Source: Eledone cirrhosa (lineage: Eukaryota). From it: DNA of 64,000 nucleotides. Position numbers and translations under genes: made by a program. Position 1 is the first letter of the stretch, and every line of letters begins with the position of its first letter. The stretch covers positions 373,426,001 through 373,490,000 of the forward strand of contig OZ024740.1 of NCBI GenBank assembly GCA_964016885.1, read 5' to 3'. Below are positions 1 to 64,000 of this stretch, one piece after another. Under the pieces are notes generated by a model that searched no databases, was not told the origin of the DNA, and worked only from the letters and a program-made list of their open reading frames with translations.

Positions 1-500
1 AATTCTAAACAATTAAATAAGCCAAAAACCTCCAAACCCAACCCCCGGACTGGGGCCTGGTGTAATTGCCTAAATAAGGAAGTCTTCCCACTTTAAAACA
101 AATGCCTGACAAATGATATCGTATACAAATGCGATGTCAACTCAAGCACCGAATGATTGCAACAACAAAAAGACTTACATCGGCTTGACTTCCAATAAAT
201 TAAAAACCCGGTGATATGCCCATACCCACTCCTTCAAGAGACCGGACAAATCAAATCAGACAACACTCGCCTCCTATGTTTGGGACCTCAAAAGGAATTC
301 CACCCACTTTACGCTTAAATGGAAAATAGTCCAGAAAAACGCGCTCATACAACGGAGAACACAAATGCTGCGAACTTTGTATCTCAGAGAGCTACGAAAT
401 TTTATTTGCCAGGGGCCCGCTACTGAACAAACTTTCTGAGCACTTCCCGAACTGCATGCACAAAAACTTTACAACTTTCAAATACCTTAAGCCAATGATA
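1..500 (+). mobile_element. Penelope-like element (Neptune-type) GIY-YIG endonuclease remnant, disrupted
   Basis: Translation across stops and frameshifts gives WCNCLNKEVFPL*NKCLTNDIVYKCDV...KTYIGLTSNKLKTR*YAHTHSF...TTLASYVWDLK...FTLKWKIV: Cys-rich linker, VY/YIG motif and the typical C-terminal pattern. Confidence 0.85.
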
Positions 501-802
501 ATGCCCGCTTGCTAAAAACGACTTCTTTTTTATTTTTATTTTAAACGCCAGCCGACAAAATAGCCTCTCTACCTCCTTACCACCCAACTGACCCCTCCTA
601 AACCTGAAACACGGCAATATGTTTATGTAAGTACCTCTTAACTATTTGCATTTTCTGCCTGTAGCGCTGTTCTTATGTGTCTGTGTATATGCGTATATTT
701 ATGAGTACAAGTTTTTTTTATGTATTTGTAAAAGTGGCCATTCGTTTGTATGCATTTCGCTCTGTGTACGTGCGTTCATATGTACCTGCATATGGGCATG
801 TT

Positions 803-852
<50 letters not shown>

Positions 853-1099
853 CATGTGTGCATATATATATATATATATATGTGTGTGTCTGTATATGTA
901 TATATTTATATTTATATGTATATATATATATATATATATCTATATATGTGTATATATGTATATATGTGGGTATGTGTATGTATGTGTATGTATGTGTGTA
1001 TGAATATATATATATATATATATATATTTATATCTATCTATCTATCTATATATATATATTTGTATATATATGTATACATGTCTATATATGTGTATATAT

Positions 1100-1781
<682 letters not shown>

Positions 1782-3205
1782 GTTTGTATATGTATAATAA
1801 AGCCAAAACAATGCAGGTATGGACATAGAATAAAGAATGCAGATGCAAAAGATATTGTTGACAATTAGTCTTTTACCTTAGATTTTATAGAAACAGGTGT
1901 GCTTCTATAAAAAAAACCCGCCACCAGGGTCCTGTTCGTACATTTTAGATCGGCTCTCCCACCCGGCGCTAAGTTCGGATACATAAGGAACGAAATAACA
2001 CGTATCCAGAACAAATGCCCCGACGCTAGAGACCGAGACACACACACCACACATTTCCTGGAAGTACTCAAACTGAATTGATACACGATATCCACCACAA
2101 ACAGTGCCAGAAAGAACAGAGGACACCTCACCCGAGGCACTAACACTTGCTTCCTGAAGCTCCCACACTTCAGTCACGAAACAACAACAGCCATCCGCAG
2201 AGCTATCAGACGAAAGGGACTAGATATCCAACTGGCCCACTCAGGTCCTTCTCTACGCGGACAGCTAACCAAAAGACACTCCACCAGCCATGACAACTGC
2301 TGCAGGCTAGCCAACTGCCCCATCAACGACACAGACCTATGCCACCAGGCTTACGTCGCATACAGACTAGAGTGTGACAAATGCAGCAACTTCTTCGTAG
2401 GTAGCACCACCAGACCACTCCACATAAGAATAAAAGGACACCTCAATACTAACGCTTCCTCATTTAAAAAACACCTAGTTAAATGCAAAAACACCGACAA
2501 AACCATAACAGTTAGGATAGAAACTAAGGAAAGAAACCTCGGCAATCTTAGAATTAAGAAAGCACTAATTATAGACAAAACGATCCCACCGATCTATAAT
2601 CGACTAGAACTTAACACCCAATTCATAACTTGATGGAGCTTCTAGCCCCATATTTACACCCACCCCCTACACACACACGCACACCCACACGCACACACAC
2701 ACGTACGCACACACACACCCACACACGCTAACATCTCCACTTATTCTCTCTCACACACACACATACACACACAAAGATCAGTTCTAACACGAGATAACAT
2801 CTATTTCCCACATTTACGTATAGACATATCTTCTCACTCTCACACTCACACACTCACATACTTACACCTTCATGCATTCTCCCACACACTTAAACAGGCA
2901 TGTACAAAAAAAAAAACCTTTTAAAGGGAGACTACTCTTTATTCACCTAACCATAACTCTTTGACATTAGAGATATAACAGATACTCTATACCATTTCCT
3001 GTCAGCATGACTTGGCAAGCTATTTAGAACACTGGTTTAACCGCTTTACTTCCCTCCGAAGAAGAGATAGTATCTCGGAAATTAAGGACATTTAAATAAA
3101 TCTAAAGTAAAAGACAAATTGTCAACAATATCTTTTGCATTTGCATTCTTTATTCTATGTCCATACCTGCATTGTTTTGGGTTTATTATACATATACAAA
3201 CGTGT
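1782..3205 (+). mobile_element. 5'-truncated Penelope-like element with 5'-inverted terminal copy
   Basis: 1866-2630 encodes a decayed RT C-terminus (LDFIETG..KKPA..LFVHFRSALP) and GIY-YIG (AYVAYRLECDKCSNFFVGSTTRPLHIRIKGHL). 1782-1866 is the reverse complement of 3118-3203. A degenerate hammerhead (CCGAAGA..GAGAT/ATCTC..GAAATTA) lies at 3053-3087. Confidence 0.85.
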
Positions 3206-3261
3206 ATACCTGATTACACAATGCTTCAAGTGAACTATAACCTCCTCGTATATATATATAG

Positions 3262-3820
3262 AGAGATTTTGAGTATATGTTGGTTGCATACCACACCTCA
3301 GTATGCATACTGGAGCACTCGACGAAGTGCGCAGGTTGGTTTGGTTACTCCGGAGTAATGTAAAATAAAGTTAAATAAAAAGTCAAATGTTTAAAATTTA
3401 GCTTCGTTTATTACTGCTATATATATTTCAGTGACAGCCATCTTTGGCTGTGACCTCTTCAGGCAGTTTGACTTAGTGTGGTATAGACAAGTACATATGT
3501 TGTTGAGGTGTAAGTATTTGTCAATACTCTGATATGCCCAGTTCCTGGTTGGGTTGTTATTTCACTGAGGAACTGGAATCATATGAATTCAAACAAACGA
3601 ATTTCAGTGTCAATGGGCCTCTTCTCCTCTCATTGGTCAGTTATTAGTACATTCCTCATTCTAACTGTTGTTATTGTTGGAGTTAACTTAAACAATTGAT
3701 AAAGTGGTAGAAGGGACAAGGTGTTAAGAAACAAAATAACAAAAAAAGTGTCAAACTTCCCATTGGTCAGTTCTGAGAGCATTCCTCAGTCAGAAGTCTA
3801 TAGAATTATTTCTGGGATGA
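3262..3820 (-). mobile_element. PLE pLTR/3' end, family P2
   Basis: 3262-3590 is the reverse complement of 4839-5165. The hammerhead is followed by AATAAA on the minus strand. Confidence 0.7.
3413..3467 (-). ncRNA. Minimal type-I hammerhead ribozyme
   Basis: Minus strand: ACTGC-CTGAAGA-GGTCACAGCCA-aaga-TGGCTGTCACT-GAAA-TATATA-TA-GCAGT, with a palindromic stem/loop III. Confidence 0.85.
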
Positions 3821-3825
3821 GGCTC

Positions 3826-3877
<52 letters not shown>

Positions 3878-3884
3878 ATGTATT

Positions 3885-3962
<78 letters not shown>

Positions 3963-3973
3963 TATGTATATGA

Positions 3974-4038
<65 letters not shown>

Positions 4039-4339
4039 CCAAAATTAATATAGATTAAAAGAATTCAATCAGAATCGAAATTGTGGGTATCATTCCTTAA
4101 CGGAATGCGCCATATCGCCCGGAAAATAAGCTCTAGGACTTTGTAGGCACGAGCATTTTATAATAACTAGGAATTGATCAACCTATATATAAATATAAAC
4201 ATGAAAAATCACAGGAGATAATTTTTACAAGCGTGTAACCACGCATGGCTAGTAGGTAACAAATAAATAAAGTTAACTAGAACTTCAAAAATATATACCT
4301 TTTAATAATTAAACTTCCCTGTATATATTTCATTAAAGA

Positions 4340-4414
<75 letters not shown>

Positions 4415-4420
<6 letters not shown>

Positions 4421-4845
4421 GTGATGTTTTATTTACAAAATGAAAAATAACCGAAGTGTCCTACACGAGTGAAAGTATAAAGAAAAAAAAGATGAAATCT
4501 AAAATGCAACTGGAGTCTTATTTTTTTTAAAAATATATATATTTATTTTGTTCCTTTACCGGTTTCGCAGTTCTTCTGCTTTTCAAAAGTAGAGTTGAGA
4601 TGGAGGGTCTGTGGTTTTTCTCACATCTGGTTGTTCTCTGAATTTTACTTGTTTTATATGGAAAAGGTGGCTAGAAATGCCAGGTTTTTCGAGAAGTAAT
4701 TTGATTGGTTGGTCAATAATTATAATAAATGTCGCGCCAGTTCGCGTTACAAAGTTTTTCAAACAGGGGTGTGTGTTTGGGGTGTGTGTGTCTGTGTGTG
4801 TGTGGGGGGGGGGGGGATGGGGGGTCACAGGTTGTTTTTTCATAT
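4415..4845 (-). mobile_element. PLE pLTR/3' end, family P1, with U3-A8 hammerhead at 4553-4589
   Basis: Closely similar to 15385-15790, 15945-16152 and the reverse complement of 17480-17795 and 5884-6030. Confidence 0.8.
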
Positions 4846-5165
4846 GATTCCAGTTCCTCAGTAAAATAACAACCCAACCAGGAACTGGGCATACCAGAGT
4901 ATTCACAATATTATACACCTCAACAACATATGTACTTGTCTATACCACACTAATTCAGACTGCCTGAAGAGGTCACAGCCAAAGATGGCTGTCACTGAAA
5001 TATATAAAACAGTAATAAACGAAGCTAAATTTCAAACATTTGACTTTTTATTTTACTTTATTTTACATTACCCGGAGTAACCAAACCAACCTGCGCACTT
5101 CGTCGAGTGCTCCAGCCTGCATACTGAGTGTTGGTATACAACCAACATATACTCAAAATCTCTCT
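4839..5165 (+). mobile_element. PLE pLTR family P2 (second copy) with hammerhead at 4959-5013
   Basis: ACTGC-CTGAAGA-GGTCACAGCCA-aaga-TGGCTGTCACT-GAAATATATAAA-ACAGT, slightly decayed near the cleavage site. Confidence 0.75.
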
Positions 5166-5227
5166 CTCCCTATATATATATATATACATATATACATATA
5201 TACACACACACTCACACACATATATAC

Positions 5228-5366
<139 letters not shown>

Positions 5367-5394
5367 CACATATACATGTATATATATATATATA

Positions 5395-5733
5395 GTTGAA
5401 CACTTAGGAGAATCGAATCTCTGGCGGTTTGCAAGCAAATTCGGCCTACTATATGAAATGAGTTAGCAAAGCACTCGATAAGGTAGGTCCTTAGAGTAAT
5501 AACATACGTTTAAATAGCTTGACAAATTGAACATTGTGGTAGGCAAAATCTAACACACAATATACCAAAGTAACGAAAGAACTAACAGGTTGAGAAAAAT
5601 ACACCTGGACAAATCAAACGTTATACGTTTAAAGTGATTCTATGAATACGAAATCAAATATCAGACTTACGTAACTGGTAAGCTCGTGGTATTTATTATC
5701 GAACAGAGGATTCAGTTCATCAACAGGTATTCG

Positions 5734-5738
<5 letters not shown>
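5395..5738 (-). mobile_element. Retrozyme-like family Rz-D fragment with decayed large hammerhead at 5603-5728
   Basis: The reverse complement aligns with 36150-36500. Minus strand reads ACCTG-TTGATGA-A-CTGAATCC...GTC-CAGGT. Confidence 0.7.
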
Positions 5739-5767
<29 letters not shown>

Positions 5768-5883
5768 TCATATCTATACATATATACATGTATATACACA
5801 TATACAAATACATACACACATACATATACATACACATACGCATACATACACACACACACACATATATATACATATATATTTAC

Positions 5884-6030
5884 ACCGGTAAAGGAGCTAA
5901 ATAAATATATATATTTAAAAAAAAATAAGACTCCAGTTACATTTTCGATTTCATCTTTTTTCTTTATACTTTCACTCGTGTAGGACATCTCGGTTATTTT
6001 TTATTTTGTAAAAAAACATCACTTTCTAAT
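5884..6030 (+). mobile_element. 5'-truncated P1 pLTR
   Basis: Starts at ACCGGTA-AAGG (hammerhead stem III and cleavage site) and runs to the P1 3' end before (TA)n. Confidence 0.7.
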
Positions 6031-6199
<169 letters not shown>

Positions 6200-6204
6200 C
6201 ACAC

Positions 6205-6275
<71 letters not shown>

Positions 6276-6425
6276 TATATTAGTGGTGAGTGGTGGCTCT
6301 TGCTCTACGCATGAGCCCGCATGCGAGTGGGTGTATGTCTATCTGTATGTGTGTATGCGCGCGTGTGTGTGTACTACATATAAATGATGAGAGATATTTA
6401 TACAACACACACACCTACACCCCCC

Positions 6426-6492
<67 letters not shown>

Positions 6493-7383
6493 AATAATGG
6501 AGTGGAGCATGATGAAATGAAGGGACACATTCACCTACCTCCCCAGCGTAATGTAAACCAATTTTTTAAATCAGGTCCTGTACCTTCAAACAACTACACC
6601 CATCGTCTTTGACGTGCGTAGGAAAATATCGATGCCTACCGGATACGGTGACTCTTAGACTCATGATCTAAACGTTTATATGGAATTTAGTGTGAAATAA
6701 AATGTTTTTTCTCTATAAATCTTTTTATTGTTTGCCATTGTTTCTTATTTAAAGAACATTAAAAATTAAAAAACATTTTCCTTCTGCCATGCTTTGTGTT
6801 GTCTTCCCTTTGAGATGATTCTAATTCTATTAAAATTAATGTGACAAACGTGTTCATTCATCTCCCTACCAATAATTGCAGTCGATACATTTAACACAAT
6901 TCCTTATTTCTATATGTTCGTATGTTTTCCTCCTTTTTGCCTCTTTTTTTATGACCACAACACTATAAAGAGCACTATAAATTTTGCTAGTCGTCACTTG
7001 AATTATCATGGGTAAATATTAGGGCATTATTGCTCTATGTAATTGTTTTGTCTTGTCATTTGCTCCAGAGACCAGGCTTTGGTTTCTTTGACAGATGCCT
7101 TGACACTGGATGGACCAGAAGTACTCTCGGGAGCTGTAGACCGTGGTGTTCTGCGACATTCCTTTGTCATTTCTGTGATTTCTTTTTTTTTGTTTAAATA
7201 AAAATAATCATTTTTAAAGTCTATTTAAAGTCTGCACTTTCAAAACATAAGTTTATTCCCTTCTGCCTTGTTTTCAAATGTCACCTCTCTGTTAATTATC
7301 GAAATGTTATTCTATATATTTCTATATGCACATACACACACAAACACACACACACACATGCGCGCGCGCGCACCCACACAGAT

Positions 7384-7417
<34 letters not shown>

Positions 7418-8602
7418 GTATTTATTTATATATATATTGTCTCAAAAAGTGTGTGCGGTAGAAAACGTTCTATACAGATCATATTATATAAACAAATGAT
7501 TAAGAAAGGGTTTGAAAAAAGCATACTGACTTTCGACCACATTCATGTGGAGTTTTAAAGAAACAAATCAATTTAACCTATTGGCAAATGAGAAAGCAGG
7601 CTTTGCTGACAACAATTTTTCATACATGTAAATATCATTTATATATAAATATAATAGGTGCGCTATTCCACCCTTCCTTGTCTTTTTTTTTTCAATCACT
7701 CTCCTTATATATATATATAAATCAGGATGGATTCAGTTTGAAACTAGTTTGATTATTATTCACCAGGAAACTAGATACACGGGGTAGCAGAGAATGGTGG
7801 TTCTTTAAAGAGTAAGGGCACCGAAGGCTATTGACGTGACTTTAAACACCCAGTTTCATGTGGGTGGGTTGTGTGAGTTTTTTGTTTGCGTTAATGTTGA
7901 TTCGGAAAAATGAAACGTACTCAATACGAGATTTAGAATATATTTAATTTATATAGCTGAATTGTATATGCTTTAATGTCGCATTCCTGCATATTTGCAT
8001 GCTCTGTGAATTCTGCAATCGGGCGAAACACAAAATGATCTCTCTCTGTATCTCCCTCTGTCTCTGTACACACATATATATATATATATATATATATTTA
8101 TCTTTTTATATCTGTGTGAATGTGTTTATAATGTAATGCAACTCACACATGCATGCACACACACTATCACAAATTATCAGCAAATATGACAAACATGTAC
8201 TTGTAGTTAAAGTAAATGTCTGTGGCAAGGCTCGTTATTGCATGAAACTGTTATTGCGTGTAATGAACTAACTATAAAAAAGTGAGAGGATTTCTTTGAG
8301 AAATAACACGATGTCGTGATTAGAGATGGAGATAAATTTGTTTCTCATGTTTACTTCGATATTATTGTTTTTGTTAATCTTATTTATATTTATAGATGGA
8401 GCTTGGAAATATTTCAATAATGGCAAAAAATGTCGTTATATACAAAGATGAAACGTTATACCTTGTTCTCGTTATTGGATTCTGATAAATCAACAACAAT
8501 ATGAATCATGTGTTTAAGATAAGCATGCCCTGACTGCGGAAATATGCATAACGCACACGTACCAAGGGCATGAATACACGCACATATAATTTTTAACAAG
8601 TT

Positions 8603-8657
<55 letters not shown>

Positions 8658-9249
8658 GTATGTATATGTGTGTGTGTGTGTGTTCGTATGTGTTCGTGTG
8701 TGTGTGTGTTCGTGTGTGTGTCGTGTGTGTGTCGTGTGTGTGTAGTGTGTGTGTCGTGAGGGTGTTTATGTGTGTGTGTGGGGGGGGGGGGGGGGTATAT
8801 GTGTGTGTCTGTACGTGCGTGTGTGTGTGCGTACAAATATGTGTTCTGATATTCTGCATAATAATTGGACAAGCAGAGAAACAGTTATATGAATAGAAAA
8901 ACGGATCCCGATGCTTACCGGATAAAATAAAGATAAAACCTTCCACTCTAGACTTCAACGTACATTCCGACCTACATTTAAATGTGTACTGAGGAAAAGG
9001 CAAGCATGATATACCAATATGTTTATATACGTTGGTTTCTATCGATACCTCTTCATATATTTTTGCGTATCGTAGGCTACAGATAATAACATCGCTACAT
9101 GTCCATCCAATATATTACTTTTAAAAATGTCCCTCAATTCAATGTATATAGCTCTGTCATCTGATAATGTTTCTAACTTGTAAAACGTATGATACTATGT
9201 CTCTTATAAATGAACACATTTAGTTTGCCTAGGTCTATAAACTTATATA

Positions 9250-9288
<39 letters not shown>

Positions 9289-9364
9289 GATAAACTGTTG
9301 AGTGCTTTTATATCAGTTATAAAATATTTACTCGTTGTAACCCAACAATCTTAAATAAAACTTT

Positions 9365-9401
<37 letters not shown>

Positions 9402-9468
9402 TCAGGTTATCAATAATGTAGTGATAATATATCGTTACGTTAGATACACACACACACGCACACACACT

Positions 9469-9593
<125 letters not shown>

Positions 9594-9794
9594 ATATATA
9601 TATGCGAGTGTGTGTGCGTGTGTGTGTGTATGTGTGTGTGTGTGAGTATGTAGGTGTGTATATGCGCGTGTCTGTGTATGCGAGTCCGTTTCTGTGTGGA
9701 TGTCCGTGTAATATAGGTGTTAGCAAATATGTACAAAATATACGGCAAGGAAAGATTAGTGTCTGGATCTGAGACTACTCCTTAGAAAACTAGA

Positions 9795-9829
<35 letters not shown>

Positions 9830-12401
9830 ACATTCTTAATACTGATGTTGCTTTGATATAATTGTATGGATATGTATCCAATTCTCCAGAAAGCTGTTGT
9901 ATAAATTATATATACTTATTATCATGTTATCCTGTCACTAATGTTCTGGATACGATTGTTAAAGAGTAAGTATAATCGTGGGTTGCAATTTTATCAATAA
10001 TTGAATTGTATTTACCCTAGAATCTTATCACGTGAAATAAAATTATAAACAAGCAAAACCATTTATATTCCGTTTAAAAGTAATACCGCGGCTTCCATTG
10101 AAATTGATGCTATAAGAAATATTGCCGCTCAATTTAAAAAATACAACAAAATAACCTAATACAGAATTCATATATATTCACTACAAATAGAATGAGATTA
10201 AAGCCTAATGGAAAAACTGTTGTAAAATAACTGCCATATTTTTACAAGCATATCTAATAAATAAAATGGAATATTACTAGAATTACTTATAAAACATAAA
10301 TCAAAACCGGTTTAAAGGCAGATGCATATCAACAAAAAAAAAATGAGTTAAAAAGATCTAAAATCTGACTACAGAGTATCATGCTGAAATGAGGAATTGT
10401 CTACACGCTAGTTGGAAATTGCAGGAGGTTTCATTCTTTCGAAGGAACGACGATCTTCGTCTTAAATTAAGTAATAAATACAGAGCTCGATTGGTTTAAC
10501 ACAACTGGCTAGCCTATAGGGAGAGAATTCTGAGACAAATACCCTGGACAGATTTCAGATAGAAGCCAGAAAATGTCTGATTGGCATTTCTCTTTGGTCT
10601 CTTATTAACCAGTACATATTAAAAGTATAACGGGAGAAGATAGAAAGCTCGCCAATAAACTATACGTCAAGTGATATCAATCACCTGGTATTTCTCACAA
10701 AGGAAACTATGAAAAGAAATGTTGAGGCATTATCTCACACTGGAAGATGTCTCAGAGAATTCTACACTTTAGAAAGCCTTCACCATTATATATAAGACTT
10801 TACAGGTGAATATTGAGCAACGTTATATTATGGCCAATGACAAGAAAAGAGAGTACCCACTAATCATAATATCACTTGCAAGAGGTGATAATGAATCTTT
10901 CTATGAAATTATTTGGTTATAGTGATAAACCAAATGCTGCAATTACAAAGGGAATTATCCTATAACAATAAATATATAACATAACCAAATCGCAGGTTTC
11001 ACAAATAAGCCCTCAATATGGAAACACTCTAATAAACACATTTGCCATAGGTGGAGTAGTGTCAATAGAAGAGAAACCAAGTTAACCAAAAAAAAAATAC
11101 TGCAAATAACAAAACTCCTCAAATCATCACTCAATAAACATGCAATAAAGATAAATTAAGAATAATGAAAAACTTTAATTAATTAATTCAGGCAGGCAAA
11201 CATTAACAAACTTATTTTGCCTTGTAAAGACAGTAATATAAAAGCAATCGTAGAATATATGGGATACTCTATGATTCACTACTAAAACAAAACTAAATTA
11301 TGTGGGAAAGGGTGGGGTGAAACTCAATAAAGGAAACAATTTGACCAGCCACTAATTCAATTTCCTGACATATCCAACAGCTTTCTAAATTAAATATTTT
11401 GTTGGGATTAATATCAGTTCTGGGCAAATTTTCTCTGTTTTAACGTCGACTGTCTATATTAAATTTAACATCTTCAAACACATGGCGTCGCTGTGTATCC
11501 TGTGATCATAAACACACTATTCTGTGGAGTTCATTTCATATCTAACAAAGCTATTCCATAATTATAGTACTCACGACCAGAATGTTAGATTCCAACATAA
11601 TTATTATAATATCCAGGATATTAAGTTTGGCTAATTTTAAGTTCTTAGTTGCCAACGTCATAATAGTCTTAAACAAAAAAATACTCTATAGCCCAACGAC
11701 AATGTATTAATGGCTGTGGTATTTCAATAAAAATTCAGTATAAGCAAAGATGAGAGATATACCAGTTGGTAATATATTACAACTGTTCCAATAATGATTT
11801 GCTTCATTAGTATAAATAATCAGATATCGAATATAAATTCCAAATAATAATATTTTCTTTGTAATTACAATGTTGAAACGCCACAAGGAAATTGGTCATT
11901 AGAAAACACCCGAATCAATTAAGGCTTTAATAATTATGCAACACATAGGTGAAACGAGCATAATGAAATTGCGTAACGAACAATAGTTTTGATATTCACT
12001 AAGAAAAAAAAAATGATAACCTCGAGACTCTCATATGGAAGATTCAAGACGACTAGATGCTCATACATATATTTCCGGATATTATCGTACAATATGCTGC
12101 GTATATATAATCAATTGATGTACAATAGAGCAGCTTCCAAATCAATTACTTTACTTTATATAATGGTTATGGTTTTTCTAACATTCGGCATATGCAGATG
12201 GCTTCAATTCTAAACATAAAACAAATCATATTTGATTCTGCTTTTTTGTAATTCATACGAGATATTTATTGTGATTATACATATTGCCAGTGGTTCGCAA
12301 ACCAGAAACATTAAATTGTCGTCAAAGTGGTGTCGCAGTTTTCCCGTATTTTATACATTTTATGTTATCAATTTATAACAACTTTAACATTGTTCACCTA
12401 C

Positions 12402-12459
12402 CGTATACTTTAATGTTCTGCCTTGCATCAGTATTGTTAAGTATATGATAGCTCCTTAC
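12402..12459 (-). CDS. Candidate 58-nt internal exon of an unidentified host gene (VRSYHILNNTDARQNIKVY)
   Basis: Minus strand: strong acceptor ttttctttcttctttttacAG, one open frame, donor G|GTAGGT, in apparently non-repetitive sequence. No homology recognised. Confidence 0.35.
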
Positions 12460-12786
12460 CTGTAAAAAGAAGAAAGAAAATATTAATAATGTTACACATG
12501 TACAAATACAAATTAAACAATCCACCGAAATTATTGAGATGAAATCCCCAATTACCATGACCGCGATCTATAGAAACAGCGAAAATTATATTATTAAGAA
12601 AAAATAACCCTTACAATATCATATATCCTGATAATACATTCTCTAATATTTATGAGTCAAATATACACACACACATATACAATATATATATATATATATA
12701 TATAGTTCAAAGGGAGAAAGTATCAAACGCACCGCACAATTGTACATAGTTGTATCAGGTTCACAATTGGTGGGAATGAGGGAGAT

Positions 12787-12820
12787 GTTGACATTTCGGA
12801 CTTATGTCATTCATCAGGAA
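12787..12820 (-). ncRNA. Hammerhead-like motif with weak stem I
   Basis: Minus strand: CTGATGA-a-tGAC-ataa-GTCc-GAAATGTC. Core and stem II are good but stem I pairs poorly. Confidence 0.45.
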
Positions 12821-13101
12821 AGTAGAAAGGAACAGCGAGAATGAGTTAGGAGGGAAGTTAACAAGTAGAGCACGAAAAGAAGGGAGAAAATAAATGAAAA
12901 CAAAATTAAAAAAAAAAGTAAAAATAACGGGGGTAGCAGGGGCGTACAGCTCCGTGATGGCATGGGTGTGGTAGTATGTATAGGGGTGGGCAGAGGTGGA
13001 GAAGGGGAGAGAAAGAACAAATTTATACTGTATATATATATACAATCGCACATAGCAACATACACACATACACACACATACCACACACACACGCACCCCC
13101 C

Positions 13102-13145
<44 letters not shown>

Positions 13146-13151
13146 TGTATT

Positions 13152-13190
<39 letters not shown>

Positions 13191-13479
13191 GTACATATAT
13201 TTAATCCATTATCTAGCTACAGCCAATGAGACAGGATTAGGGTGTTCCAAGGGCGCATGGTGAAATGTAAGACCTTCATAGATATGGACATGAAAGTGAT
13301 TTATTTGCTGTATAGGAGCAAACAATGGAATTGCATAGATAGGGCGAGAAAAATGATAGTGAATGCCTACTCATTGTACGAAGACCAGATATACTAGAGC
13401 GTGTCATGTACGTTGATGCAACCCTTGAATGGTAATTAGCAATTCGATTAGAAAGGCCCTAAGAAAAAACCTATTTGAA

Positions 13480-14360
13480 TATTAAGTGTAAAAACACAGG
13501 AATTACAATACAATTCCTGCTCAGTAAAATCCCCCCCCCCTTTAAAAAACCCCGCTGTACAAGTAAGTTATGTATAGCATGTAGGGGGAGTGCATCAACA
13601 AATTGTAAAGCGAGAAACGTAGTCTATAGCATAAGATATGAAGGGAGGGGGCAGAAACATGCCGACTTCGTACATGGGAGAGACAGCCCGTAGCATAGGC
13701 TATATGATATATGAACACCTGAGTATCTAAAGGGACAAAAAGTCAATAAAGTAGTATAGGAACTCGCCAGACTGAAGTATGATTGTAAAATAGACAACAA
13801 AGAAGTTAAAATATTATCAAAATATAGGAATGACTTGACACTTAGACAAATAATGGAGGCTATAGCTATAGAAATCATAAAACATAGGCTGAACACAAAT
13901 CCTAAGTGGAATAGCAACAACCACTAGTGATAGAATGTTGAATTATAATATACACAAATGCAATAACAACACACAAACACACACAAACAACACAAGATAG
14001 AATATAAGCACATAAACACAAGCAACTCAGACACAACCACACAGGCAGACACGAAACAGAATACACGCACACAAATCTCTGCGCAAACGGAGACAACCAA
14101 AAACTGTTATAGAAGTACAATGGGAGGAAACACAGCAATAATCAATGAAGATATATATCACAGAAATGTCTGACTAAAAACTTTCAGAAATTATATTTAT
14201 AATTGCAACATTTGTTATATCAATAATAAACATTGATTGCCAACTAAATTATAAAAATTATAAATCTATACTAAAGCGAAAACCATACCAGACAGTGAGT
14301 GTGTTTTATTCATTTTTGCCAGATGAGGTCAACACGACCCTCCCCAAATATAACAACATA
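13480..14360 (+). mobile_element. Decayed PLE 3' part (Cys linker, GIY-YIG, pLTR)
   Basis: KPRCTSKLCIACRGSASTNCKARNVVYSIR. A degenerate hammerhead lies at 14141-14174, and the element ends in the shared GACCCTCCCCAA-TATAACA terminus. Confidence 0.75.
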
Positions 14361-14395
14361 ACTGTATATTGCACGTGCGTCTACATGTGAGAACA

Positions 14396-14485
14396 CATAT
14401 CTGAGGGGCTTCCGATTCCAGAGTCAGGAACGAACATTATTCGATCGTTGTTCGAGCTTATTCGCAGTGAAACATATGTAATATG
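14396..14485 (+). ncRNA. Hammerhead ribozyme with long stem II (one core substitution)
   Basis: CATAT-CTGAGGG-[about 60 nt]-GAAAC-ATAT-GTA-ATATG: perfect 5-bp stem I and palindromic ACATATGT. Confidence 0.7.
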
Positions 14486-14569
14486 CAATTAAATATTTTC
14501 ATGATGCAATGCTGATTCTTTGCACTCTATTCATTCTCTCTCCCTCTTTATATCTTATTTCTCATTCTT

Positions 14570-14605
14570 TCTTCTAATGAAGGACTAGCGTCCGAAAGGT
14601 TAAGA
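14570..14605 (+). ncRNA. Minimal hammerhead, degenerate core
   Basis: TCTT-CTAATGA-A-GGAC-tagc-GTCC-GAAA-GG-TTA-AGA. Confidence 0.55.
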
Positions 14606-14712
14606 CGCTCTTCCTGCTATATCTATCGTTAACATAATATATCGCTTTCATATGCAGCACTGATTGTGTTGTTATTTCTGTTTACCTTTATATACACACA
14701 CACACACACACA

Positions 14713-15384
<672 letters not shown>

Positions 15385-15387
<3 letters not shown>

Positions 15388-15790
15388 GAAAGTGAGGTTT
15401 TTTTACAAAATGAAAAATAACCGAGGTGTCCTACACGAGTGAAAGTATAAAGAAAAAGATGTGAAATCGAAAATGCAACGGGAGTCTTATTTTTTTTTTA
15501 AATATATATATTTATTTGGTTCCTTTACCGGTTTCGCAGTTCTTCTGCTTTTCAAAAGATGAGTTGAGATGGAGGGTCTGTGGTTTTTCTCACATCTGAT
15601 TGGTCTCTGAATGTTACTTGTCTTATATGTAAAGAGTGGCTCGAAATGCCAGGTTTTTCGAGAAGTAATTTGATTGGTTTGTCAATAATTATAATAAATT
15701 TCGCGCCAGTTCGCGTTACAGTAGTTCTTCAAATAAGAGAGGGGGGGTTGTCACAGGTTGTTGTTTCATATATATTTGTTTGAAAGTTAT
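15385..15790 (-). mobile_element. P1 pLTR copy; U3-A8 hammerhead at 15522-15558
   Basis: Aligns with 4415-4845. Confidence 0.8.
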
Positions 15791-15913
15791 AGAAATTGAT
15801 TAGTAGATGAATGAATAAAAATAGGTCTCTGTCTGTCCGTCTGACAGCTGCCAGTTTCTTTCTTTCATTCTCTCTTTCTGTTCTCTCTCCTTTTCCACAC
15901 ACACACACACACA

Positions 15914-15944
<31 letters not shown>

Positions 15945-15950
<6 letters not shown>

Positions 15951-17789
15951 GTGAGGGTTTTTTTACAAATTGAAAAATACTGAGGTGTCCTACACGAGTG
16001 AAAGTATAAAGAAAAAGAGATGAAATCGAAAATGCAACTGGAGTCTTATTTAAAAAAAATATATATATATTTATTTGGTTCCTTTACCGGTTTCGCAGTT
16101 CTTCTGCTTTTCAAAAGGTGAGTTGAGATGGAGGGTCTGTGATTTTTCTCACACACACATAACACCTTCTACTTTAGAAAATTAAAACCCGAACTAAATA
16201 AACCTTAACATACGTTGGCACTGACAATACAACAACAGAACAAATACGAATAAGTAAGGAAAATATGTTCATTCAAAAATATTCCTACTAAAGGAATCAT
16301 TTTCCTACACACACAATATATATATATATTCTCTTCATCTTAACATGCTAACCATACTCCCACACACATAACACCCATACACACACATAACAACCCCCAC
16401 ACCTACAAATCCCTCCCCCATTTCTACTAATAGAACCACTTTCCTACACACATATATACACAGACAAAATATATATTCTCTCCATCTTAACATACTCGCA
16501 CACACACACATAACACCCATATACACACACACACAACTCCCTCCCGCATTTCTACTAATAGAATCATCTTCCAATACACACATACACAGATCCCCCCCAC
16601 ACACACACAGAGAAAACACACACACACACACACACACAAGCACACAAATAAACATACATATCTTTACTTCAATAGAAAATCTGAACTATGACAACCCAGC
16701 GAACTAACCATATTCACTGAACCAGAACAACTCTCCCAATCCCATTTCTCTTGACCACTATCTTTCCCTTGTCATAACATTCTCTATAAAGGCTACAGAA
16801 TAGATTTCCAAATAAGGGCGCGAAAATGTAATGAAAACTTGTTCACGTTTAATTTAAAAAAAAGCCTTCGTGAGCCACCTTTTTTTAAGGAAAGAAATTC
16901 AAACACACACACACACACAACACACACACACACACACACGCACACACACACAAGCACACACATAAACATACATATCTTTACTTTATTTATTCAATAGAAA
17001 ATCTGAATTCTGACACCCTAACGAACTAACCATATTCACTGTACCAGAACAATTCTCCCATCCCTTTCTCTTGACCATTATCTTTCACTTATCATTCATT
17101 ATCTTTCACTTATCAAGGCGGTGGATTGGCAGTATCGGTAGAGGGTCGGACGCCATGCTTTCCAGCATAGTTACGTCCCTTTACGATCTGAGTTCAAATC
17201 CCGCCGAGGTTGATTTTGCCTTTCATCCTTACGGGGTCGATAAAATAAAGTACCAGTAATGCACTGGATAATTGCTGGCCTTGTGCCTAAAGTAGAAACA
17301 ATTATCTTTCACTTATCATAAAATTCTCTAAACAGGCTACATAATGGATTTCCAAATAAGGGCACGAAAATTTAATGAAAACTTGTTCACGAGACAGCCA
17401 TAATTTCATTTATAACCAACCACAAAAAGCCTTCGTTAGCCCCTTTTTTCAAGTAAAAATAAATTCAAACACTCATATATGAAAAAAATAACTTGTGACA
17501 CCACCCCCCTCTTATTTGAAGAACTTTTGTAACGCGAACTGGCGCGAAATTTATTATAATTATTGACAAACCAATCAAATTACCTCTCGAAAAACGTGGC
17601 ATTTCGAGCCACTTTTTTCCATATAAAACAAGTAACATTCAGAGACCAACCAGATGTGAGAAAAACCACAGACCCTCCATCTCAACTCACCTTTTGAAAA
17701 GCAGAAGAACTGCGAAACCGGTATAGGAACCAAATAAATATATATATTTAAAAAAAAAATAAGACTCCCGTTTCATTTTCGATTTCATC

Positions 17790-17795
<6 letters not shown>
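15945..17795 (+). mobile_element. P1 PLE 3' end (endonuclease C-terminus, long 3' UTR, pLTR) with 5'-inverted pLTR at 15945-16152
   Basis: FRKLKPELNKP* near 16170-16210. Hammerheads at 16081-16118(-) and 17690-17727(+). Internal diverged duplication 16620-16905 / 16905-17470. Confidence 0.7.
17116..17300 (+). mobile_element. tRNA-derived SINE with 18-bp TSD
   Basis: A-box TGGCAGTATCGG, B-box GTTCAAATCC, core GCCTTTCATCCTTACGGGGTCGATAAAATAAAGTACCAG. TSD ATTATCTTTCACTTATCA at 17098-17115 and 17301-17318. Confidence 0.9.
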
Positions 17796-17849
<54 letters not shown>

Positions 17850-17851
<2 letters not shown>

Positions 17852-18760
17852 CATAAGATGCATAGAGTGAGAATATAGAAACACAAGCGTGATGTAAATC
17901 AGAGAATCCTTCGGTAATATAAGAGGACGTTGAGGGTATTAGGGACTGGAAATCAAAGTCCCAAACATCGCATAAATGGTCTAGCAACATGCTGAACTAG
18001 TATATGGTGGCTCACAAGATACTATTAAGGCAAATATCATATCCACATAAATAAATGACACAATGTACTGACAGACTAATGATGTCACTCATATAAAACA
18101 AATATATCCCTTTCATTAGAAAGAAATAATGGAATAGCAAGAACTATTAGGACACACGAGTGAACAAATAGACCTATCCTTTATAGACTGCAGTATTTAA
18201 ATAGTAACTACATACTAGGGAGTAAAACGAAAAGAAAAATATAACATGACACAATAATGCACATAAAAACATTCAGACAAGCACTCCCATATTCATAGAT
18301 GATTAGATACACGTGAAGACGCATGACTGGTTTACTGGCGCAAAACATAAATACAAATAAACGACATATGAAAACTAATTATACATACGGACAAAAATGT
18401 CTCTGGAGAAAACAAGATGTAAAGACATAACACAACACACACATTAACCCCACCCCCCACACACACAGGAGCACAAATAAATATGCACGAATCAGGCAAA
18501 CGCTTCAAATTATAGAAAAATATAAGGTACACAAACATACATCAAAACACTAACAAGCAAATCACATTCCATATAATGACAATATGGTGTAAAGAAAACG
18601 AAATAAAAATAAAAAGAAGACTGATCATTGATAAAGTGACACAATGTGTGACGAAATAAGTGTGACAATTAAATATGCCAATTAAATGACCAAACTGTTA
18701 TTAAACTAACTCAGAATTAGGTTACTATCTTAATATTATTTAAACGAGAAATGAAGCTGA
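17850..18760 (+). mobile_element. Highly decayed PLE 3' end with hammerhead-like motif at 18623-18666
   Basis: Starts with SIRCIE and has a ..RKK*WNS.. tail like 13480-14360. Motif: TCA-TTGATAA-a-GTGACAC-aat-GTGTGAC-GAAA. Confidence 0.5.
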
Positions 18761-19149
18761 AATGATGCGTGCGTGTATTTCCTTTTTTTTCAGTATGACC
18801 GACCAGAAAATTGAAAATACAACCGACTAAACAGCAGATTATACAGCCACGTGTTAAAATGTCCAGAATTACTGTTCGAATGATTAACATTCTCCATCGC
18901 TTGCTATGAATGACTTCAGAATCCATCCGTTCAGTAGCGCTGAAAAATATCCGTGGCTATTATGTACTCCTAATTCACGAACTGCAATTTTTCAGGGGTG
19001 TTAAACCCTCAGAGTAAATTGTGTAGTGATATGTGTTAGTGGGATGATATATGTATACATTCATACAAGCAATAGATACAACCACATAAGAACTCATCCA
19101 GATGAACACACATTGTTGACACATATATGTATATGTATATATATATCTA

Positions 19150-19204
<55 letters not shown>

Positions 19205-19755
19205 TATTAACAGAAAAAATGAATGGACTAAAAACAACACCCAAACAAACAACATTGACCTAAGAGAAGTATAAATAAATAAATAAATAAATAGATAAAT
19301 AAATAAATACATACACAAGCACACACATCAAACGAACCACTATACACACACGCAAACGCATGCGCAAAGAAGACACAAAATAAACAAATAAATAAATATA
19401 TAAACAGACTAAATACAGATGGTGTAGACATACAATGCAACGGGAGAAAACAATAGCACCACTGACGATGTTGCAGATGTGCAACGAAAGAACTTTGATA
19501 GACTATATATATGTGTTTGTGTCTATATTGTATCTGTATTTCTGACCGTTGGTCAGTCAATGGCAACATTGAGGACCGAATAAATTAAATTAACCGATAT
19601 AAAAGACACAGAAGCGAAAACCAACCAAACAGTGAGTGTGTTCTGTTATTAATTCTGGCAATATTACACAAATATGACCCTCCCCAAGAATAACAATATT
19701 TGTTTCGACACACCATTTCATATTAAAAACCTCGCAAAACTAATTCATCGCCGTT
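19205..19755 (+). mobile_element. 3' end/pLTR of PLE family P3; hammerhead at 19458-19499
   Basis: Aligns with 30095-30650 and the reverse complement of 36750-37310. Motif: CTGACGA-t-GTTGCA-gatg-TGCAAC-GAAA. Runs into the ORF start [13 protein letters not shown]. Confidence 0.85.
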
Positions 19756-19844
19756 ATATTTATATATATATATACATATATGTGTATATATATATGTATG
19801 TATGTATATATAAATATATATATATGTATATAAATATATATACA

Positions 19845-19914
<70 letters not shown>

Positions 19915-20039
19915 TGTATATATATAAATCACGTTATATATATATAAATCACGTTGTAGAAAGTATATCTTGTATAATCCTATACTTTATGCCTCGATTA
20001 GTACAAAACTATCTCTTTCATTCTTTAAGTTAAACAGCA

Positions 20040-21383
20040 ACCATTTCCCTAGTTCCCATAAATACAGTAAAATTCTGAACCCTAAAGCTATTAGACTATC
20101 TAACTCCACGGCACCAGACATTGAAGCATACATAAACAAATTAACTTAAAGCAATTAAACAACACTGCAAAACAAAATATGTTGGTAACAGATGGGCAGA
20201 ACGAAATATCTGCCTCCCAACCACTAAATGGGAGACGGGTATTACACAACCCACCAGTACTGCTATCACAACCTATCCATGGTATACCGGCTACCCACAA
20301 CAAAAAATGTAACTGCCATCTACCTGAAAGATGTCCATTGAAGAATGAATGCCTAAAGTCCAACATTGTTTACCAATGCACGGTTGAATCGAACGACCAG
20401 ATATGGTATTACATCGGATCTACCACCACCTCGTTTAAATCTCGCTGGTACCGTCAACGATTCTCAATCAAACATCCTGATCACCGTTTTGTGACCACGC
20501 TCGCCAACAAGACTTGGCAACTCCGTGAACGCAACCAACAGTTCACCTTAAAATGGGATATACTTTCCAGCGCAAGTGCATATCGGAGTGGATTGAAGTA
20601 CTGCAGGTTATGTAACCCTGAACTCTTTTACATATTAAAATCCAAAAAATAAACTACTTAACGATAGAATCGCACGATCATTATACTGCAACCACAAACT
20701 AAAAGCTAAATTCTCTCATTATAAAATAACTCAACATTCGCACCCATAACTATAACATCGCTTTCTAGCTAACCACCTTCCCCCACACTACAAGACAAAA
20801 CCCTACTTATCACTATAAATGGTAACTCAGTGCAATTCGTAGATTACTACTACGAACCCAAAGTTCACCCACCCTATAACTTCGTCTGTCCCTTCTCTAT
20901 CTCTCCCTCTATATCCATTCCACCCTCTCTCTGTCGCCTTTGACCTACCTCCCTCCCTCTCCACATCTATGAACCTGCCCTCTGGGGCAATAAATAATTC
21001 CAACCTTGACTATCAACGTATCTCTCTAAAAGTAACCCGTATAATAAAACCCCTACCATAACATATTGATTAAGATATCTACAAACCACTCTCTCCTATT
21101 TCTCCAACCCCTGCATATCTTTCTCTCTCTCTCCTTCTCCCCTACTTTTCTTTCTTCCTTTTCTACTCTATCTTCTCCAATAACCTCACTTAAGGGTATT
21201 TACATTGTACATTTTAACCATTCTGCTCTGATGATACAGTGGTCACAGCATTTGATATTTGAGTTCTGCAAATAGTTGAAAATGTGCACATAGCATAGCT
21301 AGGCTGTATTACCACAGTGGAAACATTTGTAAGCACACGGAATAAATTACCTTTTTTATGATGTCTACCTGTTATTATTCATT

Positions 21384-21385
<2 letters not shown>
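20040..21385 (+). mobile_element. Neptune-type PLE 3' part; GIY-YIG ORF at 20179-20652
   Basis: KKCNCHLPERCPLKNECLKSNIVYQCTV...YYIGSTTTSFKSRWYRQ...TTLANKTWQL...FTLKWDIL...CRLCNPE. Confidence 0.9.
21224..21335 (+). ncRNA. Hammerhead ribozyme with about 85-nt stem II
   Basis: TGCT-CTGATGA-[..GTGGT.ACAGC...GCTGT..ACCAC..]-GAAAC-attt-GTA-AGCA, followed by AATAAA. Confidence 0.8.
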
Positions 21386-21482
<97 letters not shown>

Positions 21483-21583
21483 TTTATATATAAACATATA
21501 TATGTACTTAGACGGGGTATCAAAATAATGAGAGATAGAGAGAGATAGAGATAGAGAGAGAAAGAGAGATAGAGAGTGAGAGA

Positions 21584-21807
<224 letters not shown>

Positions 21808-22282
21808 CCATTTTTAGTTGTGCATATTATTATATTTTCAAATTCTTAATGAAAATATGAAAAAAAAATATCTATTGCAGCTGCAGAAATGATTTCTTTT
21901 TATAATAGTAGTCGTAGCAATATATACTTTAATAGCGATGCAGAAATTACAATAGCTACAGATATAACCATAAGAAAGTATACTAACAATGAAAATACTA
22001 AAGACGTTGATGATTACATCACCAACTTTGAGGACAATGATCCAATAATAATTAAAATGCAAACTATTTACTGAAAATACTATTTACTAGAAGATAGCAA
22101 AATATGATTCACTGATTCTACATAGAAACATATGCAAGAAGAAGTAAACAGAGAAATCGAAGTTTATCACCGTATTATAGAGGAATAGATAAAAGATGTC
22201 CTTCTATCTATATATCTATTGATATATAATGCACACATACAAAGACAGATATATGTACATATCTAAACGCGGAGGCATATAC

Positions 22283-22341
<59 letters not shown>

Positions 22342-22407
22342 CATATATATGAAAGAATAATGTATGACGAATAATGTATGACGAATAATTACATATATAT
22401 GAAAGAA

Positions 22408-23364
22408 TAATGTATGACGAAGAAATATGACAATATATAAACAACCATCCGGTTATCGAACCAACCAACACACTGGAAATTTATAATAAATTAAAGTGAA
22501 AACCGTCAGGTGCGTGGCGTGTGTTTTTATTAGCAAGAAGACCTTGCTAATAATTAAAAAATGAAATATATATATCTATATTTATATATAAAGGTTTAAA
22601 TATATATATATACAAATATACATACATACATATACGTGTTTTGTAACGGGTCACTTTGTGGCTCAATGAAAAGTTAATAAATTAAATAATCAGAGCTATA
22701 TATCATAAAACATGTTTATAGAATCACCAGATAAAATATATACCATTTCCTATCCCAATTAGCATAATTAACTATATAAAAAATCGAATAGACCAGGCTA
22801 TAAGAATAAGGCTTCTATGAAGAAATCTCCAACAAATAACCGAAATCTCCAACAAATAACCGAAACTGGCGATTACGCTGTCGAAATATTCGATAAACAT
22901 TCCGTCGCCGCCGACGCGAAGGTCTTGTTTCGGTTATTTGTTGGAGATTTCTTCATAGAAGCCTTATTCTTATAGCCTGGTCTATTCGATTTTTTATATA
23001 GTTAATTATGCTAATTGGGATAGGAAATGGTATATATTTTATCTGGTGATTCTATAAACATGTTTTATGATATATAGCTCTGATTATTTAATTTATTAAC
23101 TTTTCATTGAGCCACAAAGTGACCCGTTACAAAACACGTATATGTATGTATGTATATTTGTATATATATATATTTAAACCTTTATATATAAATATAGATA
23201 TATATATTTCATTTTTTAATTATTAGCAAGGTCTTCTTGCTAATAAAAACACACGCCACGCACCTGACGGTTTTCACTTTAATTTATTATAAATTTCCAG
23301 TTTGTTGGTTGGTTCGATAACCGGATGGTTGTTTATATATTGTCATATTTCTTCGTCATACATT
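22408..23364. repeat. Near-perfect inverted repeat with about 440-bp arms (Rz-C fragment plus PLE pLTR)
   Basis: 22408-22866 is the reverse complement of 22927-23364, apart from a 20-bp tandem duplication at the inner end of the left arm. Confidence 0.9.
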
Positions 23365-24267
23365 CTATGACCTTCTCAATGACTAGGTTTCTATTTTGTG
23401 TCTCTCATTTGTTCTCTCCTACACCAAGATGGTGTAGGACATAATATGAATTATGGCAGCGAAAAAATGAGAAAGATAATAATGGGGATAGGAAAATATT
23501 CACCATTTATAGGGAAAATAGATACTAACATATATTAACAGAGATAAATAGAAATTGAAAGTGAGGAAGAAATAAAAAAAGGTGAGATAAGTAGCAGATT
23601 GTGGTGGGTTAATTGTCTCATGCTATCATCTTGGAAAAGTAGAAAGAGAGTTGTGGGAAGTTAGAACTTAGAAAGATTCTTGAGAAATATAAAATTTTAA
23701 ATGATTGAAAGTGAAGAGAAAAATAAAACTTTGGAAAAGGAAATAATACAGTAAAAGAGAAATGGTATGGTAGTAGGGTGAAAGCGTGCTGTTAAGAGGT
23801 TTTGAAGAAATTGAACTATTATTGAACAAGAGGTCGTTTGAAGGAATATGATAAAATATTCGAGGAATAGAGAAAAATATATTAAGAAACATAAATAACT
23901 AAAATAAATACTGAACGTAAGCAATGAAATAAAGAAGCACATTTAACATTCAAAATTATGAGAGAAGGAAAATAAAATGTTGGCAATGACATGGCGAAGT
24001 AAAGTAAGAACAAAATGAGGGTGGCATTCATATATGAAAAAGAATAAACAAAATATGAAATGCAAGAAAATTAGAAGAGAATTAAAAGTATAATACACAA
24101 CATCTTAATGGGGTAGAAAGGGAGAGAAAGAGAAAGAGAGAGTGTGAGAGAGAGAGAGAAAGGGAACGTGAGAGATAGTGAGAGAGAAAAAGTGAAATAG
24201 ATAGAAAGGGAGAGAGAAGTAGAGAGAGAAATGAAGAGAAAAAGAGCGAAGTAGAATGGAGAGAGGT

Positions 24268-24269
24268 TT

Positions 24270-24335
<66 letters not shown>

Positions 24336-24355
24336 TAATAATAATAATAACAACA
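24268..24355. repeat. (AAT)n microsatellite
   Basis: Directly visible. Confidence 0.95.
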
Positions 24356-25378
24356 ATATTTAGTAACAACAATAAAACAATTAATAGAAACGTGTTTTAA
24401 AAAGATGAATCATGGATGGATGGGTGAGGCGGATCAGGACTAGAACTGATTATTGAAAACGACTAATTAAAGCAAAATGCATATAAAAATATTCTGACCT
24501 AATCAAGCAGAACATGTTACAACTTTGTGGCTAATGAAATGAAGCCTTGATCTCTATCGATCGACGCTCCAGGCAAAAAAGACTAGAGCCGGGAGAATGG
24601 TTTAATGTTTTCTTTTTAACATTTTTGCCGTCTTACTGTTTACTTTTCTTCGTTGTTTGCTGCATGTTTTTTAACAATTTTTTGCATTGTATTTTTAAAT
24701 TCGATATCTATTTTTCAACTAACATTCTATGTTGTTTTTATTTTTTTTTCTTAATTATTTATCCGTTTACTCGCAAGTATTATTTTAGTTAGCATATGGG
24801 AATATTTATCGATAAAAATAATATACCTCTATTTCTTTGCCACACTATTTTAACAGAAGACGTATTTCCTTCAAAGCAAGCTGCTTTTTGTACTTAATAT
24901 GAAACGAACGCACAAGAAAATAGATATAAAAAACTCCAGTTACTGCAATTAGTTTCTAACACCAGATAATCGTTAAACGAAATTGTTAGGTGTAATAAAT
25001 ATTCGGTATTCAAAGTGATTTAGGACCTCCTATTTGTTTATTTTTATATCTTGACTCCTTACTGAAACTAGTTTTATATTTAACCCTAAATTCAGAATTT
25101 GCAAACACAATAATTGATAATAATAATAGCAACGAAATTTAAAATATAAAAGAGAAATAATCATGAAAGGCTGTGAGAAATTTGAATGATTTTTGAAAGA
25201 ATATAGAAGGAATATTGATTCCTTCTTAGAATTTGAAAGTACATTGAGCTTGGAAGCCAGCCAAATCGACAATATTCTATAGAAAGTAATTCGCATAATA
25301 AAGATAGTTAAGAGATCTGGCTAAAGAATCCGGGGGGCAAAACATATTTACATGCAGACACACACACGCACACTATAT

Positions 25379-25461
<83 letters not shown>

Positions 25462-25470
25462 TGTATATAA

Positions 25471-25577
<107 letters not shown>

Positions 25578-25638
25578 TATATACATATATAATGTCTATG
25601 GAAGCATCTTAGCTACCATCACATACACACACACACAC

Positions 25639-25671
<33 letters not shown>

Positions 25672-26445
25672 AGTATATATCTATTACAAATCATTGCATC
25701 CTATATATGGCACAGAAACTATGATTTATAATTATTGTATTATTGTTCCATTACAATTATTAGTATTGGTGTTATTGGTTTTGTTACTTTTATTTTTGGC
25801 ATTGGAATCATTCTGTCATTGCTATTAAGAATGGCACCATTGATAACAAAAGACCACAGTGACTGTTTATAACAGATGTGGTGAAATTGCAACAATTGCT
25901 TTTTCCTTGATCGTAGACAAATGTATACTCACGTACTCATATAGGTGGTGTTATAATAGAAACTGACTGCAATATTTATAGCTATGAACTCGGCAAGACT
26001 GATAAAGCTTAAATTGAAATACGTTACATACATTATCAACGAAACCTAGAGTTTACAGAATCCATCAATGAGAAAATAGATAGCACAAGAGAGATTCTGA
26101 AGAAAGAAAAACGAGTAGCGCATCATATTTTCACTGGACATTTTCAAACATGAAAGATTTTGTCTGTGACAAAACTGGCTCACATATTTCTGTTAAGATC
26201 TGATAATATCACACCGATGACGTTTGCTGTGGTAATCATTGTATAATGGCTCCCGACTAGTGTCACATAAATATGATTATCTAACATCAGTATTAACGTT
26301 TATTTCAAACAGGGAAACTCTGATACGTGTGATAGCCACCTTCGTGTAAGTTAGATACGTCTGACGTGGATTGTTCTGATCTGCTTACACATGTTTACCA
26401 ACGATACGTAACACAACTCTTACGAATAAATATCAGAGCAATTAG

Positions 26446-26511
<66 letters not shown>

Positions 26512-26811
26512 TTTTTTAAAGAATAGACGTGTAACACACAAGTTGTGTTATATTGGTAAAAGGAAAAGAAAATGGTGACACATTTTTCCCAGTGAAAATA
26601 GTTTAATTAGGAATAAGTAACAATTAGTATTGGTTAGTCTCAGTTTTAGTTTTAAGTTTTTACCGGTTGCGCATTTCTAAGGCATTTCAAAAATACAGTT
26701 CAGATAGAGCGCCCATGAAGTTTGCTCTAATCTGTTTAGATTAGTAGTCAAACGACTTGAGCTCCGCTGTCGGGGTTAAATATTTTACAATATATATATC
26801 TATATATATAT

Positions 26812-26927
<116 letters not shown>

Positions 26928-27014
26928 GTAGGTCCCGGGTGGAGTCGGGGATAACCACAGTAAGTAAGGTACTCAACACATAGCAGAGTAAATTTTTTTA
27001 TTTTAAAGAAGGAG

Positions 27015-27061
27015 CTTCTACAGGACTAGTACTGTTTCATTCATATGAAATCTTCAGGAAG
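27015..27061 (-). ncRNA. Type-I hammerhead in a short pLTR (about 26928-27080)
   Basis: Minus strand: CTTC-CTGAAGA-tTTCatatGAAt-GAA-ACAG-tactagtc-CTGT-A-GAAG. Confidence 0.75.
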
Positions 27062-27084
27062 ATTTCATCTGAATGAAATCTGAA

Positions 27085-28081
27085 TGTTTCTTTTATTTGC
27101 CACCAGGGCATCAAAAGTGGGACAAGTACAAAGGGGGGAGTTTAAACAAAAAGGCGTCCTCAATAGGGAGGAGGCAATAACAAAATATAAAAATAAAATA
27201 AGATATAACAAAAAATAAAATTTATAACAAAATCCTCAATAGAGAGGAGGCGCCTTGGGGGGTCGCACACACCCCCGAAAAAAGTGTGCAACCCTTCTCC
27301 TCAGGAGCACAGAGAAGGGGTGCTCCCTTGGTCTTTCATCTTCCTCACCTATAGTCTGATGTAGAGTGAAGGCCCATTCACACGGGCCATTCTCGCCACT
27401 TTCACCCATCTTCCATAGAAACGACTGGGGTGGAGCACCTCTCTCTCCATCCTGATCCTCCTTCCGAAATGATATCGGAAGAAACGGACCAGTTGTTGGC
27501 CAGAGAGAAAGGTGCCTGACCTCAGTCCTTTCAGACGCGTCCACCATACAACCTCTTTCGCCATTGCTATTACGCACAGAAACACCGCCTCTGCTTCATC
27601 TTTGAAGGGGGGAGGCGGCTTGATCATTACAATAGACTCGGTGGTCAACCGGATCGGTCCCACCCTTGACAGCAGTTGTTCGACATAGCCCCACAGATCG
27701 GCTACGCCCGAGCAGTGTACCAATGCGTGTGCAACGGTTTCCTCGTCGCACACGCATCTGGGACAGATCTTTTTGGCGGGGTCCCTACCCGTGCGCCCGT
27801 GTCTGTAGAGCCTTTCTCGAACGGGTAAAGCTCCTCGGTAGCACTGCCAGGCCAGGGACTTCTGGAAGTTGTCCATAGGTCCCGGGCTGAATGTCCTACC
27901 GAACAGGCTGGCCAGTTCGTCCTCCTCCATGTCTAGGGCTTCTCCGAGGGCGTCGTCGCACCTGCTGCGTACCAGCCCTCTATAGAATGTTGCGGTGGAG
28001 TCTCCACTGATAACCGGATCCGCCTGCCAGAGGGCGGTGAGCGCCTGGGCATACTCAGTGTGCCAGGCGCCCAGTTTTCTC

Positions 28082-28083
<2 letters not shown>
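27085..28083 (-). mobile_element. L1/Tx1-like non-LTR retrotransposon 3' end (ORF2 C-terminal zinc-binding zf-RVT region, 27349-28083)
   Basis: KSLAWQCYRGALPVRERLYRHG...KICPRCVCDEETVAHALVHC..VADLW: CxxC-x8-HxxxxC motif. GC-rich and 5'-truncated at (TA)n. Confidence 0.85.
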
Positions 28084-28129
<46 letters not shown>

Positions 28130-28132
<3 letters not shown>

Positions 28133-28505
28133 GGGCTACTCACCCGTTAATATGCATAAGGTAAGTATATACGTTCTACAATCTGGCAGGAAGATATACG
28201 TTGCTGACGATAGCTAATAAGCTTGAAACTAGTAGGGCGTTCCTTTGTCAGTGTTGAACAGACGAGCAACGATGGTTGCTGGACACTACGGCTTAATACG
28301 GGATGTTTGTTTACATAAACACCGAGCATTATAATAAATGTTCGGCGAATCCATACATGCATATATATATGTGTGCATGTATGTACATATATATACATAC
28401 TAATGTACGTCTGTATACATGTATGCATGTACGTCGACATATTATATTTAAGTAACAGCCGTACTAAGAGTGGGAAATGAAATTTCGTTTTATTTTTTCC
28501 GTTTA
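28130..28505 (+). mobile_element. Rz-A copy; hammerhead at 28199-28239
   Basis: CGTTG-CTGACGA-tAGCTaataAGCTt-GAAACTAGTA-GGGCG. Aligns with 14995-15346. Confidence 0.8.
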
Positions 28506-28545
28506 CACACACACACACACACACACGCACACACACACACACACT

Positions 28546-28638
<93 letters not shown>

Positions 28639-28672
28639 GTATACATTTATATATATATTTTTATATATATAC

Positions 28673-28705
<33 letters not shown>

Positions 28706-28721
28706 TATATACATATATATA

Positions 28722-30647
28722 AAGACTCCCATGGGAAGGTGGATTGGGTGGACCAAAGCTATACGGACCCCCCAAAACAATTAACAGGTAAGAAAAAAGG
28801 TCGCACATGCAATAGGGTCTAGTATCAAAACTACCCTAAAGGGCCACATATTTAAGTTCAACGAGAAGATCTACACCCAAAATGAGGGACCAGCCATCGG
28901 CGTCAGCATAGCTGGTGATGTTGCCAACCTTTTCATGGTATGGTGGGAAAGGAGACTTAAAGATCTCCTTAATGAGAGCTCCATAGACCTCATCATGTAC
29001 TCTCGTTATGTAGACGATTTCAATATAGTTATAAGAACACCCCCTCAAGAGAGCACTAACAAGTTCGATTTAGAACGTAGCACGATGTAAAGCATCCAGC
29101 AGATAGCTAATTCCATACACCAGAGTATAACTGTAACTATCGACTTCCCTTCCAAATACCCTAACAATAGACTACTTGTAATAGACACAGAACTCTGGGT
29201 TAACACTATAGACGAGAGAGACCAAATTCTCCACTCACACTATGCTAAACCCATGGCCTCCAAATACCTGATACTCAAAAACTAAGCAATTTCCAGTACT
29301 GCTAAGTTTAATATTCTGATCGCAGATTTGGTACGAGTGATGAAGAATGTGTCCCGCATGTGCGACCCAACAGAAATGGAAAGACACATCCAACACTTCA
29401 TCGACCGCATGCAGTTCTCTGGCTACAACCAAAGAGTCAGTGTCAGTGCATACGAAGGAGCCATGGAAAAGTATAAGACCATCATAGAACTGGACATGAA
29501 AGGAATTTTCCCATTATACAGGAGCAAATCATGGAATAGCTTAGATAGGCTAGACATGAGATAGGGAAAGCCATCTCATTGTACGACAACCAGAGATACA
29601 AGAGCGTCATGTTTGTGGACGCTACCCCTGGGGGGAAATTAGCTAACCAGTGTAGAAAGGCCCTGAGAAAGACCCACTTAAAAATAAGGTGGTAGAAAAT
29701 CCAGAAACCACCATAAAATCCCTGATCAGCAAAACCTACCCTTTTAAGAAAATCCACTGTACCAATAGGAAATGTATCATATGTAAGGTGAATCCTCGGA
29801 TAAACTGTAAAATTAGAAACGTAGTCTATAGCATAAGATGTACTGAGGGTACTTGCAGAAACATGACGACAACATACATAGGTGAGACAGCTCGTAGCAT
29901 AGGTGAAAGGATAGACCAACACTGGGGGGAACTAAAAGGACGAAAACACGGGTCAGTACTATACAATCATGCTAGACAAAACATGACGGTAACATAGACA
30001 ACATAGACAATTAGAATAATATCTAAACATAGAAATGACCCAGCAGATAGACAAATCGGAGAGACCAGTGAAATAGAAATTAGAAGGCCAAGGCTAAACA
30101 GAAAGAATGAATGGAATAACAACAACACCCAAACAAACAACACTGACCTAAGAGAAGTATAAATAAGTAAATAAAATAAAATACATAAATACATAAATAC
30201 ATACACAAGCACAATAACAACAAGCACTTAAACACACACTAGTTACCCATCACACAGCAAACAAAACACTATACACACACGCAAACGCATGCGCAAAGAA
30301 GACAGAAAAAATAAAATAAACAAACAAGCAAATAAATAAATACATATATAGACATACTGAATAAAAATGGTGTAGACATACAATACATCAGGAGGAAAAT
30401 ATAACACCACTGACGTAGTTGCAGATGTGCAACGAAAGATTTATGATAAACTATATATATGTGTTTGTGTCTATATTGTATCTGTATTATTTTTGATAGT
30501 CGGTCAGTCAATGGCAACATTGAGGACCGAGTAAGTTAGATTACCATATAAAAGACACAGAAGCGAGAAGCGAAAACCAACCAAACACTGAGTGTGTATT
30601 GTTATTAATTCTTGCAATATTACACGAATAAGACCCTCCCCAAGTAT

Positions 30648-30650
<3 letters not shown>
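28722..30650 (+). mobile_element. PLE family P3 (RT, GIY-YIG and pLTR), decayed; possibly Naiad-like
   Basis: QNEGPAIGVSIAGDVANLFMVWW, YSRYVDD, HYAKPMASKY, CTNRKCIICKVNPRINCKIRNVVYSIRC..TYIGETARSIGERIDQH. Hammerhead at 30406-30447. Clade assignment is tentative. Confidence 0.92.
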
Positions 30651-30694
<44 letters not shown>

Positions 30695-30698
<4 letters not shown>

Positions 30699-30874
30699 GT
30701 AAGTACGCATGTATACGTACATACATATATGTATACAGACGTACAGTAGCATGCACATATATATATATATATATACATATATACATACATATGCATACAG
30801 GTACACATACATATATGCACGTATCAGTTTAGCGGCGCTATATATGTATGTGTACCTGTATGCATATGTATGTA

Positions 30875-30908
<34 letters not shown>

Positions 30909-31496
30909 CATGCTACTGTACGTCTGTATACATATATGTATGTACGTATACATGCATACTTACATTTAAGTAAGTGCCATACTAAGAGTGAGAAATGAAA
31001 TATCGTTTTCATTTTGTTTCAATTTATCGTTTTCGGTATGCCTGACCGATTTAACTAACTCAATACGCAAATTAGGCTGTTCAGCCGTTAATTCTCATAA
31101 GGAAAGTATATACTTTCGAACGTTCAACTATCTGGCAGATGGGTAAACGGTGCTGATGATAGCTAACAAGCTTGAAACTAGTACATGGTTCCTGTGTCAG
31201 TGTTGAACAAAAAGGTGACGTGATTGCCTTAACACCGTATGGCAGAAATTCAGGCTGTTCAGTTAGTTTACAAACGAACAAAGCGACGTTATAATAAGCG
31301 CCGCTAAACAGATACGTGCATATATGTATGTGTACCTGTATGCATATGTATGTATATATGTATATATATATATATATGTGCATGCTACTGTACGTCTGTA
31401 TACATATATGTATGTACGTATACATGCATACTTACATTTAAGTAAGTGCCATACTAAGAGTGAGAAATGAAATTTCGTTTTCATTTTGTTTCAATT

Positions 31497-31498
<2 letters not shown>
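30695..31498 (+). mobile_element. Rz-A partial tandem (about 1.4 units, period about 472-480) with 5'-inverted segment; hammerhead at 31148-31188
   Basis: 30841-31027 is repeated at 31321-31498. 30695-30838 is the reverse complement of about 31298-31440. Motif: CGGTG-CTGATGA-tAGCTaacaAGCTt-GAAACTAGTA-CATGG. Confidence 0.85.
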
Positions 31499-32445
<947 letters not shown>

Positions 32446-32464
32446 ATATATAATATATATATAT

Positions 32465-32963
<499 letters not shown>

Positions 32964-33002
32964 GTATACATATATATATATATTTTATATATATACATAT
33001 GC

Positions 33003-33036
<34 letters not shown>

Positions 33037-33037
<1 letters not shown>

Positions 33038-33313
33038 AAGAATTAAAAAGAACAGAAAGATGCAGTAAAAGAGATTTATTCGGTTCTTACGTACGTTTCA
33101 ATAGACATCTATTTGCCTAGATCTCGCTACATCTATAATATTATATAATCTCTGATGATATGGGATCGATTGTGCAATGGATATCGAATGCTCTACTAAA
33201 TATATAATATTATAGATGTAGCGAGATCTAGGCAAATAGATGTCTATTGAAACGTACGTAAGAACCGAATAAATCTCTTTTACTGCATCTTTCTGTTCTT
33301 TTTAATTCTTTAT
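33037..33313 (+). mobile_element. pLTR with long-stem-II hammerhead (33149-33263) and inverted 5' copy
   Basis: TCT-CTGATGA-[90 nt]-GAAAC-GTAC-GTA-AGA, then AATAAA. Arms 33037-33147 / 33201-33313. Confidence 0.75.
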
Positions 33314-33469
33314 ACACGCCCCGGAATATAGCTAAACTGGAATATACACCTTTTTTCTGCATTTCGTTGAGCACCACTCTCTTGTAAGCTGATATTCCAC
33401 TACACTGTACATAACACTGTGTCCTGGAAAACATTAATGCACTCGTGCATAACCAATTATATATATATA

Positions 33470-34670
33470 TATATAAGGACAAAAGATAGTTAAAAGAGTT
33501 CTATGTATTTTATTATGCGCATTTCAAAAACAAATATCATCATGCAATAATATTTGTGTTTTCATCAGATAAAACAGGAAAACATGGTATGAAGGTTAAA
33601 AAAACACTTGTGGATAGTGCAGTTTTAAATCAATGATCAAGAAGAGGATTTAGATTGATGTGTGATATTGGGAAAAATATTTTATTTTTAGGGGGGGGGA
33701 TGAAAAAAAGGAGGAGATGAGAGTAAAAAGTGGAAAGGGAGGAGTATAATGAAGAAGGATGAGATAGGAGGAGAGATGGGTGATAGAGAGAGAGAGATAG
33801 CTTTTATAATTGTGAAAGATATATTGTTTTACATAGAGAGGTTGAAAACCGTTGGAAGATAATTTATAAATTAAAAGAATTTGAAAATTAACGAACAGAA
33901 AAATAATGTAAAGTTAAGATTTGTATATTGAGGGGTTTAATTTTATGTGCGATGAAAAGAAAATGTTAATATGTATTACGAATGATATTTAAGGGTTTAA
34001 TAATATGTGCGATGGAAAGAAAATGTTGATATGTATTATTAAAAAGAACAACAGGTAATGTAAGTAAGGATATATTGTGAGATGAGCATGAATGAGTTAG
34101 ATGAAAGGGAGAAAAGAATAATGAATTGACGATGAATAATCTAACGTCAAAAAAATGTTTATGTTTACGAAGGATTTTTACAAGGTGATATAGAGTAAAA
34201 ATGTATTGTATTATGTAATAATTGATTCTATGTTAGGCAACAGTGAGAAAAGGTACAGATTAGGGGTTAGACATTAAAAGAAAAAGAGAAGAAAGGGAAG
34301 TGATAATAGGAGCAATATAGAATGAGTAACAAGTATTATATAATGTATAATAAAACCTTTGAAATAAGGTAGAAAGATGGGTATATTTTTAAAGAAGTGT
34401 ATATATATATATGTGCCTTTGAGAAAAAAGATTCTAAATTGATAAAGATTTGGATATTAGCTTTATACATTGTGGAATGTTTTGTGGAATTTATGCAAGC
34501 AGATAGAAAACAAGTCAGTGCGTCTATTTATTATAGAATCTAAATTAGATATCGAACTCTTTTAAACATCTTTTGTTCTTATATATTATGTATACTCCAG
34601 TCCTACAAACTGTAGAATGCTTCTTATCCGATATCTGCATTGCTTTATTGTACTACAATAAAACCCACCT
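33470..34670 (-). mobile_element. Decayed Neptune-type PLE 3' end with long 3' UTR
   Basis: Minus strand reads INRRTDLFSICLHK near 34490-34535. Hammerhead at the 3' end. Confidence 0.55.
33508..33574 (-). ncRNA. Type-I hammerhead ribozyme, intact
   Basis: TTTTAT-CTGATGA-AAACACAAATATTAT-tgcatg-ATGATATTTGTTTTT-GAAAT-GCGC-ATA-ATAAAA, with palindromic ATGCGCAT. Confidence 0.85.
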
Positions 34671-34685
34671 CCTACATATATATAT

Positions 34686-34743
<58 letters not shown>

Positions 34744-34762
34744 GTACATATATATATATATG

Positions 34763-34862
<100 letters not shown>

Positions 34863-34960
34863 TATATATATATGTATATATGCATATGTATATATATATG
34901 TATATGTATATATATGTATATATATATGTGTATGCATATATATATATATGTATATATATA

Positions 34961-35032
<72 letters not shown>

Positions 35033-35115
35033 TATATATATATATATGTATACATATATATACATATATATATATGTATACATATATGTATATATATATG
35101 TATATATATATATAA

Positions 35116-35614
<499 letters not shown>

Positions 35615-35620
35615 CATACG

Positions 35621-35657
<37 letters not shown>

Positions 35658-35688
35658 GCATATATGCATATATATATATATATATATA

Positions 35689-36502
35689 TGATTAGTTCTA
35701 TCGTTCCTTTGGTATGTATTGTGTGTTGGTTTCGCCTACCACAATGTTCGATTTGTCTTACTATTTAAACGTATGTTATAACTCAGAACTATCTTATCGA
35801 GTGCTTTGCTAACTCATCACTACATATAAGTAGGCCGCATTTACTTCCAAACCGCCAGAGATTCGATTTTACTGATTTCCAATTATATTAATCTCCTAGA
35901 TTTAATAATTAACCAATTAATTAAATTGGAAAATTCTGTTGATTGGTTAATTATTTGTGTTAATTTTATAACATCTAGTCGAGAACATAAGTTGATTAGC
36001 GGAAATTAAAATACTTCCATTCGCTTGCATTTGAATTGACCCGCCAAAAACCGGGGGTTAATTCCCTTGCCGGAATTAACACGTGATAACTATAGATACG
36101 ATTAGCAGCCATACGAGCGGCAACATATGTTATCCCTCCTGGTTCTAAGCAGAATGAAAACCTGTTGATAAACTGAGCCCTCTGTTCAGTCACCAATACC
36201 ACGATCTTGCCATTCAAGTAAGTCTGATATTTGATTTCGGATTCAGAGAAACACTTTGAACGTATGCAGTTTGATTTGTCCAGGTGTATTTTTCTCAACC
36301 TGATTAATTCTATCGTTCCTTTGGTATGTATTGTGTGTTGGTTTTCTCCTACCACAATGTTCGATTTGTCAAGCTATTTAAACGTATGTTATAACTCTGA
36401 GACCTATCTTATCGAGTGATTTGCTAACTCATCACTTCATATAAACAGGCCGAATTTACTTGCATACCGCCAGAGATTCGATTTTACTGATTTCCAATTA
36501 TA

Positions 36503-36503
<1 letters not shown>
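35689..36503 (+). mobile_element. Retrozyme-like unit Rz-D (about 612-nt period, 1.3 units)
   Basis: 35689-35887 is repeated at 36301-36503. Bounded by (TA)n. Confidence 0.75.
36160..36285 (+). ncRNA. Large hammerhead, U3-A8 core, extended stems II and III
   Basis: ACCTG-TTGATAA-a-CTGAGCC[..]GGATTCAG-a-GAA-ACA[TTGAAC/GTTTGA]TGT-C-CAGGT. Confidence 0.7.
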
Positions 36504-36533
<30 letters not shown>

Positions 36534-36542
36534 GTACATATG

Positions 36543-36737
<195 letters not shown>

Positions 36738-36749
36738 GTGTGTATATAT

Positions 36750-39205
36750 ATATTGTTATACTTGGGGAGGGTCATATTTGTGTAATATTGCCAGAATTAA
36801 TAACAGAACACACTCACTGTCTGGTTGGTTTTCGCTTTTCCTTCTGTGTCTTTTATATCGGTAACCTAATTTACTCGGTCCTCAATGTTGCCATTGATTG
36901 ACCGACGGTCAAAAATAATACAGTTACACTATGGACACAAACACATATATATAGTTTATCATAAATCTTTCGTTGCACATCTGCAACATCGTCAGTGGTG
37001 CTATTATTTCCTCCCGTTGTATTGTATGTTTACGCCATTTTTATTCAGTCTGTCCATATATTTATTTATTTATTTGCTTATTTGTTTATTTTATTTTGTC
37101 TTCTTGGCTCATGCGTTCGCGTCTGTGTATAGTGTTTTGTTTGATTTGTGATGTGTGTTCTTGATTGGATGACTAGTGTGTATTTATGTGCTTGTGTATG
37201 TATGTATTTATTTATTTATTTATTGTATTTTATTTACTTATTTATACGTCTCTTAGGTCATTGTTGTTTGTTTGGGCGTTGTTGTTATTCCATTCATTCT
37301 TTCTGTTTAGTCTTGGTCTTCTAAGTTCTATTTCACTGGCCTCTCTGCTTTGCCTATCTGCTGGGTCATTTCTATCTTTAGATATTATTCTAATTTTCTA
37401 TGTTGTCTATGTTGCCGTCATGTTGTTGTCTAGCATGTTCGTATAGTACTGACCCGTGTTTTCGTCCTTTTAGTTCCCCCCAGTGTTGGTGTATCCTTTC
37501 ACCTATGCTACGAGCTGTGTCACCTGTTGTTGTCATGTTTCTGCAAGTACCCTCTGTACATCTTATGCTATAGACTACATTTCTAGTTTTATAGTTTATC
37601 CGGGGGTTTACCTTACATATGATACATTTCCTATTGTTACAGTGGGTCTTCTTAAAAGGGTGGGTTTTGCTGATCGAGCATTTTATGGTAGGTTCCTGTC
37701 TTTTCTACCACCTTAATTTTTAAGTGGGTTTTTCTCAGGGCCTTTCTACACTGGTTAGCTAATTTCCCTCCAGGGGTAGCGTCCACAAACATGACACTCT
37801 GGTATCTCTGGTTGTCGTAACATGAGGTGGCTTTCCCTAACTTATGTCTAGCCCTATCTAAGCTCTTCTATGATTTGCTCCTGTATAATGGGCAAATTCC
37901 TTTCATGTCCAGTTCTATGAGGGTCTTATACTTCTCCATGGCTCCTTTGTATACTCTGACTGTGTCTCTTTGGTTGTAGCCAGAGAACTGCATGCGGTTA
38001 ATGAAGTGTTGGATGTGTCTTTCCATTTCTGTTGGGTCGCACATGCGGGACACATTCTTCATCACTCGTACTAAATCTGCGATCAGAATATTAAACTTAG
38101 CAGTACTAGACATTGCTGAGTTTTTGCGTATCACGTATTTGGAGGCCATGGGTTTAGCATAGTGTGAGTGGAGAATTTGGGCTCTCTCGTCTATAGCGTT
38201 AATCCAGAGTTCTGTGTCTAATACAGGTAGTCTATTGTTAGGGTGTTTGGAAGGGAAGTCGATAGTTACAGTTATACTCTGGTGTATGGAATTAGCTATC
38301 TGCTGGATGCTTTCCATTGTTCTACGTTCTAAATCAAACGTGTTAGTGCTCTCTAGTGGGGATTTCCTTATAACTATATTGATATCGTCTACATAACGAG
38401 AGTACATGATGAGGTCTATGGAGCTCTCATTAAGGAGATCTTTAAGTCTCCTTTCCCACCATACCATGAAAAGGTTGGCAACATCACCGGCTATGCTGAC
38501 GCCAATGGCTGCTCCCTCATTTTTGGTGTAGATCTTACGTTGAACTTAAATATGAGGCCCTTTAGGGTAGTTTTGATACTAGCCCCTATTGCATGTGCGA
38601 CCATTTTTCTTACCTGATCATTGTTTTGGGGGGTCCGTATAGCTTTGGTCCACCCAATCCACTTTCCCATGGGAGTCCTTTTTGCCATTGAGGTTATGGT
38701 GGAGGTCTACCTCTTATGGGTCTACTAGGGCAGAAACGTCTAAGGTCATGACGGTCTAGGTAGTCAGTGTCGTAGGTAAGTCTAAGTAGGAGGCCCAATT
38801 CGTCTGTGTCAACGTCGCAGAACTCCACCTCACACTCAACGATCAACTCCATACATTTTTCCACAGCAAAATCAATGTTAATGGATGGGTACAATGACAC
38901 CACATCCATGCTGCCTATTATACAGTTGGATAGGTTCCTCTTTTTGCTGAACTCACTGATTCTGCTGAGGAGGTCCTCTGTACTGTCACATACATCTGGG
39001 GACATCTTGATTATGGGGCGTATAACCCATATTGAGAGGAAGTAGGAGATCCTGTAGTTACTAGCTATATTAGCTCCGCATACGGGTCTTGTTGGTGGTC
39101 CTGTTGTCGGGTCGTCGACTGTCTTGTGGACTTTGAGGAGCCCATACAAGGGTGGTATGCCATTGTTAGACGCCTGGAAGTTGTTGGCAGTGCGTCTGCT
39201 TGGCA
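36750..39205 (-). mobile_element. PLE family P3, longest copy (RT palm to pLTR), frameshifted
   Basis: YGLLKVHK..PPTRPVCGAN, IIGSMDVVSLYPSI, YSRYVDDINI, DFPSKHPNNRLPVLD. Hammerhead at 36958-36999. Ends in MTLPKYNNI. Confidence 0.93.
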
Positions 39206-39952
39206 GCTCTATGAAGAATTAATAAAGTAAAAAATCAGAGCATTATGTTGCAACATGTATATATCTATAACTTTATGTATGTGTTAACATTTATATTTAA
39301 TAATCTCCCAATAGGTTGAGATTAAATTTGGCGATATTTGGCTGCGCTTTCTAGCAGGAAGCCTACCCGCCGTAAGCAACCGATCACATCCTTTCTCTCT
39401 GGCTTGTCCACAGCCAGATAGCGTAGCTTAGCCATTTTTGAATCTATTTTTGGCGGGATCGGATTGAAAAACTAGATGTCTGATTTTGAGTTTGTGTCCT
39501 GATGAATCCTAACTCAGGACATTCCTATTATTTGGATGTCTAAAATAAGGAAGAAACCATTGTAGAGATATAATTACGGTAGCTGCGCATTTCTTCTAAG
39601 TTAAATTTTACACCTAATTGTGTATGGTTGATGGTATATTTAGTCAGTTTCTACATGCTGTCGAAATGTTGGATACATACTCGATTGAGGCCGCCGCGAA
39701 GAGACTACGTTCGGTTATTTGTCGGAGATTCCCCCATAAGAGCATTTATTCTTATAGCTTGTTCTGATTGATTTTTTATATGGTTAGTTATGCTAATTAA
39801 AAGAAGAAATAGTATATATTTTATTATGTGATGATTTAAAAGACATGATTTATGATATAATGCTCTGTTTTTTTAATTTATTAATTATTCATAGAGCTTA
39901 AAAGTGACCAGTTGCAACAATTATATATCTATAACTTTATGTATATGTTAAC

Positions 39953-39960
<8 letters not shown>
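39205..39960 (+). mobile_element. Rz-C complete unit (664-nt period) with short 5'-inverted piece; hammerhead at 39494-39569
   Basis: GTTGCAACA..TATATCTATAACTTTATGTAT.TGTTAAC occurs at 39247 and 39911. 39205-39246 is the reverse complement of about 39857-39900. Motif: GTGTC-CTGATGA-aTCCT[hairpin]AGGAa-GAAAC-catt-GTA-GAGAT. Confidence 0.8.
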
Positions 39961-39984
<24 letters not shown>

Positions 39985-39988
<4 letters not shown>

Positions 39989-42465
39989 TTTCTCTCCTTC
40001 TTCTGTTCCTTCCACCCCTCCCTCTACTTCACCGCCTCTATCTCCACCACCCTCGTCCACTTCTTAGACATCTCCGTCGCCTTCGCTCCCTCCCACCACT
40101 CCCTCGTCACCTACACCTTCTTCAAACCCACCGGCTCCCACTCCTACCTCGACTTCACCTCTTACCACCTACACACCCTAAACACTCTATTTCCTACTCC
40201 CAACTCCTCAGGATTCGCCGCCTATGTAGCCGAGATGCTGACTTTGAGTCCCAGGCCCTTTCCCTAGACAGCCATTTCATCCGAAGAGGTTACCCCCTCT
40301 CCCGTCCACACCACTCTCACCCACGCCCGTGCTGTCCACCGCTCCACCACCCTCGCCCACGCCACCGCACACTCATCCACCGTCTCCCCTTCCCCATCAT
40401 ATATCCCCCTCCACCACACCCCTCCACCGCACCATCCTCCGATTCCAGTCCGACCCCTCCACCTCCGACATCTTCCCAGCCCCACCACTCCCCTCCTTCA
40501 AACGCGCACGCAATCTCCGAACCCTCCTCATCCACAGCTCCCTACCACCAACCACCCCGGTTACCTTCCCTGTTGCAGGCCCCGTTGCAACACCTGTCCC
40601 CACATCACCAACACCACCACCTTCCAGGGTCCCAACGGCCACTCTCTCTCTGTCCGGCATGCATTCCGCTCCAACCTAGTCTACGGTTTTCGTTGCACGG
40701 AGTTCAGCGCAACCTACGTCGGACAGACTGGACGTCGCCTGGCGGACCGGTTTACCGAACACCTCCGAGATATTCGTCTCGGTGGTAGTTCCCCCATCAC
40801 CCGCTACTTTGGTGCCCCTGGACATTCCGCACACCACCTCACAGTCTGTGGCCTACTCCAATGCCACGGAACACTCGCCACTCTCCTCAGGGTCGAACAA
40901 CGAACCATCTTCACTCTACAGATCCACACTCCCACCGGCCTGAACTCCCCACCCTTATTCCTTTAGTCTTAGACAACCCCTCCCCCCCCCCCCCCTTCCC
41001 CACACACATATCCCACACTACCACCACTAACACACATCTTTTTTTCACCGCCCATCCCAAAAATAACAATACTAACATCTCCAGCCCACACCCGACCACC
41101 CTTCCCCAACTAACATACTAACATCCCTCTCTTCTTCTCCCCCCTCTCCTTATCACACGCACACACCCACCGGTACATATATACACGCGCTCACACTAAA
41201 CACACACGCTACTACCACTACTAACCCTCACCCCACACATACACTCCACCACCCCGCAACTAACATCACTAACACCCCACGCACACGAACACACACACCC
41301 ACGTACACCACCCACTCTACACGCAACTAACATCACTAACATCCCCCCAATGCTACGCATATGAACACACCCACCCACTTACACCATCCACTCTACACTC
41401 CCTCCAGCGGCCCCACACCCTTCTCCCTCCGCTCCACCAACACCCTTTCTCACACACACACACATCCCACTAACACCTCTACTAATACACATACAGCCCC
41501 TCCTCACTCCAACTTTCACACCTACCCATCCTCTCCCCTGTCCACCGCACCTCCGCACACACTGACACACAGACTTTCTTCACTTACCATTCTACCCGAC
41601 CGCTGATTTGCCCTTATCTCTGACCACCTCCCAGCACACACAGACACAGAACCCTCCTCCTGCCTTGACCCTCTGACCACTTCCTGTTGCGCGCGCACCC
41701 CACATCTCCCCTTTCCGACCAACCCAACCACGGATTACACATATTGAACATCGATCCCTAGATTCCACCACATCCCAAGGATATTACCCAGCATTCCACC
41801 ACATCCTCTACGGAACCTCCTTAAGGACTCACCCACTGATATCCACTCAAAAAACATGTTTTTCCCACACGCCACCTACATCCACAACACGCATAAACGC
41901 CACACACACACGTGCGTACCACCACATATTTACACACTCAGCCTCCGGAATCTTCTCCCCCCACCCTTCTGATCCCTACCATCCACACACGCACACTCAC
42001 ACCGACCTACACCCCACCCCACACACAGCTCTTCCTGAACATGCAACCCCGTTCTTCCCCCAACTCTTACTTTCACATACACACACACACACGCACACAC
42101 ACACGCACACCACCTTCAGCTCTCCCCGCTCAGACACCCTGCCTTCCTCTCCCCACTCCACCCGCCACCACGCCTACACGCCACACACCCTTCCACCATC
42201 TGTTTCACTTCATGTTTATTTTTGTTTTTATTATGCTTTTATATTTAATTTAATTTGTACCGTTTCCCCTCAGCCCATTTTTCCTATATGTCTCTCTACC
42301 ACTCCCCTACACACCCTTGGAACTCTCTTCCCACACACGTTTCACCTGAAGAAGGGCTTGTGCCCGAAACGGCGTTCCCCACCATCACCCCCCTCTCAAG
42401 AGCATGAAACTATTAAACCTTTGTTCGTAGTGCCTCTCTGTTTTGTTCCCGTTCAATTTTTTACT
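39985..42465 (+). mobile_element. PLE 3' half (RT thumb, GIY-YIG, long C-rich 3' UTR); hammerhead core at 42346-42370
   Basis: FLDISV..FFKPTGSHSYLDF..YSQLLRIRRLCS; SFKRARNLRTLL; NLVYGFRC..TYVGQTGRRLADRFTEHLRDI. Motif: CTGAAGA-a-GGGC-ttgt-GCCC-GAAAC. Confidence 0.9.
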
Positions 42466-42481
42466 ATATATATATATATAC

Positions 42482-42634
<153 letters not shown>

Positions 42635-42701
42635 TTGTTATACTTGGGGAGGGTCATATTTGTGTAATATTGCCAGAATTAATAACAGAATTCATCGCCG
42701 T

Positions 42702-42741
<40 letters not shown>

Positions 42742-42779
42742 TCTCTTTTTCTTTATATATATATATATATATATAAACG

Positions 42780-43085
<306 letters not shown>

Positions 43086-43099
43086 TATATATATATATT

Positions 43100-43698
<599 letters not shown>

Positions 43699-43734
43699 TA
43701 TACATAGAAGAAATATATTATATATATATATATA

Positions 43735-44547
43735 TTCATATATATTTTTATTTTTCTGACCCGAATTTTCTTGGTCGTATTTTCGGCTCTGGGAATGATT
43801 GTTTAAGCATCGTCTCAGTGCGTTGGTATTTAAACGTTAGTTATAGCTTTGGTTTAACCAAACTATTGACCACTTTGTCACACATTTCGAAGATTGTGTT
43901 TCGTTATTTCGCGGGCTGAGGTTCCGATTCTCGATAATTTATTTGTATTTATCTCCAGTCTTTAGCTATTGATCAGTTAATTTTATTGATTTTTTAGTTG
44001 TTCCTATTGATTGATGAATAGCTCATGTTAATTTTAACCCGTCTGTTGAGCACTTTAATTCGATATGTGATATTTTGTATTTTTACAATAATATACACTA
44101 CTGGATTCATTCGCCTAATATAGGGGTTCCCTCCCTTGCTAGACACCACGTGGATTTAATAACGGGTTCCCTTGTATATTTGAACTAAACGCCTGCCGAA
44201 AAAGTGGTGGCCTCGTTCACCATCTTACCAAAAGCCGGATATTTTTATGTAAGCTGACGGTCACTGATTTAGGAGCCTCAGAAACCTAAATGCTGGAATT
44301 TACCATCTTTCCAGGGGTCCGGGTAAATTTTTCATTCATATATATTTTTATTTGTCTGACCCGAATTTTCTTGGTCGTATTTTCGGCTGTGCAAATCATT
44401 GTTTAAGCATCGTCTCAGTGTGTTGGTATTTAAACGTTAGTTATAGCTCTGGTTTATCCAAACTATTGAGCACTTTGCCACACATTTCGAAGATTATGTT
44501 TCGTTATTTCGTGGGCCAATGTTCCGATTCTCGATAATTTATTTGTA
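43735..44547 (+). mobile_element. Retrozyme-like unit Rz-E (600-nt period); decayed large hammerhead at 44191-44324
   Basis: 43735-43948 is repeated at 44335-44547. Motif: GCCTG-CCGAAAA..GGAGCCTCA-GAA-ACC[CTGGAA/TTCCAG]GGT-C-CGGGT. Confidence 0.65.
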
Positions 44548-45597
44548 TATATATATATATATAAAAGTAAATTAATATTCTAAAATACACCAAATGCATT
44601 TTGGAAATCTTTTCGTATATATAGATAATTGAAGGCATAATAATGTACAAATACATAAAGAAATTTCAACCCATTTTATTTTGTATTTTCACTTGTACAT
44701 TCCTGACGTGAGACTTCCTATCGGGGAGACTTGATTTTGCTATGTCATTCTGATGATTTGTTTTGCCGTAAATATATAGGTGGCGTTAGTTTAATTAAAG
44801 AAATTAAATATATTAGATATTTTCATATTTGATAATTGAAGAATTTATAACCTATAGAATAATATAATTTAATACCTTTTTATAATTAAGTTGTAACGTT
44901 AACAATTGATAACATTGTATTGGCAATAATACTTCATTATTAATAGATTTTATCTAAAAACTGCCAATTCATTGCATTAGTTTCATATAACTATGACATA
45001 AGATTAAACTCAACAGATTTATATTAAAGATACAATGAGGGTGTAAATTACATGTAAATGTACCAAACAGAATGTGGAAATTAAGAAGCTGGAATATGAC
45101 ATATCCAACTACATACACACACACACGCGTGAGCGCGCAACACACTGTCGCACACACACACACACACACACACACATATCTACATAAGAGGTTTTACATG
45201 TATTTTCCGCTCCCTAACCGTTGAGCTGATAGACAGTCCATATTGACGGCTATTTCTAATGGCAAGTTAGACTCATCTCTGTATTTGTATATACACATGT
45301 TTACCTTGTTTTAGATATTCGCATACAAGTAATAGTATTTCTTTACTCGTCAGCAGCATGCTGGATAGTGGAGGATGAAATCCTTTCAGTTAACGGGTAT
45401 GTATATCTTTGTTCTAACAGCTTACATAATCCGTTCTGGCAACAAGTTATTTTTTTTACGGTGGCCATCTATATCTATTGTGATGGTCTGCGTTATTCTT
45501 CAATTTGGAGACTGAAATAAAGGAACGTAGTGAAGCGTTTGTCGAACTGTGATTGTTCTTATAGGGAAACATGCTATCGAAGTGTTCTTGTTAGATT

Positions 45598-45745
45598 ACG
45601 CTTTCCAGCATAGTTACGTCCCATCTCAGTTCAAATTCCGCCGAGGTTGACTTTGCCTTTCATCCTTACGGGGTCGATAAAATAAAGTACCAGTAATGTA
45701 CTAGGTATTTGCTGGCCTTGTGCCTAAAGTAGAAACAATTATTGG
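45598..45745 (+). mobile_element. 5'-truncated SINE
   Basis: Matches the 3' two-thirds of 17116-17300. Confidence 0.85.
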
Positions 45746-45805
45746 GGACCTCACCTCAGTGATTTTTATAAGACGTTCAATCCATCCCCCCCTCTCTCAC
45801 TCTCG

Positions 45806-45902
<97 letters not shown>

Positions 45903-46087
45903 TTTCGTTTTATATTATATCACACTCGAGAGCATGATATAATATGAATATAAATAATATAGAGTATGATATAATATAAAACGAAAAATTAGTGATGCAT
46001 CTGAACTCAAGTTATTGTGTGTTACAATTGTTTCGCCGTCGGACAGCTCGAGACGCGATCATTGTCTGATTCTGCTCATGTGCCGTT

Positions 46088-46268
46088 GGTGGATTGGCAG
46101 TATCGGTAGACGGTCGGACGCCATGCTTTGCATCATAGAGTTACGGCCCTTTGTGGTCTGAGTTCAAATCCCGCCGAGGTTAACTTTGCCTTTCATCCTT
46201 ACGGGGTCGATAAAATAAAGTACAAGTAATACACTGGGATAATTGCGTGCCTAAAGTAGAAACAGTTA
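46088..46268 (+). mobile_element. tRNA-derived SINE
   Basis: A/B boxes and core as in 17116-17300. Confidence 0.9.
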
Positions 46269-46671
46269 TATGTATATTTTAAAGATTGTTAACATATTTA
46301 ATATTTTTAATATATTTAATATTTTATTTTTTTTTATATATATGTATATGCGTATATGTATGTATATGTATATATATGTGTATGTATGTATTTTTTATAT
46401 GTGTACATGTTTATAACAATATGCTTCCCTTTATGTACGACCCAATGTGTATCTTTATATGACTTTGTGCTTATATTCTGTTTATGTGTATATATGTATA
46501 GATTATGTATATGTATAATATTATTATTTTTTAAATATATATTTTAATGCGTGCGTGAGTGTGTATGGGAATATGAGTATATTTGTGGGAGTGTATATGG
46601 GCCTCTCTGTCTGTGTGCGTGTGTGTGTGTACAAGCACTCCTGTAGGGAAAGGGCTTGTTTGTGTTTATAT

Positions 46672-46865
46672 AACGCAGGAATTGAGGTAAGGAACGAGAT
46701 GGACCATAACGCACCAAAGTACTCAATACTTAGTGCATTAGAGTGGGTAATAGGAAAAAGTATGACCCCGACGACAGAGCTCAAGCCGTTTCAACGGCTA
46801 TTTCTGAACAGAAATAGCCGTCGATACGGCTTGGGCTCTGCCGTCGAGGTCGCACTTTTTCCTAT
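46672..46865. mobile_element. P4 pLTR with older fold-back palindrome
   Basis: Arms about 46750-46806 / 46809-46865. Homologous to 32237-32445. Confidence 0.8.
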
Positions 46866-46995
46866 ATATATATATATCTGTATATATATATAATGCGATG
46901 AAATACCAATGATCGTTGGCAAATCACTGATGAGGGACTCATTTTATAACATGCAATCCATGTGCAACCATGCAGTATTCTTCTCCCCATTTTTT

Positions 46996-47031
<36 letters not shown>

Positions 47032-47751
47032 TGTTTACGAGCGAGTGTGTATCTCTGCGTGTATATATGGCTACGTGTGTATATATGTTTGTGTGTGCGT
47101 GGGTGAAGAAGGAGTCAACGTACATGTCTGTACGTGATTGTGTGTACGTGTATACATACGCGTTTGCATGTGTATTAGCATGTGTGTGTGCGTGTTTATG
47201 TATATAGGCCTATGGACATGTGTCTATGTATATACGTTCCTCTCTGGATGAATGTATGCGTATGTTTATATGTTTATATGTTCTACTTAATGTGTGGTTA
47301 TCCCGGGAGCCTATGCGTACGACCGTCGGTATGTATGTGATTCTATATGTGTATGTGCGTATGTGCGAGTGCGCACGTGGATGTCTGGATTACCAAACAC
47401 AGTAGTAATTCATTTAAGTGTAGCAGACAAGCGAAAGCGAGATAAGACCTGTGGTCAGTATTTATGATGACGTAGGCAACTAGCGGCCAATCACTGGACG
47501 CGCGAAGAGGATGAAGTTTTTGACAGTACTGGTCCAGAGGGTCAGACAACCCAGTGGAATAATATGCTCCGAAATCATTAGACGTGTCCTTCGAACCTGC
47601 GGGTCCAGAATCAGACAGATCCACACAATGATCGCGTCTTCCGCTGTCAGTCGGCGAAACAATTGTAACACACAGTAAATTGAGTTCAGATGCATCACTG
47701 ATTTTTCGTTTTATATTATATTATATATATATATATATATGCATATATATA

Positions 47752-47960
47752 ATTCGGGCTGTTTGTTTACAAAAAAATCGAACATTATAATAAATGATCG
47801 GTAAAACCATACGTACATATATATATATATATATGCATGTATGTAGATATATACTTACTACTGTGCGTCTGTACACATATATGTATGTATGTATACATAC
47901 TTATTTAGGTATCAGCTGTAACAAGAGTGTTGAATGAAATTTCGTTTCATTCTTTTCCAT
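47752..47960 (+). mobile_element. Rz-A 3' fragment
   Basis: AATTCGGGCTGTTTGTTTACAAA ... ATGAAATTTCGTTTCATT. Confidence 0.7.
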
Positions 47961-48006
<46 letters not shown>

Positions 48007-48126
48007 ACTAGAAATTGATTTATCTAAAATAGACACTTGAAACAATCACAGGGGATAATTCGTAAAGTTTGTAACCACACACAGTGGATAGGCGCATGTC
48101 TCGGACATGACCCCTTAATTTAATTT

Positions 48127-48198
<72 letters not shown>

Positions 48199-48235
48199 TT
48201 TAAGTAAATATATTTAAGTCGTTTGGAAGCCTCGA

Positions 48236-50360
48236 CAATGCAATACTAATTTATTAAAATAACAGATTAAAGTTTAAGCAAAGAATCGCAGCTTTCACCC
48301 TTAACGGGATCTTCTCAAACTAAAAAAAATCAATCTGTGAACGCAGAAGTAAATATTTCGGAAAACGTTGCAACCGAAGGAAGACAGGTAGACGATACTT
48401 TGGTTCGTGGAAACGTTCCCTGGCAAAGAGCGGAAACAAACGAAGATAATGCGTCATTATTTGGACCGGTGAAACCAGTTACACGCAAAGACAAAACCAC
48501 GTTTATGTTATAACTGAAGTCGTAGACTCAAATTCTATTTAGGAAACCGAATGATTCTCGGCCTCAGAGATAAGAATATTGTAAAATTACAGAGGTAATT
48601 AAAATCAACAAAAATTAAATATATACATGCACGCATCCATATACGAACATACATATGAATATGCGAAAACACCCGCCATGGGTATGTAAATGCAAGCACA
48701 AACACACACAAAAGAAACGCACGCACAGACATAACCCACACAACGCCTGTACACGCACACATACGAACGTATACACCAAAAACACATAAAAATATATATA
48801 TACAAATATTTATATATATATATATATGTGTGTGTGTGTGCTTGTATACATATAATTATATAAACGTCTATAAATATACACACATAAATACGTATATAAC
48901 GCGCGCACACACATGCCTACATGTAAATACACATATGTTCGGTAAATCACGTAAACCAAAACACAAAGTACACATATACACACAGCCTACATACGTACGA
49001 ACCTGCATACACACACAGACGCAAAGCTCTCGTATACACATGACCATATGCACATGTACCAGTATATATAATATATAAGCCAATATATAGAATATACATA
49101 CAAGCAAATATACGTACGAGAAAGTATACGTACCTTCAAAAACATAGAGGTAATATATACTTAACTATACAAATGAGTAATGGTATAAACATAACATATA
49201 CTTAGCTACCACATCAAGACGTAAAATGTCAGCGTATAGTTCGTACTATCCGTTAGGGTATAACGTGGGGCTGTAATACAGGAAAGTTTTGTGCAATGTA
49301 TGTTTACAAGCCGAAATTGCGTCAGATTTTTTGTTTAAGATGTGGTCTTTGGTGTAGAGTATTTCCAGGGCCTCAGCGGCACAGAGGTCACGTGGTCTTT
49401 TATTTCCGTTATACGATCTAGACCTAGCTAGGATCTCCCAGTGTAACTTATATTGGGTGTGGTTGTCTATTAGACTCCAGATATAAGCTGAAAGTGACGT
49501 CATATTCCTTCTTAAAGTGTTGAGAAAAGAATGGATATGCATGTAATGATGCTGCTTCAATCTATTGGCGGTTAACCCTATGTAGGCCCCACGGACGTGG
49601 GTGTTTCAACTTTACATTTGTAGACAAGGTTACTAGAGAGGCATTATCCCGGAGAGGGGGCAGTCAACCCTATTCCTACAATTACAGTTAGAACTAGATA
49701 CAGGGTTGCATGTGTACATACGGCTAGGTAATTTAGCTAAATTTGAAGCTGTGTTGTCGTAGAGTAAGACATTTGAATGGTATTTCTATTAAAAATGTTA
49801 CTATATTTATGTGCTGGGAGGAAATGATTCACAATAAGGGAGAGAAAGATCTTAGCTAATAGTGTGGCCATGTCCATATTATATGGTCGGTTATACTATA
49901 TAATACGTCGGGATCTATTTGTCCTAAGTTTATTCTCATACTCTGTATATTCTACCTTATAGACAAATCCACTCCGAGCAAGAGCTTCATTGTAATATGT
50001 GGAATGGTCGTTGACAATATGCTCGTTTGTAGATAGACAGGAAAGCCTCAAAGAAACGTTTCTTACCAGGTTTTTGGTTATGCTGGCAGGGTGATTAGAA
50101 TGCTTACTTATGTAATTAAGCGTATCATTCGGCTTTCTATACAGTAGAATATTAGTCTACGACTTCATTTATACCATAGACGTGGTTTTGTCTTGGTGTG
50201 TAATTGTTTTTCACCGCTCCAAATATTGACGTATTATCAACGTTTTTTGAAATATTTACTTCTCCGTTCACAGATTGATTTTTTTTTAGTTTCAGAAGAT
50301 CCCGTTAAGGGTTAACGCATCAATTCTTTGCTTAAACTTTAATCTGTTATTTTAATAAAT
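48236..50360 (-). mobile_element. Neptune-type PLE 3' half with 5'-inverted pLTR at 50150-50360
   Basis: Minus strand: SNCNCRNRVDCP..CLSSNLVYKC..AYIGLTANRLKQHHY..TSLSAYIWSL..YKLHWEIL. 50150-50360 is the reverse complement of about 48250-48528 with a deletion. Confidence 0.85.
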
Positions 50361-50448
50361 ATTTGCTCTACGGTTCTTATATATTTGATATATATTTATC
50401 CTTATCGAGCCCTCTTTGGATTTTAGTCTTCAAATTTATTATTAGTAC

Positions 50449-50480
<32 letters not shown>

Positions 50481-51114
50481 CAGAGAGACAATATGCATCT
50501 CACTCCAACGGCGTCCGAATGAATCGTTAGTGATATATACAGAATCAGTAAGGTAAGCTCCCAGAAAAATATAATATAATTCTTATAAATTATCTTTATA
50601 AAAAATTGTCTCCTATGAGACAGTATTTATATAGGTATATAAAAAGCTAACTGGCCTCTGCATAAAAACTCCTCTTGCTAGAAATAGCAGACAATTCGCC
50701 AACGTATCACACCTTGCCGTATATGAAAGGAGAGTTCACACTGGCAATAGAGTCCATGAAAATATCATGTTTGAAGAAATAGCAAATGAAATAACACGGT
50801 GAAGTTGAGCATATTTACAAACGATCAGAATTTAGCTTCATGTAAAAAAAGTAACAACAATAAATGGATATGATTCGTAATCTATTATATGGGTTATTAA
50901 GTACAATTCGATATAGTAAATCCATTTGAAGAGGGGCCTAAGTTAAAAATACAATAAGGAATGTCAACGATATAGCATCGAAGGACTGCATATAACATAA
51001 AGACATGCCTCCTCTTGTCATAGAATATAATGCTTTTGATTATAAAGCTGTAGTGCCTATGATTCATAATGCTTGATTGGAGTTGATACATATATATATA
51101 TATATATTATTATT

Positions 51115-51159
<45 letters not shown>

Positions 51160-51164
<5 letters not shown>

Positions 51165-51555
51165 TTTATCGTCTCCGCTGAACCGGTGCGTACTCACACT
51201 CTATGCAAATTAGTCTGCCCACTACTAATTTTCATAGAAAAAGCATATAACGATATGTGCTTTTACAATTCTCCAGAAGGGCCGGTAGATAGGTAAATAT
51301 TGCTGATGAGTTGTAACAACAACGAAACTAGTTCAATATTCCTTGTCTGGCTTTCTGGAGAATAGAGGGAAGGTGTTCCCCCGAAAACCAGTATGACTCT
51401 AAAAACCGGTTTGTCTGTGTGTTTACATACAGAATAGCTGGGTTGCTCACAGTAAAGCAGCCAGTGAAAGACTTGTTACACCTACATATGTATACGTGTG
51501 TGTATTCATATACACACTAGTATTTCAGTATGCATATGTAGATGTACATTTTTAA
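51160..51555 (+). mobile_element. Divergent Rz-A relative
   Basis: Same motif order as Rz-A: TTTATCGT, ACTCAC, ATGCAAATTAG, hammerhead, GTTTACA, TA/TG-rich tail. Confidence 0.7.
51296..51340 (+). ncRNA. Minimal type-I hammerhead, intact
   Basis: AATATTG-CTGATGA-GTTGT-aaca-ACAAC-GAAAC-TA-GTT-CAATATT. Confidence 0.9.
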
Positions 51556-51563
51556 CTTAATTA

Positions 51564-51675
<112 letters not shown>

Positions 51676-51678
51676 AAC

Positions 51679-51710
<32 letters not shown>

Positions 51711-51732
51711 TCATACACACACACACACACAC

Positions 51733-51805
<73 letters not shown>

Positions 51806-51844
51806 TATACATATATATATACATATATATATAGATAATATTTT

Positions 51845-52095
51845 CCTTCAAGCATAGCTTCATACAAATATATATAGACATTTAGTATTTCTAAAGAAAC
51901 AAGGTTTTAGGAAGCCGTAGCTATGCAAACACCGGGGCTAACGCCCCCTGGCGTTGTCCAGCAGAAGCAAGGTGTACACCGTCTATGCATTTCAGGCTTG
52001 ACTGGGCTTCGTCAGGATGGTCCCACCCAACGCTTGCAATTGTTTGACATGAAAACAGTCGAGAATATATAGTTTTCTCGTTTATGTATGTTAAA
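51845..52095 (-). mobile_element. Rz-B copy; hammerhead at 51978-52021
   Basis: Minus strand: ACCATC-CTGACGA-agcccagtcaagcct-GAAATGCATA-GACGGT. Confidence 0.75.
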
Positions 52096-52187
52096 ACGAA
52101 TTCGTTTTGGTAAAAACAGTTATAGGCAGTAGAAAGATCTCTACATCGTAGCTTTTATTTACGATGGAGATTCAGTATAAGAATATG

Positions 52188-52435
52188 AAGAAATGCTGAT
52201 TATATATAAATTCTTTATTCATAATAATTATTTCAACGGTCCTATTATGCAATCCATAATTTAATGTATGCATTGGTTGCCATTTGCCTCCAGCATATCA
52301 CAAAATCGGATGTTCATCTGAAGATACTGATCTCATAAAAGCAACAAAAGTATACCTTACATCATGGATTACATAATGGAACCGTTGAAATGATCATTAT
52401 GAATAAACGATTTATAAAATATCAGCGTCTTTCTT
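52188..52435 (+). mobile_element. pLTR with long-stem-II hammerhead (52313-52403) and diverged inverted 5' copy
   Basis: TTCAT-CTGAAGA-[62 nt]-GAAAT-GATC-ATT-ATGAA. Imperfect arms 52188-52270 / 52350-52435. Confidence 0.7.
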
Positions 52436-52495
52436 AATGTTATTTACACACACACACACACACACACACATACACACATACACACACACACACAT

Positions 52496-52529
<34 letters not shown>

Positions 52530-52534
52530 TATAT

Positions 52535-53232
52535 AATAGAAATAGGATTTTGCTTCGAGCAGAGCTTTATACAAATATGTATAGAAATTTCGTATTTCTA
52601 AAGAAATACGGTATGTTTACCTGAACATTTAGGAAGCCGTAGCTATGAAAACACACTGGTGGTGTCCAGCAGAAGCTAGGGGGGCAACTGTCTATGCATT
52701 TCAGGCTTGACTGGCTTGACTGGCCTTCATCAGGACGGTCCCTCCCACCGCCGAGATTATATAGTTTTCTCGACTGTGTAAATGAGGTGATTAATCGCAT
52801 TTGCATATGAAGCTGCATATGGTGGCTCAACTTATAATAGAATAGAGATCCTATTCTATTCTATTATATGTTCTAGTATAATTTCTATACATATTAGTAT
52901 AAAGCTATGCTCGAAGCGAAATTCTATTTCTATTGTATTATAAGTTGAATCAACTTATGCAGCGCCACTTGCAAATGAGATTAATCACCTCAATTACACA
53001 GACGAGAAAACTATATATTCTCGACTGTTCTCAAGTCCAGCAGTTGCAAGCGGTGGGACGGACCGTCCTGATGAAAGCCAGTCATGCCTGAAATGCATAG
53101 ACGGTTGTCCCCCTTGCTTCTGCTGGACACCACAAGAGGGTCTTAGCTCCGGTGTTTGTATAGCCATGACTTCCTAAATGTTTCCTGTAAACATACCGTG
53201 TTTCTTTAGAAATACAAAATTTCTATACATAC
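52535..53232. mobile_element. Head-to-head pair of Rz-B units: 52535-52850(-) and 52880-53232(+), 338-nt period
   Basis: AATTTCTATACATA occurs at 52880 and 53218. The two copies are different circular permutations. Hammerheads at 52687-52739(-) and 53062-53105(+). Confidence 0.85.
53062..53105 (+). ncRNA. Minimal type-I hammerhead, intact core
   Basis: ACCGTC-CTGATGA-aagc-cagtcat-gcct-GAAAT-GC-ATA-GACGGT, with palindromic ATGCAT. Confidence 0.88.
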
Positions 53233-53459
53233 ATTCATCTATATATTTACGATTGCAACTACAATGCGAAATAAACATCTGTACAGAAAACATATATAAT
53301 CTCGTTACTTGTATACAATTGTTTAGCAAATATTTCATGAGGTTAGATCAAAATAAGAAAAAGAATTGAATTTTTAATATGTTCCACAGTTAAAGGCGTT
53401 ACATGCATTTACGCACGCACAGAGAAACGCAAACACAAACACACGCACACGCACGCATG

Positions 53460-53508
<49 letters not shown>

Positions 53509-53825
53509 CTAGCGCAACATATTTTATGTGTCTGGTTACAATATATATTTACGTATGAATTACAATATCCTTTAAATTATTTTTTCGGCATTATCTTTCT
53601 CAAAGAATATCTATAATTATTTATGTAGATGAGGTATGTTCTGAAGCTAATTGCAGTGCTGTAGAAAATGTATATTGTTCTGTTTCGATCGGTTTGTTGA
53701 GAATTCAGAATAATATTAGTTATTTCTAAACAAATAAAAAAAAAAAAAATAAAAATATATATTGACATAGCGATTCCTTCGTGGTATATCCTGACAGTTC
53801 TCTTCAATTCACACACTCGTTACAG

Positions 53826-54006
<181 letters not shown>

Positions 54007-54038
54007 TATGTAATGATATATATATATATATATATAAA

Positions 54039-54255
54039 TGTCAGCTCGAAACTAACACAGAGGGTGCTGACGTTACATGTATATGCTCACCGACATTCAG
54101 AGTTTATCCTTGGCGATACCCTACACGGGCAGTCTTTAAGAGGGATACCGAGGATGGCATATATCGATGCTCTAAGGACAGACATTGGTCTCTGGGAGCC
54201 GCAGGACATGGTGGCGATGATGAAGGACACACCACTGGAGACAACTCTTTCATAG
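54039..54255 (+). mobile_element. RTE-like LINE ORF C-terminal remnant
   Basis: VSSKLTQRVLTL..AHRH..ILGDTLHGQSLRGIPRMAYIDALRTDIGL...MKD resembles the RTE tail pattern RRLR..GH..R...G.R.RGRP...YID....D.GL. Confidence 0.6.
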
Positions 54256-54274
54256 ATCCCACATATTTTACCCG

Positions 54275-54337
<63 letters not shown>

Positions 54338-54739
54338 TATATATACGAATAGTGGAGTTACATTTTATTACGAATCGGTTGCCTAACCTAAACCGTCGGA
54401 GTCACCTGTACATATAGAAACACCTATACTCATTCCGAATGTTCTCACTCATAAATGACCCATACTAAATCAGCAACAAGGCTTGTTGACTTCATACACG
54501 AGACCATTCACGGTAACTCTACGAACAGTGATCCTAATTCAAATAATACCCCTCACTTTAATTGTAACACGCTCTTCTTTCTATATATCTACCTTCACCT
54601 AAACGAACAATAATTCACAAAACGAACGTATACCGCGTTTAACAAGGTTATCTGGTTCATTTTGTTATATACTACATTCTCCCACTCAGCTCTCTATAGC
54701 TTACTCTGTTTACCTTGGCCTGAACGACAAGCGCAGTAT

Positions 54740-54995
54740 ATTTATAAATAAATATTCTGAAAGCCATATTGGTGTTCGGTAGAAACAAGTGTGACAACCG
54801 TCGATTGATTTCGAACTTAAATCGTTCTCGCGAGGACGGCGCTTCCCTCTCTCGCTAAGGCCGGCCTTTTCAACAGGAAAAAATATATAATGTTTTCGTC
54901 TGAGTAAATGAGGCGATTAATCTCATTTTCATATGAAGCTGTATAAGTTGGCTCAAATTAAATAGAATTAGAATTTAGATTCGAAAATAGCTGAT
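54740..54995 (-). mobile_element. Divergent Rz-B copy; decayed hammerhead at 54797-54840
   Basis: Minus strand: GCCGTC-CTCGCGA-GAAC-gatttaa-GTTC-GAAAT-CA-ATC-GACGGT. 54885-54990 matches about 52758-52845. Confidence 0.65.
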
Positions 54996-56151
54996 GCTAT
55001 CTATGCTGTGGCTACCTCATGATAAGTCAACGGATTGTAAGAAGGTAGATCATTTCTGAAATAATTGGTTACACTGTAACAATAGTATATATTTCATAGT
55101 TTCATTTTGTGAGGAATATAACGTAGCTTCATAATTTCACCTTGTATGCCTTAGGCAGCTACAGAAATAGCATCGATAATCTCTTTCGTTGTTGTCTATG
55201 CCCACTGTTTAACTATGTATACGACAAACGAAAGTTTCACTATGTAGATTCGGGTAACTCTATTAAACGTTACTTTACCAGTTCTGAAATATTTCTGCAT
55301 TACCATTACTATACAAACATATCTAACCCATTAGTTACGTGGAAATGGGTAATAAACTATTAGGAATGTGTAACTTAAAGGCACATTAAGAGACCTTATC
55401 AGTTGATTCCGATTACCAAGTGGTGGTGATGGTGTTGGTTAGCGACTGATATTATTTGTATGAACCGTGAAATTTGCAACTCTCTGGTGCCATTAACATT
55501 GAAACAATTTAGCAACAACAAATAAATGTTCATGAACACCCTGGTGGTCGTTCTTCATGATCACGCTGGAGTCAAGGTTGGACTGAATCCTCAATTGACA
55601 CAAGTGTTGGCAGTTTAGTTAAGCTGGTGTTTATGGTGGAGAAGTGTTGGATACCTCTTGGTGCGTGTGATGATATGTGTGTGGAGACTTTCTACTCCAG
55701 ACATACAATCTAGCCAGATTAAACCGAAGTGGTGTTTTGATGTTTTCGTCGGAAGTATCATGACTTTGGCTAAACTAGCGCTTCCAGGGCAGAAGGAAAA
55801 CATTTGATCAGATTGTTATAGATATTGCAAGTGTCGTGGATTCAGATCTAACATTTGCGGTCTCCTGTGAATGATAGGGGAGCTCGACCGCAGATGCGCC
55901 AAGTAATGAAGATGACCTCGTTCTTTTCACCAGATAGCATCCATATATTTCTACCCCACGTATGTGAACAATCTGTGTCTATATGCATATGCATACACAT
56001 GTATGTATACACATGTACATATATAGCTAAACGCATGAACATAAGCTTATTCTATCTAACATTTTGCATATTTAAATCCATATATTAATCATATTTTTAC
56101 TGTATACTTATTGCTAAATCCCTTTCATTTTTCATTGCATTATTCATTTTA

Positions 56152-56331
56152 GTGGATTGGCAGTATCGGTAGAGGGTCGGACGCCATGCTTTCAAGTATA
56201 GTTACGTCCCTTTACGATCTGAGTTCAAATCCTGCCGAGGTTGACTTTGCCTTTCATCCTTACGGGGTCTATAAAATAAAGTACCAGTAATGCACTGGGT
56301 AATTGCTGGCCTTGTGCCTAAAGAAGAAACA
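56152..56331 (+). mobile_element. SINE with 13-bp TSD
   Basis: TSD ATTATTCATTTTA at 56139-56151 and 56332-56344. Confidence 0.9.
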
Positions 56332-56641
56332 ATTATTCATTTTATTATGCATTGTTTTATTAGAGAAGTTCAAACATAAACGTAAACATTTTTGTTATAT
56401 AAAAACAAGAAGATATGAACAGAAAGATCACACCTAAAAAAATGTGCTGCCCACATAAATAACTTTTTCTACTGAATTCAGTTGTGTTATATAATCTAAA
56501 TAAGTGTTAGTGCAAGCCGGGGCACTGCGATCATTTTCTCTATATTACCATAAGTTACAAAATGAAACGAATATGCATGAGCATTCTATCCGATTTCCTA
56601 ACGACTCTCCCAACTCTCTCTCTCTATATATATATCTCTCT

Positions 56642-56797
<156 letters not shown>

Positions 56798-56821
56798 AGG
56801 GATATATATATATATATATAT

Positions 56822-56867
<46 letters not shown>

Positions 56868-56903
56868 AGTGAGATATATATATATATATACATATATATA
56901 TAG

Positions 56904-56934
<31 letters not shown>

Positions 56935-56935
56935 T

Positions 56936-57050
<115 letters not shown>

Positions 57051-57051
57051 C

Positions 57052-57135
<84 letters not shown>

Positions 57136-57151
57136 AGAGATATATATATAG

Positions 57152-58260
57152 TCCCTCAGCAACTGCCCGATACGGGGGGCAGATTGCCTACGCACCTATG
57201 TCGTATATAAGATTCAATGCGATAAATGTAACAAGTTTTACATAGGTAGCACCATCCGACCCCTACATGTTCGTATCAAGGAACATATCAACACCAACGC
57301 ATCTTCCTTCCGTAAACACATCCTTAAATGCGGAAACCCACAGGGTAGACCCTTGGTCACAGTCCTAGCGACTGAACGCAGCATCGGATCCTTCAGGATA
57401 AAGGAAGCACTTGTTATTAAGAACCTCGGACCCCCACTTAACAACCGGGCTGAGAGAAATGAGCTGACATGGCTAACTTAACCATAGTGACCATTCACAG
57501 CCTACGGCCTGCTATCTTCACACACACGCACGTATATGCATACCCATACGCATACACACACACATCTATATTTATACACGCACACATGTTTTTACAACCT
57601 ACCACCTTTCACACCCTTTGATTTCCAGCTTTTACAGCCCACTATCTTTCACACACAAACGCACTCACACATATACACACACAGTTACACACACATGTAT
57701 ACCAATACGCTTACACACACACATCTATATTTATACACGCACACATGTTTTACAACATACCACCTTTCACACCCTTTGATTTCCAGCTTCTACAGCCCAC
57801 TATCTTTCACACACACTCACACATATACACACTTACACTTATACACACACAGTTACACACACATATATATTTACACACACATATCTTACGGCTTTCACAC
57901 GCTAGCGCACCCTCTTGATTTAACCCATTTGGTCAGTAGCTTTTGCCACAGCCTATCACGCGCACGCGCATTCTTTCCCTCGTTTAAATTTTAAATAATT
58001 TTCTCCCCATAACGGCATTCCTGTCTTAACGACATCACAACTTTCTCCGCTTGGCCTGTCCCCCCCCCCCCCCCCTTTTGGAACTTTCCCCCGTTGATGG
58101 GCGTGAGCCCTAAATATTGGGATTAAATCTCTACTACGGTAACCCTTCTACCTTTGTTTTGTTTTCATCTTTGTCTCTCTCAATTTTTCACCTGTTTTTC
58201 CTATCTATCTTTCACTTCCTACCTCGAGACTTCCCTCTGCATTGTTGTGGCTTTCTTAAA
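57152..58260 (+). mobile_element. PLE 3' end; uninterrupted GIY-YIG frame at 57152-57481
   Basis: [44 protein letters not shown]...FRIKEALVIKNLGPPLNNR, related to 2300-2630. Degenerate hammerhead at 58087-58122. Confidence 0.88.
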
Positions 58261-58264
58261 TACG

Positions 58265-58357
<93 letters not shown>

Positions 58358-58359
<2 letters not shown>

Positions 58360-58710
58360 AAATGACAATCCGAAGGCAAGGTAACATTCCAATCATTTTA
58401 ATCACGACACATGTTTCATTAAGAGATAGATCGATCGTGAAGCCATGATCAATTATCACTAATCTCATCAGGTGAAAATGAATTGTCTTCAAATTCTTGA
58501 CATGAGGGAGAAAATTAGCAATGTTCACTCACAGAGTTTATTCCCTCATATATGAGTGAACATATCAAGAATTTGAAGACAATTTATTTTCACCTGATGA
58601 TATCAGTGATAATTGATCATTGCCTCACGATCGATCTATCTGTTATTGAAACATGTGTCGTAATTAAAATGATTAAAATTTTACCTTGCCTTCGGATTTT
58701 CATTTTGATA
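58358..58710. mobile_element. Head-to-head pLTR pair, each with a complete long-stem-II hammerhead: 58402-58475(-) and 58590-58663(+)
   Basis: TCAC-CTGATGA-[47 nt]-GAAAC-ATGT-GTC-GTGA/GTAA. Arms 58358-58504 / 58561-58710. Confidence 0.8.
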
Positions 58711-58837
58711 GTAATACTCCGTTTTACATCATCTAGCTGTTCCGTTGACATTTGAAAACGTGGAGAACTGAATATTGGTAACAAAAATGTATTGGACCGT
58801 TTTGCACAACCACTAATACACCTTATTATATAACAAC

Positions 58838-58912
<75 letters not shown>

Positions 58913-58999
58913 TTGAAATATGTATAATGAAATAAATATGGTTTTATAGATATAGTTTCCATTTGTTAATATATTGTATATATATATATATATATATAT

Positions 59000-59103
59000 C
59001 AGCTGTCGGGGTCTTACTGGTTCCTATTACCCACTCTACTACCTCAAGTATTGAGTACTTTGGTGCGTTATGGTCCACCTGGTTCCTTACCACATTTCCT
59101 TCG

Positions 59104-59105
<2 letters not shown>
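59000..59105 (+). mobile_element. P4 pLTR fragment
   Basis: Near-exact reverse complement of 32237-32343. Confidence 0.85.
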
Positions 59106-59190
<85 letters not shown>

Positions 59191-59445
59191 TATGTAAAAG
59201 TTCTATTTAAATTGTTGGGATACAACAAGCAAATATTTTTATAACCGGATATCCGGGAGCTTCCAACAGTAATGGTTGCATTCTTTAAGAGTATGTCAAT
59301 ATTTATTTATAAAACTTATCTATGTTATATTTTATCTGATAAAAGCACACCATAATTTAACTTGGTGTCCTTGAAATATGTGTAATGAAATAAATATGGT
59401 TTTATAAATATAGTTTCCATTTGTTAATATCGTATATATAAATAT

Positions 59446-59492
<47 letters not shown>

Positions 59493-60322
59493 CTTCTATC
59501 GATTGTTACAAACATCGGTTTCAATAAGGTATCTTTAATGCATAATATACATAGTAGTCTATGAGCCTACTAAATGTATTTAAAAAATAAAGAACAAGTA
59601 CGTGGAGCATAGAAATATACATTACAAATCGTGGGATTGCACTTGTCATTGATAAAAGATAATTTTAAGACTCCGTTTGTTTATAGTAATCAAACGTCAG
59701 TAACCAACCCCTTAGATTTAATCTTCGTCTACTTTCAATACATTCTAGTCTTCTTTCATATTTAAAAAATATTTATTTTCGTTGTTTTTTTTCTCTTATA
59801 TGAAACACGCAAAAAAATATATATATTGAAGTAATAAAAATCAATTACTTTTTCTGAGATCCAATCGATTTAATGAACAGCTGTTAATCTAATCTTCTTG
59901 ACCAAAATTGTTCCAGATGAATACCCATTCAATTAATTTTCTATCAGTCAATTTACTAAAGACTACTCAAGTAAATATGCAGGAAAAAAAAATTACGTTT
60001 AGTAAAGATTTACTCTATATATTTTCATTTTCTTTTGAAGTGGAAATAAATATATCATCGTTCGTTTCCATAAGCATAGGTTGATATTTTTGGTATTTAC
60101 AATTTAAATACATGGAAAAATAAACGATGGATCTATTTATACGAAGAGTTCTTGGTGCTAACTAATGTAGCGATATGTTCACTGAATTAGAATGTTATAT
60201 TAATTAAGTTTTTACCCAAAACACATTTATCATTCATTCGACCATGATTGTTCACATTTATATACAGGCATACATACGTACCCCCCCACACACACATGCA
60301 CACACACTCACACACACATATG

Positions 60323-60388
<66 letters not shown>

Positions 60389-60521
60389 CGCATATATACG
60401 TATATATATTTATATATATATATATATATATATATGTACTCAAATGCACCTACATACATATGTATATATATATATATATATATACGTATGTATATATATA
60501 TATAGATATAAACATACATAC

Positions 60522-60556
<35 letters not shown>

Positions 60557-60590
60557 CGTATGTATATATATATATATAAATATACATACG

Positions 60591-60644
<54 letters not shown>

Positions 60645-60690
60645 CGTATGTATATATATATATATATATATATAGATATATATATATGTA

Positions 60691-60787
<97 letters not shown>

Positions 60788-62968
60788 GTAGGTGCATTTG
60801 TGTACACATAGCTGTTGTGTAAAATTGTATGTAAATATTCAGGCATATCTATACACCTGCATGTATAATATTGGTTTATATTTGCACGTTCTGCAAATCG
60901 TTTCGGAAATTTGTGGTTTCTGTTACAATCTCACATTCATAAAACACAAGTACTAGATAGATAGATAGATCGATAAATAGATCGATATATAGATAGATAG
61001 TTATATATTTCCACACTTCTTCTTATACTTGGAATAAAATCTCTGCACGTTGTAATTCCACAAATTTATCTCCTCATATCACTTCAAATTACTTTCCCCT
61101 CCAATAGGAATTAACATTAGAAAATACCCCTAACTCCTTAAACTTCACCCCAGCTATACGTTCTCAACGTTCACCGTCCTCATCTCTGAAATATATGGTG
61201 GATACTTTATCAATTTTTTTTGAGACATTTTCCTCTCCGGTAAATTTCTCAATACTGCAACTACCTCAATTCGTTTCAGCCTTCCCTGCAAAACTCATCC
61301 ACCATTTCCGACAACTCCATTGACTTCTTTGTTACTTCCGTTTCTCTTCACCACCCAAACCTTCCAACAACCATATCTATCTTCCACAAATGTACCAACT
61401 CTCTCACGTAACAACGCGTAACTTCCTCCTACCCCGTCGGAGTAGGCGAGTCATTTCTTAGTCCCAGGCTTTTTACACTGTCCTCTGGAAGTCAAACTTT
61501 GAGATCAAACCGGGAATATGACCCATAGTTTCTAGCCAAATCTTATTTGAAACTGCCGCCAAATTTGCCGATCTAGTTGATGGTATTACTACTTTCATAC
61601 CACCTTCAAACTCAAGTGAAACGCCTTTTTCTTCATATGCCATCCCAGCACCGCACATAAAATAATGATCATGTTCTACCACTGCAGTATGACTCAACCA
61701 CACTTCACATTTCAGTTTCCATCATTTGCACCTCATCCCACCTCATCTAATGACTAAGTGGTTCATTGTACCAAGCCTATTACATCGGTGTATCCTATCA
61801 CAGATGGGAAAGCTCACTTTACCGAAATATATCTGTAACAGTTGTTTCAGAATTATTTCCCGTGCCTTTTCGTCACCAAGCGATTCATCAAAATCTTGGA
61901 TATGCTCGGTGTCTCTCTTCATTCACACTCAAACGAGTCTAGATTAAGCTGTCAGAATCAAATTGTCTTCATTTTACACATTTTCAATCCACCTGAACTC
62001 ACGATCCCGGTTCCACTAACCATATACTTACATCTCAAACTCACTCTGTACTTACACATACATAACTGCACTTACACGAAGCTGACTTTAAACTAGCCAC
62101 TTGAGCTACTTCCATTTGTTACTCGTCACTAACTTAACACCCTATGCATACCTATGTCTCCTGCCAATTAACGCAATGTCATAAAAAGCGTACAATAGGC
62201 GTTGTCAAATATGGCCCTCTCTGCGTTTTTTCTACTGCTCTACTCGTTTGCTTCTTGTATCTGACACAAGATACATGGTATTGTCCAAAACAAATTAACT
62301 ATCATTCGCTCATATCTGAGTGTTATATAAATATTCTCAATCGTTACCTTATTCCATCATGATTTTATTTATTTTTTCTGTTCCTTCTCTTCTTTCTCTC
62401 TCTTTCGTAATATATATATTTATATATATATAGGATTAGATGTTAGCCTGTATATTTGCACATAAGTATTTCAAACTAAGTATTTACCGGTACTGTACTC
62501 TATCCTCTTTAAAGTTACCTTTTATTTGATATCAGTTTCCCTTTTATATAAATACTACATATATGTATTATTTATTTATAGTAAGTAACTAGATCACTAC
62601 ATGCTTTAAGGTTGTTTTTAAAAAAGCAACTCATACTACGTCGCTGAATCATTAATTTGGATGAATATTATGCATTTTACTCTAGCGAATGACACATTAC
62701 AAATCGCATTTGATATTCACCTTCATATCACATGGATGTACAAATCATATTTGATTCGAGTATATTTATTTTTCCATTTCCTGCGACGGATTGGACTACA
62801 GAAACTTTTTTTACTATCATTTTGACATATAACAAATTATAACATTTCAAATCATTTCAACTTCTACTTTATATTACTATTGTATTATGCATATACGAAA
62901 GTGATATACGTTTTTTATAAATCTGTGTGATCATAACAATGGAATGTATATTCAGTCACATTATATAT

Positions 62969-63141
62969 TATCGGTAGAGAGTCGGACACCATGCTTTGAA
63001 GCTTAGATTTACGTCGCGTTATGATCTGAGTTCAAATCCCGCCGAGGTTAACTTTGTCTTTCATTCTTACGGGGTCGATAAAATAAAGTACCAGTAATGT
63101 ACTGGGTATTTGCTGGCCTTGTGCCAACAAAATAGAAACAA
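62969..63141 (+). mobile_element. SINE, slightly 5'-truncated
   Basis: B-box and core as in the other copies. Confidence 0.88.
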
Positions 63142-64000
63142 TTATATTTTATAGTGGAAGAAGGCTTTCTTGATTTATATCGTATTGTTCTATTCTTGAC
63201 TTTACCTGCAACATCTTACATGAATAATCATCCCTACTTGGCAAAATGGCAATCGTTCGCATACATTGATTTGACTTTCAGTAGATATCAGCTTTTGTTG
63301 AGTTAATTGAAACTCGATGGGAAAGAATTGCACAAATTATTTGCTGTTTGAATTTTATATATCAGTTTTAACTAGATATATAATTGTATGATATACTCCA
63401 ATATATTTTCCCTTAACAAAAGCATATTTTGTTTAATGTTGAATCATGTAATTATGAATATGAAACTTTTTTTATTGAAAACCTATTAAGTAGAAATATG
63501 TATGCTTTAATAAATGAAGCAACTGGCATCCATAAGACACGTTTAGCTTTAAGTTATGAGCATCATAAATTAGCTTAATAAAAGCAATTATTTTATAAAG
63601 ATATGCTTTGAAAAATTGATAATTTCGACGATTTAGATTTTACGAGTTTTATTGTAATAATAGTTGCAATGAATATGCGATAGATCTAAGCAATAAAATG
63701 CGGGTCAAATAAATTACTATTCATTTTAGTCGTAAATTTGGATTGAAATAAATGTTAATTTTAGGTGATATATTTTATTGGAGACACTTTCAGTATAGAA
63801 TATGAATATTATTATAAATGTATATGCAGATACATTTATAATAATATTCATATTTTGAAAGGTTTGGGTCAAGTGTGTACATATATGTACTTATACGACT
63901 GCGCATCTATTCCAGTTTATACGTGTGTTTGCAAGTGCATAGCAATGTATAAAGTTTCGTAAACACATCATGCCATACATGTTATGCATACATAATACCC

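Follow-up and report, generated by a model that had tools for sequence, protein, structure and literature searches.

A 664-nt non-coding tandem unit with a long-stem-II type I hammerhead: a form of non-LTR retrozyme very probably mobilised by a Penelope-like element

Published animal retrozymes measure 51–972 bp and average 650 bp in ray-finned fishes (bioRxiv 10.64898/2026.07.22.740005); the metazoan retrozymes of Cervera and de la Pena 2020 measure 150–450 bp (PMC7229834). Their movement by Penelope-like elements is a hypothesis based on co-occurrence and repeat homology (bioRxiv 10.64898/2026.07.22.740005). Tails, tandems and inversions are marks of Penelope-like elements (PMC8557442); such tails were obtained in vitro, with a Penelope-like enzyme, from two internal start sites flanking a stem-loop (PMC11167929). 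The role of Penelope hammerheads in vivo is at stake, neither an effect on insertion nor reads ending at the ribozyme site having been seen in vitro (PMC11167929). Statements on published systems, here and below, refer to the cited sections of each source.

The window (the whole 64-kb stretch of DNA that was analysed) contained on the plus strand one full 664-nt unit of subfamily C1 (39247–39910; phase arbitrary, the repeat being head-to-tail), followed by the first 53 nt of a second unit (39911–39963) that ended at a fixed 3' site, site B, at the junction with its target, a (TA)n microsatellite (39964–39986, strand unassigned). The stretch 39840–39859 (+) led up to a second fixed 3' site, site A (unit position 613). 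The first-pass annotation had described a 664-nt retrozyme-like unit with an atypical hammerhead, closed by about 50 nt of terminal redundancy. The period was confirmed, and thousands of non-coding tandem copies were found; the redundancy was present as a 53-nt repeat (39247–39299 vs 39911–39963, 90.6% identical, closing the 664-nt period), which is the outcome of copying more than one unit from a fixed internal start and not a fixed terminal feature. Copying of 39247–39963 would have begun at site B and run 1.08 units. The element had been placed from 39205 onwards; its first 42 nt (39205–39246, minus strand) were an inverted piece of the 3' part of the unit (unit positions 611–652, with the conserved hairpin), that is, a Penelope-type 5' inversion, and the unit proper was retained from 39247. 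The diverged copy reported at 1100–1680 was recovered at 1070–1684 (+) as a 5'-truncated copy of subfamily C2 (686-nt unit type) that ended at site A into (TA)n and was 68% identical to the C1 unit over 631 nt. The 3' half of a related copy (22877–23207, +; 76% to C1) stood head-to-head with an inverted 3' part of the same copy (22566–22844, −).

The 664-nt unit is without protein-coding capacity: the longest reading frame in the doubled (circularised) C1 unit was 62 codons, and among the loci L001–L165 no unit was entered by a coding frame, which bore out the view that it is not part of a longer coding element. A Neptune-like element (RT and GIY-YIG fragments) was joined head-to-head to the C1 copy at 39204. 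Assignment of the unit to the minus-strand coding neighbour was rejected, this neighbour having its own repeat and a short hammerhead at 36995; assignment to the plus-strand coding neighbour was rejected as well, the coding fragment sitting past the TA run. The C1 copy of the window is probably decayed.

The unit family (660–690 nt, non-coding, tandem) comprised thousands of copies in at least 25 subfamilies; unit lengths were 664 nt (C1), 686 nt (C2) and 659 nt (C3), with homology over the whole unit at ca. 70% identity between subfamilies. The best 40 of 3,317 candidates in the 3.0-Gb genome were 94–100% identical to the C1 unit. Contig C18 carried a tandem run at exact 664-nt spacing, including stretches of identical units; an array of ca. 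43 units (from span) was located at contig C1:92.99–93.02 Mb, and direct head-to-tail runs without spacer were present in at least four subfamilies. The long-stem-II hammerhead pattern gave 5,332 matches in the whole genome (15 for the reversed control); the first 100 listed belonged to this family (52), to family D (44) and to others (4) by hand count, and no coding parent was found in the family D loci. Dispersed copies showed the marks of retrotransposition (fixed 3' ends, 5' truncation, inversion) and lacked an LTR/primer-site layout; the insertions sat in (TA)n, which masks any target-site duplication. The element thus has the features of a non-LTR retrozyme that were checked in DNA (tandem type I hammerheads, absence of coding, retrotransposition marks) and is a novel form of it, for which cleavage, circle and partner are inferred. 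RNA runs with the unit sequence: none in one search; many related pieces were seen in three sequencing runs of unknown kind from one sample.

The type I hammerhead of the C1 copy was assigned to 39493–39570 (+), with a predicted cut between 39564 and 39565: stem I, 39493–39498/39565–39570; core, 39499–39505 and GAAA at 39553–39556; stem II, 39506–39552; GUA site, 39562–39564; stem III, short and palindromic. The strands of a predicted pseudoknot lay upstream of stem I (39488–39492) and in the internal loop of stem II (39511–39515). The C2 hammerhead (1297–1386, +) had a G-C pair at the stem II base, a GUA site at 1378–1380, a closable stem III and a predicted cut at 1380/1381. Stem II (47–59 nt in total) was built of a base helix of 4–5 bp (1316–1320/1360–1364 in C2, 39507–39510/39548–39551 in C1), an internal loop and a distal helix containing the inner helices (1334–1339/1344–1349 in C2, 39517–39522/39536–39541 in C1). 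Earlier this stem had been taken for a branched one whose fold was kept in both copies with different paired sequences. All four helices then named were present; the two "inner hairpins" were different parts of one distal helix, and the branching was not upheld, a multiloop being formed in 0/27 subfamily folds and an extended helix with an internal loop taking its place.

Covariation was examined on 27 subfamily representatives, obtained by sorting 127 distinct motifs from fetched loci into 32 clusters and dropping five: two were unrelated, and the others were a mis-parsed motif, one with a deletion and a near-duplicate. When the pseudoknot was included in the structure, 92.7% of cells were paired (0/500 shuffles as high) and 11 of the 20 pairs showed two-sided change; covariation, the lack of which would have counted against the first-pass reading, is present. 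Sliding the partners lowered pairing to 30–49%. Kinship matters for covariation, and a tree was built from the flanks without the ribozyme columns (26 of the 27 rows). Both sides of stem II pair 3 had changed twice independently on this tree; the fourth pseudoknot pair showed one two-sided change and one wobble lineage; independent-pairs tests gave no significance, the events being too few. The fourth pseudoknot pair was U-A in 15, C-G in 8 and U-G in 4 representatives (mispaired in 0/27), and the other three were nearly invariant. An unrelated 523-nt tandem family had a like design with a pseudoknot of 5–6 bp and A-U as the fourth pair. As modelled, it is probable that the 5' strand pairs with the internal loop of stem II in a pseudoknot; pseudoknots linking stems I and II are common (PMC3088659, PMC10085705). 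Base pair 10.1–11.1 next to the core was unpaired in 10 of the 27; U-U at the stem II base has also been reported (PMC3088659, PMC7229834), and published Hydra hammerheads are often unpaired there (PMC8557442 supplement).

In C1, C3 and C4 stem III was palindromic, with a loop of 2 nt, which is a dimer-dependent type (PMC4209133), and was not formed in folding of these subfamilies; for the C2 copy the hammerhead fold was the best fold. In the C1 copy of the window the hammerhead fold lay 8.1 kcal/mol above the best fold, and two private substitutions were found, at 39496 (stem I) and 39561 (stem III), which together were absent from the other subfamily copies compared. Circular folding of whole units was moderately better than that of shuffles (z −1.6 to −3.7). 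The expectation that standard hammerhead models miss the motif was correct: Rfam found no hammerhead in a sound C1 copy, and the C2 copy (1304–1385) scored 13.1 bits where the cut-off is 52; the gathering cut-off of the hammerhead clan CL00010 was not reached. The ribozyme shows that retrozymes are undercounted by descriptor and Rfam surveys.

Of 100 scored 3' ends from three subfamilies, 90 lay at site A or B, ca. 100 nt apart, and 80 of these 90 continued into a TA repeat; 5' ends were variable and often inverted. Between the two sites a bulged hairpin (39862–39897, +; ca. 35 nt, beginning 2–3 bases past site A) was found, a predicted signal for RT recruitment. Its pattern gave 25,035 matches in the genome (104 in the control) and recurred in non-coding families otherwise without similarity. 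Over 24 sequence groups of the hairpin, which are not all independent families, one pair appeared as C-G, U-A or U-G and another, paired in 22 of the 24, as A-U, U-A, C-G or G-C.

A coding family with the same hairpin was found as follows. In locus L295 an RT/GIY-YIG frame ran unbroken into a repeat with hammerhead, site A, hairpin and site B; in locus L344 an unbroken frame of 832 codons carried an RWK-like RWR motif, DKT, CxCX5C, CxxC and CxH (CCHH absent), motifs that match the features given for the (TA)n-targeting Hydra clade (PMC8557442, section 11). The L344/L295 family had a hammerhead in its repeat (core variant at position 4), (TA)n insertion, and a tandem period of 4.1–4.2 kb, which is longer than the length under ca. 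3 kb described for the clade (PMC8557442); it is a candidate member of the Hydra clade, placed there by motifs. The hairpin sat 3 nt after the family's own site A; 12 copies spanned the coding end through the hairpin at 95–100%, and 7 further copies ended at site A, 3 nt short of it. The family is young and intact. Two more Hydra-type families ended just before related hairpins (by eye). Outside the hairpin no stretch of the unit resembled the Hydra-type family in sequence, nor did the unit have an extended match in 13 Hydra-type 3' regions; the similarity being confined to the hairpin, the Hydra-type family is the likely mobiliser and not a shown ancestor. Pfam RT/GIY-YIG scores for Penelope-type elements were weak here. 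Judged from the sequences, a Hydra-type element is likely to be the partner of the unit by way of the hairpin.

The 5' ends were scored at the predicted cut. In C2, the subfamily of the copy at 1070–1684, 6–11% of copies started at the cut or 1 base after it. A 17-nt C2 anchor just past the predicted cut occurred in 399 places (95 in a first set, all listed; 304 in a second, 100 listed). In the set of 95, 40 of the 41 visibly truncated loci were fetched: 30 started at +1/+2, 3 were ambiguous and 7 lay at −4 to −13 (+1/+2 peak against an even spread: binomial p ~1e-18). A start at the cut was also seen in 5 of the 100 listed from the second set (ca. 45/399 by extrapolation) and, with a second C2 anchor, in ca. 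28/461; a control site 65 nt downstream gave 0/100 5' ends. The subfamilies with dimer-type stem III gave 2/100 (C4), 1/100 (C3) and 2–3/100 (C1); in a larger C1 tally (ca. 11/471) there was little or no step, and upstream 5' ends were as many as downstream ones. Apart from the 40 fetched C2 loci, these tallies were made by hand from the matches listed, in part by extrapolation from the first 100. At most +1 junctions the first base was preceded by T, not by the A of the element, so that TA microhomology does not explain them. Further 5' ends clustered between +4 and +13 (ca. 10% in C1, ca. 12% in C2), largely at TA microhomology, with a peak in C2 at the TA at +7, and ca. 80–90% of copies read through the cut site. 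From this genomic pattern, cleavage of C2 in vivo is very likely, and the C2 5' ends at the cut are likely a genomic record of RNA self-cutting in the animal; the pattern fits an RT that reaches a 5' end made by the ribozyme and runs off it, in the one subfamily predicted to be able to cut as a monomer.

The reading preferred is that of a type I hammerhead retrozyme for which a Hydra-clade Penelope-like RT/endonuclease does the copying in trans, through predicted binding of the hairpin (probability about 0.75); mobilisation by a Penelope-like element as such is held to be very probable. The tandem non-coding unit, the two 3' ends, (TA)n, truncation and inversion, the covarying helices, the recurrence of the hairpin with its pair of 3' sites on a coding Hydra-type element, and the C2 peak are read directly in DNA; the steps are proposed. 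Tandem loci would be transcribed into multimer RNA, in which the hammerhead, probably braced by the pseudoknot, would cut as a monomer in C2, and slowly or only as a dimer in C1, C3 and C4 with their palindromic, 2-nt-loop stem III. The Hydra protein would bind the hairpin, nick (TA)n and start reverse transcription internally at A or B; the RT would copy back until fall-off, inversion or a ribozyme-made 5' end. On uncleaved multimers or ligated circles it would continue past one unit, which would account for the 53-nt overlap and for dimers and trimers. It counts against this mechanism that ribozyme cleavage was dispensable for insertion in vitro (PMC11167929). A wider reading, for and against which the balance is even, is a guild of unrelated ribozyme RNAs (660–690 nt, 523 nt and others; ca. 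25,000 sites) that would share a portable Hydra-clade loading hairpin, with hammerheads forming an undescribed long-stem-II pseudoknotted class and stem III tuned between monomer cutting and dimer-only cutting. If true, this would identify both the partner of an animal retrozyme and its cis signal, and would count as evidence that Penelope-associated hammerheads cleave the template in vivo.

With the same element and enzyme, the template could always be a linear, uncleaved or partly cleaved multimer, circles having no role and long arrays growing by unequal crossing-over. A 2.5-unit C2 insertion (L037/L041) started at the cut site and retained two internal ribozymes, and for this reason linear multimers are taken to be used as template; the 6–11% of C2 copies ending at the cut require a linear 5' end, unprocessed RNA is the main substrate in PMC11167929, and the C18 array contains runs of identical units. 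Against an exclusively linear template, rare variants were common to units of one insertion 5–10 times more often than to separate loci, as expected from one circle copied repeatedly (such sharing is compatible both with rolling-circle copying and with homogeneous multimers); circular forms accumulate in other animal retrozymes (PMC7229834), and unit number cannot rise in retrotransposition without circles. The exclusively linear template remains a serious contender, short of an even chance, and use of a circular template at least sometimes is mildly favoured. The C2 5'-end peak might also reflect stalling of the enzyme at the ribozyme structure, or a preference in end-joining, instead of self-cleavage, given the +4 to +12 ends with their peak at TA +7 and the similar cluster in C1. 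This is unlikely: the +1/+2 peak is sharp to a single base with a drop upstream, an available TA at −2/−1 is seldom used, equal stems I and II with a dimer-type stem III give 1–3/100, and the control site gave none.

As to the mobiliser, a Neptune-like element, such as the neighbour joined at 39204, could take the place of Hydra: this neighbour also ends in (TA)n, as do several Neptune-like families, and promoter-like short words that lie upstream of the ribozyme look like those in Neptune-like repeats (by eye). The hairpin was found downstream of GIY-YIG in 0/30 top loci, all Neptune-like by motif, and was absent from four Neptune-like families inspected; the head-to-head contact with the 39204 neighbour did not recur in the screened loci, and it is the Hydra-type family that carries the hairpin 3 nt past its own site A, which makes a Neptune-like mobiliser improbable. 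The layout of ribozyme, two ends and hairpin as in a pLTR would suit a unit that is no more than the terminal repeat of an autonomous Penelope-like element whose copies are truncated to their 3' ends, and a rare coding parent could escape a genome search in which the best candidates alone are scored; spacer-free head-to-tail runs in at least four subfamilies, whole-unit homology kept at ca. 70% and the lack of any coding frame running into a unit in L001–L165 render this very improbable, and an RT and GIY-YIG frame between repeats of the unit itself was not found in the loci screened. Spread of a satellite at the DNA level, with an incidental hammerhead-like motif, would agree with the long arrays and with the single RNA search, in which no run contained the unit; it is scarcely credible beside 3' ends that are fixed while 5' ends vary, inversions, insertion into (TA)n, covariation in the helices of the ribozyme and copies that begin at the predicted cut.

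With plant LTR retrozymes (PMC4918200) the unit shares a similar RNA size (600–1000 nt); their type III hammerheads, LTRs, primer site and 4-bp duplications have no counterpart in the unit. The element resembles the metazoan non-LTR retrozymes (PMC7229834; Li, Clavereau and Pollet 2026) in its non-coding tandem arrangement with a single type I hammerhead per unit, in a GC content of 34%, in occurring as anything from monomers to long arrays, in its proposed mobilisation by Penelope-like elements, and in a unit length inside 51–972 bp. The size had at first been thought unusual; it exceeds the 150–450 bp of PMC7229834 only and falls within the wider range of bioRxiv 10.64898/2026.07.22.740005. 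The unit differs from these retrozymes in its stem II of 47–59 nt with internal loop and probable pseudoknot, missed by canonical descriptors and Rfam; in its link to the partner, a short shared hairpin in place of overall pLTR homology; and in microsatellite targeting with two fixed ends, and it is known here from DNA alone. Pseudoknotted hammerheads (Perreault et al. 2011, PMC3088659; ca. 40% of hammerheads) have a like base-paired contact of stem I and stem II and tolerate U-U at the stem II base; a partner strand in the internal loop of a long, helix-capped stem II was not found in the parts of that source consulted. No description of the long-stem-II form, the shared hairpin or the cut-site 5' ends was found in the literature searched, which included few subscription papers; long-stem-II variants may already figure in Lunse et al. 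2017, on Penelope hammerhead variants, or in the supplements of the 2026 preprint.

Hydra-clade elements (Craig et al. 2021, PMC8557442) resemble the unit in (TA)n targets, tails, inverted 5'-truncated partners and a type I hammerhead whose stem III is short and palindromic and whose stem II base is loose. They are coding, whereas the unit encodes nothing; the 26 published hammerhead rows have a loop 2 of 3–10 nt in contrast to the long stem II, and the cited sections describe no shared cis hairpin for the clade. The locus offers a candidate enzyme with an unbroken frame, a candidate loading hairpin of ca. 35 nt and a pair of predicted priming sites, together with sister subfamilies in which the genomic trace of cleavage can be measured and is unequal; the retrozyme–Penelope partnership and the role of the ribozyme become directly testable, and genome writing could have an interest in an RNA signal, short and portable, by which cargo is loaded on a retrotransposase that targets (TA)n. 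Poseidon PAc of Anolis (Frangieh et al. 2024, PMC11167929), which is autonomous and of another clade, likewise has AT-rich targets and two internal RT starts around a stem-loop downstream of the hammerhead, defining the genomic tail; in the PAc data cited no reads ended at the ribozyme site, whereas C2 copies often begin there.

Neptune-like Penelope element, broken (36750–39204, minus strand; clade assigned by motif): reverse transcriptase, CX4CxxC linker and CCHH GIY-YIG; the element carries a short hammerhead of its own at 36995, is terminated by (TA)n, and has a copy at 28721–30905 (plus strand). It abuts, head-to-head, the complex of the 664-nt non-coding retrozyme-like unit. A different Penelope-like element has left a C-rich 3' fragment at 39987–41000 (plus strand); it includes GIY-YIG, and a short hammerhead lies about 1.6 kb downstream, at 42346.

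Upstream of the ribozyme of the 664-nt unit (39428–39460), short words were observed that resemble YY1-, E2F- and CCAAT-type promoter motifs, and by eye similar words occur again in Neptune-like repeats (L309, L322, L323); they may constitute an internal polymerase II promoter.

Hammerheads with an extended stem II were found in further families. Family E, a 523-nt tandem unit (L033:2030–2445; L175; about 2,263 candidates), is unrelated to the 664-nt unit and has in common with it the bulged hairpin and the two fixed 3' sites; its hammerhead has a GUU site, a long stem II and a predicted pseudoknot like that of the 664-nt unit. Family D consists of abundant, heavily truncated short insertions (L160:3975–4085; L226–L255) with the long-stem-II hammerhead only about 50 nt 5' of the hairpin; neither a complete unit nor a parent element was found at these loci. 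Another such family is represented by a head-to-head pair at 58360–58830 (58471, minus; 58593, plus), which is bracketed by TA runs. A Hydra-type Penelope-like element is represented by its 3' part at 20307–21390 (plus strand), and its hammerhead at about 21228 has a stem II of 85 nt that folds into a true three-way branch, with a fold z of only −0.11.

Each arm of a large inverted duplication (L033/L034; genome G000, contig C2, 324.749–324.764 Mb) carried a C1-subfamily complex together with one copy of family E and a Neptune-like element. A minimal form of the hairpin occurred in an irregular array of 0.9–2 kb spacing (L287; contig C1, 5853400–5863000); no hammerhead was found near these minimal hairpins.

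Position 4 of the hammerhead core was C or A instead of U in coding elements (L295:690–710, from the hairpin-bearing Hydra-type family; L309; L322). Short-stem hammerhead motifs of other families were located at 3462, 4964, 19462, 42346, 43353, 52733 and 51285–51356, the last scoring 38.6 bits against Rfam HH9.
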